Part shown: piece by piece, positions 1 through 45,357 of the stretch
Position numbering within the stretch: position 1 is the first letter of the stretch
How the letters are laid out: every line of letters begins with the position of its first letter
Origin: Elusimicrobiaceae bacterium
GTDB taxonomy: Bacteria; Elusimicrobiota; Elusimicrobia; Elusimicrobiales; Elusimicrobiaceae
Direction of reading: 5' to 3'
Length of the DNA stretch: 45,357 nucleotides
NCBI GenBank assembly: GCA_045612945.1
Contig: JAZLAA010000143.1
Location: forward strand, 1 to 45,357
Made by a program: the position numbers and the translations under genes
The notes under the pieces: generated by a model
Seen by the model: the letters and a program-made list of their open reading frames with translations, nothing else
Databases searched by the model: none
Told to the model about the DNA's origin: nothing

Positions 1-1167
1 CCCTTCGGGCGGCACTTGGTAAGGGGTTTTAAGCCATTTTTTAGCTAAATCGTCAAAACCCCATTTATCTTTAAAACTAAGCACGTGTTTGTATTGGGCT
101 ATGGCCTTTTCGCGCTCGCCCAGCACGTCATACACTTGGCCCAGGCGCAGTTCGTTCCATACGCCCCAACGGCTGGGGGCTTGGCTTTTTAATTTAGTAT
201 GGCCTTCTTCAAAAAGCTGGCGGGCTTTTTCAAAATTTCCTTGGGCCATTTGGGCGGTACCCAGGGCAGTATAAGCGCGGGGAATGTAAATGTTTTTATA
301 AAACGGGTCTGTACCAATGCGGGTTAAAAAATCGTTGGCTTGGGCGGCTACTTGTTCGTAATTTTTTGTTTCATACAAGCAAATAATTTCCACATAGTGC
401 ATCAGCGGATTGTTGGGGAATTTGGCCCGCAACTGGCGGATATACTCCAGCGATTTCTGCGGAGCATAAAACGGGCTGTTGCGCGTATTTTGGATTTCTA
501 TTAAAATCAGTTGGGCACTATCGGCGGTAAAATGGGCCCTGGCTTGGGCTGTACGCAAAAACGAAACTCCACGCTGCGGATTGCCTTTAATGGCAACCAA
601 CCGGGCTAAAGCTTGAATGACACCGGGTAGCGTTCCGGCAAAATACTCATACACTCCCAGCCCAAAATAGGCATCATAATACGTAGGATCTAATTCCAGC
701 GATTTATTTAAATTGCTAATAGCCTTACGCCCGGCAAAGTAAGCCGTGATCCAATTGCGGTTACGCATATTAAACAGCGCACGCAATCCGTACAGAGCCC
801 CCAAGCCCATATAGCCGTTGGCGTCTTGCGGGTTTTGTTTAATCCAGCGTTTGATGCCGTCAATGGAAGTATCTAACGTATTTTCAAACAGTTGACGTTG
901 GCGCTCATCGCTGGTTTCAAATTCATACTCGTAGCGGCTCCAGGCAATCATGGCGTTGCCAAAATGGGCAAACGGGTGGTCCGGCGAGGCCTCAAACACC
1001 GCTTGGATGTTCTTTTGGGCGGTGTCAAAATCCAAACTATACACCCCGTTAATCCCTTCCGTGGCGTGGGCCATAATATCCGGTGGCAAAAATAGCTCCG
1101 CACGGGCAGGAAGCAGACCTCCCCACCCCAGCACAAGGGCCAATGCCATACACAACCCTTTACGCAT
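1..1167 (-). CDS. Secreted TPR-repeat protein (3' end runs off window)
   Basis: Not in the ORF track because it is open to the window edge. Manual translation from ATG 1167: MRKGLCMALALVLGWGGLLPARAE (signal peptide), with TPR-like segments ...LELDPTYYDAYFGLGVYEY... and ...LRLGQVYDVLGEREKAIAQY. Start overlaps the serS stop (TAATG). Confidence 0.8.
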   Translation of the reverse strand, partial: MRKGLCMALALVLGWGGLLPARAELFLPPDIMAHATEGINGVYSLDFDTAQKNIQAVFEASPDHPFAHFGNAMIAWSRYEYEFETSDERQRQLFENTLDTSIDGIKRWIKQNPQDANGYMGLGALYGLRALFNMRNRNWITAYFAGRKAISNLNKSLELDPTYYDAYFGLGVYEYFAGTLPGVIQALARLVAIKGNPQRGVSFLRTAQARAHFTADSAQLILIEIQNTRNSPFYAPQKSLEYIRQLRAKFPNNPLMHYVEIICLYETKNYEQVAAQANDFLTRIGTDPFYKNIYIPRAYTALGTAQMAQGNFEKARQLFEEGHTKLKSQAPSRWGVWNELRLGQVYDVLGEREKAIAQYKHVLSFKDKWGFDDLAKKWLKTPYQVPPEG

Positions 1168-2453
1168 TAGTTAGCCTCAATTTTGTCTTTGCCAAAGTAA
1201 GGGCGTAAAGCCTGCGGAATAATTACAGAGCCGTCTTTTTGTTGGAAATTTTCCAAAATCGCGGCAAACGTGCGCCCCACCGCAAGCCCGCTGCCGTTTA
1301 GGGTGTGCACATATTCCAATTTGCCTTGGGCATTTTTAAAACGCAATCCCATACGCCGGGCTTGGAAGTCCAAACAGTTAGAGCAAGAAGAAATTTCACG
1401 GAAGCGGTTTTCGCTGGGCATCCAAACTTCTATATCATACGTTTTGGCGGATGAAAAACCAATATCACCACTGCATAGTTCTACTACGTGGTACGGAATT
1501 TCCAGCGCTTTTAAAATATCCTGTGCGTCTAACACCATTTGCTCCAGCATCTCGTACGAATTTTCAGGCTTAGAAAGCATCACCAACTCTACTTTATCAA
1601 ACTGGTGGTTACGGATAAGACCCCGGGTGTCTTTGCCATACGTGCCCGATTCTTTACGAAAACAGGGTGAGTAAGCCGTTAGTTTAATGGGCAATTCCGC
1701 TTCGGCCACTACGCGGGTGCGGTTTAAGTTGGTAAGCGGAATTTCAGCGGTGGAAATTAAAAATTGTTTGGGTTCGCCGGTTAGTTCATACATATCCTCA
1801 CGGAATTTAGGCAATTGCCCCGTACCCACCAAAATATTTTCATTCACAATGACCGGGGGTAAAATTTCGGTATAACCTTTCTGGGCGTGACGGTCCAGCA
1901 TAAAGGCAATAATCGCCCGTTCCAGCCGGGCCCCTTCCCCTCTAAACAAGGCAAACCGGCTACCGGATAAAGCGGCGGCGGCCTGAAAATCTAAAATCCC
2001 TAATTTTTCACCAATTTCCTGGTGGTCCAGCGGTTTAAAATCAAACGTCGGCAAAGGAATCGTACAAGGCACCACTTCCGGGTTGTCCGCATCCGAAACT
2101 CCCACCGGGATTTTTTCGTTCGGCAGGTTGGGAATACGTAATAGCAAATTATCAATTTCTGCTTTTTGAGGTTCTAAGGCCGCTTCCGCCACCGCCATTT
2201 CTTCTTTAATTTTACCCACCGTAGCCATGGCTTCTTGGGCGGCAGTATCGCCTTGTTCTTTTTTGATTTTACCGATAGATTTAGAAATCTCGTTACGTTT
2301 GGCGCGCAATTCTTCCACGCGGGCCAATACTTTTTTGTAAGCGTCGTATTTGGTAATTACTTCATCAATTTGTGTGGCAAGTTCCGCTTTGCGTAAAGAC
2401 AAGCGGCGTTTGATTTCTTCGGGGTTGGCAATAATTTGTTTAATATCTAGCAT
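1167..2453 (-). CDS. serS: Serine--tRNA ligase
   Basis: MLDIK N-terminal coiled-coil arm; TAEIPL, FRKESG..GKDTRGLIRNHQFDKVE, EISSCSNC.DFQARR, HTLNGSGLAVGRT. Confidence 0.98.
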   Translation of the reverse strand: MLDIKQIIANPEEIKRRLSLRKAELATQIDEVITKYDAYKKVLARVEELRAKRNEISKSIGKIKKEQGDTAAQEAMATVGKIKEEMAVAEAALEPQKAEIDNLLLRIPNLPNEKIPVGVSDADNPEVVPCTIPLPTFDFKPLDHQEIGEKLGILDFQAAAALSGSRFALFRGEGARLERAIIAFMLDRHAQKGYTEILPPVIVNENILVGTGQLPKFREDMYELTGEPKQFLISTAEIPLTNLNRTRVVAEAELPIKLTAYSPCFRKESGTYGKDTRGLIRNHQFDKVELVMLSKPENSYEMLEQMVLDAQDILKALEIPYHVVELCSGDIGFSSAKTYDIEVWMPSENRFREISSCSNCLDFQARRMGLRFKNAQGKLEYVHTLNGSGLAVGRTFAAILENFQQKDGSVIIPQALRPYFGKDKIEAN

Positions 2454-2462
2454 AAGACCTCT

Positions 2463-2705
2463 TTATTTTGTATCTAAATCCAGTAAATACGGCTCCGGGA
2501 AAAAATGCCGGTACGGTTTAAATTGGGAAACAGCATACTCCATCGCGTAGGTGGTCAGCAAATTAAAACTAACGGGAGCCACCGTACTTTGCCCCGCCAC
2601 CAATACAATTACGATTAACACCAAGGTCACAAACATTGCCTTCACAAACGCAAAAAACGTTTTAAAGGCCAAAATAGCACTTTGGTGCGATAAAAAAAGG
2701 ATCAT
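2463..2705 (-). CDS. Small hypothetical membrane protein
   Basis: 80 aa with a hydrophobic segment; ATGA overlap with the upstream gene; fills the gap to serS. Confidence 0.55.
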   Translation of the reverse strand: MILFLSHQSAILAFKTFFAFVKAMFVTLVLIVIVLVAGQSTVAPVSFNLLTTYAMEYAVSQFKPYRHFFPEPYLLDLDTK

Positions 2706-3379
2706 ACTTCCCTCCGTCTTTTGGCAAGTTCCTTGGAAAAGCTTTTAATAAGCCGCCGGGCCATTGCATCGGCCGCCTCCAAGGCAAGGGAGCTTTCTTG
2801 CGAATCGGACCCTATCCAAATAATTTCTGCCGTTTCCACATCCACCAATTTGGCAATTAAAGACACTTTAGCGTTAATGGTATATTCGGTGGGACGTACG
2901 TCCATCTGCTGGGAAACTTGCGTTCCTACCGGGCGGGTATAGCCCACAAAAGTACCATCGGGCATTTTCATCACTTCTTGGCGCATAACCGGGTGCGATT
3001 CACTGCGCCTGGAAGAGGTAAGTGCCAGCTCTGTACGCGCTGGGGTGTAGGAACTGATTTCACCAATTAAAAGCACATCTACCCCTAAAATACGGCCAAT
3101 CTCGCGCGTAGTTTGCGGGGCTAAATAGCCAGAAACAGAAATATGATGCTCACTTAAAACACTTTCCAATTGTGCGCGTTCCACCACTTTAAAACCGTCG
3201 CGGATGAGGTATTTGGCAAACAAATTTTCTACCCCGTTTAAATCCGCCCACGGGCTGGAAAATGCCATAATCCCTATTCTGTTAATTTGGCCAAAATCAT
3301 AGGTTGGGCTAATTACTGTTTTAGGAGTACACGCCCCCAATACAAGCCCTATACATAACCATAACGTCCACTTACGCAT
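2702..3379 (-). CDS. CsgG/HfaB-like lipoprotein
   Basis: Lipobox LGAC; FKVVERAQLESVLSE, EIGRILGVDVLLIG, KLVDVETAEIIW motifs. Confidence 0.8.
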   Translation of the reverse strand: MRKWTLWLCIGLVLGACTPKTVISPTYDFGQINRIGIMAFSSPWADLNGVENLFAKYLIRDGFKVVERAQLESVLSEHHISVSGYLAPQTTREIGRILGVDVLLIGEISSYTPARTELALTSSRRSESHPVMRQEVMKMPDGTFVGYTRPVGTQVSQQMDVRPTEYTINAKVSLIAKLVDVETAEIIWIGSDSQESSLALEAADAMARRLIKSFSKELAKRRREV

Positions 3380-3466
3380 GTTTTCATTATATAATTTTAA
3401 CTCCCTGTTGTAAAAAAAGCTGAAAAAATTTACAATATACGTATCTTACACAGCACAAGGAGAGGT

Positions 3467-4096
3467 ATGAAAAAAATACTTTTAGCAGGAACATTGTTGT
3501 TTGCGATTACAACCACTTTTGCACAAAACTATTACCCGGTACATGATTACGGCCTTAGAGAAGGAACTACCCGTATAGAACTCTACGGTGGTATGGTTTT
3601 ACCGCAAAGCGCCTGGACGCACGGTGGGGAGAAAATTGATTTAGGAACCACCGGTTGGTCTGCCGGGATGGGTTTTTACCGCAACATTTCCCGCGTGGTA
3701 ACACTGGGGTTGGACGGCAACTATGCCCAATATGGCGATGGCGATAAACGTGCGGACGGTTCTTACTTACGCACCGGGGTAGCCACCGGGTTAGTAGCTG
3801 GACGTGTGAATTTCTTCCCACGCCACTCTACACGCTTATATATCCCGATGGGAATTGGGGTAGGCCACATCTTTACCCGCCAAAAAAATGCGGATAACTC
3901 CCACGTTACGCATGACAGTACAGACCTGGCCGGCATGTTAGGGTTGGGCTTAGAATTTGACATTGACGAGGATGTTATTTTCGGGCTGGAAGGCCGCTAT
4001 TACCGCATAGAAACCCGCGATGACTTTAAAACCGCTTTTGGCAAAGGGCATACCCACTATACAGAAGTTTTGCTTAAATTCGGCTTTAGATTTTAA
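3467..4096 (+). CDS. Outer-membrane beta-barrel protein (OmpA/OmpW-like transmembrane domain)
   Basis: Signal peptide, alternating beta-strand pattern, GLGLEFDI..FGLEGRY, C-terminal GFRF; RBS AAGGAG. Confidence 0.8.
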   Translation: MKKILLAGTLLFAITTTFAQNYYPVHDYGLREGTTRIELYGGMVLPQSAWTHGGEKIDLGTTGWSAGMGFYRNISRVVTLGLDGNYAQYGDGDKRADGSYLRTGVATGLVAGRVNFFPRHSTRLYIPMGIGVGHIFTRQKNADNSHVTHDSTDLAGMLGLGLEFDIDEDVIFGLEGRYYRIETRDDFKTAFGKGHTHYTEVLLKFGFRF

Positions 4097-4114
4097 GGTT
4101 CACTAAAATTGTTT

Positions 4115-4149
4115 AAAAGGCTCTTTGCGTTATGCAGAGAGCCTTTTTT
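4115..4149. terminator. Bidirectional intrinsic terminator
   Basis: AAAAGGCTCT(T)TGC-loop-GCAGAGAGCCTTTTTT between convergent OMP and atpC. Confidence 0.8.
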
Positions 4150-4179
4150 GTATTTCACAACCGTTACTTATCCAAAAAA

Positions 4180-4592
4180 CTACACCTGTTTTTTGCGTTT
4201 TACTTTCATGCGGGTAAGCGCTTGTTTGATTTCTATTTCTGCCAGTTCAAAATCTATATCTGCATCTTTTTTAGATAAAGACTCTTTGAGGGCTTTTATG
4301 CGCTGTTTTTCTTTTTCTTCGTCAATTTCCCCAGCCAGGGCGGCGCTTTCGGCAAATACGTTTACTTCGTCATTGAGCACTTCTACAAAGCCCCCCATGG
4401 CGGCAAATTCTTCTTCCTGCCCGTCTGCTTTGTAACGCAAAGACCCCATCCCCAGCTGCACAATGGTTTTAATATGCCCGGGCAAAATGCCCATTTCGCC
4501 CAAAAGGGCAGGCAAAATAACCATATCTACCGGTTTATCAGTAATGAGTTGCTTTTCGGGAGTGATGAGGTTTAGACGAAGTTTTTTGGACA

Positions 4593-4593
<1 letters not shown>
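4180..4593 (-). CDS. atpC: ATP synthase F1 epsilon subunit
   Basis: LITPE, GEMGILPGH, GGFVEV; last gene of the atp operon. Confidence 0.95.
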
Positions 4594-6928
<2,335 letters not shown>

Positions 6929-6931
6929 AAT

Positions 6932-7867
6932 TTACCGGTTTTCTGCTTTTAGGGTAGCTACATAATCCGCTATACCAGCTTCTAGGGTATAATCCGGCGT
7001 GTAACCTAGCTTTTCCTTGGATTTAGTAATATCTGCCTGTGTTTTAAGCTGGAAGAACGGATACGGATTATCTATATATTCCGGTTCTAAATGAGTGCCC
7101 ATTTCTTTATTTAGGCAGGCAATAATTTCGTTATAATCCCGCGGAACGCCCGTAGCCGCATTATAAACGCCGTTCTCTTTGCCATTGGTCAAGGCACACA
7201 GGTTAATTTTTACAATATCTTTTACATAGACAAAATCACGTTGTTGCTCTCCATGTTTAAAAACACGGGGGCGCTTGCCTTCCTTCATCTGTAAATATAA
7301 CTGATACACCATACTGGCCATTTTCCCCTTGTAATACTCACCGGGACCATAAACATTAAAATAGCGAAGGCCGATAATGGTCATGTCATTATTATCTTCT
7401 GCAAATTGGCGAGCTACATTATCCATAATGGCTTTAGAAAAACCATATACATTTTCCGGGTGAGTGGGCTGTGTTTCCACGTTAGGAACCGGGCCGTTAC
7501 CGTAAGTAGCTGCGGAAGAAGCATAAATTACTTTTTTAATCCCGTTTTCGGCCGCAAAACCCAACAAATTTTTAAAAGCTTCTACGTTTTGCTCCATCAT
7601 GGCCCGTTGGTCCATGACGGTGGTATCGGTAATAGCAGCTTCATGGAAAATGGCATCAAAATACATATCACTGGGAATATAATTAAACAAGTCTGTGGTA
7701 ATTACATCCCCTTTAAAACCGATTAAATTTTTAAAATGCCCATTCTTTTGAAAATCATCCAACACGGTTACTTCGTGCCCTTGGGCCTCCAGCGTTTTGG
7801 CAATATTACTGCCGATAAAACCGGCCCCGCCTGTAACTAAGTATTTCTTTCTGTTTTTAGTTTCCAT
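6932..7867 (-). CDS. hldD: ADP-L-glycero-D-manno-heptose-6-epimerase (extended SDR)
   Basis: VTGGAGFIGSN, AITDTT, YASSAATYG, YGFSK (YxxxK), LRYFNVYGPGEYYKGKMASM, RDFVYVKD. Confidence 0.9.
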   Translation of the reverse strand: METKNRKKYLVTGGAGFIGSNIAKTLEAQGHEVTVLDDFQKNGHFKNLIGFKGDVITTDLFNYIPSDMYFDAIFHEAAITDTTVMDQRAMMEQNVEAFKNLLGFAAENGIKKVIYASSAATYGNGPVPNVETQPTHPENVYGFSKAIMDNVARQFAEDNNDMTIIGLRYFNVYGPGEYYKGKMASMVYQLYLQMKEGKRPRVFKHGEQQRDFVYVKDIVKINLCALTNGKENGVYNAATGVPRDYNEIIACLNKEMGTHLEPEYIDNPYPFFQLKTQADITKSKEKLGYTPDYTLEAGIADYVATLKAENR

Positions 7868-7876
7868 ACATTCTCC

Positions 7877-9400
7877 TTAAGCCGGTTTAAAAACCGTTTT
7901 AAATTCGTCTAAAATTTGTTGCATTTGCGCTTCTACTTCTTCCGTTAGCCCGGGGGCTGTATTTAAAGCGGCCAACTGGTTTTTCTTTTGTGCCCGGGCA
8001 AAGGCCAACAACTCGCGCTCATAACGAAGCACCTGCGTAACCTCCAGTTCATCCAAATAACCGTGGGTTCCCGCATACAAAACCAACACTTCCTCCCCCA
8101 CTTGCAAAGGCGCATATTGGTTTTGTTTTAAAAGCTCCGTCATACGTTTACCGCGAGCAATTTGACGTTGTGATTCTTTATCTAGTTCGGAACCGAACTG
8201 AGCAAACCCCGCCAACTCTTGGTACTGGGATAAATCTATACGAAGTGTACCTGCCACTGCACGCATGGTTTTTCGTTGGGCACTACCCCCCACGCGGGAA
8301 ACGGAAAGCCCCACGTTGACAGCAGGCTTAATACCGCTTAAAAAGAGGTTACTTTCCAAATAAATCTGCCCGTCCGTAATGGAAATGACGTTGGTGGGAA
8401 TATAGGCAGACACGTCGTTTGCTTGCGTTTCAATAATAGGCAACGCCGTCAAAGACCCGCCGCCATTTTCCTGCGATAGCTTACACGCACGTTCTAAGAG
8501 GCGCGAGTGCAAGTAAAAAACGTCCCCCGGGTAAGCCTCGCGCCCTGGCGGACGGCGCAGTAACAAAGACATTTGGCGATAAGCCTGGGCATGTTTAGAA
8601 AGGTCGTCATACACAATCAGCACGTCCTTGCCTTGCCACATAAAGTATTCCCCAATTGCACATCCGGCGTACGGGGCAATATAGAGCAGAGAAGCCGGAT
8701 CCGAAGCGGTAGCGGAAACTACTACGGTATAATCCATTGCTCCAAAATCAGTCAGTGTCTGCACCACTTGAGCTACGGTGCTTTGTTTTTGCCCAATGGC
8801 TACATAAATACAAATACAGCGTTCCGATTCAGGGATATTTTTTTGGTTAATAATAGCATCTATGGCTATGGCAGTTTTGCCGGTTTGGCGGTCGCCAATA
8901 ATTAACTCACGCTGGCCTTTCCCAATCGGAACCAACGCATCAATTGCTTTAATACCCGTTTGCAAGGGCTGTTTAACAGGTTGGCGGTCTATAATCCCGG
9001 GGGCCACAATATCCAACGGCATGGTTTTATCTGCCTTAATTTCCCCTTTACCGTCTAGTGCGTTGCCCAACGGATCTACCACCCGGCCTATCACATCTTT
9101 ACCCACCGGAATGCTGATTACCTGGCCCGTGCGTTTGACCGTATCCCCTTCGTGCACCAAATGATCCGGCCCCATAAGCACGCATCCTACGTTATCATAC
9201 TCCAAATTTAAAGCCATCCCTTTTACGCCGTGTCCAAAATCCACCAGCTCGGAAGCTTTTACGTTATTTAAACCGTGCACGCGGGCAATACCGTCTCCCA
9301 CTTGAATAACGCTTCCTACCTCACTAATATCTAGCGAGGTATCAAAATGCTCTATTTTTTCTTTAATAATACGTGTTATTTCTTCAGGTCTTATTGCCAT
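7877..9400 (-). CDS. atpA: ATP synthase F1 alpha subunit
   Basis: [31 protein letters not shown]. Confidence 0.99.
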
Positions 9401-9412
9401 AACGTTTCTCTA

Positions 9413-9940
9413 TTATTTTGAAATTTCTGTTTGCAATTTTTCCAACTGGCGGCGTAAACTACCGTCTAATAATTCCCCGTGGCAACTAATTTTAAGCCCG
9501 CCTAAAAGTGAAGGTTCCGTTTGAAAGGTAGCCTCCACTCGCCCGCCGTAGCGCGCCTCCAGGGCGTGTTGGGTGGCCGCTTGTTGGGCCTGTGTAAGCG
9601 GCTCTGCCGAAACTACTTGTGCCCGGGAAATATGCGCCCTTTCATCCAACAAAACATTCACTTGGGCACACACTTCCTCCCATAAATTATACCGTTTGGC
9701 TTCCAGTAATGCGCCTATCAACGCGGCGGCCTGTGGGAGTTCTTTCAATGCCGCTTGCACCGCTTCCTTTTTTTGATGGGAAGACACTTGCGGACTTTTC
9801 AAAATGCTTTGCACCGGAGACAAAAGCGTAGATGCCTCTTCTAGCTGGGCCGCATATTGGGTAGCCTGCTTTGTAGAGGTACTTAATTGGTCATATGCTT
9901 GGGCATAACGCCAAGCAACTAACCGCTGGGATGCATTCAT
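9413..9940 (-). CDS. atpH: ATP synthase delta subunit
   Basis: VAWRYAQA, EPSLLGGLKI..LDGSLRRQL; position between atpF and atpA. Confidence 0.92.
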   Translation of the reverse strand: MNASQRLVAWRYAQAYDQLSTSTKQATQYAAQLEEASTLLSPVQSILKSPQVSSHQKKEAVQAALKELPQAAALIGALLEAKRYNLWEEVCAQVNVLLDERAHISRAQVVSAEPLTQAQQAATQHALEARYGGRVEATFQTEPSLLGGLKISCHGELLDGSLRRQLEKLQTEISK

Positions 9941-10431
9941 CGCCGTTTCACTTCCTCCAGCACATGGGCCACAATTTCTTCTGCCTCTTTACCTTTTACT
10001 TGTTTTTCTAACACGCGCGAGGCCGCCAGTAAACTTAAAGAAGAAATTTCACCGCGCACTTCAGACAAAGCTTGGTTTTTTTCCGCTTCAATTTGCTCTT
10101 TTGCCTGCGTTAGCAGCGCTTGGGCCTGTGTTTTGGCCTGAGCCAATAGCTCTTCTTTTTGCGCTTCTCCCATTTTAACAGCCGCCGCCATTTTTTGGGC
10201 CGCTTCTTCGGAAATTTGGGCTAAACGTTTCTCTAACTCTTGCTTTAATTCTTCTGCCGTTTGGCGTGCTTGGGCAGCAGTTTGTTTATCTGTTTGGATT
10301 TGGTGTTCGCGTTTTTCTAAAGCACCGATAACCGGCCCCCACGCAAATTTTTTGAGCAAATACACCAAAAGCAAAAAGTTACAAACCGTTAATGCCAGTA
10401 CGCCAAAGTCAGGTTTTAATAAATCTTCCAT
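9937..10431 (-). CDS. atpF: ATP synthase F0 b subunit
   Basis: N-terminal TM NFLLLVYLLKKFAWGP followed by a long coiled coil. Confidence 0.95.
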   Translation of the reverse strand: MEDLLKPDFGVLALTVCNFLLLVYLLKKFAWGPVIGALEKREHQIQTDKQTAAQARQTAEELKQELEKRLAQISEEAAQKMAAAVKMGEAQKEELLAQAKTQAQALLTQAKEQIEAEKNQALSEVRGEISSLSLLAASRVLEKQVKGKEAEEIVAHVLEEVKRR

Positions 10432-10435
10432 AATT

Positions 10436-10666
10436 TTATTTCATGACCATGGTTAGTAAGCAAATTACTAATCCTAACATGGCGGCCCCTTCTAACAAGG
10501 CGGCAATAATAATCATGGTGGTACGCAAATCCCCGGCAGCTTCCGGCTGGCGGGCAGCGCCTTCCAAAGCCGCCGCACCGATTTTACCTAACCCGAATCC
10601 GGCGCCTAATACAACCAGTCCCGCACCGATACCGGCTGCGATATATTTGAGTGCTACAAGTTCCAT
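10436..10666 (-). CDS. atpE: ATP synthase F0 c subunit (76 aa; start revised to MELVALK)
   Basis: GAGFGLG, ARQPE loop, conserved Glu in ALLEGA; RBS AAGGAGAG before ATG 10666. No E-S/T Na+ signature, so probably H+-coupled. Confidence 0.95.
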   Translation of the reverse strand: MELVALKYIAAGIGAGLVVLGAGFGLGKIGAAALEGAARQPEAAGDLRTTMIIIAALLEGAAMLGLVICLLTMVMK

Positions 10667-10700
10667 ACCTCTCTCCTTATGGGCAATAGCCCGTTTAAAT

Positions 10701-11462
10701 TTAATGCGTATGAATGACGGCCCCGGCAAAAATAGCCGTAAGCAACGTAAATACATACGCCTGCAAAAATGCAACTAATAACTCCAAACACGTCATAAAA
10801 ATTTCCAAGGCCATCGCGGGCAGTAACGCGCCGGCTCCGGCGGCTTTACTCATTTCACCTACGATGAAAATGATTAGCAGTAAGCAAATGAGCACCATGT
10901 GCCCCGAAAGCATATTGGCAAACAAACGGATGGCCAACACGCATACTTTAATAACCGTACTTACCACTTCCAGCGGGAAAATAAGCGGTACCAACCACCC
11001 CGGCGTGCCGGAGGGAACAAACCCTTTTAAAAAACCAATAAATCCGTGGTATTTTAGGCCGCTTAGCAAAATAAGTCCACCCGAACAAAGAGCCAATGCA
11101 GCGGTAACGGAAATGTTAGACGTAGCGGTTTTCATCTCCGGGATCATGCCCGCCAAATTGACACTTAAAATGAACAAAAACAGCGTACAAAAATATGGTA
11201 ATAACGGGCGGCCTTCGGCTCCCATATTAGGCAGGACAATTCCGCCGCGGATAAAAGATACATATTCTTCTAAAAGTACCTGCACCAATTGCCCGGCCCG
11301 GCTAGCGTGTTTGCGCGCGGCCCAGGACAAAACAACCACCAAAATTACACTCACCGCCAACAAGGTAACCGAATGGGTAGTTACCGGCAACCGGATTCCA
11401 CCCAGGGTTACTCCCCAGTCGTGATCTAAAATATGGTGTGATATAGTTTCAGCTACGTCCAT
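10701..11462 (-). CDS. atpB: ATP synthase F0 a subunit
   Basis: LAIRLFANMLSGH, LLVAFLQAYVFTLL. Confidence 0.97.
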   Translation of the reverse strand: MDVAETISHHILDHDWGVTLGGIRLPVTTHSVTLLAVSVILVVVLSWAARKHASRAGQLVQVLLEEYVSFIRGGIVLPNMGAEGRPLLPYFCTLFLFILSVNLAGMIPEMKTATSNISVTAALALCSGGLILLSGLKYHGFIGFLKGFVPSGTPGWLVPLIFPLEVVSTVIKVCVLAIRLFANMLSGHMVLICLLLIIFIVGEMSKAAGAGALLPAMALEIFMTCLELLVAFLQAYVFTLLTAIFAGAVIHTH

Positions 11463-11670
11463 TTTTACGCTCTTGGGCCACTTGGATTACGCGGTACAAT
11501 CCCAACGCAAACCCGAGAAAGACACCCCCCAGTAAACACCAGGGAAGCGTACCCAGTTTCGTATCCAAATACCAGCCTATGGCAGCCCCGACTATTTCTG
11601 TTAAAGCAAACTCCAACCCCAGCGAAGTAATTTTAACTTGGTCTTGCGCGTTAAACAGATTTGGTTTCAT
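11449..11670 (-). CDS. AtpZ/AtpI-family small membrane protein (start revised to MKPNLF)
   Basis: IGWYLDTKLGTLPWCLLGGVFLG motif; first gene of the atp operon; RBS GAGGA. Confidence 0.85.
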   Translation of the reverse strand: MKPNLFNAQDQVKITSLGLEFALTEIVGAAIGWYLDTKLGTLPWCLLGGVFLGFALGLYRVIQVAQERKNGRS

Positions 11671-11770
11671 GGGTTCCTCATAGGCGTGGGGGCCCTTTCT
11701 AGTATTATAAAAAAAAACAAGTTTCTTTTGTAGCAAAATTTTAAGCTAAAAAAGAAAGCATTAAACCAAT

Positions 11771-11808
11771 AAAAAAGACCCGGGCATTTATTTTTGTGCC
11801 CGGGTCTT
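11771..11808 (-). terminator. Intrinsic terminator after GH13 gene
   Basis: 12-bp stem AAGACCCGGGCA/TGCCCGGGTCTT with a U-run on the minus strand. Confidence 0.8.
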
Positions 11809-11826
11809 ACTTTTAAGCCAATAAAA

Positions 11827-13284
11827 CTAAATGCTAAACGTAAAAATTTTACATTCGTAAGGTTTTAACACCAGTTCCATGCCTTGCGAAGCCAATTCCG
11901 GCGTAAGCGTGACCTCTTTTCCTTCCAGCTCCTCGCGTACTTTAAGCTCTGTAATCCCTTTAAACGGTACCCGGCACTGAGAGGGGTTTTCGCTATAGTT
12001 AATGAAAACCAACTTACCGGTATGGCGTTGCTTCCATAACCAAGCTAAAATGTTTTGACACGAACTTTCCCCCGCAAAAACCGGATGCACATTAAACAAA
12101 GCCCATTGTCCGCCGTGGAAGGCCGGGTCGGACACTACCTCCAACAGCTTATGGTAGTAGGCCTCTACTGCCGTATCTTTTTTAAAATCATCATAAACAT
12201 ATTGCAAGGGCATACGCGCCGGCCGCCCTAATAGCTGGTACAAATGGAACAATCTCGCCCCCGGCAACGTGGCGATAATGGTGCCGGCCGCCAACGATTT
12301 TTCCCGTCCAAACGCTTTTAAGCTTTCTTCTTCATCGTGATTAGAAATAAAACGAATGGAGCGCATTTGGAACAAATGCTCAGCCCCCAGGTGGCTGCGG
12401 ATGCCGGCCGCGTCCGAAAAACGCAGGCGGTCGTAGAGCACTTTGTCGTAGGTATAGTCAAAACCAAGCTCCTGAATGTCCCACTCTAAGCCCCAATATA
12501 CTTCGGCAATAAAAATAAATTCCGGTCGCTCCGCACGCACGGCGTTTAAAGCCTGTGTCCAAAATTCTTCCCGTGGTAACTCACCACCAATAAATTCCCA
12601 CCAGGTGTCACGCGTCACTTTATTTAAGGAAAGCATAGCCATATCACAGCGTACACCATCACAAAGTTCGGCCACTTGTAACAGGTTTTTAACCATAAAA
12701 TCGCGCGTAGCCGGGTTGAAATAGTTTAGCTGAGCAGTATCCGTCCAGGGGGCAAAATAAGGATCCCGCCCGTACGCAATATACTGGCCGTTTTTATTTT
12801 GAAAAAACCACTCCGGGTGTACATGCGGCACTTGGGAACCGGTGTTAATAAACAAATCAGGGCGCTGTGTAACTTCGGGGGCATCAATAGCCATGTGGTT
12901 GCCCACAAAGTCTAATAACAGCAAGATTCCGCGCTCGTTTAATTGGCGGCGCAAGGTTTGTAAGGCCTTGTTTCCGCCCAAAGCTTCATCTACTGTGTAT
13001 TCATAAACGGCATAGGGGGATGCGGCTATTTCTTCTACTCTAAAATAGGGTTTTACTTGGCGGATTTGATTTTGGATTTCTTCACTGGAACGCGCAATTT
13101 TTTCTGCCGTCGGGCTGTGTTTCCACACGCCCATTAACCACACGGCGTCAAACCCGGTCTGACGGATTAAATCCAGCTTTTGGGCCGGAATGGTGTCAAG
13201 CGTAAACTGGCGGCCTTCCTCACGCTCCAAACGTTTAAGCCAAGAACGGGTATTAATCTCTAAAATGTGCGGATTATTGCGCAT
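11827..13284 (-). CDS. Alpha-amylase-family (GH13) glycoside hydrolase (start revised to MRNNPH)
   Basis: LDFVGNH, DGVRCDMA (nucleophile), FIAEVYW (acid/base), FISNHDE. Confidence 0.9.
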   Translation of the reverse strand: MRNNPHILEINTRSWLKRLEREEGRQFTLDTIPAQKLDLIRQTGFDAVWLMGVWKHSPTAEKIARSSEEIQNQIRQVKPYFRVEEIAASPYAVYEYTVDEALGGNKALQTLRRQLNERGILLLLDFVGNHMAIDAPEVTQRPDLFINTGSQVPHVHPEWFFQNKNGQYIAYGRDPYFAPWTDTAQLNYFNPATRDFMVKNLLQVAELCDGVRCDMAMLSLNKVTRDTWWEFIGGELPREEFWTQALNAVRAERPEFIFIAEVYWGLEWDIQELGFDYTYDKVLYDRLRFSDAAGIRSHLGAEHLFQMRSIRFISNHDEEESLKAFGREKSLAAGTIIATLPGARLFHLYQLLGRPARMPLQYVYDDFKKDTAVEAYYHKLLEVVSDPAFHGGQWALFNVHPVFAGESSCQNILAWLWKQRHTGKLVFINYSENPSQCRVPFKGITELKVREELEGKEVTLTPELASQGMELVLKPYECKIFTFSI

Positions 13285-13383
13285 GATTTCATCCCCCTCA
13301 TCTTTTATACCAATTTTTGGGCGGGATTGTAAAGAGAATTTAAACAACTGTTTGAAAACAAAAAATATCTCTGTCTTAATAAC

Positions 13384-13411
13384 GAACCCCAAAACATCTG
13401 TTTTGGGGTTC
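13384..13411. terminator. Hairpin downstream of gyrA (probable terminator)
   Basis: GAACCCCAAAACA-TC-TGTTTTGGGGTTC inverted repeat; weak U-tail. Confidence 0.55.
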
Positions 13412-13435
13412 CATATTCTTTTAGAGGATTTTTAG

Positions 13436-15952
13436 CTATTCGGCTTCTTCCTCTTCTTCGGCTTTGACTACCGGGGCAATACGGGCAATTTTATCTCCCT
13501 CTTCCATTTTGGCCAAGGTAACCCCTTGCGCGTTGCGCCCGACAGAGCGGATATCCCCGCAGCGCAGACGAATGGTCATGCCTTTTTCGGTAATAATCAT
13601 GAGGTCTTTGGTTTCGTCCACCAGTTTAATACCCACCACTTTTCCGTTGCGGGCGGAGGTTTTAATGGTAATCACCCCCATACCGCCACGGTGCTGGCGT
13701 TTGTATTCGCTAAACTCGGTGCGTTTGCCAAAGCCGTTTTCACAAACAGAGAGCACATCCGGCTGGGCTCCGTCGTTAGGGGCATGTTCCATACCTACCA
13801 CGATGTCTCCGTCTTCCAGACTAATGGCACGCACCCCGTGTGCCTGGCGGCCCATGGCGCGTACTTCGTTTTCATCAAAGCGGATGGATTTACCGTTTTG
13901 GGTAGCTACTAAAATATCGCTCTTGCCAAAGGTAAGTTGAGCACTAATCAGCACATCCCCTTCGTCTAAACCAATGGCAATAATCCCGCTGCGGCGGATG
14001 TTGGCAAATTCTTTGAGTGCCACGCGCTTAATGGTGCCCAAGCGCGTGCACAGCGTAAGGTAAGCCTGTTCACCAGCTTTGTCGGCCGAAGGATTAAAAT
14101 CCTCAATAGCTAAGGTAGAGGTTACCTTTTCCTCGCCAGTTAGTTGCAAGAGGTTCACCAAAGCCTTGCCCTTAGACATGCGGTTGCCTTCCGGGATTTC
14201 AAACGCACGTAAGGGGAACGCACGTCCGCGGTTGGTGAACATCAAAATCGTAGCGTGGGAAGACGTAATAAAGAGGTTTTCCATAAAGTCTTCCTCTTTG
14301 GTTTTGCTGCCAATAATGCCTTTCCCGCCGCGGTTTTGGCTGCGGTAGGTGGAAAGTGGAATACGTTTGGCATATCCGTCGTTAGAAATGGTGATGACCA
14401 CATCTTCTTTCTCAATGAAATCCTCCATAGAGAAATCTTCCATGTCCGGGCCAATTTTGGTGCGGCGCGGGTCATCAAAATCTTTCTTAAGCTGAGCCAG
14501 TTCTTCCACAATGATGTCTAAAATTTTCTGCGGTGAAGCCAAAATGGCTTGTAAATCCGCAATCAGTTTTAAGAGGTCTTTGCGTTCGTTTTCAATAGCT
14601 AACGCGGAGAGTTGCGTAAGCTGGTGTAAACGCATATCCAAAATAGCTTGAGCTTGTACTTCAGTAAGCGTAAAGCGCTTCATCAAGGTGAACTTGGCTT
14701 CCGTCGGGTCTTTGGCGTTGCGGATAATGGCTACTACTTCGTCCATATTGGCAATGGCCACGAGTAAACCATTTAAAATATGTTCGCGCTTTTGGGCTTT
14801 ATTTAAGTCAAACTTCGTGCGGTTGGTAACAATTTCTTGGCGGTGTTTGACGTATGCTTTCATTACTTCTTTAAGAGACAATACCCGCGGGCGCCCGTCC
14901 ACAATGGCTAGCATATTCACCGGGAAAGAGGTTTGCAACTGCGTGTGTTTGTAGAGGTGGTTTAACACAACCTGGGCGTTTCCGTCGCGTTTAATTTCAA
15001 TGACTAAACGCATCCCGCGCCGGTCCGACTCATCACGAATATCAGAAATATCTGTTATTTTTTTGTCGCGCACCAACCCAACAATGCTTTCAATCAGCGA
15101 AGTTTTGTTTACTTGGTACGGAATGGCTGTTACCACAATGGCTTGACGGCCGCCTTTGCGTTCTTCAATTTCCGTATCAGCCTGCACTTTTACGCTTCCG
15201 TGACCAGTTTCAAAGTACTCGTAAATGGCTTTCGTACCGCGGATGGTAGCCCCTGTGGGGAAATCCGGCCCTTTGATGATTTTCATCATCTCTTTTGTGG
15301 TAATATCCGGGTTTTTGATATAAGCAATAATCCCGTCACACACTTCGCCTAGGTTATGGGTAGGGATATTGGTTGCCATCCCTACGGCAATCCCGGCAGA
15401 ACCGTTAACGAGCAGTGCCGGTAACTTAGCAGGCAGTACGGAAGGTTCTAATAAAGAACCGTCATAGTTGGGAATCATTTTGACGGTATCTTTATCCAAA
15501 TCGTCTAACATCGTGTCGGAAATTTTTTCCAAGCGACATTCGGTATAACGCATGGCTGCGGCGGAATCCCCGTCAATAGAACCAAAGTTTCCCTGCCCGT
15601 CCACCAAAGGTTTGCGGATAGAAAAATCTTGTGCCAAACGTACGAGCGTATCATACACTGCCGTATCGCCGTGCGGGTGGTATTTCCCCAACACATCCCC
15701 CACCACACGGGCCGATTTCTTATATGGGCGGTTATATTTTAATCCCATTTCGTTCATAGAATAGAGTACACGGCGGTGCACGGGTTTTAAACCGTCGCGC
15801 ACATCCGGAAGAGCACGGCCGACAATTACGCTCATAGCATAGTCAATATAGTACGAGCGCATTTCGGTAGCAATATCACGCTCTTGAATATTGCCAAATA
15901 AATCCACATTTACCTGTACGTTTTGGGTTGGGTTATTTAATTCTTCACTCAT
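13436..15952 (-). CDS. gyrA: DNA gyrase subunit A
   Basis: [15 protein letters not shown] (catalytic Tyr), GyrA-box QNRGGKG. Confidence 0.99.
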
Positions 15953-15976
15953 GTTCAAAATCTCCTAGAAAAGTTC

Positions 15977-18469
<2,493 letters not shown>

Positions 18470-18477
18470 CTATTTTT

Positions 18478-18771
18478 TCAAATGATTTCAATTTGTTTAA
18501 TCCATGGTTTCTCAAAGTATTTATTAAGCTCTTTTATCATCTGTGCGCGTTTAGTAATTAATTCATTTTTAGCTACAGAAACTTTAACTTGCACATACAA
18601 TGTATCTTTACGCACCGACTGTAAATTCCAGAATGCAGCTTTTTTCCCAACTACTTTATCCCACACATAATCCAACACCATAAGCCGATTGAGTGTCTTA
18701 CTTAATGGGTGAAATGAATTCGCTAATTCTTGACTGGAACGCCACTCTTTCTTAGCCTGAATGTGTTTCAT
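18478..18771 (-). CDS. DUF721/DciA-like protein
   Basis: WDKVVG...TLYVQV...KNEL...MIKELN pattern; classic position between dnaN and gyrB. Confidence 0.75.
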   Translation of the reverse strand: MKHIQAKKEWRSSQELANSFHPLSKTLNRLMVLDYVWDKVVGKKAAFWNLQSVRKDTLYVQVKVSVAKNELITKRAQMIKELNKYFEKPWIKQIEII

Positions 18772-19880
18772 TAAGCTCTCATGGGCATAATGACATACTT
18801 AAACACAGTATCTTTCACCGGTTCTATAAGCACCGGCTGAGAAGCATTCACAAAAGAAAACGATACTTTTTCTTCTTCTACTGTTTTTAATACGTCAATA
18901 ATATACTGTGGTTTAAAGTTTGCCTCAAACAATTCCCCATTGTAAGAAACAGGAATTTCGTCGGTAAATTCCATATTTTGGGAATTAGAAGAAATCGTTA
19001 CACGGTTATTTTCCAGGGTATATTTTACCACACTTCCAAATTCGCCGGCACACAATGCAGCCCGACGGGTAGAAGCTAACAATTCTTTGGTAAATACCTC
19101 AAACTTAATAGTAGTTTTTGTAGGAATAACCTGCTTATAATTAGGAAAATTTCCCTCAATTAAACGCGAAATAAAGGTAGTATCTTTCATTTTAAAACCT
19201 ACTTGATTTACCGATACATACACACTAATACGCGTATCTTTATCCGGTTTAGCCAGTGAAATAAAACGCCCTAATTCCGTTAAAATCTTGGTAGGAATGA
19301 TAATTTTAAATTCATTTTTAGTCTGTAAAGCCGGCTGGGAAGCTACTGCCAAACGTCCACCGTCTGTAGCTACAATTTCAAAACTATCCGCCGTATTACT
19401 CCATAATAACCCATTTAAAATATAGCGTGTTTCTTGTGTAGAAGCCGAAAACACTGTTTTTTCAATCATTTTCTGTAGTAAAACCGGGTCCAATTCAATT
19501 CCTTCTTTTTGGTCTAATTCCGGGATAGCCGGATATTCCGATTTAGGCGTCCCCATAACCCAAAATTTACTTTTTCCGGATTTAATATGAAATTTATTAT
19601 TTTCATCACTATGAAGCGTAATTTCTTTATCATCTGCTAAGTTTTTAATAATATCTGTAAATTCTTTAAGCGGAACTGTAATACTTCCTTCTTCTTCTAT
19701 TTCGGCCGGTACAAAATGGACGGTAGCCATTTCCATATCCGTACGAACTAATTTTAGTTTACCTTTTTGCGTTTCTAACAGAAAATTATGCAAAATAGGT
19801 AACGTAGTTCTGGAAGACACACTGGAAGAAACTACCTGGATTCCTTCCAACAGAGTTGCTTTAGTAATATTTATTTTCAT
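18771..19880 (-). CDS. dnaN: DNA polymerase III beta sliding clamp
   Basis: TLPILHNFL, TRYILNG, VATDGGRL, SRLIEGNFPNY, YVIMPMR; alternative ATG at 19886. Confidence 0.98.
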   Translation of the reverse strand: MKINITKATLLEGIQVVSSSVSSRTTLPILHNFLLETQKGKLKLVRTDMEMATVHFVPAEIEEEGSITVPLKEFTDIIKNLADDKEITLHSDENNKFHIKSGKSKFWVMGTPKSEYPAIPELDQKEGIELDPVLLQKMIEKTVFSASTQETRYILNGLLWSNTADSFEIVATDGGRLAVASQPALQTKNEFKIIIPTKILTELGRFISLAKPDKDTRISVYVSVNQVGFKMKDTTFISRLIEGNFPNYKQVIPTKTTIKFEVFTKELLASTRRAALCAGEFGSVVKYTLENNRVTISSNSQNMEFTDEIPVSYNGELFEANFKPQYIIDVLKTVEEEKVSFSFVNASQPVLIEPVKDTVFKYVIMPMRA

Positions 19881-19886
19881 ATTCAT

Positions 19887-20054
19887 CCTTCATAATATAT
19901 CTTGTGGATTGTGTGGAAATTGTGTATTACGCAATACAACTTTTTCTACCGCCTCTGTGTATTTTTAATACTTTTTATCCACACTATACACATTCACAAA
20001 ACAAAATTGCTTTTTTTTGTTAGTTATTCACATCCTGTTTACGACTTTTCCACA
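19887..20054. promoter_or_regulatory. Candidate oriC: DnaA-box cluster between dnaA and dnaN
   Basis: Perfect TTATCCACA 19975-19983; TTATTCACA 20024-20032; TTTTCCACA 20046-20054; tandem degenerate boxes at 19903, 19912, 19921; AT-rich. Confidence 0.8.
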
Positions 20055-21367
20055 GCTTTAATATCTGTAATAATTTGGTTTATTTCTGCTGCAAAAAACG
20101 GGTCTGTATTTATTTTATCTTTCACTAAATCTCGCGCGTGTACCACAGTACTATGGTCTCTGTTAAATTCCCGGCCAATTTCCGGTTGAGATAAATCTGT
20201 AAGTTCTGTAGTTAAAAACATAGCAATTTGCCGCGGCCACGCAATTGATTGGGTTTTTTTCTTGGAGTTAAAATCTTCCATGCGTATATTGTAATGCTTT
20301 CCCACGATTTTCTTAATAGTATTAACAGATACTAAGGTATCTTGTTCGTTTACTAATAGGTCACTAAGTAATTCTTTAGCAATCGGAATGGTAGGGGTAA
20401 TGGTATGGGTGGTACAATATGCACGCAGACGGATAAGTGCCCCCTCTAGTTCGCGGATATTGGTTTGGATGCCCTCTGCTAAAAACGAAATAACATCATC
20501 ACCCACAATAAAGTTCATAGAATCTCTTTTTTGGCGTAAAATAGCAGTGCGGGCTTCCACATTAGGTCTTTTAATTTCTGTACTAATCCCACTGAGTAAG
20601 CGTGAAGAAAGCCTTTCATCCCATTCTAATTGTTGTGGAGAACGATCTGAAGAAAGAACAATTTGTTTTCCGCTTTCAAATAAAGAATTAAAAGTATAAA
20701 AGAAAGCTTCAGAACTTTGTTCTTTTCCTACTACAAACTGGATATCATCTACCAAAAAACAGTCTAAAAAACGGTATTTCTGGCGGAAATTATTATCTGT
20801 TTTTTGGCGTAATGATTCAATAAATTCATTTACAAATTCCTCACCGGACATATACTTTACTTTTGCCCGCGGGTTTTCACGCAGAATTTGGTTTCCAATG
20901 GCTTGTAATAAATGGGTTTTACCCAGCCCGGGGGCTGAATAGATTACCAGCGGATTGTTTTCCCGCGCCCCCAAATTGTGTGCCACGGCTTGGGCCGCCT
21001 TATAAGCAAAACGGTTGGAAGAAGACTCAATAAAATTATCAAACGTATAATTTGGGTTAAACAAAGAGAGGAGTTCACTAGTTGCCTGTGTGGCAACAGT
21101 TGGAACCGTTAAGGTAGAGGCTGGCTGAGGAGCTGGAGTTTCTACTCTGTATTCAACGGTAATTACGGTGCCTGTATGCTTTAAACATGCATCCACCAAT
21201 AATCGTTCATAACGTTCTTGAATAGTTTTTCCCCATATTTCATTGGGTACGATAAGCGTACAAACCGTGCCTTCTAACGCAAAATTAACCGGTTTAAACC
21301 ATAATTCATAGGTTTCTTTTCCGATGGTTTGTTCTAATTCTGATAAAACTAAAGGGTTCACAATCAA
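20039..21367 (-). CDS. dnaA: Chromosomal replication initiator DnaA (TTG start)
   Basis: [53 protein letters not shown]. Confidence 0.98.
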
Positions 21368-21584
21368 TAAGTCCTTTGTAAATAGCTTACTCTATATTAC
21401 TACTTATTCAACCTTTAGGTCAATGGAAAAAAACAGAGAATAGGGCTTAAACGCATAAAAACGCGGTTATATGCGGTTTTTTAGAAAAATGGCCGGGTTA
21501 CCCATTAAATGGCAAATTTTCTGTTTTAAAGTTGTTTTTACGCAAAATAATCAAAAAAAGACTCCTATTAGTATTTACAAGCTA

Positions 21585-21593
21585 TGCTATAAT
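21585..21593 (+). promoter_or_regulatory. Extended -10 promoter for the oxygen-defence operon
   Basis: TGcTATAAT about 30 nt upstream of the dfx start. Confidence 0.5.
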
Positions 21594-21625
21594 AAGAGCA
21601 GTAAAATTAAAATAGAGAGGAAAAT

Positions 21626-22012
21626 ATGATGCAATTAAACGACATTTACAAATGTAGCGTATGTGGCAATCTAGTAGAGGTAGTTCACGCGGGGGCCGGA
21701 GAGCTGGTGTGTTGTGGAAAACCGATGAAGCACTTAGTTCCTGGGGAAACAGATGGTGCGGCTGAAAAACATGTACCTGTGATAGAGAAAATAGACGGTA
21801 AATTTCAAGTAACCGTAGGGGCCGTATTGCACCCCAGCTTGCCGGAACATTATATTGAATTTATCGAACTGATTTGCAATACCTGTGGGCAAGTGCAACG
21901 TCGATATCTAAAACCGGGTGATAAACCGCAAGCCACTTTTACCAGCTGTTCAGAAGATGTAACCGCACGTGAATATTGCAATTTGCACGGTTTGTGGCAA
22001 AGCAAAAAATAA
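21626..22012 (+). CDS. dfx: Desulfoferrodoxin (2Fe superoxide reductase)
   Basis: YKCSVCGN...LVCCGKPM, EKHVP, HYIEFI, EYCNLHGLW. Confidence 0.96.
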   Translation: MMQLNDIYKCSVCGNLVEVVHAGAGELVCCGKPMKHLVPGETDGAAEKHVPVIEKIDGKFQVTVGAVLHPSLPEHYIEFIELICNTCGQVQRRYLKPGDKPQATFTSCSEDVTAREYCNLHGLWQSKK

Positions 22013-22066
22013 TATAATGTATAAAAATCCCCCCACTTCGGCGAGGGTATTAGGAAAGGAGTGTGT

Positions 22067-23260
22067 ATGAAAGCTGTCCAAATTTCTGCCAATGTATATT
22101 GGGTTGGTGCGATTGACTGGAACATCCGCGATTTTCACGGTTATGCTACCCAACGAGGAACCACCTATAACGCTTACTTGATTATGGGGGAAAAGCCCAC
22201 GTTGATAGATACCGTTAAGAAGGAGTTTTATCCCCAGATGTTAGCCCGTATCCAAAGCGTGTTAGATCCGCAAAAAATAGAAATTATTATTTCCAATCAC
22301 GCAGAAATGGACCATTCGGGGGCTTTATGCCAAGCCGTGCAAGATATGCACCCTTCTCACATATATGCCTCCGCAATGGGGGTTAAAAATTTAAACGCCC
22401 AGTTACACCCCGCTTTTGAAATTAAGGCAGTTAAAACCGGCGATAAAATTGCCGTCGGTAGCGACACCTTATCTTTTGTGGAAGCACGCATGTTGCACTG
22501 GCCGGACAGCATGCTTGCGTATTTAGAAAAAGAAGATATTTTGTTTACCAATGACGTATTTGGCATGCATTTGGCTACTTCCCAGCTTTTTGACGATGAA
22601 AATGACGAAAAAGTGTGGATGCACGAAGCGCGCAAATACTATGCCAACATTGTGCTTCCATATTCAGACATTGTAACCCGTTTTTTAGGCCAAGTACAGC
22701 AAATGGGGTTGGCGCCTAAAATGATTGCGCCCGACCACGGTTTTATTTGGCGCAAGGATCCGGCCAAAATTGTGCACTTATACGCCCAGTTTGCCGCCCA
22801 AAAACCAACCAATAAAGCAGTAATTGTTTATGATACCATGTGGGGTAGCACCGAAAAAATGGCCGTTTCTATTGCAGAGGGTTTGCGTCAGGGAGGGACA
22901 GAAGTAAAACAGCTGTCTATGCATGCTTGCCACCGAAGCGACGTCATTACCGAATTATTAGAAGCCGGAGCCCTGTTAGTAGGTTCACCGGTGTTAAATA
23001 GTCAAATTTTTCCGGCGATGGCAGATGTACTTTGCTACATCAAAGGGCTTAAACCCAAACACTTAATCGGGGCCGCGTTTGGTTCATACGGTTGGAACGG
23101 CGCACCTATAGATAGTTTAACGAAAACATTAGAAGAGATGGGCGTGGAAATCGTAGCCCCGGCCACTAAAAGTCTTTTCGTTCCGGACGATGCCAAACGG
23201 ACCGAATGTGAAGCTCTGGGCCGCTTAGTAAGCCAAAAACTAACGGAGAAATTACGTTAA
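22067..23260 (+). CDS. fprA: Class A flavodiiron protein (O2/NO reductase)
   Basis: GTTYNAY, NHAEMDHSG, HWPDSM, PDHG; flavodoxin domain DTMWGST, FGSYGW. Confidence 0.95.
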   Translation: MKAVQISANVYWVGAIDWNIRDFHGYATQRGTTYNAYLIMGEKPTLIDTVKKEFYPQMLARIQSVLDPQKIEIIISNHAEMDHSGALCQAVQDMHPSHIYASAMGVKNLNAQLHPAFEIKAVKTGDKIAVGSDTLSFVEARMLHWPDSMLAYLEKEDILFTNDVFGMHLATSQLFDDENDEKVWMHEARKYYANIVLPYSDIVTRFLGQVQQMGLAPKMIAPDHGFIWRKDPAKIVHLYAQFAAQKPTNKAVIVYDTMWGSTEKMAVSIAEGLRQGGTEVKQLSMHACHRSDVITELLEAGALLVGSPVLNSQIFPAMADVLCYIKGLKPKHLIGAAFGSYGWNGAPIDSLTKTLEEMGVEIVAPATKSLFVPDDAKRTECEALGRLVSQKLTEKLR

Positions 23261-23772
23261 TGGACGTAACAATTTGCAAAAGCCTAAACAATCTTTCTTA
23301 CGGTTTGTATGTGGTAACCAGCGCGGATGCTACATATAAAAGTGGGCTTATTGTAAACACCGTATTTCAAGTAACGCAAACCCCACCGCAGCTAGCTGTA
23401 TGTGTGTGTAAAGATAGTTTCACGCACGAAATAATTGTAAAAAGCCGCGTACTGGCCGTGATGCCCTTGGAACAGGAAACCCCGCTTGTATTTATTGGGA
23501 ATTTTGGCTTTCGCACTGGGCGTAATTATGACAAATTTGCCAAGGTGCCGTTTAGCTTAGGTAAAAACGGTTGCCCCATTGTGCGCGAACACACCCTTTC
23601 TTGCCTGGAAGCACAGGTAGAAAAAATAGTAGATGTGGGTTCACACACCTTGTTTATTGCCCGTGTGACCGACGGTACTATTTTTAAAGAAGCAACCCCT
23701 TTAACCTATGCGTATTACCATACGGTTATTAAAGGCAAAACCCCTGCGGGGGCAACACATAGTAGTTTATAG
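23260..23772 (+). CDS. Flavin reductase-family protein
   Basis: LSYGLYVVT, NTVFQVT, DVGSHTLFIA, PLTYAYYH..KGKTP. Confidence 0.9.
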   Translation: MDVTICKSLNNLSYGLYVVTSADATYKSGLIVNTVFQVTQTPPQLAVCVCKDSFTHEIIVKSRVLAVMPLEQETPLVFIGNFGFRTGRNYDKFAKVPFSLGKNGCPIVREHTLSCLEAQVEKIVDVGSHTLFIARVTDGTIFKEATPLTYAYYHTVIKGKTPAGATHSSL

Positions 23773-23781
23773 GAGAAAATT

Positions 23782-23943
23782 ATGGTGAAATATGTTTGTG
23801 AAGTATGTGGTTACGTTTATGACCCCGCCGTGGGCGACCCGGATAACGGTATTGCAGCCGGCACCGCGTGGGAAGCGGTAAAAGAAGACTGGGTATGCCC
23901 GGTGTGTGGCGTAGGTAAAGATCAGTTTAAACCGGCCGCATAA
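23782..23943 (+). CDS. Rubredoxin (53 aa; absent from ORF track)
   Basis: Manual translation [53 protein letters not shown]; RBS AGGAG. Confidence 0.97.
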
Positions 23944-23963
23944 CGAAAGATATCGGTGTATTT

Positions 23964-23997
23964 AAACCGCCTTTTTTAAAGTAAGGGGCGGTTTTTT
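23964..23997 (+). terminator. Intrinsic terminator after rubredoxin
   Basis: AAACCGCC...GGCGGTTTTTT. Confidence 0.8.
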
Positions 23998-24003
23998 GTG
24001 TTC

Positions 24004-24032
24004 TTGAAAACTGATTGTTTTTTTATTATACT
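24004..24032 (+). promoter_or_regulatory. Sigma70-type promoter of pilin cassette 1
   Basis: TTGAAA-17 nt-TATACT; the -10 context TTATTATACTATAG is shared by all three cassettes. Confidence 0.75.
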
Positions 24033-24038
24033 ATAGGT

Positions 24039-24284
24039 ACAATTTAATCTGTTTTTGGAACCGTTTAAGAAACGGAGTGCTTACAAAAGTCCTCATTCCC
24101 TCCAAAAACAGTCGTGTTTAGGCACAAAACGGCGACGGCTGTTTTGTGCTCAGTGTTTGCCGTTCTTTATGAACGGCAGGCCACGGCTGTTCGTGTTGGG
24201 ACTGGGAATGAGGCTCAATGCACCGGCCGTTTTTCTATGGTTTCTCTAACAGGTAAGTTGAAATTAACCTAAAGGAGAAATCGT
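24039..24284 (+). ncRNA. Candidate structured leader RNA, copy 1 (unassigned family)
   Basis: Homologous to 29734-29991(-) and 37318-37577(+); covarying helices (see findings). Confidence 0.75.
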
Positions 24285-24346
24285 ATGACAAAGAACAATC
24301 GGGCGTTTACGCTCATAGAGTTGTTAGTAGTGGTGTTAATCGTCGG
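24242..24346 (+). repeat. 105-bp perfect repeat, inverted partner at 29672-29776
   Basis: Base-by-base identity over the leader 3' end, RBS and pilin N-terminus. Confidence 0.95.
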
Positions 24347-24761
24347 TATATTGGCCGCTGTGGCGTTGCCGCAATATACCAAAGCCGTGGAAAGAAGCCG
24401 CTTAACTGAGGTGTGGAGTAATTTGGGCAGTTTACGCCAAGCATTGGCAGTAGCTATTTTACAGTCCCCGAATAACTGGAGTGTAGAAGCGTTAGATGTA
24501 GGAATAAAATGCCAAGGAGGGTCTGGTTCAGCCTGTCTTTTGGAAAAATGTCCTTCCGGCCGCTGGAGCGGGTATCTCGGCAATGGGCAGTGTGCTTATG
24601 TCCTTAGCGACTACCCCTCTCCCACAAATCCAAGAGTATCTTTTCCGGGGTATTTCACTATCCCGGGCGGTAGTGAAAAATACATTGAGTTAATACTGGA
24701 TAACTCCGGTCGTAGCTGCAGTGGCGACGCCGCCACCTGCAAATACCTGGGTATTGAATAA
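24285..24761 (+). CDS. Type IV pilin-like protein (PilE-like) 1
   Basis: Class III signal RA|[24 protein letters not shown]; 6-Cys variable head. Confidence 0.93.
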
Positions 24762-24903
24762 CAAAAACCCCTTACTTTTTCCCCCTCTTTTAAAAGAGGG
24801 GGTTCTTATAGGGGCATTTTTAAAAAATCATTATTTTTTAAGCAAAATTTAAAGGCCCCGCCATTTGACAGGCCCCAAGACTTGTAGGGGCATAATCTAA
24901 CTT

Positions 24904-25809
24904 TTAAAGCATTTTGTGTTTCAAGCGGCTGGCCAAATTATCCAACTCATCCAACGAATGATAGTGAATAACTAGCTGGCCTTTTTTCATACTTTTGCCG
25001 TATTTTACTTCCACTTTGGTACCCAAAGCAGCCTGTAAATCGTTTTCAAAAGCAGTTACTTCTACCGGTTTAGTTGTTTTGACCGATTTTTTGATTGGGA
25101 ACATAGCCATTCGGGCGGCATCTTCCGCTTGGCGTACAGAAAGTTGGTGCGAACTGATTTTTTTGAATAAATCTGCTCTTTTTTGCTCGTCGGTTACCAT
25201 GAGTAACGCACGACCATGCCCCTCGCTAAGCGTTCCTTCCTGCAACGCTTGCTGAATTTCTTGCGGCAATTCTAACAAGCGCAAGGTATTGGAAATGGCC
25301 GCCTTAGACTTACCACAATAAGAGGCCAACTCTGTTTGCTTAATAAAAAACTTATTCATCAGATTGCGGTATCCCAGGGCAGTTTCAATCGGGTTTAAAT
25401 CCTCGCGCTGGATGTTTTCAATCAGTGCCAGGGCGCAAAGCTCTTGGTCGGTTAAGTGTTTGTGAACAATCGCATCAATTTCGCCCAGTCCAGCCAGTTG
25501 TGTAGCACGGAAACGCCGTTCCCCCACCACAATTTCGTATTTATCCAGCCCCGCATCATATACTACTACAATGGGCTGCGTAAGGCCGTGTTCCTTAATA
25601 GAAGCGGCTAATTCCTGCAGTTTTTCCTCATTAAATACGCGCCGCGGTTGGTAGCGGTTAGGTACAATTTTACTGACCTCTATTTTTTGCACGCTTACCG
25701 ACGTATTATTTTGTAACGCCTGAGCAGCTTCTTGCGTAGGTAATTCAGAAATTTCTTGGGTTTGTTTAATTAAGGCATCCAGTCCTTTCCCTAATGCTTG
25801 TCTGGCCAT
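24904..25809 (-). CDS. parB: Chromosome partitioning protein ParB (start revised to MARQALGKGL)
   Basis: LGKGLDAL, PNRYQPR, GERRFRA (CTPase motif), ENIQREDLNPIE, HTH. Confidence 0.97.
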   Translation of the reverse strand: MARQALGKGLDALIKQTQEISELPTQEAAQALQNNTSVSVQKIEVSKIVPNRYQPRRVFNEEKLQELAASIKEHGLTQPIVVVYDAGLDKYEIVVGERRFRATQLAGLGEIDAIVHKHLTDQELCALALIENIQREDLNPIETALGYRNLMNKFFIKQTELASYCGKSKAAISNTLRLLELPQEIQQALQEGTLSEGHGRALLMVTDEQKRADLFKKISSHQLSVRQAEDAARMAMFPIKKSVKTTKPVEVTAFENDLQAALGTKVEVKYGKSMKKGQLVIHYHSLDELDNLASRLKHKML

Positions 25810-25810
25810 A

Positions 25811-26644
25811 TTATCCTCCAAAATCGTAATTAAGCGGGGTATCGCCCGCCAGTTTAATGGCTTGGTAATCTTCTACCTTGGCCCCGCGGCGAGTTAAAAA
25901 CTCTACCGCCAATTTAATATAGGCTTCTGCCCCTCGGCAGGCCGGCTCGTAGTCAAAAATAGACTGCCCAAAACTGGGAGCTTCCGCCAAGCGGATGTTG
26001 CGGGGAATCGGTGTTTTATAAATTTTACTACCAAAAAAACGGCTTACTTCTTCGCGCACTTGTTTGGCTAAATTTAAATGGGCATCATACATTGTAAGTA
26101 CGCCGCCGTCCATTTGTAATTTAGGATGCAGAAATTGTTTAATTTTGTTAACCGTACCCATAAAATGGGCTAAACCTTCCATAGCATAGTATTCACATTG
26201 TACGGGAGTAATAACGCTATCGGCTGCCATCATAGCATTTAAGGTTAGCAACCCTAAAGATGGAGGACAATCTATAATGATGTACTTATACATAGCACGC
26301 AGGGGAGCCAAGGCATCTTTAAGACGGTTTTCACGTCCACGCACATTTACCAATTCAACCTCCGCTCCAGCCAAATCTTTACAAGCCGGAAGCACATCCA
26401 AAAACTCGTTAGCAGTTTGGCGTACCACTTGCTCAAAGGGAGCGGTTTGTGTAATTAAGTGATAGACGGATTTTTCGCCGTCTTGCACGGTCACACCCAG
26501 GCCGGAACCGGCGTTTCCCTGTGGGTCAAAATCTACTAATAAAACCTCTTGGTTTAAATAGGCCAACGCATAGGCCAAGTTAATGGAAGTAGTGGTTTTC
26601 CCCACCCCCCCTTTTTGATTTGCTACTACTACAATTTCTGCCAT
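25811..26644 (-). CDS. parA: Chromosome partitioning ATPase ParA/Soj
   Basis: NQKGGVGKTT, DPQGNA, IDCPPSLG, IPRNIRLAEAPSFG. Confidence 0.98.
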   Translation of the reverse strand: MAEIVVVANQKGGVGKTTTSINLAYALAYLNQEVLLVDFDPQGNAGSGLGVTVQDGEKSVYHLITQTAPFEQVVRQTANEFLDVLPACKDLAGAEVELVNVRGRENRLKDALAPLRAMYKYIIIDCPPSLGLLTLNAMMAADSVITPVQCEYYAMEGLAHFMGTVNKIKQFLHPKLQMDGGVLTMYDAHLNLAKQVREEVSRFFGSKIYKTPIPRNIRLAEAPSFGQSIFDYEPACRGAEAYIKLAVEFLTRRGAKVEDYQAIKLAGDTPLNYDFGG

Positions 26645-26692
26645 AAAATCCTCCTAGCTATATTAAACCATAATTGCATAAAAAGAGCAAGC

Positions 26693-26708
26693 GTTTTCAC
26701 GTGAAAAC
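26693..26708. promoter_or_regulatory. parS-like palindrome 1
   Basis: GTTTTCACGTGAAAAC directly upstream of parA. Confidence 0.8.
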
Positions 26709-26726
26709 ACTTGCCCGGGTATAAAA

Positions 26727-26742
26727 ATTTTCACGTGAAAAC
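26727..26742. promoter_or_regulatory. parS-like palindrome 2
   Basis: ATTTTCACGTGAAAAC. Confidence 0.8.
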
Positions 26743-26751
26743 TTTTACATA

Positions 26752-27720
26752 TTATTCTATAAACCCAATCTTTTTAAGCGGCCAATGGATGAACCAAGCT
26801 TTGCCTTTGATATTCTCGCGCGGTACAGGGCCCCAAAAACGGGAATCGCAAGAGTTGTCCCGATTATCACCCATGACAAAATAGTTATCTGCCGGCACGG
26901 TTACCGGGCCAAAACTGTCCCGTAGTTCAACACCCAAATAGTTATCTAATAAGTGTTCTTGCCATAATTCTTGATAGAGTTTCGGGTCATCATTTAACAT
27001 CTCCACACGCGGGATATCTGTATATACAGCGTAAGGTTGCGGGGGGAGCTCTTTACCGTTTACCCAAGGACGGCCTTGTTTCACTTCTACTACATCCCCC
27101 GGACCGGCGATTACGCGTTTAACAAAATCGCGTCCGTACTGGCTTTGCCCGCCACAATTTATCTGCTGGCGGTTTTTTGCCGGGAAGCGGAAAATGACAA
27201 TATCCCCAGGTTCAATTTCCTTAAATTGCCCAAAGCGTATCTTTGTAAACGGAACCCGAAATCCATAGATAGCCTTATTCACAAACAAATGATCGCCTTC
27301 TACCAAAGTATAGCGCATAGAGGCCGATGGAATTTTAAAGGCTTGAATAAAAAAGAACATTACAAACGAAGCCACAAATCCGGCGAAATAAATAGTGTTA
27401 CACCAATCTAAATCTTTTTTTATAATTGATTTTTGCTGTTTTTTGTCGGCTTTTTGTGCCTTAAAATAACCATAAATACTGGCTGCAATAATTAGCATTT
27501 CCCCTATCACAAACCGACCCACTGGGTAGGGTTCCCCCTCCCCCCCATTCATAACAAACAAAAACACATACAACGCACAAGTTAAAATAGAAAACAAAAA
27601 AGCGCCATGCCATTTCCCAAAAACTGAAGGCAAGGCAAGTTTATTATGTCTTTGCAGAACTTGGGTGATTTTATAAAAGGCATACATAATACAGGCGGCT
27701 AAAAATAATCGTAATTCCAT
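26752..27720 (-). CDS. lepB: Signal peptidase I with extended multi-TM N-terminus
   Basis: FKIPSASM (Ser), DFVKRVI (Lys), FVMGDNRDNSCDSRFWG. Confidence 0.95.
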   Translation of the reverse strand: MELRLFLAACIMYAFYKITQVLQRHNKLALPSVFGKWHGAFLFSILTCALYVFLFVMNGGEGEPYPVGRFVIGEMLIIAASIYGYFKAQKADKKQQKSIIKKDLDWCNTIYFAGFVASFVMFFFIQAFKIPSASMRYTLVEGDHLFVNKAIYGFRVPFTKIRFGQFKEIEPGDIVIFRFPAKNRQQINCGGQSQYGRDFVKRVIAGPGDVVEVKQGRPWVNGKELPPQPYAVYTDIPRVEMLNDDPKLYQELWQEHLLDNYLGVELRDSFGPVTVPADNYFVMGDNRDNSCDSRFWGPVPRENIKGKAWFIHWPLKKIGFIE

Positions 27721-27734
27721 AAGGCTCCTTAAAA

Positions 27735-27750
27735 ATTTTCACGTGAAAAC
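27735..27750. promoter_or_regulatory. parS-like palindrome 3
   Basis: ATTTTCACGTGAAAAC; 26-bp context 27730-27755 is identical to 26722-26747. Confidence 0.8.
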
Positions 27751-27752
27751 TT

Positions 27753-28841
27753 TTATTTTTTTAATAATTGTTCATAAAATTGTTGATACTGTTGAGAGAA
27801 GTCTTTGCTGTAAGCGGCTTGGTGTAAGGTTTGGCGTGCCATCCGGGCGCGTAATGTTTCATTTTCGCACAGTTCCGCCAGAATACAGCTAAGCACCGTT
27901 TCATCCTGGCCGTTACACACAAACCCTGTTTCTCCGTGCTTTACTTTTTGTGGCATATCCCCAACCCGGCTTACTATACACGGAAGCCCCACTTGTTGTG
28001 CTTCTAAGAGTGCCAAGGGCAAGCTTTCTTCTTTAGATACCAATACAAATACATCTGCCATATTTAGCCAAGCGTTGATATTTTTCTGTTCCCCAGCTAA
28101 TAAAATTTGTTTTTCCAAAGCGTGGGTTTGAATAAAGGTTTCCAGTTTTGTTTTTTCCGTTCCGGCTCCCACTAAAACTAGCCGGGCCTGCGGATACTGA
28201 GGGGAAATTTTAGCAAAAGCTTTTAATAACGTAATATGGTTTTTAACTGGGGCTAACCGCGCCACACAAATAAATACTATTTCTGCCTCCATAAAGCCTT
28301 GAGAAGCCCGCATTTGGTTTCTTAAAGAATTATCCTTAAAAAATAAAGATTTTTTAGCAGAATTCGCTATAAGCGCTGTTTTGAGGGGGGGGTAATGTTG
28401 CACCTGGAGCAAATAGTTATACGTGGATGCCGATTCAGCCACGCAATACGTATCTATATTTTTTAAAACGCGGTCTGCCCAGCGCAAATAAAAAGGTTTT
28501 TTGGATAAATCAAAGTGGGGGGTAGTTACTAATTTAACTTTGCGTCCCGCACAGGCCAGCCGCGCAAATAAAATCGCACGAAACAGCATAGCGTGCACAA
28601 TATCGGGCCGAAAGGCCTCTATCTCCTGCACTAAACGCGCCACCATCCCCAACCCGGCACCTTTCATATCAAAAGAAATTATCTCTGCCCCTGCATCTTT
28701 TAGCGGCTTTGCCAACGGGCCCAGCGGTTTTAAACAAACCACCCGCACGGTGTTGCCCTGCCCGATGAGGTTTACCAACGAAACCAACGCCTGTTCCGCC
28801 CCGCCGGTATGGGTAGAAGTAATCACATATAAAATCTTCAT
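27753..28841 (-). CDS. Glycosyltransferase family 4 (GT-B)
   Basis: GGAEQ, RPDIVHA, VARLAPVKN, ESLPLALLEA (E-x7-E). Confidence 0.92.
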   Translation of the reverse strand: MKILYVITSTHTGGAEQALVSLVNLIGQGNTVRVVCLKPLGPLAKPLKDAGAEIISFDMKGAGLGMVARLVQEIEAFRPDIVHAMLFRAILFARLACAGRKVKLVTTPHFDLSKKPFYLRWADRVLKNIDTYCVAESASTYNYLLQVQHYPPLKTALIANSAKKSLFFKDNSLRNQMRASQGFMEAEIVFICVARLAPVKNHITLLKAFAKISPQYPQARLVLVGAGTEKTKLETFIQTHALEKQILLAGEQKNINAWLNMADVFVLVSKEESLPLALLEAQQVGLPCIVSRVGDMPQKVKHGETGFVCNGQDETVLSCILAELCENETLRARMARQTLHQAAYSKDFSQQYQQFYEQLLKK

Positions 28842-28904
28842 ACCGCTATTATAGCAAGTTTTACATCTTGACGGAAAACACCTAAAATGATAATCTAAAA
28901 AGGT

Positions 28905-29219
28905 ATGAAAAAATTACTTATTTTAATTATATGCGGAATGCTTTTAGCGGGATGTGGTTTATACGGTACAACCAAATATAGCGTAAATTTAAACGCCGAG
29001 GAATCAGATTTAACGCACGCAACACAACTTAAAAAAGCATCTGCTTGTTCGTTTTTATTGCTGGGCTTTCTTCCGTGGCCTTGGCATAAAAACAAAACGC
29101 CCGATACCTTATTTGAAGCTATGCAACAAGAAGGTTTTAGCCGGGTAGTATGGTTAGACAGTACGTACGATTATAAATTTACATACGCCAACAAATGCCA
29201 AAACGCATATGGGTATTAA
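28905..29219 (+). CDS. Hypothetical small lipoprotein
   Basis: MKK + hydrophobic core + LAGC lipobox; two further Cys. Confidence 0.75.
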   Translation: MKKLLILIICGMLLAGCGLYGTTKYSVNLNAEESDLTHATQLKKASACSFLLLGFLPWPWHKNKTPDTLFEAMQQEGFSRVVWLDSTYDYKFTYANKCQNAYGY

Positions 29220-29257
29220 AATACACACGGGCACCATAAATGTGCCCGTGTGTATTT
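29219..29257. terminator. Bidirectional terminator between lipoprotein and pilin 2
   Basis: 16-bp perfect stem AAATACACACGGGCAC/GTGCCCGTGTGTATTT. Confidence 0.8.
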
Positions 29258-29262
29258 AACAA

Positions 29263-29733
29263 TTATTCAACCCCTAACTCGGCACAGATATTAGTAAGGT
29301 CTCCCCCGCTGGGAGCATTACACAATTTACCGTCATTTGATAAATATAACCCAAAAAATCCTTGCTCCGTATCACAACCGAAGCTAATCATAGGATTTGT
29401 AGCACTACCTATAGTCTCATAGTTACAATATGTACAAGCCGTTAACGGACACTTTGACAGCCAACAAAGCTTATCAGACACCGACGAACACTCAATGCTA
29501 ACATCTAAGTTTTGGGGATTCCAACTGCTTATCCCTCCCGTCTTGGTTTCCGGTGTGAGCATGGCTACCGCTGCGGCTTTATGTAAACTGCCCAGCGTAC
29601 TCCATACTTCGCTCATACGGCTTTTGCGTACTGCTTTTTGGTATTGCGGTACGGCCACGGCTGCCAATATGCCGACGATTAACACCACTACTAACAACTC
29701 TATGAGCGTAAACGCCCGATTGTTCTTTGTCAT
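29263..29733 (-). CDS. Type IV pilin-like protein (PilE-like) 2
   Basis: RA|[24 protein letters not shown]; 8-Cys variable head. Confidence 0.93.
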
Positions 29734-29776
29734 ACGATTTCTCCTTTAGGTTAATTTCAACTTACCTGTTAGAGAA
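29672..29776 (-). repeat. 105-bp perfect repeat, inverted partner at 24242-24346
   Basis: Reverse complement is identical to 24242-24346. Confidence 0.95.
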
Positions 29777-29991
29777 CCCATAGAAAACCGGCCGATACTG
29801 CCGAGAGAAATGAAGTGCCCCGACAACAACAGCCGTGGTTCGTCCCGCTACAACGGGACAAACACTCGGCACAAAGCTAACGGGTAATTAGTCCGTTTAC
29901 TTTGTGCCTAAATCGGCTGTTTTTGGTCTTCATTTCTGTTTCGGTTTCCCAAAACGCACCGTTATACGGTTCCAAAAACAGGTTAAATTGT
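29734..29991 (-). ncRNA. Candidate structured leader RNA, copy 2
   Basis: Same conserved blocks and helices as copies 1 and 3, read on the minus strand. Confidence 0.75.
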
Positions 29992-29997
29992 ATCTAT

Positions 29998-30026
29998 AGT
30001 ATAATAAAAAAGCGTGCATTTTACAA
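29998..30026 (-). promoter_or_regulatory. Sigma70-type promoter of pilin cassette 2
   Basis: TTGTAA-17 nt-TATACT on the minus strand. Confidence 0.7.
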
Positions 30027-30033
30027 TGCACGC
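30006..30033 (-). terminator. Intrinsic terminator of the pheST operon
   Basis: GCGTGCATT/AATGCACGC stem followed by a U-run on the minus strand; overlaps the cassette-2 -35 box. Confidence 0.8.
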
Positions 30034-30054
30034 AGACTAAAGAATCAAGTACAA

Positions 30055-30315
30055 CTACACAATTTTTTCTTGCTCTTTTTGGGCCTTTTCCAGCTCTTTA
30101 TCCACCCGGGCGGCCAGCCGGCGTAGCACTGTTTGCGTGTTTTTTTTCCATTCTTTCAGTTCACGCAGTTGTATTTGCAATTCTTTAAGAGCCAGGCTAT
30201 CTTCTTCTAAATTGCGAAGGCGGTTTTTAAGCGCGGCGTTCTCGCCGGCCAGTTCTTTTTGGCGGGCCAGCGTTTTAGCAATTAGAAGTTCCAACTGTTT
30301 TAGTTTTTCTTGCAT
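30055..30315 (-). CDS. Short coiled-coil protein (ZapB-like)
   Basis: 86-aa heptad-rich helix coupled to the pheT stop; ZapB/ZapA-like genes commonly follow pheT. Confidence 0.7.
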   Translation of the reverse strand: MQEKLKQLELLIAKTLARQKELAGENAALKNRLRNLEEDSLALKELQIQLRELKEWKKNTQTVLRRLAARVDKELEKAQKEQEKIV

Positions 30316-32696
30316 TAGCGTAATTGTGCTCCTACGTGTGTAGCTAATTGCTCTACAATGCGTTTAAACGCGTTGTCAATTTCGGTATCTTTAAGCGTGC
30401 CGTCTTTTTTAGAGAAAGCCAAACTAAACGTAACGCTCTTTTTACCTTCGGGCAAGTGCTCTCCTTGATAAACATCAATTAAGTGGTACCCCAGCTCTAC
30501 GTCCAGCGGTGTTTTATCCAAAGCGCTGGTAATTTGTGCGTATGTCACGTCCGCATTTAACACCACCGATAAATCCCGCAAAGACGGCGGGAAAACAGCT
30601 ACCGCTTCGGCCGGTTTAAAGTCTTGTGCGGAGTAATTTTTTTCCAATTGTTTGGTGGCAAATTCAAAACACCACACTTCGCTGATTTTTACGTCAAACG
30701 CTTTTAATGTAAGCGGGTGCAGTTTACCAAATACGCCAATCACCTTACCACCTTGCAAAATATCCATACTGATTTTGGGGTGCATATATGCCGGGGCTTT
30801 TTTAGACGGCACAAAAGTAACGTCTGCATTGCTCAAAAGCATCTGCATGAGTCCCTTTAGCCAGTAAAAATCTACCGGGCGGGAAGCAGAGGCAAAGAAT
30901 TTTTCTTCTTCTACATTGCCACACAATATCCCGGCTACGGTGTAATTTTCTACCGGAAACCCTTTCATATTTTGGAAAGTTTTGCTGGTTTCAAATAATT
31001 TTAAATCCACGTTTCCAAAACGCAAGTTGCTCTCTATATTTTTAAGCAAAGAGGGGAGTAGCGTAGGGCGCAGATAATCCCACCCTTGAGCAAGTGCATT
31101 TTTGACCCGGATGCAAAATTTAGGGTCTGCCGCAAAGAGTTTGAGTTCTTTTTCGCCCACGAAATCAATGTTTTTACATTCGCAAAACCCAGCCCCAATC
31201 AAAGCCCCCGCATAGCGTTTACCCAAATCAATACCTTTGGGATTATCGGCAAATACCACGTGCGCGCGCGTGGCCGACACGGGGATTTGGTCGTAACCGG
31301 CAAAGCGGGCGGCTTCTTCGGCTAAGTCCCACTTGTGGTTCAGATCCCGGCGGTGGGTGGGGGCCTTAAACGTCCACACCTCTGCGCTTGTGTCAAATGC
31401 AGCGGCTAAACGCGCAAAAATATCTTTGAGCTTTTCGTCCGGCAAGGACGTGCCCAAAATGGCGTTAATTTCCCCCGGCGTAAAACGCACGGTTTGATTT
31501 TCAAATTTTTCCGGATATACATCATTGATTTGGCTGGCCGTACCGCCGCAAATGCTAACAAACAAATCGCTCGCGCGGCGCATGGCCAAAAGAGCCCCTT
31601 CAATATCCGTTCCGCGTTCAAAACGTTGAGACGAATCGGAAGAAATTGCAAATTTCTTAACCGTTTTGTTAATGGTGGGGGGGTTAAAATAAGCGGCTTC
31701 AATAAAAATATCTTGCGTGTCTTCTTGAATACCGCTGTTTAGTCCTCCCATAATACCGGCTAGGGCAGTGGCTTTTTCCCCGTCGGAAATCAGTAAGCAG
31801 TTTTCGGTAAGTTCCAGTTCGCGCCCGCCCAAAACGGTAAATTTTTCGCCCGGTTGTGCATTGCGCACAATCACTTTGCCACCTTCCACTTGGCGCAAAT
31901 CAAACGCGTGGAGCGGGTGGCCCAGTTCAAACATGGTGTAGTTGGTAATGTCCACCAGCGCGTTTTTGGGGTTTAAGCCCATAGCAACCAAGCGTTTTTG
32001 CATCCACTCGGGGGAGGGTACATTTTTAACCCCGCGGATAATACGCCCGATATAGCGGCCGCATTCCTCTGGATTTTGGATTTCAATAGACAACGCGTTA
32101 CCTTGGCAGGGAACTTCTTTTATTTCCGGCAGTTTTACGGGTTTATTTAAAAGTACGCCCAGTTCCCGTGCTACCCCTAAATGGGAAAGCAAATCCGGGC
32201 GGTTGGAGGTAATTTCCAACTCAAACAAACTATCTGGCTCGCCGTACAAAGTGGAAACATCTGTTCCCAGTGGCAAATTTTCATCCAGCACTAAAATTCC
32301 ATGTGCGCGGGTGTGTGTAAGCCCCAGTTCGTCGGAGGAGCAAATCATCCCTTCGGACTCTACCCCACGGATAATCGCCGGTTTTAGGACGATTTTGCCT
32401 AACCGTGCACCGACCAAGGCCAGCGGTACTTTTTGTCCTACCGCCACGTTGGGGGCTCCGCAAACAACCCGTTGGGAAACACCGTTGCCGCGATCCAAGG
32501 TAACTAAGTGTAAATGATCCGAATTGGGGTGGTTTTCAATTTTAGTAATTTGAGCCACATATACGCCTTCAAAGTCAGCCCCGGTGGTTTCCACACTGGC
32601 TACTTCGATGCCTAAGTTTGTCAGTTTTTTAACCAGTTCTTCGGGGGTTAAATCCAGTTCAATAAAATCTTTTAACCAAGAATATAGAATTTTCAT
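30315..32696 (-). CDS. pheT: Phenylalanine--tRNA ligase beta subunit
   Basis: VVCGAPN, RGVESEGMICS, TSNRPDLLS, RFERG, C-terminal FDX-ACB domain. Confidence 0.98.
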   Translation of the reverse strand: MKILYSWLKDFIELDLTPEELVKKLTNLGIEVASVETTGADFEGVYVAQITKIENHPNSDHLHLVTLDRGNGVSQRVVCGAPNVAVGQKVPLALVGARLGKIVLKPAIIRGVESEGMICSSDELGLTHTRAHGILVLDENLPLGTDVSTLYGEPDSLFELEITSNRPDLLSHLGVARELGVLLNKPVKLPEIKEVPCQGNALSIEIQNPEECGRYIGRIIRGVKNVPSPEWMQKRLVAMGLNPKNALVDITNYTMFELGHPLHAFDLRQVEGGKVIVRNAQPGEKFTVLGGRELELTENCLLISDGEKATALAGIMGGLNSGIQEDTQDIFIEAAYFNPPTINKTVKKFAISSDSSQRFERGTDIEGALLAMRRASDLFVSICGGTASQINDVYPEKFENQTVRFTPGEINAILGTSLPDEKLKDIFARLAAAFDTSAEVWTFKAPTHRRDLNHKWDLAEEAARFAGYDQIPVSATRAHVVFADNPKGIDLGKRYAGALIGAGFCECKNIDFVGEKELKLFAADPKFCIRVKNALAQGWDYLRPTLLPSLLKNIESNLRFGNVDLKLFETSKTFQNMKGFPVENYTVAGILCGNVEEEKFFASASRPVDFYWLKGLMQMLLSNADVTFVPSKKAPAYMHPKISMDILQGGKVIGVFGKLHPLTLKAFDVKISEVWCFEFATKQLEKNYSAQDFKPAEAVAVFPPSLRDLSVVLNADVTYAQITSALDKTPLDVELGYHLIDVYQGEHLPEGKKSVTFSLAFSKKDGTLKDTEIDNAFKRIVEQLATHVGAQLR

Positions 32697-32705
32697 ACGT
32701 TTCCT

Positions 32706-33746
32706 CTAAAATTGTTTAAGCAGGCGCACATCGTTCTCATAAAACGCGCGGATATCTTTAATGTTTAGCATCATCATGGCCAAGCGTTCCACCCCCATAC
32801 CGAATGCGTAACCGCTAAATTCATTGGGGTCAATTCCGCAATTTTTTAAGACGTTGGGGTGGACTACGCCCGCACCCAGCATTTCAATCCAACCGTTTTG
32901 TTTGCAAACATTGCACCCTTTGCCTTGGCAGAACACACATTTAACGTCCACCTCTACACTGGGCTCCGTAAACGGGAAGAACGACGGGCGGAAACGGATT
33001 TCTGCCTTGTCGCCAAACAAGCCCTTCATGAAGGCGGTAAGGTCGCTCTTTAGATCGGCCATGCTGACGTTTTTATCCACGTACAACCCTTCAATTTGGT
33101 GGAATACCGGGCTGTGCGTAGCGTCTAAACTATCGTTTCTAAATACGCGTCCCGGGGCCATAATACGAAGCGGCGGTTTGTGTTTTTCCATATACCGGCT
33201 TTGTACGTTAGATGTGTGCGAACGTAAAACCAGCGGGGCTTTAGTATCTACAAAAAAAGTATCTTGTGCGTCACGTGCCGGATGGTGTAACGGCACATTT
33301 AGCAAGTCAAAATTATGTTTTTCATCTTCCACCCACGGTCCCTCGGCCCACTCAAACCCCAAACGTGCCAAAATGGTGGTCATGCGGTCTTGCGCTACGG
33401 AAAGCGGATGCTTGTGTCCGCAAGCTACCGGGTAGCCGGGTAAAGTTAAATCCAAATTTACTTGGTTTAATTTGTTGTTAATTTCTTGGGTGGCAAAAAA
33501 TGCGGCTTTTTCATCCAAAACGGCGGTTAATTCGGACTTAAGGGCGTTACCTAAAGGGCCGGCTTGTTTTTTATCTTCTATAGAAAAATCTTTGAGACCT
33601 TTTAATAGTTCGGTCAGGGCCCCTTTGCGGCCCAGGGCGGCTACACGCAAATCTTCTACCTCTGTGGAGGAGGTTGCGGCAGAAATTTTGGTTTTGTATT
33701 CTTGTGAAATAGCTTCACAGGCAGATTTGAATTCTAAAATAGTCAT
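32706..33746 (-). CDS. pheS: Phenylalanine--tRNA ligase alpha subunit
   Basis: HPARDAQDTF, LRSHTS, FHQIEG, FRPSFFPFTEPS, AFGMGVERL. Confidence 0.99.
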   Translation of the reverse strand: MTILEFKSACEAISQEYKTKISAATSSTEVEDLRVAALGRKGALTELLKGLKDFSIEDKKQAGPLGNALKSELTAVLDEKAAFFATQEINNKLNQVNLDLTLPGYPVACGHKHPLSVAQDRMTTILARLGFEWAEGPWVEDEKHNFDLLNVPLHHPARDAQDTFFVDTKAPLVLRSHTSNVQSRYMEKHKPPLRIMAPGRVFRNDSLDATHSPVFHQIEGLYVDKNVSMADLKSDLTAFMKGLFGDKAEIRFRPSFFPFTEPSVEVDVKCVFCQGKGCNVCKQNGWIEMLGAGVVHPNVLKNCGIDPNEFSGYAFGMGVERLAMMMLNIKDIRAFYENDVRLLKQF

Positions 33747-34011
33747 ATTACTATTATAGTATTTTTAGAACGCGTACACATAAAAATTGTACATATTGGA
33801 TAAATAGGTGTAATTCAACAGCTTTTTACCTCGTAAGTTTTCTTTTGCGTTGTGGACAAAGTAAAAATCTAAACCAAATACGGTCTTTCCATTTCCTTGT
33901 CAAAGAGCTTCTGTATAGGATTGATAAAAAGGATAGGTTCCCCGTTGGTTCCACGGAGGTAGGTCTAAAGACCCTCGCTAAGAAACGCTAAAAACTTTAC
34001 AATATACATAT

Positions 34012-35088
34012 ATGCAACGCTGGATTTTTTTATTTTTAGTGATATTTTTTGGTGGGAATATCCCTATGCAGGCGCAGTGGTACCAACGCGTGGGGACGGC
34101 TTTTCAGCGTTTGCAACGAGGGCCTATCAAACATTCTTTCCAAAAATTGGACACCTATCTCACCCGTTCTGCCGAAATGGAAATGTTATCAAAAGAGCGA
34201 TTGCAGTACAGTGTGTTGGAGTTAGTGGAAAAAGGGGGTTGCCCTAAATGCTTGGAAATTCCAGTAGGAACAGCGTTTGTATTTGAAGAAAATTTACAAG
34301 GCCACCGCCAGTTGTGGGGGATAACAGCGGCTCATTACCATTTAAAAACCCCCGCGGTACGGGAACCATACGCAACCCGTTTATTTGATATACACCCCGT
34401 GGCGGTGGGGGGCTCATCTTATACGGATTTGATGTTATTCCCACTACCGCAAGAGATAAGCCAAAAAGTAACGGCGTTGCCACTAGCACCCCAATCGCCC
34501 AAGCCGAAAGAACAGGTATATTCTGCTGGATTTTATAGCGACGGTTTTAATGAATCCCGTGTGCGCCGGGTAAAACATGTAACGCCTGCCCGGCTTGTTA
34601 CCTCTTATGCTTTTGGTTCTTTTGTGTTACCTATAGGGGCTTGCGGTGGGCCCGTGCTTAACCAAAAGCACGAAGTGGTAGGAGTGCATTGTGGGAGTGA
34701 CCAAGCCGAAAAAAATAGTTTTGCCGTACCCGTAGAACACATTTACAAACTTGTAAATGCTTATTACCAAGGGAACAAATATACGCATCCGATCATTTTT
34801 AATGGGGAAGAACTGGCCCAACTTACCATTAACGAAAGTGTTTATTCTATAACGACCCTCAAGGACGGAGTGGTACAAAAGAAAATACGCGCCCGCGATT
34901 GTTCGGAAAAGCTAGATTATACCCATTTGGAGAATTTGCTGGATATTTCGGATGCGGATGAAGTGATTATAGAAGTACGGCGCTACCCGTTTTCTGTGGC
35001 CCAGGCAGACCAAACAGTTTATACCTCTCTTTTTATCTACACTCCCGCTGATGGGAAAGTAATGGAAATGCCGGGGTTTCCTCTTTAA
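34012..35088 (+). CDS. Secreted trypsin-fold peptidase with Cys at the nucleophile position
   Basis: Signal peptide; GTAF, ITAAH, TDLML, GACGGPVLN, VVGVH. Confidence 0.75.
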   Translation: MQRWIFLFLVIFFGGNIPMQAQWYQRVGTAFQRLQRGPIKHSFQKLDTYLTRSAEMEMLSKERLQYSVLELVEKGGCPKCLEIPVGTAFVFEENLQGHRQLWGITAAHYHLKTPAVREPYATRLFDIHPVAVGGSSYTDLMLFPLPQEISQKVTALPLAPQSPKPKEQVYSAGFYSDGFNESRVRRVKHVTPARLVTSYAFGSFVLPIGACGGPVLNQKHEVVGVHCGSDQAEKNSFAVPVEHIYKLVNAYYQGNKYTHPIIFNGEELAQLTINESVYSITTLKDGVVQKKIRARDCSEKLDYTHLENLLDISDADEVIIEVRRYPFSVAQADQTVYTSLFIYTPADGKVMEMPGFPL

Positions 35089-35126
35089 AATAACTCTTTC
35101 ATCTTCCAAAAAGCTACAATATATGT

Positions 35127-35936
35127 ATGGAATTTATAGATTCGCATGCGCATTTAACAGACCCTGCCTTTGACACAGATCGGGAGATGCTAATTTCGCA
35201 AACGATACCAAAAGCACAAATCAGTAAAAGTGTAGAAATTGCTTGTGCCCCTGAAGAATGGGGCCCTTCCTTGGCTTTGGCAGAGCAATACCCGCAGATG
35301 ATTGTGCCCGTGTTGGGAATCCACCCAGAGTATGCCTCTCGGTTTACCCCTCAGGTGCTTACCCGGTTTGTCCATTATTTAAAAGACCCACGCGTAGCGG
35401 CAGTGGGGGAAGTAGGGCTGGATTATACCTGTTTAGAAACGGCAGACAAACCTGCCCAGCAGGCGTTGCTGGCGGCTATGATTGAGCAGGCCAATACCGC
35501 CCGGCTGCCTTTAGTTCTTCATGTGCGGCGGGTGGGCGAAGATTTTGCTGCGTATGACGATACTTTTGGGATGATTCAACAATGCTGGAAGCAAACCGTT
35601 TCCCGCCCTTACAGCGGGGTACTTCATTGTTTTTGTGCCCGGTATGAAGAGGCCAAAAAAGCGTTGGATAAAGGCCTGTTATTGGGAATTAACGGTTGTT
35701 TTACGTATAAAAAGAATGAATACGTACGCGAAGCGGTTAAAAAAGTGGGGCTACACCACCTTATTTTGGAAACAGATTGCCCTTACTTATCCCCCCAAGG
35801 TAAACGCGGAACCCGCAACGATCCATCTAACATCCCGCTAATTGCCCAGTTTGTGGCTGATTATCTACAAGTTCCTTTGGAACAATTGGCCGAAGAAACT
35901 ACCCATCAAACAAAATTATTGTACGGACTGGTTTAA
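35127..35936 (+). CDS. tatD: TatD-family metal-dependent DNase
   Basis: IDSHAH, GIHP, AVGEVGLDY, VLHCF, LETDCPYL. Confidence 0.93.
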   Translation: MEFIDSHAHLTDPAFDTDREMLISQTIPKAQISKSVEIACAPEEWGPSLALAEQYPQMIVPVLGIHPEYASRFTPQVLTRFVHYLKDPRVAAVGEVGLDYTCLETADKPAQQALLAAMIEQANTARLPLVLHVRRVGEDFAAYDDTFGMIQQCWKQTVSRPYSGVLHCFCARYEEAKKALDKGLLLGINGCFTYKKNEYVREAVKKVGLHHLILETDCPYLSPQGKRGTRNDPSNIPLIAQFVADYLQVPLEQLAEETTHQTKLLYGLV

Positions 35937-35966
35937 ATTTGTTATAGTGTGACAAAGGGGAGTGTT

Positions 35967-36926
35967 ATGAAAAAATATCTTTTGTTACTTTTAAGTGTTA
36001 TTTTAGTAGGGGCGTGTTCTTCTGAAAATAACGAAAAAGCACACGCTTATTGGACGAAACAAAAAAACGCCATCGTACAAAAAGGAGGCTTGCCTGCCCC
36101 GGTATTACAGGCACTGGGCGCGCAGAGCAGCGTTTCTGAAGAAGATGTTAAAGCCTTTGAAGAAATGATGTCTGAGTGGGAAAAACAAAATCCCTCTTCT
36201 TTGCCGGCTGTTGCCCAACCGGTGGAAAAAGCCCCTGCTACGGCAACGGTTAATAAGGCTCCCCGTCAAATAGAAGCAGTATTGATCGTCAGTTCTACCT
36301 GCGGCTGGTGTCAACGTCTGAAACAAGATCGTTGGGCAGACAAATTTCGTCAAAAATACAAAGGGCAAATCCGGCTAACCGAGTATGACGTAAACGAACA
36401 CCCGGACCGTACCCTTTTAAACAAATTGATGCGAAAACATAAAATGACCTCTGTGGGAACCCCTACCTTGTTTTTGGGAAATTCCGTAGTTCAAGGATAT
36501 CCCCTAAGCGAGGCCGATGAAGCGGCCCAGAAAGAAATTTCCAAATTGGGGCTCAATAACCTTCCGGCGCGCGGTTCAGGCCGAGGGTCTGTAACCAACG
36601 GGTCTTTTATGGAAATTACCTTGGATGATTCTCCCATTACTACCGGCAAAGGCAAGGCTTCTGCGCAAGACCGCCAGGCCATGGCGCGTGCGTTAGAAAA
36701 AATACAGCAAGACAACCAAAAGACGTTGCAGGATATTGGCGTGGCCTTTGGGCGGGAAACCCAGGCAGATGCTTTTGCGATTATTAGCAATTCAGAAAAA
36801 GCCATGAAGCGTGCCGCCGGAGAAAGTGATTCTTTGGCTGATTATTTAAAAGCTCAACGCGATTTGCTTAAACAACAAGAACGAGACTTAAACCAGCTCA
36901 TGCAAAACAACGCTTGGCGTATTTAG
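35967..36926 (+). CDS. Lipoprotein with thioredoxin/glutaredoxin-like domain (start revised to MKKYLL)
   Basis: Lipobox VGAC; CGWC motif; GTPTLF cis-Pro loop; helical C-terminus. Confidence 0.8.
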   Translation: MKKYLLLLLSVILVGACSSENNEKAHAYWTKQKNAIVQKGGLPAPVLQALGAQSSVSEEDVKAFEEMMSEWEKQNPSSLPAVAQPVEKAPATATVNKAPRQIEAVLIVSSTCGWCQRLKQDRWADKFRQKYKGQIRLTEYDVNEHPDRTLLNKLMRKHKMTSVGTPTLFLGNSVVQGYPLSEADEAAQKEISKLGLNNLPARGSGRGSVTNGSFMEITLDDSPITTGKGKASAQDRQAMARALEKIQQDNQKTLQDIGVAFGRETQADAFAIISNSEKAMKRAAGESDSLADYLKAQRDLLKQQERDLNQLMQNNAWRI

Positions 36927-36930
36927 AACC

Positions 36931-37239
36931 ATGAGAAAAGTTCTTTGGATTTTACTGGGTGTTGGGTTGTTGGTTTGTGTAGCCGGGTACGGTGGTTACC
37001 GTGTGTTTGAGCAACGCTTAATTCAAATGGAGTTGCGGGCGGATTTGCATGCGTCCGGCGGATTTATTCAAACGGTTCAACATTCCGGCTTAAAAAATAC
37101 ACACATCCAAGCTATTGTTTCGCAGGAAGAAACCTTTATGAAGCAGTTGCAAGAGGCGGCCCGTCAAAGCAGTACCTTGACCCAATACCAGCGTAAAAAA
37201 GAGATTCTCCTGACAAACAAGCCGCCCTTGCCAAGATAA
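36931..37239 (+). CDS. Hypothetical membrane-anchored protein
   Basis: N-terminal TM helix; C-terminus resembles the C-terminal helix of the upstream lipoprotein. Confidence 0.7.
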   Translation: MRKVLWILLGVGLLVCVAGYGGYRVFEQRLIQMELRADLHASGGFIQTVQHSGLKNTHIQAIVSQEETFMKQLQEAARQSSTLTQYQRKKEILLTNKPPLPR

Positions 37240-37250
37240 ATTTTTAGTAG

Positions 37251-37290
37251 AACAAGAATCCCGGTGCCAGGCGCCGGGATTCTTGTTTTT
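37251..37290 (+). terminator. Intrinsic terminator
   Basis: AACAAGAATCCCGG/CCGGGATTCTTGTT stem plus T-run; overlaps the cassette-3 -35 box. Confidence 0.85.
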
Positions 37291-37311
37291 GCAGGGCAAG
37301 TTTATTATACT
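37283..37311 (+). promoter_or_regulatory. Sigma70-type promoter of pilin cassette 3
   Basis: TTGTTT-17 nt-TATACT. Confidence 0.65.
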
Positions 37312-37317
37312 ATAGTT

Positions 37318-37577
37318 ACAATTTGATCTGTTTTTGGAACCGTATGTAGAATACGGAGGACTTTTGATTCAAAAGTTTTATGCGAGTCCAAAGACAGCCG
37401 ATTTAGGCGCACGAAGGCGACGGCCGACGTGTGCCCAGTGTTTGCCTTTTCGCGTTATGCGAAATAGGCAAACCACGGCTGTTCCTCTAGGGTTCACTCG
37501 CATAGACTTTGGTGGTTCGGCCGTTTTTCATAGGTTCCTCTGGCAGTTAAATTGAAATTGAACAAAAGGAGTAACTT
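37318..37577 (+). ncRNA. Candidate structured leader RNA, copy 3
   Basis: Same conserved blocks and helices as copies 1 and 2. Confidence 0.75.
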
Positions 37578-38072
37578 ATGAAAAACCAAACAAGAGGGTT
37601 TACCCTCATAGAGTTGTTAGTAGTTGTGTTAATCGTTGGTATTTTAGCGGCAGTAGCGGTGCCGCAGTACCAAAAAGCCGTGGAAAAGAGCCGGTTAGCC
37701 GAAGTATGGGCCAACTTAAATGCCTTGCACAAAGCCGCCGCTACCATGGAAATGACCACAGGACTAGATGTGTGGGGAGAAGAAAACGCTCCCAAACTCA
37801 ACGAGTTGGATGTGGAGCTTACCGGATTTTCAAGTTGCCATTTGGTAAGCGGGAATTCAATGTGTTGGACAGCGTGCCCTTCCGTTGGATGGCGCAATTG
37901 CTTTTATGAAGTGGCCGGAACAGGTGTTAGGCGTTTTGGTTTTGATAAAAACAATAACTACATAGACCTTTCCATCTCGCGTGACGGCAAACGGTCTTGT
38001 AGTGCCAGCAAAGGTGTGTGCAATCAGCTAGGAATGTGTGCTGCTAACGAAACGTCATGTGATTTAGATTAA
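37578..38072 (+). CDS. Type IV pilin-like protein (PilE-like) 3
   Basis: RG|[24 protein letters not shown]; 8-Cys variable head. Confidence 0.93.
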   Translation: MKNQTRGFTLIELLVVVLIVGILAAVAVPQYQKAVEKSRLAEVWANLNALHKAAATMEMTTGLDVWGEENAPKLNELDVELTGFSSCHLVSGNSMCWTACPSVGWRNCFYEVAGTGVRRFGFDKNNNYIDLSISRDGKRSCSASKGVCNQLGMCAANETSCDLD

Positions 38073-38077
38073 CTGGT

Positions 38078-38105
38078 GGGGCACGAAAAAGTGCCCCTAT
38101 TTTTT
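38078..38105 (+). terminator. Intrinsic terminator after pilin 3
   Basis: GGGGCAC-GAAAAA-GTGCCCC-TATTTTT. Confidence 0.75.
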
Positions 38106-38175
38106 CTGCCCGGCATTGCCGTAAATTTGCTAAAATAAAAATAAGTTCTTTTATTTTATTTTTTGAGGGAGCTTT

Positions 38176-38583
38176 ATGAGCAACCGCAGACAAGCCCGCG
38201 AATGTGCGCTTCAAACTCTTTATTACGCCGATAGTGCCAACCTGGCACCCGAGGTTACCGCCAAATATTTAGCCCAATTTAAAGGGGAACTTGCCGAATG
38301 TTTCCCATTTTGTGAAGATTTAGTGCACGGCACTTCCCAGTATTTGCCCCGCATTGATAAAACCGTTTCTGCGTATGCTAAAAATTGGACGGTGGCGCGT
38401 ATGTCAGCTGTGGACCGTTCCATTTTGCGTATGGCTGCTTATGAAATTTTATTTAGTAAAGACCGTGCGCCCGTTCCTGCCATTATTGACGAGGCCATAG
38501 AACTGGCCAAAAAATTCTCTACCGAAAATTCCAGCAAGTTTATTAATGGTTTGTTAGACCAGCTTAAAAAAGAACGCCGTTAG
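38176..38583 (+). CDS. nusB: Transcription antitermination factor NusB
   Basis: RRQARECALQTLY, VDRSILR, IDEAIELAKKFS, FINGLLD. Confidence 0.96.
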   Translation: MSNRRQARECALQTLYYADSANLAPEVTAKYLAQFKGELAECFPFCEDLVHGTSQYLPRIDKTVSAYAKNWTVARMSAVDRSILRMAAYEILFSKDRAPVPAIIDEAIELAKKFSTENSSKFINGLLDQLKKERR

Positions 38584-38595
38584 CCGGGGGGAACT

Positions 38596-40578
38596 ATGTA
38601 CCCCAAAGACGAGATTGAGCAACTTAAAAAAATTATCAATCACCACAATCATTTGTATTATGATTTGGACAATCCCGTCTTGTCAGATACCCAATATGAC
38701 GAGCTGTACCAAAAACTTAAACACTTAGAAACCCAATATCCGCAATTTCGCACCCCGGATTCCCCTACCCAGCGTGTAGGCGGCAAAGCCAGCCGCACTT
38801 TGGCCCCCATTACACACCGTGTGCCGATGATGTCGTTGGACAATTCATACAATGCCGATGACATCCGCGCCTGGCACGAACGCACTGCTAAAGCACTGCA
38901 AACCGATACGTTTGAGATGGTGATAGAAGCCAAGATAGACGGGGTGTCTTGCTCGCTTACGTACGAGAACGGGCAACTGGTACAAGCAGCCAGCCGCGGG
39001 GACGGGAAAATTGGCGAGGATATTACCGCCAATGTACGCACCATTCAAAGTATTCCCCACACGCTAAAAGATCCGGTGCCGGGTACATTGGAAATCCGCG
39101 GCGAAGTTTATTTAGAAAAACAAGATTTGGAAGTTTTGAATCAAGCCCAGCAAGCCAAAAACGAAAATACCTTTGCCAACACCCGCAATGCAGCAGCCGG
39201 ATTTTTACGCCATAAAAACGCCCAAGAAGTAGCCACGCGCCCCCTTAAGTTTTTTGCTCACTCGTTTGGCGCGGGCGAAATTGCCGTTTCCTCTTTTAGT
39301 GAGTTTATAGCATGTTGCACCCACTGGGGGTTTGCGGTGGGTCCGGTGCGTACAAAAACTATCCATATAGAAGAGGTCATTTCTTTTTACAACCAATTTA
39401 ACACTACCCGCCATGAACTGCCGTTTGATGTAGATGGTTTGGTAGTCAAAGTAAACGCGTTTGAACAACAACAATTTTTGGGGGCCACGGCTAAGAGCCC
39501 CCGTTGGGCTATTGCGTTTAAATACCCGGCCCCGCAAGCTACCACTACGCTAAACAAGGTTACGTTTTCTGTAGGGCGTTCAGGCATTATTACCCCAGTG
39601 GCAGAACTGGAACCCGTGCCGGTAGGGGGGGTGGTCATTTCCAACGCTACCTTGCATAATTTTGATGAAATCAAACGCTTGGGTGTACGTGTGGGGGACC
39701 GCGTCATTGTAGAACGTGCGGGGGAAGTAATCCCCAAAATTGTCAAAGTGGTGGAACAGCGGGGTACGCAAGAAATTGTACCGCCTGCGGTTTGCCCAGC
39801 TTGCGGCGGTAAAGTATATCAAGAAGCGGGGGAAGTGGGGTATTATTGTGTGAACCCTTCTTGCCCGGCCCAGTTGCGGGCGCGGCTATTACACTTTGCG
39901 TCGCGCGATGCGATGGATATTGACGGGCTGGGTGATGCGATTATGGATCAGCTGTTGGAACGGAAATTTATTGCCGATTTTGCCGATATTTACAAACTTA
40001 CGTTCTTCCACGTGCTCAACCTAGAAAATTTTAAAGATAAAAAAGCCCAAAATTTGCTTAATGCCATAGAAGCCAGCAAGCAAAAGCCGCTTGCTAAATT
40101 GCTGTTTGCGCTGGGGATTGGGTTTGTGGGTGAAAAAACGGCCGAAATTTTGGCCGACCGTTTTCATACGCTAGATGCCTTAAAGGCGGCCTCGTTAGAA
40201 GAATTGCAAAGTATCCGCGAAGTGGGGGAAATTGTTTCCCAAAGTGTATATGATTTTTTTCGCGACCCGCGTGCTCTTGCCCAAATAGAACTATTGCGCC
40301 AGGCAGGGCTAAACTTCACACAGCCCCAAAAAGCACTTTCCGGCAATGTGTTGGAAGGGAAAACCCTTGTGTTTACCGGCGAATTGCAAACCTTAACCCG
40401 CTCTGATGCACAACGCTTGGCCAAACAATATGGTGGGCATGCCAGCGGGAGTGTATCCAAAAAAACATCTTTTGTGGTAGCGGGCGAAAATGCCGGTAGC
40501 AAACTGCGTAAAGCTACAGAATTGGGCGTGCCCGTGATGACAGAAGCCGAATTTTTAAAACTAATCGGCAAGGCGTAA
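38596..40578 (+). CDS. ligA: NAD-dependent DNA ligase
   Basis: EAKIDG (KxDG), EIRGEVY, DGLVVK, Zn finger CPACG..C..C, C-terminal BRCT. Confidence 0.98.
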   Translation: MYPKDEIEQLKKIINHHNHLYYDLDNPVLSDTQYDELYQKLKHLETQYPQFRTPDSPTQRVGGKASRTLAPITHRVPMMSLDNSYNADDIRAWHERTAKALQTDTFEMVIEAKIDGVSCSLTYENGQLVQAASRGDGKIGEDITANVRTIQSIPHTLKDPVPGTLEIRGEVYLEKQDLEVLNQAQQAKNENTFANTRNAAAGFLRHKNAQEVATRPLKFFAHSFGAGEIAVSSFSEFIACCTHWGFAVGPVRTKTIHIEEVISFYNQFNTTRHELPFDVDGLVVKVNAFEQQQFLGATAKSPRWAIAFKYPAPQATTTLNKVTFSVGRSGIITPVAELEPVPVGGVVISNATLHNFDEIKRLGVRVGDRVIVERAGEVIPKIVKVVEQRGTQEIVPPAVCPACGGKVYQEAGEVGYYCVNPSCPAQLRARLLHFASRDAMDIDGLGDAIMDQLLERKFIADFADIYKLTFFHVLNLENFKDKKAQNLLNAIEASKQKPLAKLLFALGIGFVGEKTAEILADRFHTLDALKAASLEELQSIREVGEIVSQSVYDFFRDPRALAQIELLRQAGLNFTQPQKALSGNVLEGKTLVFTGELQTLTRSDAQRLAKQYGGHASGSVSKKTSFVVAGENAGSKLRKATELGVPVMTEAEFLKLIGKA

Positions 40579-40721
40579 GGGCTGATTAGAAAATCCATAA
40601 ACATAGTAGCTATTTTGGGCATTTCAAAAATATGTTGCGTTGGAAGCGGCTTGTACAAAAAACAAGAAAATTTGTATAATACATCTATCTAAATTATATT
40701 TTTAGGCAAGAGTTAAACAAA

Positions 40722-42125
40722 ATGGTAGCCAAAAATAGAAGTATTCTAATCCTCGCGGCCGGTAAAGGCACGCGGATGAAATCCAATCTCCCCAAGCCGC
40801 TCCATACTGTGTGCGGATACCCGATTTTGGCCCATATTTTACGTGCCGCCCAACAATTAAATCCAGCAGGGATTGGCATTGTTATTGGGCACGGGGCCGA
40901 GCAAGTTAAAGAAACCGTTTTAACGCAAAAATCCACCTGGGGTATTACCGCCCCGGTGGAATTTTTTATGCAATCAGAACTTGCTGGGTCCGGTTCGGCT
41001 GTGAAAGCCGCCCTTCCTTTTTTACAAAAACAAGAGTCCGTGCTAGTGTTAGCCGGGGATACGCCCTTATTAAAAGCCCAAACGCTGGAGCAAATGTATG
41101 TGTCTTTTGAAGCGGCTAAAGCCGGGGCGTTGGTGTTAGCTGTAAAAGTGCCTAATCCGGCCGGTTATGGGCGCATTGTGCGCGGGGCCCAGAACGAATT
41201 TAAAGCCATTGTAGAAGATGCTGACGCGGATGAGAAAACCAAACAAATTAATGAAATTAATAGTGGCATGTATGTTTTTAACAGCCAGGCTTTACAACAA
41301 GCACTTTTAAAATTAACTCCGCAAGGGCCTAAGCACGAATACTATTTAACCGATACGCTTTCTCTGATACAAAACGCCGGGTTGCCCGTAACTGTGTTTA
41401 CCAGTACCGATTTTGAACAAGCCCTAGGTGTAAACAGCCGCGTGCAATTGGCTCAAGCAGCGCAAATTATGCGTGCGCATATTAACCAGGTTCACATGGA
41501 TAACGGCGTTACGCTAATTAACCCGCAAGATACCTATATTGATGCGGGGGTACAAATCGGCGCAGACACCGTAATTGCTTCGGGCTGTTATTTACTGGGT
41601 AACACAAAAATCGGTTCTAACTGTACGTTGGAAAGCAGTGTGTATATTGCTAATTCTACGATTGCCGATAATGTTGTTTTAAAATTAGGTACATACATTG
41701 AAGAAAGCGACGTGGCAGAAACCTGCCAATTAGGGCCGTACGCGCACCTGCGTCCCAAATCGGTGCTTAAAAAGGGTGCCAAAGTAGGCAATTTTTCCGA
41801 AATAAAAAAAGCCGTCATTGGGGAAGGTTCCAAAGTGAACCATTTAAGTTATATTGGCGATACGCAAATGGGCGCCGGGGTTAACGTAGGCGCGGGAACT
41901 ATTACTTGTAATTATGACGGCAAAAACAAACACACTACGGTTATTGAAGATCATGTGTTTGTAGGGTCTAACGTGAATTTTGTGGCACCGGTAACGGTGC
42001 ACGAATATGCAAAAATCGGCGCGGGGTCAACCATTACCAAGGAAGTAGCTTGCCAAGGTTTGGCTATTGCCCGTGCGCGCCAGGTTGTTTTAGAAAACAA
42101 AGGTGTGAAAAAAGAACATGACTAA
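40722..42125 (+). CDS. glmU: Bifunctional GlcNAc-1-P uridyltransferase/acetyltransferase
   Basis: LAAGKGTRMKS, GYGRI, EYYLTD, hexapeptide repeats, NYDG. Confidence 0.98.
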   Translation: MVAKNRSILILAAGKGTRMKSNLPKPLHTVCGYPILAHILRAAQQLNPAGIGIVIGHGAEQVKETVLTQKSTWGITAPVEFFMQSELAGSGSAVKAALPFLQKQESVLVLAGDTPLLKAQTLEQMYVSFEAAKAGALVLAVKVPNPAGYGRIVRGAQNEFKAIVEDADADEKTKQINEINSGMYVFNSQALQQALLKLTPQGPKHEYYLTDTLSLIQNAGLPVTVFTSTDFEQALGVNSRVQLAQAAQIMRAHINQVHMDNGVTLINPQDTYIDAGVQIGADTVIASGCYLLGNTKIGSNCTLESSVYIANSTIADNVVLKLGTYIEESDVAETCQLGPYAHLRPKSVLKKGAKVGNFSEIKKAVIGEGSKVNHLSYIGDTQMGAGVNVGAGTITCNYDGKNKHTTVIEDHVFVGSNVNFVAPVTVHEYAKIGAGSTITKEVACQGLAIARARQVVLENKGVKKEHD

Positions 42126-43062
42126 AAGTGTAAACGGAGACTTGCGTATCTTCTCTGGCAATGCCAACCTGGCACTGGCCCAAAAAATTGCGGAACATTT
42201 AAATATGGAGCTGGGCAAATTGCACGTAGAACGCTTTGCCGATGGCGAAGTGGATGTGCAGATTTTGGAATCGGTCCGCGCGCACGACTGCTATATTATC
42301 CAGCCCACGTGCCCGCCAGTCAATGAAAATTTGATGGAACTTTTAATTATGATTGATGCGTTTAAACGCGCCAGTGCGGGCAAAATTACGGCCGTGATTC
42401 CTTATTTCGGTTATGCCCGGGCCGACCGCAAGTCTTCCCCGCGGGTGCCCATTACTGCCAAACTAGCTTGCAACTTGATTACACAAGCTGGGGCCGACCG
42501 CGTGATGGCTATTGACCTGCACGCTGGGCAAATCCAGGGATTTTTTGATATTCCGGTGGATCACTTGCGTGCCCGCAAAGTATTTTTGGACTATTTTCAA
42601 GATTTCAAACGCGAAGACTTGGTAGTTATTTCCCCGGACGTGGGCGGGGTGGAGCGCGCCCGTAAATTTGCCGCCAAGCTGGATGTGGGGCTGGTAATTA
42701 TTGATAAACGTCGCCCCAAACCCAATGAAGCGGTAGTTTATAACGTGATTGGGGATGTAAAAGATAAGGTTTGTATCATTTTTGATGATATTGTAGATAC
42801 CGCGGGTACGTTAACCACCGTTGCCAACAAAATTAAGGAACAAGGTGCGCGTGAAATTTATGCGGTATGTGCGCATGGGCTTTTGTCGCGCAATGCGTTG
42901 GAGCGGATAAATAATTCAGAAATTAAAAAACTGATTATTACCGATTCGCTCCCCGTGCGGGATTTGGGCCCTAAAGTAGAAACGCTGTCTGTAGCACACA
43001 TTTTAGCGGATGCTATTCAACGCAACCACGATGGCCAATCCATCAGTGGTATGTTTAACTAA
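42118..43062 (+). CDS. prs: Ribose-phosphate pyrophosphokinase
   Basis: FADGE, PYFGYARADRK, DLHAGQIQGFF, DDIVDTAGT. Confidence 0.98.
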   Translation: MTKSVNGDLRIFSGNANLALAQKIAEHLNMELGKLHVERFADGEVDVQILESVRAHDCYIIQPTCPPVNENLMELLIMIDAFKRASAGKITAVIPYFGYARADRKSSPRVPITAKLACNLITQAGADRVMAIDLHAGQIQGFFDIPVDHLRARKVFLDYFQDFKREDLVVISPDVGGVERARKFAAKLDVGLVIIDKRRPKPNEAVVYNVIGDVKDKVCIIFDDIVDTAGTLTTVANKIKEQGAREIYAVCAHGLLSRNALERINNSEIKKLIITDSLPVRDLGPKVETLSVAHILADAIQRNHDGQSISGMFN

Positions 43063-43089
43063 ATTTAAAATACTTGGAGGATTAGTAAG

Positions 43090-43764
43090 ATGGAAAAAGT
43101 AACAATTGACGCGCAATCCCGCGAAGGTATTGGCGTAAAAGGGGCTCTTTCTAAAATTAGAGCCGAAAAAAACGTCCCAGCTGTAGTATATGGCGGGCAT
43201 AAAGAACCTGTTAGCGTAACCGTAAGCATGAAGGATTTGGATAAAATCGTTAAAGCCGGTAAAAATACGTTAGTGGAAATTACCTTAAACGGAGCTAAGG
43301 AATTGGCCCTCGTTAAAGAAGTGCAATATCACGCCGTAACGGATTTGCCCATTCATGCTGATTTTCAGCGTGTGGCCATGAAAGACAAAATGGACGTGGT
43401 GGTTCCGCTTCGCTTGGAAGGAACTTCCCCCGATATTGCCCAATATGGGGCCATTGTGGAACACATTATGCGCGAAATTGAAGTACGCGCTTTAGTAAGC
43501 GCTATCCCGCATGAAATTGTGGTAGATATTACGCCCATGACCATTAACAAAGGTATTGTGGCTGGCGATATTAAATTGCCCGAAGGCGTGGAACTCAAAA
43601 CCGACGCGCAAGCCCCGGTGGTACACTTGGCTATTCCTAAAGATGATACGCCGGCCCCTGCTGCTGCCACGGACACAGCGGCTCAGCCGGAAAGCTCTTC
43701 CACCAAAGGTAAGAAAGACGAAGAAGGCAACCTTACCAAAGGAACGGAAGCCGCTAAGAAATAG
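43090..43764 (+). CDS. rplY: 50S ribosomal protein L25/Ctc
   Basis: VPAVVYG, VKEVQYH, HADF; long CTC form; prs-rplY-pth synteny. Confidence 0.95.
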   Translation: MEKVTIDAQSREGIGVKGALSKIRAEKNVPAVVYGGHKEPVSVTVSMKDLDKIVKAGKNTLVEITLNGAKELALVKEVQYHAVTDLPIHADFQRVAMKDKMDVVVPLRLEGTSPDIAQYGAIVEHIMREIEVRALVSAIPHEIVVDITPMTINKGIVAGDIKLPEGVELKTDAQAPVVHLAIPKDDTPAPAAATDTAAQPESSSTKGKKDEEGNLTKGTEAAKK

Positions 43765-43767
43765 TTT

Positions 43768-44328
43768 ATGCAATATCTCCTGGCTGGCCTGGGTAACCCC
43801 GGCCCTGAGTACGAGCGCACGCGGCACAATGCAGGTTTTCGCATTGTAGAGGCGGCCGCCCGGAAATGGGGAGCGCAGTGGAAACCCTGGCAAAAGTTGG
43901 GAGAATATGCCAAAGTATCCGTGGCGGGGCATGAAGTGTTTTTGCTCAAACCCCACACGTATATGAATTTATCGGGTCAGGCTGTTAGCAGCCTGGCCCG
44001 GTTTTATAAAATCCCGCCGGAGCGGATAATAGTGTGTTTTGATGATGTATCCTTAGACGTGGGTAAGTTGCGGCTGCGCGGCAACGGTTCGGCCGGCGGC
44101 CAAAAAGGGATGAAACACATCATTGAGCAGCTAGGAACCGATAAAATTGCGCGGCTGCGTTTGGGCATTGGCCCTAAGCCCGAAAAATTTGATTTAGTCA
44201 ATTTTGTACTGGGGAAATTTTCCCGGGATGAAGAAGCGTTGTTGGAACCTACCTTAGAGCGCGCGGTCTGCGCGCTGGAATGTTACTTCAAAGACGGTCT
44301 TGATAAGGCCATGAATGGGTTTAATTAA
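43768..44328 (+). CDS. pth: Peptidyl-tRNA hydrolase
   Basis: GLGNPG.EY..TRHNAGF, KPHTYMNLSG, RLRLGIG. Confidence 0.97.
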   Translation: MQYLLAGLGNPGPEYERTRHNAGFRIVEAAARKWGAQWKPWQKLGEYAKVSVAGHEVFLLKPHTYMNLSGQAVSSLARFYKIPPERIIVCFDDVSLDVGKLRLRGNGSAGGQKGMKHIIEQLGTDKIARLRLGIGPKPEKFDLVNFVLGKFSRDEEALLEPTLERAVCALECYFKDGLDKAMNGFN

Positions 44329-44376
44329 AACCGCCTTTCCATGAGAAAAGCGGTCAACATGCGTCCTTATCTGTTT

Positions 44377-44880
44377 TTATTTTAAAAAACAATTCTGATT
44401 TTTATCTAATTGTCCATTTATTTTTTGACAAAATTTTGTGTCTACCGCGTAGCTTTGGCTAGAAGAAAAATAAATATTCCCTTCATGTCCAGTAGGAATT
44501 GTATCATGAAAGAGAACATATATTGAATCAGCTGGAATATCTTCTTTTACTTCTAAAGATAAAGTTAAGAATCGTTTCCCAGGATTTAAATTTTTGATTT
44601 GATGCATAGCATCTATCAAACAATTATGAGTATCTTCATAACAAAAAAAGCGATATTCCCACTCTTTGGAAGAAGGGTCTTTCATGCCGATAGTGGAGAA
44701 ATCTTTTTCTTGTTCTTCGTTCCCCGGATATTTTTTGTTTGCAGCATAATAATTTCCTAATTTTATGCCAATAGTTTTTAATGTTTTTCGGGCTTGGTTG
44801 GTATCATTTTGTGATGGAAGATGAACACACCCTGTTAACAATAATGCAAACAATCCGCTAAGTATAAATTTCTTTTTCAT
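44377..44880 (-). CDS. Hypothetical AT-rich lipoprotein with pilin-head-like segment
   Basis: Lipobox LTGC; QARKTLKTIGIKLGNYYAANKKYP; four Cys in the mature part. Confidence 0.7.
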   Translation of the reverse strand: MKKKFILSGLFALLLTGCVHLPSQNDTNQARKTLKTIGIKLGNYYAANKKYPGNEEQEKDFSTIGMKDPSSKEWEYRFFCYEDTHNCLIDAMHQIKNLNPGKRFLTLSLEVKEDIPADSIYVLFHDTIPTGHEGNIYFSSSQSYAVDTKFCQKINGQLDKNQNCFLK

Positions 44881-44915
44881 AATTTTCTCATTTCATGTTT
44901 TATTATTGTAAAAAT

Positions 44916-45357
44916 CTATTTCTCAAATGCCATGCAACAGTTGCCTAACATACACTTAGAACAGTTGCATAAACTTTGCGCTACGCGCAGGCCGGCCAGT
45001 AACTTACGGGCAAAGTCTGTTAAGGTTGGGTCGCGCGCACCAAGTACCAAGAGGATATCCCCCGGTTGGGCGGCGGCGGCCATTTGGGCTAAAATGCGCT
45101 CGCGGCAGGCTTCGTAAGACACGTTTACACCGCGTTTTTTAAGACTGTCGTATACCGTTTTGCACGTAATTCCTTCGGGGATTGTGCCGCCCGGGTAATA
45201 AACTTCGGTTAACCACAGGTGATCTTCCGGCCCAATACTCTTGGCAAAACTTTCCACAAACTCATGCGTCAAAAGCTTAATAGATGTAAACGCATGCGGC
45301 TGGTAAAAGGCCAGTACGCGCTTGCCGCGCAAGTGTGCGGCGGCAATAGTGGCAGCC
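44916..45357 (-). CDS. murC: UDP-N-acetylmuramate--L-alanine ligase-like, C-terminal part (5' end outside window)
   Basis: RVLAFYQPH, TEVYYPG, GDILLVLGA typical of the MurC/Mpl C-terminal domain; frame open to the window edge. Confidence 0.7.
   Translation of the reverse strand, partial: AATIAAAHLRGKRVLAFYQPHAFTSIKLLTHEFVESFAKSIGPEDHLWLTEVYYPGGTIPEGITCKTVYDSLKKRGVNVSYEACRERILAQMAAAAQPGDILLVLGARDPTLTDFARKLLAGLRVAQSLCNCSKCMLGNCCMAFEK

Follow-up and report, generated by a model that had tools for sequence, protein, structure and literature searches.

An undescribed leader RNA with two predicted folds, a copy-specific helix and a palindromic loop upstream of type IV pilin-like genes in an Elusimicrobiaceae bacterium

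The locus and the leader element

The window, that is the whole stretch of 45,357 nucleotides analysed here, belongs to a genome of 1.36 Mb in 204 contigs (89% complete, hereafter G000). It contains three leaders, each situated before a gene whose protein has 156-164 aa and the N-terminal motif of type IV pilins. Since dnaA-dnaN-dciA-gyrB-gyrA (13436-21367, minus strand) and parAB (24904-26644, minus strand) are also inside it, the window likely lies near the replication origin. Alignment of the three leaders confirmed the ordered blocks that an earlier note on this DNA had described as common to them. The variable long-range helix of copy 1 (CCTCATTCCC from 24091, GGGAATGAGG from 24204), the RACAGYCG/CGGCTGTT helix, the two junction hairpins and the 5' hairpin were all found where that note had placed them; helix H1, the terminator hairpin with its U-tract, the palindromic loop and the copy-specific nature of helix P4 were additional to it. 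The features are as follows.

23964-23994, plus strand: terminator of the upstream rubredoxin operon, insulating copy 1
24004-24032, plus strand: promoter of copy 1, sigma70-type, -35 TTGAAA, -10 TATACT
24039-24235, plus strand: leader RNA of copy 1, from the inferred start (ACAATTT) to the U-tract; predicted terminated product ~200 nt
24049-24058, plus strand: H1 5' strand of copy 1, pairing with 24102-24111 in the predicted OFF fold
24061-24090, plus strand: hairpins P2 and P3 within the H1 domain of copy 1
24091-24100, plus strand: P4 5' strand of copy 1, copy-specific barcode
24102-24114, plus strand: shared switch strand of copy 1, where the H1 3' strand overlaps the 5' strand of P5 (antiterminator)
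24121-24150, plus strand: P6 arm of copy 1, short, with GACG cap, non-palindromic (exception class, 4/102)
24155-24181, plus strand: P7 hairpin of copy 1, length and loop variable; served as control hairpin
24183-24235, plus strand: P8 terminator-like hairpin and U-tract of copy 1; its 5' strand doubles as P5 3' strand and its loop contains the P4 3' strand (24204-24213)
24239-24277, plus strand: 3' tail able to base-pair with the 5' end once read-through sets it free; Shine-Dalgarno sequence AAAGGAG
24285-24761, plus strand: type IV pilin-like gene 1 (PF07963, TIGR02532)
24781-24802, plus strand: terminator-like hairpin 3' of pilin gene 1
29263-29733, minus strand: type IV pilin-like gene 2
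29784-29991, minus strand: leader of copy 2 (-10 box 30003-29998; H1 29981-29972/29926-29917; P8 29836-29789)
29868-29908, minus strand: P6 of copy 2, 41-nt arm with 9-nt loop AC-UAAUUA-C, palindrome 29890-29885 (commonest class)
37318-37528, plus strand: leader of copy 3 (-10 box 37306-37311; H1 37328-37337/37388-37397; P8 from 37475)
37406-37435, plus strand: P6 of copy 3, GACG class
37578-38072, plus strand: type IV pilin-like gene 3

An iterated nhmmer profile (E<=1e-4) recovered 115 copies of the element, ~210 bases long as RNA, on 87 of the 204 contigs of G000, compared with the three known to the earlier note and many more than chance would give. Fifteen of the 115 were within 400 nt of a contig end; 102 were parsed for helix analysis and 13 were partial or unparsed. 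A copy was located at most 400 nt upstream of 101 of the 116 pilin-motif genes, and three further copies reach a pilin start at a contig end, giving 104 pilin leaders among the 115 copies. The association with pilin genes therefore extends genome-wide; the wording that the leader precedes every pilin held for these 101 genes and not for the other 15, two of which had a divergent form. Of leaders without a downstream pilin (G000 C50:6502, C114:1094, C59:16950, C116:8279, C12:2257), some precede short or membrane ORFs, and some may be stand-alone RNAs.

Copy 1 has terminators on both sides, and its sigma70-type promoter (TTGAAA-17-TATACT) points to the first base of the element, in agreement with the leader start near 24039 that had been proposed before. 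A conserved ACAATTT started 6 nt past the -10 box in 83 of the 84 copies in which the pattern was found, and this fixed spacing makes the first base of the element the likely RNA start. In class II leaders the start is shifted upstream, and RGGAGG stands 35-48 nt ahead of the core, without a start codon in 11 of 12 (G000 C40:8343, C13:865, C49:1587, C77:2827 and 8 more; also many relatives); this motif is possibly a ribosome-binding stabiliser of the 5' end, which we take to be comparable to STAB-SD. Upstream RGGAGG was absent in 84 of 85 class I copies and a conserved start codon was not seen in the copy alignment. A leader-peptide attenuator was rejected, as no conserved short ORF with Shine-Dalgarno sequence was found in the leader.

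The Rfam covariance models gave no match at gathering score across the window, chance-level matches only inside the element (best E 2.1) and none at E<=0.1 on six homologue loci. The phage and viral collections also contained no match, and no description turned up among the open-access papers listed in literature searches. Copy 2 folded with z = -6.8. Selection on the sense transcript, as the earlier note had proposed, was borne out by better folding of the sense than of the antisense strand in 101 of 102 copies and by 157 G.U vs 9 A.C in the long P6 stems. The data support the reading of the leader as an undescribed structured cis-regulatory RNA with selection on the sense strand.

Competing folds, copy-specific helix and palindromic loop

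Scanning a 40-copy alignment yielded three strongly paired helices, which overlap each other. H1 joins the 5' CUGUUUUUGG to CCAAAAACAG (99.7% of cells paired), with 8 of its 10 pairs varying solely by G.U-compatible changes; P5 joins AACAGYCG to CGGCUGUU (97.5%), and P8 joins ACGGCU to RGCCGU (97.1%). P8 was a hairpin of 46-53 nt in all 102 parsed copies, with a U-tract directly behind it (4-7 U among the 8 following nt), and lies upstream of the ribosome-binding site of the gene; its loop is longer than a simple terminator scanner allows and holds the 3' strand of P4. H1 and P8 are predicted to make up an OFF fold and P4 and P5 an ON fold, the two being mutually exclusive. The single fold seen previously corresponds to the ON state; the second state, with H1 and P8, had been overlooked.

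Two-sided covariation was weak within G000, where H1, P5 and P8 are nearly invariant; P5 taken alone showed little of it there, and its support comes from G.U-only variation and divergent homologues. Across 92 diverse homologues H1 was kept in 89, P5 in 90, P8 in 92 and P4 in 90, in an alignment fitted to the OFF fold and thus including H1 and P8, not P5 or P4. Several of the 92 had sequence altered jointly in all three competing helices. The divergent leader on G000 C90 was predicted to be ON when truncated and OFF when complete, and that on C167 OFF when complete.

Folding was computed as equilibrium predictions, which ignore kinetics and pseudoknots. The median energy gap between ON and OFF was 1.9 kcal/mol, with OFF lower in 77 and ON in 24 of 101 copies, and such nearly isoenergetic folds predict a transcription attenuator. 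When the P4 3' strand had just been made, 100 of 101 copies favoured P5. With the P4 5' strand kept unpaired in the computation, the gap rose to 10 kcal/mol and the P8 inner stem could nucleate in 55 copies instead of 1 (of 101). Of the 10 bases in each P4 strand, the OFF fold left about 7.7 (5' strand) and 7.0 (3' strand) unpaired. The P8 inner stem was weakly cognate-specific (own partner best in 10/102) because its 5' strand is U/G-rich. On these models the leader is very probably a transcription attenuator.

The end-closing helix between 5' and 3' ends described in the earlier note proved not to be universal: the cognate partner was best in 2 of 102 copies (cognate -11.7 vs non-cognate -10.5 kcal/mol), and many copies whose promoter is distant seem to lack its 3' strand. 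The P2 loop was mostly a GYRGA pentaloop in G000 (e.g. 37346-37350 in the window), GAAA-type in a second family and not conserved in forms that lack P6; it may dock on a P6-associated receptor. These P6-less forms constitute a subfamily of ~175 nt in which H1, P4, P5 and the terminator are kept with different sequence (G000 C90:291-472 and C167:7684-7852, both minus strand; L311, L314, L316, L323, L324, L325). They may preserve the core of the ancestral leader, possibly with members in other phyla as well.

P4 is a 10-bp helix, and the observation that it differs between copies yet remains complementary extended from the window to the genome, the own partner being best in 98 of 102 copies (mean -14.5 kcal/mol for cognate vs -3.9 for non-cognate pairing). 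No two of the 102 copies had identical P4, and four pairs had identical P6 stems. P4 was compared among 104 copies of G000, 29 of 102 in G008 and 27 of 112 in G100. Fifty within-genome pairs were at least 70% identical elsewhere; in none was P4 at least 80% alike, and their mean P4 identity was about 0.36 (background 0.32). Identity within a genome was never above 0.82, and the missing near-identical pairs may reflect assembly collapse of true duplicates. Among the closest six between-genome pairs P4 was identical in five, four of these before unrelated pilins. Cross-pairing of P4 below -9 kcal/mol was barely lower within than between loop classes (0.8% vs 1.2%), so that selection for orthogonality is not shown by this comparison.

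The P6 arm was bimodal in length (41-42 nt in 74 and 30-33 nt in 20 of 102 copies), P7 being free in length. A palindromic 4-mer was found at the P6 apex in 96 and a palindromic 6-mer in 71 of the 102 copies, compared with shuffle means of 47 and 11 (maxima 62 and 22) and with 43 and 14 in the P7 control hairpin. Of 167 distinct elements in relatives, where genomes may be counted twice, 12 were not cleanly folded; the other 155 had a palindromic 4-mer in 149 and 6-mer in 111 (P7: 44 and 6). The loop of the 41-nt form has 9 nt in the layout NN-hexamer-N. At a single register its inner four bases complement themselves in 62 of the 63 copies and in 20 of the 21 distinct loops; at the two flanking registers on either side this was so in none, and the full hexamer was self-complementary in 48 of 63. 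The palindrome axis lies half a base off the hairpin axis, and hence the palindrome is not an extension of the stem. At least 14 different hexamers occurred, including UAAUUA, UUAUAA, UCAUGA, UUGCAA, UUCGAA, GUGCAC, CUCGAG and UCUAGA. That self-complementarity is kept while the sequence changes points to self-pairing rather than a protein site. Kissing through the common hexamers, which are AU-rich, would be weak.

An intramolecular partner of the P6 loop was rejected (3/63 vs 183/3108). Twelve genomes (87-98% complete) had a single match; one of these matches was P6-less, and 10 of the other 11 retained a self-complementary loop, so that the partner would most simply be RNA of the same gene. 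Judged from these patterns, loop-loop dimers formed through P6 are likely to be real. Six of the 102 copies had no palindromic apex, including window copies 1 and 3, which leaves copy 2 as the only palindromic one in the window; together with the P6-less subfamily they indicate that kissing is not required for the core.

Two other roles of P6 were considered. A ruler between P6 and P8 is not supported, as P8 has nearly the same length in copies with a short P6 (48.3 nt) and with a long one (49.4 nt). Co-assembly of like pilins was rejected: the share with the same loop class was 7-11% at all thresholds vs 8.9% background, and loop class did not follow pilin similarity. One locus of a relative (L312, G164:C10:20254-20686) carries two tandem leaders with the same P4 5' strand before one gene; the second looks degenerate, and neither has a palindromic loop.

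Distribution and downstream genes

Model R1 matched 109 of 121 genomes of the family. In a sample of 151 genomes of the phylum it matched 56, namely G000, 44 of the 45 others in the family and 11 of 44 in the second family; the other families in the sample had no match. Among titled GTDB loci matching the element pattern, 103 of 112 name Elusimicrobiota. The four that were read in detail, of the nine with other labels, precede a pilin, a glycosyltransferase or genes as at the loci of this family, and the nine titles are probably loose. Copies per genome ranged from 1 to more than 100. R1 found 0-3 leaders in four genomes that have 56-125 N_methyl matches, and all 29 pilin loci read from these genomes were without one; pilin expansion thus does not need the leader.

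The 167 elements in relatives preceded a pilin motif in 95 cases, another ORF in 57 (about six of which are pilins missed by the pattern) and nothing assignable in 15. Thirty-seven non-pilin downstream proteins were scanned. Seventeen were envelope or glycan proteins (glycosyl-, acyl- and pyruvyl-transferases, a nucleotide-sugar dehydrogenase, outer-membrane barrels, TM2/bPH/TRL proteins), 10 were restriction or defence-like (DNA methylases, HsdR-N, GmrSD, PLD, SNF2, NERD-UvrD or dynamin-like), three were other and seven unassigned. The earlier reading as an undescribed cis-regulatory leader was retained, whereas its restriction to the control of pilin paralogues was dropped, with leaders of relatives also before glycosyltransferase, outer-membrane-protein and restriction-modification genes. 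These gene classes are commonly phase-variable (PMC11868660). Neither a reverse transcriptase nor a DAC domain was found in G000 (89% complete), which encodes a single NusG and three GGDEF proteins.

Proposed mechanism, rival explanations and known systems

We propose that an undisturbed nascent leader would form P4 and P5 before the terminator is complete and be read through, ON being the default cotranscriptional fold and P4 its hinge. The OFF fold would leave both P4 strands mostly unpaired. A released, terminated leader of ~200 nt could then kiss a nascent copy via the P6 palindrome, P6 being complete roughly 55 nt before the cis partner of P4 emerges, and its terminator loop could capture the P4 5' strand of that copy in trans. 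A fit would be limited to products of the same gene; cis P4 would then be blocked and the terminator would form. Further OFF product would be made, with positive feedback on the OFF state and specificity at the level of the gene. As cis P4 already gives ON, the trans contact would alter the outcome solely toward termination. Pilins, surface glycans, outer-membrane proteins and restriction systems would thereby come under a bet-hedging switch, with silencing that is self-sustaining, specific to the gene and occasionally escaped; simple positive feedback would require extra non-linearity for bistability. This full model, an attenuator triggered by RNA of the same gene and carrying a gene-specific ON/OFF memory, is tentative and somewhat more likely wrong than right. 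Its widest form, RNA-only epigenetic phase variation by ~100 orthogonal barcoded leaders per genome, each silencing its own gene, is doubtful.

Other readings were weighed on the same evidence. In an attenuator controlled by a protein or ligand, a factor (e.g. c-di-GMP or an RNA-binding protein) would stabilise the P5/P6/P7 junction and the dimer would be structural only. The three-way junction with its fairly conserved linkers, the GNRA/GYRGA-like P2 loop, the three GGDEF proteins and the need of P6-less forms for some trigger all suit such a factor, but no Rfam riboswitch matched, and only about four unpaired positions outside the switch strands were at least 90% conserved across the 92 homologues. 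A metabolite riboswitch in particular was disfavoured by these few invariant unpaired junction nucleotides, since nearly all invariant positions lie in switch helices. With one NusG, no conserved regulator gene or master locus behind the copies in low-copy genomes, and a gene-unique P4 that a common ligand cannot explain, control by such a factor is unlikely. The self-dimer might also act in the reverse direction, accumulated leader promoting read-through as a timer or dosage sensor. The palindrome, the barcode and the single-copy evidence speak for this too, as does the P4 5' strand, of which 7.7 of 10 nt are likewise exposed in the OFF fold; however, folding predicts ON from cis P4 already, which would make trans capture of the 3' strand redundant, and the target genes belong to known phase-variable classes (PMC11868660). 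We regard this direction as improbable.

Slightly less likely than control by a factor is a purely kinetic, stochastic attenuator with low expression, in which kissing would affect only RNA stability or turnover and P4 would drift neutrally. Near-isoenergetic states, the occurrence of P6-less and GACG-capped copies and the start-less AGGAGG of class II, which may protect the 5' end, are compatible with it. Against it, P4 stands at background identity even among copies 70-82% alike elsewhere, yet is identical between the closest copies of different genomes, and the length of the P6 arm and the loop register are tightly fixed. The high copy number, the same leader before different pilins in related genomes and the nearly identical tail and pilin start of copies 1 and 2 could also suggest that pilin cassettes are spread or shuffled by an element acting as DNA, such as a MITE, an attC-like or invertible site or an array of methylation sites. 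Against this stand the G.U over A.C bias and better folding of the sense strand, a promoter outside the paired region, a U-tract and Shine-Dalgarno sequence in RNA order, many different palindromes at one off-axis register, and the lack of a reverse transcriptase in G000 (89% complete) and of matches in phage or viral collections. The strand-symmetric terminal repeats or promoter between inverted repeats expected of a MITE, attC or invertible element were not found, and any DNA-level explanation is highly improbable.

By the tests run, the element is a member of none of the known systems with which it was compared. T-box and c-di-GMP riboswitch leaders are likewise long and structured, with terminator/antiterminator logic and many copies; they differ in that no Rfam match was obtained here, that UGGAACC stands at the 5' end, paired in H1, and that few unpaired bases are invariant. 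The HIV-1 dimer initiation loop has the layout 2+6+1, and the P6 loop resembles it in its palindromic hexamer, ~9-nt loop and fixed register (full 6 bp in 48/63, inner 4 bp in 62/63). The HIV-1 signal joins two identical RNAs by its palindromic loop and is linked to a conformational switch, as described in PMC5767303. The present element differs in being a bacterial mRNA leader with a terminator and at least 14 hexamers, and in having no packaging or reverse transcriptase. The closest system in its working is the pT181-type antisense-RNA attenuator, an antiterminator/terminator leader in which kissing-hairpin contact sets the fold and specificity can be orthogonal (PMC3753616); in the leader described here a kissing contact is likewise proposed to decide the fold. 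In the pT181 type the trigger is a separate antisense RNA, whereas the present loop is self-complementary and an antisense gene was not identified, with no minus-strand promoter-like site in 23900-24900 (copy 1 alone scanned). The copies here are also chromosomal, more than 100 in number, and each has its own P4 code. In Streptococcus gallolyticus, the pil1 pilus varies in phase via a premature terminator in the leader (PMC3894217). The purpose, pilus control through a leader terminator (predicted here), is similar; pil1 uses repeat slippage in a leader peptide, whereas a leader peptide or repeat tract was not found in our leaders. ARRPOF forms domain-swapped homodimers, and OLE, ROOL and GOLLD are further natural RNA multimers (PMC12990946). 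The leader shares with these a bacterial RNA of ~200-250 nt and kissing contacts (predicted here), and differs in having no Rfam match and in being a cis leader with a terminator switch and many barcoded copies. The element is new as a combination of features, and its mechanism is a model.

Phase variation is described as mutational, recombinational or based on DNA methylation (PMC11868660). If the proposed model were true, a self-recognising RNA attenuator would be a further mechanism, by which ON/OFF states are remembered and switched without DNA change, methylation or regulator protein. It would explain how a 1.4-Mb gut bacterium manages more than 100 pilin paralogues, and non-cognate kissing between identical loops would possibly add competition between paralogues. 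Should dimerisation not control termination, the element would still be a transcription attenuator. Even without the memory model, there remains an RNA family not listed so far, in which a terminator switch is combined with a DIS-like dimer loop and a helix specific to each copy; its natural variants number in the hundreds and are a ready library of orthogonal RNA regulators.

Two observations concern the region between leader and gene. In copies 1 and 2 the leader tail and pilin start are nearly identical over ~110 nt (24227-24341, plus strand; 29791-29680, minus strand) and P4 and P6 differ, which may be a sign of recent gene conversion between cassettes. Elsewhere, separate palindromic inserts divide the leader tail from the start of the pilin gene or lie within the sequence for the pilin N-terminus, in frame (G000 C135 ~6950-7050, C79 ~5330-5450, C138, C9, C74, C158, C115 and C80; relatives L038, L053 and L003). 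Several of them carry an ATTCCC-N13-GGGAAT core, and they presumably resemble REP/RPE and neisserial dRS3 repeats.

What the first reader, a model, noticed from the sequence alone, without database searches (positions are those of the whole stretch)
29734..29991. Leader copy 2 (minus strand): same fold with remodelled peripheral hairpins
SEEN: sense reading ...GGAACCGTATAACGGTGC GTTTTGG-GAAA-CCGAAAC AGAAATGAAG ACCAAAAACAGCCGATTTA GGCACAAAG..AACGG..CCGTT..CTTTGTGCC GAGTG TTTGTCCCGT-TGT-AGCGGGACGAA CCACGGCTGTT..GGG..CTTCATTTCT..CGGCCG... It has a GAAA-tetraloop hairpin where copy 3 has ACTTTTG/CAAAAGT, and a longer first junction hairpin. INFERENCE: length-tolerant arms around fixed junction nucleotides are typical of a functional tertiary RNA core rather than a decaying repeat.
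Basis: seen in the sequence. Interest (0 to 1): 0.75.

Follow-up and report, generated by a model that had tools for sequence, protein, structure and literature searches.

The report
Barcoded self-kissing RNA switch for pilins
About a hundred pilin-like surface-protein genes in this bacterium each sit behind their own copy of an RNA leader that matches no catalogued family, with two alternative predicted folds (one predicted to stop transcription), a self-complementary loop and a copy-specific pairing code, which likely lets each gene's RNA recognise its own kind and would switch surface genes on or off one by one.

Summary
The genome holds 114 matches, 103 directly upstream of type IV pilin-like genes. 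Relatives carry 1 to at least 150 copies, before pilin, envelope and restriction-type genes. Rfam has no match.

Covariation supports two mutually exclusive folds, not one tertiary core. They are an anti-antiterminator plus terminator with a U-tract, and an antiterminator. The two are nearly equal in energy at the termination point, as in an attenuator.

Two features are unusual. The P4 loop holds a self-complementary hexamer in 70 of 107 copies (5.9 expected), with many different palindromes, like a retroviral dimerisation loop.

Best model (inferred, about 0.5): terminated leader RNA kisses nascent RNA from the same locus and occludes its barcode, forcing termination. This gives per-gene bistable switching without DNA change. 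No expression data were available, and dimerisation and switching are untested.

The parts
30012..30033 (-). Terminator-like hairpin of the upstream 86-aa gene (zapB-like by position and recall; no Pfam hit); the -35 box of the leader promoter lies in its loop
29998..30026 (-). Sigma-70-type promoter (TTGTAA-17-TATACT, 9 of 12); a -10 box at the same register in 84 of 107 copies
29971..29991 (-). Predicted 5' end (29991, inferred from promoter spacing) and near-invariant 5' strand; 29981-29971 pairs either with 29926-29917 (P1, anti-antiterminator) or with the post-terminator strand (P0)
29938..29969 (-). Variable hairpins P2 and P3 (P3 with the GAAA loop) inside the P1 multiloop
29928..29937 (-). 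Barcode 5' arm: copy-specific, predicted unpaired in nascent RNA (mean 0.84)
29914..29926 (-). Switch strand: 3' arm of P1 and 5' arm of the antiterminator
29868..29908 (-). P4 hairpin, about 16 bp; 9-nt loop with the palindrome TAATTA at 29890-29885 (2+6+1 layout)
29837..29865 (-). P5 hairpin with a conserved bulged U next to a covarying pair
29828..29835 (-). Switch strand CGGCTGTT: 3' arm of the antiterminator or 5' base of the terminator
29806..29815 (-). Barcode 3' arm, in the loop of the terminator hairpin
29781..29835 (-). Terminator-like hairpin (29835-29789) and U-tract; this copy is the one of 107 with G at the first tract position
29758..29770 (-). Post-terminator strand pairing with the 5' end (P0), predicted to lock the read-through fold
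29741..29746 (-). Shine-Dalgarno-like AAGGAG, unpaired in the read-through fold
29263..29733 (-). Type IV pilin-like gene, 156 aa (Pfam N_methyl, E 1.4e-8)
24039..24761 (+). Copy 1: leader (to 24284) plus pilin-like gene; short P4 without a clear palindrome
37318..38072 (+). Copy 3: leader (to 37577) plus pilin-like gene; short P4 without a clear palindrome

Best explanation
This is one copy of a multicopy leader RNA with two covarying alternative folds, a palindromic loop and a copy-specific barcode helix; it is predicted to act as a transcription attenuator that likely senses RNA from its own locus and would thereby switch each pilin gene on or off individually. Shown by sequence and covariation: promoter, P1, antiterminator, terminator with U-tract, barcode helix, palindromic P4 loop. 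Predicted by folding: P1 forms first, leaving the barcode 5' arm exposed; when the 3' arm emerges, the barcode helix drives the antiterminator; at the U-tract the two folds are nearly tied; read-through RNA is then locked by P0. Inferred and untested: a terminated leader of about 205 nt kisses a nascent transcript through the weak, mostly AU-rich palindrome, and its terminator-loop barcode then pairs in trans with the nascent 5' arm. This blocks the antiterminator, so OFF loci keep making the repressor and ON loci make none: heritable, locus-specific phase variation of surface and defence genes without DNA change. My odds: attenuator about 0.85; self-RNA contact in trans about 0.55; OFF-reinforcing bistability about 0.35-0.4.
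For: Alternative helices are each kept in 95-107 of up to 107 copies for P1 core, antiterminator and terminator-base pairs, with wobble-only changes on the shared strands; 106 of 107 copies have at least 5 U in the 8 nt after the stem. The folds differ by 2.7 +/- 3.6 kcal/mol out of about 85 at the U-tract (102 of 107 copies scorable); the antiterminator is favoured in 101 of 102 just before and 100 of 102 after read-through. The sense strand folds better than the antisense in 106 of 107. Palindromes of at least 6 nt: 70 of 107 P4 loops against 5.9 expected, and none in P2, P3 or P5 loops. They replicate in G008 (58 of 84 vs 4.1), G088 (21 of 27 vs 2.0) and a second family (12 of 16 vs 0.9), with 14 different hexamers, mostly off-centre in the loop. 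Barcode: 105 distinct 7-mer cores in 107 copies, own arm best partner in 100 of 107, G-U in 5 of 965 pairs. Identical 8-mers: 0 of 8,493 within-genome pairs against 24 of 13,035 between genomes, while four control segments are shared within genomes at least as often as between. Blocking the 5' arm in silico raises terminator-dominant copies from 82 to 106 of 107. Cargo elsewhere is pilins, outer-membrane barrels, glycosyltransferases, methylases and GmrSD, classes that phase-vary in other bacteria (own knowledge). IsrK is a precedent for a terminated leader acting in trans on its own read-through RNA (PMC4825925, passages).
Against: 12 of 107 copies, including window copies 1 and 3, lack even a 4-nt palindrome. 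Most hexamers have no G or C (113 of 182), so kissing would be weak. Zero shared barcodes within genomes equals chance expectation (about 1), and can arise neutrally from reciprocal crossovers, old duplications or collapse of near-identical repeats in MAGs. The barcode can pair in cis in both folds (as a loop-loop pseudoknot in the terminated form), which would hide it from a partner. Trans pairing in the other direction would promote read-through. With the barcode blocked the antiterminator still dominates in 64 of 107 copies at the earlier prefix. P2 also has few G-U pairs (8 of 609). Equilibrium folding ignores kinetics and pseudoknots. Genomes with 47-80 pilin hits carry 0-1 leaders, so pilin families do not need it.
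Confidence: 0.5

Rival explanations
1. A riboswitch or protein-bound attenuator: a small molecule, ion or protein binds the antiterminator/P4/P5 junction and turns all copies on together; dimerisation is structural or incidental and barcodes are neutral pairing-only drift.
For: Unpaired junction residues are nearly invariant (A before P4 105 of 107, A after P4 107 of 107, bulged U 100 of 107). The three-helix platform is riboswitch-like. The genome has 3 GGDEF domains.
Against: No Rfam riboswitch match. It does not explain selection for palindromes, nor why barcodes persist across species while P4 and P5 arms turn over. Cargo shares no metabolic theme. Two simpler relatives lack P5 altogether.
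Confidence: 0.2
2. Self-recognition in trans, but as negative feedback or dosage control: the partner RNA captures the nascent terminator-loop arm or titrates itself into closed dimers, evening out expression of about 100 paralogues instead of making it bistable.
For: Same palindrome and barcode data; both barcode arms are predicted exposed in the terminated fold (0.84 and 0.80); IsrK acts positively on its own long RNA.
Against: The 5' arm is exposed about 120 nt of transcription earlier than the 3' arm, which favours capture of the 5' arm and hence termination (inference).
Confidence: 0.13
3. A stand-alone kinetic coin-flip attenuator: each transcript folds either way without a partner, setting a low copy-specific expression level; the released short RNA dimerises only for stability.
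For: Near-tied energies and alternating folds along the transcript; copies differ widely in predicted terminator share (0.00 to 1.00 among the three window copies).
Against: Gives no reason for strict Watson-Crick, genome-unique barcodes.
Confidence: 0.1
4. A selfish or mobile element (MITE-like or retro-element-like) or a DNA recombination hub that spreads among pilin loci; the RNA fold serves mobility.
For: Copy number ranges from 1 to at least 150. Barcode twins sit at different loci in 9 of 10 pairs tested, with flanks reassorted. Leader and pilin similarity are uncorrelated (rho -0.02, 95 units). The ends form an imperfect inverted repeat in most G000 copies. The site after the zapB-like gene is filled differently or empty in 5 of 5 relatives.
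Against: No reverse transcriptase in G000 (89% complete). No copies closer than 83%. No match in phage or plasmid collections; 2 viral pattern hits were chance. The 3' partner strand differs between lineages. Homologous recombination at the conserved ends explains the shuffling without making it the function.
Confidence: 0.07

Closest known systems
IsrK of Salmonella prophage Gifsy-1 (PMC4825925, passages read)
   Same: A terminated leader RNA acts in trans on the read-through RNA of its own locus, which has two near-equal folds.
   Different: IsrK activates translation of one operon. The passages seen show no palindromic kissing loop or paralogue-specific code. No sequence relation was found.
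CI RNA of phage P4 (as described in PMC4825925; otherwise recalled)
   Same: A same-strand RNA from the leader pairs with the leader and causes premature termination.
   Different: CI is processed from the transcript and has fixed seqA/seqC targets, in a single locus. Here an intrinsic-type terminator, a palindrome and about 100 barcodes.
pT181/pIP501 antisense-RNA attenuators (recalled)
   Same: RNA-RNA contact on the nascent leader tips an antiterminator/terminator choice; specificity classes resemble incompatibility groups.
   Different: They use a cis-encoded antisense RNA. No conserved antisense promoter was seen here (9 of 100, scattered), and a palindrome implies a same-strand partner.
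T-box and metabolite riboswitch expression platforms (Rfam families; mechanism recalled)
   Same: Anti-antiterminator, antiterminator and terminator logic in multicopy 5' leaders.
   Different: No Rfam match; no aptamer or T-box motif recognised; cargo is surface and defence genes.
Retroviral DIS loops (recalled); bacterial RNA homodimers ARRPOF, OLE, HYER1 (PMC12990946, passages read)
   Same: A self-complementary loop for homodimerisation; the 2+6+1 loop is the commonest layout here.
   Different: Those are genome-packaging, scaffold or ribozyme RNAs, not attenuators. The palindromes here are mostly AU-rich and vary among paralogues.

Membership tests
Any Rfam 15 family (riboswitches, T-box, raiA, ARRPOF, c4 and others held there) | Covariance-model match at the gathering score | tested here: not met
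   0 matches in the window; best over the finding E 0.024, a eukaryotic miRNA hairpin at 25 of 78 bits; 0 matches at E<=0.5 in 12 further copies
Transcription attenuator (functional class) | Terminator hairpin followed by a U-tract, upstream of the start codon | tested here: met
Transcription attenuator (functional class) | Mutually exclusive antiterminator overlapping the terminator 5' strand | tested here: met
Transcription attenuator (functional class) | Conditional termination observed in RNA | not testable with these tools
   needs reads or in vitro transcription
Metabolite riboswitch | Conserved aptamer that binds a ligand | tested here: inconclusive
   a few invariant junction bases; no family match; binding not testable
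Antisense-RNA attenuator (pT181/pIP501 type) | Cis-encoded antisense RNA with its own promoter | tested here: not met
   antisense promoter-like sites in 9 of 100 copies at no shared position, against 60 of 100 sense sites at one register; consensus scan only
Self-targeting leader sRNA (IsrK / P4 CI type) | Short RNA complementary to its own longer transcript | tested here: met
   barcode arms, own partner best in 100 of 107
Self-targeting leader sRNA (IsrK / P4 CI type) | Action in trans demonstrated | not testable with these tools
   experiment needed
DIS-like kissing homodimer | Self-complementary hexamer exposed in a hairpin loop, with palindromy conserved across sequence change | tested here: met
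DIS-like kissing homodimer | Dimer observed | not testable with these tools
   native gel or cryo-EM needed
MITE / retro-element | Near-identical recent copies, or a cognate reverse transcriptase | tested here: not met
   maximum 83% identity; no RVT_1 in G000; the MAG is 89% complete and may collapse repeats; transposases and target-site duplications were not searched systematically

The most novel reading that the evidence does not exclude
An RNA-only, address-coded epigenetic memory array. Each of 100-150 dispersed surface-protein genes has its own bistable leader, whose terminated product templates the OFF decision on nascent copies of itself, using a shared kissing loop to dock and a genome-unique 9-10-bp barcode to address. 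This would be phase variation with no DNA change and no protein regulator, and a natural library of hundreds of orthogonal RNA switches.
Probability: 0.3. Interest if true: 0.97.

Novelty: new variant of a known kind. Interest (0 to 1): 0.85.

Why it matters
It is an uncatalogued RNA family that sits before most pilin-like genes in some gut Elusimicrobiota (leader-pilin units are about 6% of this genome). It offers a testable answer to how a cell manages 100 or more pilin paralogues. It is a candidate for a biological use of bacterial RNA homodimerisation, where function is mostly unknown. If the trans model holds, it is a new route to phase variation and a ready set of orthogonal transcription switches for synthetic biology.

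Tried and rejected
Rfam: no credible match. Expression: no RNA holder listed; this is no evidence either way. Reverse transcriptase: none in G000. ANTAR search rang nowhere, controls included, so it is uninformative. Phage and plasmid BLAST: no match. The viral pattern scan gave 2 hits, neither a full-length member. Barcode as a guide to a nearby target: 17 of 102 copies have a barcode 8-mer in their own 1-kb flanks against 10.6 in other copies' flanks, weak and not pursued. Barcode array elsewhere in the genome: none, at most 4 barcodes per 500 nt over 2,818 windows. A 'closest 50 pairs' comparison suggesting a hypervariable barcode was dropped as circular; cross-species data show barcodes are long-lived. 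A trivial inverted-repeat origin of the loop palindromes was rejected because most are off-centre. Pilin-specific regulation was rejected: 32 of 50 sampled relatives' loci precede other genes. Earlier scan notes: nothing found in 3 look-ups. The Elusimicrobium minutum genome paper is not held; its report of many pilE genes is recalled only.

Full report
Observation. The quoted motifs are present at 29734-29991 on the minus strand, directly before a 156-aa gene with a type IV pilin N-terminal methylation motif. The strand folds far better than shuffles (z = -7.4). The two other window copies (24039-24284 and 37318-37577) also precede pilin-like genes. Rfam gives nothing credible.

Scale. In the window's own genome G000 (1.36 Mb, 204 contigs, 89% complete) an iterated profile finds 114 matches, 103 with a pilin motif within 450 nt downstream; the genome has 117 pilin-motif hits. 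The 107 full-length copies average 60% identity, maximum 83%. A covariance model built from 37 copies matches 58 of 70 genomes of the family. In a phylum draw it matches 34 of 37 genomes of that family, 7 of 34 of a second family (one marginal) and none in the 25 other families sampled. G008 has 102 matches and G088 at least 150. A pattern scan of named genomes returned 120 loci from 11 of 64 parts, mostly titled Elusimicrobiaceae, Elusimicrobiales or Endomicrobia, many from rumen or gut samples. I scored 63 loci with the model (61 of these and the 2 viral hits); 45 are full members, a few under other taxon titles that may be mislabelled or misbinned. The window's organism is therefore inferred to be an Elusimicrobiaceae member.

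Cargo. Of 50 best-scoring loci in relatives (a biased sample), 16 precede pilins, 32 other genes and 2 no ORF. Of the 32, 27 have Pfam hits: outer-membrane barrels, BamE and TRL-like proteins, TM2, DUF805, zinc-ribbon proteins, glycosyltransferases, sulfatases, an acyltransferase, a UDP-sugar dehydrogenase, DNA methylases, GmrSD, helicases, a dynamin-like protein and a few others. Conversely G043, G096 and G080 have 80, 52 and 47 pilin hits but at most one leader, and 18 of their pilin upstream regions show no such leader by eye. So it is a leader for surface and defence-type accessory genes that has spread to pilins in some lineages.

Anatomy. A -10 box sits at a fixed distance in 84 of 107 copies, usually with a TTG-type -35, which predicts a start at 29991. 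Column-wise counts show three overlapping helices that cannot coexist. P1 joins the 5' strand to the switch strand (10 pairs, each kept in at least 101 copies). The antiterminator has 8 pairs (95-107 of 107). The terminator base has five pairs at 104-107 of 107, followed by a near-invariant U-tract. Changes on shared strands are mostly wobble-compatible, as expected for strands with two partners. The sense strand is more stable than the antisense in 106 of 107. Constrained folding of 102 scorable copies gives the order P1, then antiterminator plus long helix (favoured in 101), then a near tie at the U-tract (2.7 +/- 3.6 kcal/mol towards the terminator; antiterminator favoured in 23), then a read-through fold locked by the post-terminator strand (100 of 102). 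This is attenuator architecture; termination itself is not observed.

Palindromic loop. P4 loops hold a self-complementary 6-mer in 70 of 107 copies (shuffles 5.9, maximum 14 in 500), and in 25 of 45 distinct loops (2.0); P2, P3 and P5 loops hold none. An anchor parser kept 97 of 107 G000, 84 of 104 G008, 27 of 32 G088 (from only the top 30 loci), 34 of 36 other and 16 of 20 second-family sequences. The enrichment repeats in every set, with 14 different hexamers and a 2+6+1 loop as the commonest layout, the layout I recall for the HIV-1 DIS. A hexamer cannot pair with itself inside such a loop, so conserved palindromy across different sequences points to pairing between two molecules (inference). 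Against this, 12 of 107 copies lack a 4-mer, and most palindromes are AU-only.

Barcode. The long-range helix is mostly 9-11 Watson-Crick pairs with 105 distinct cores in 107 copies; the own arm is the best partner in 100. G-U pairs are 5 of 965, against 6-22% in six other helices and 1.3% in P2. Identical 8-mers occur in 0 of 8,493 within-genome pairs but 24 of 13,035 between-genome pairs, whose remaining leader is only 49-77% identical; four control segments are shared within genomes as often or more. Among pairs at least 65% alike the difference gives p = 0.013, overstated because pairs are not independent. Zero is also what chance gives (about 1 expected). Twins lie at different loci in 9 of the 10 pairs that had flanks (10 of 25), including copy 2's twin in G008. 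Leader and pilin similarity are uncorrelated. So units are reshuffled by recombination, and uniqueness may reflect selection against cross-talk or merely reciprocal exchange and assembly collapse.

Mechanism. I commit to a self-sensing attenuator. The 5' barcode arm is predicted open in nascent RNA (0.84) and the 3' arm open in the terminator loop (0.80). Occluding the 5' arm raises terminator-dominant copies from 82 to 106 of 107 and lowers early antiterminator dominance from 103 to 64. A terminated leader docking by the weak palindrome and addressing by the barcode would thus keep its own locus OFF, while an ON locus makes little such RNA. The trans step, its direction and bistability are inference. 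Rivals are a ligand- or protein-driven switch, negative feedback, a partner-free kinetic switch and a mobile element. Two divergent relatives keep P1, barcode and terminator with only one middle hairpin, which suggests the barcode-attenuator core is older than P5.

Comparison with what is known. It works most like IsrK and P4 CI RNA (PMC4825925: passages seen) on a riboswitch-type platform, with a dimer loop like those reviewed in PMC12990946 (passages seen). It is a member of no Rfam family. Ten literature searches (listings and abstract starts only) showed no description of this RNA; the direct one, Elusimicrobi + RNA motif + covariation, returned 0. PMC11257099 (one passage) only notes pilins in Endomicrobiaceae. 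bioRxiv 10.64898/2026.07.01.735769 had no hit for my five terms. The library lacks most subscription papers and I read no supplements, so a listing in a motif catalogue cannot be excluded. pT181, DIS and phase-variation generalities are recalled.

Verdict. Real, strongly selected and apparently undescribed; attenuator structure well supported; self-recognition plausible and directly testable. Interest 0.85.

Noticed in passing
window 26688-26747 and 27730-27755: Three parS-like palindromes (TTTCACGTGAAA; label recalled) beside parA/parB-like genes; the only three in the assembly, suggesting the window is near the replication origin.
   Followed up: partly
G000, e.g. C13:865, C110:10247, C162:9325: A leader subtype without the fixed promoter: 15 of 100 copies have an upstream GGAGG with no evident start codon and 7 of these a downstream GGGCCC-type motif; possibly a ribosome-binding stabiliser.
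   Followed up: partly
G000 C79:5060, C135:6653, C9:11493; L055, L064, L076: Small palindromic repeat elements inserted between leader and pilin start, in relatives often in frame, giving N-terminal extensions.
   Followed up: no
L365 (G043:C1:1543529-1543706), L366 (G048:C25:31972-32145): Simpler relatives with P1, barcode and terminator but one middle hairpin; L365 precedes the same zinc-ribbon protein type as several full members. A wider family may exist beyond the model's reach.
   Followed up: partly
window 24224-24457 vs 29561-29794: Copies 1 and 2 share a 105-nt identical tract over the leader end and pilin start while their cores differ: recent gene conversion.
   Followed up: partly
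window 30012-30033 and 45 of 83 G000 copies: The leader promoter overlaps the upstream gene's terminator-like hairpin, sharing its T-run.
   Followed up: partly
window 30055-30315; L107-L111: The site after the zapB-like gene is a variable slot: leader plus ORF in G088, leaderless pilin in G008, no insert in G012, G007 and G016.
   Followed up: yes
G149 (L097-L106): A divergent subtype in the second family with a longer AT-rich P4 and an AGCT-type loop, 28 matches in one genome.
   Followed up: no
window copies 1 and 3; G000 C188, C70: Non-palindromic GCGAC-type loops are complementary to GTCGC-type loops of other copies; hetero-kissing is possible.
   Followed up: no
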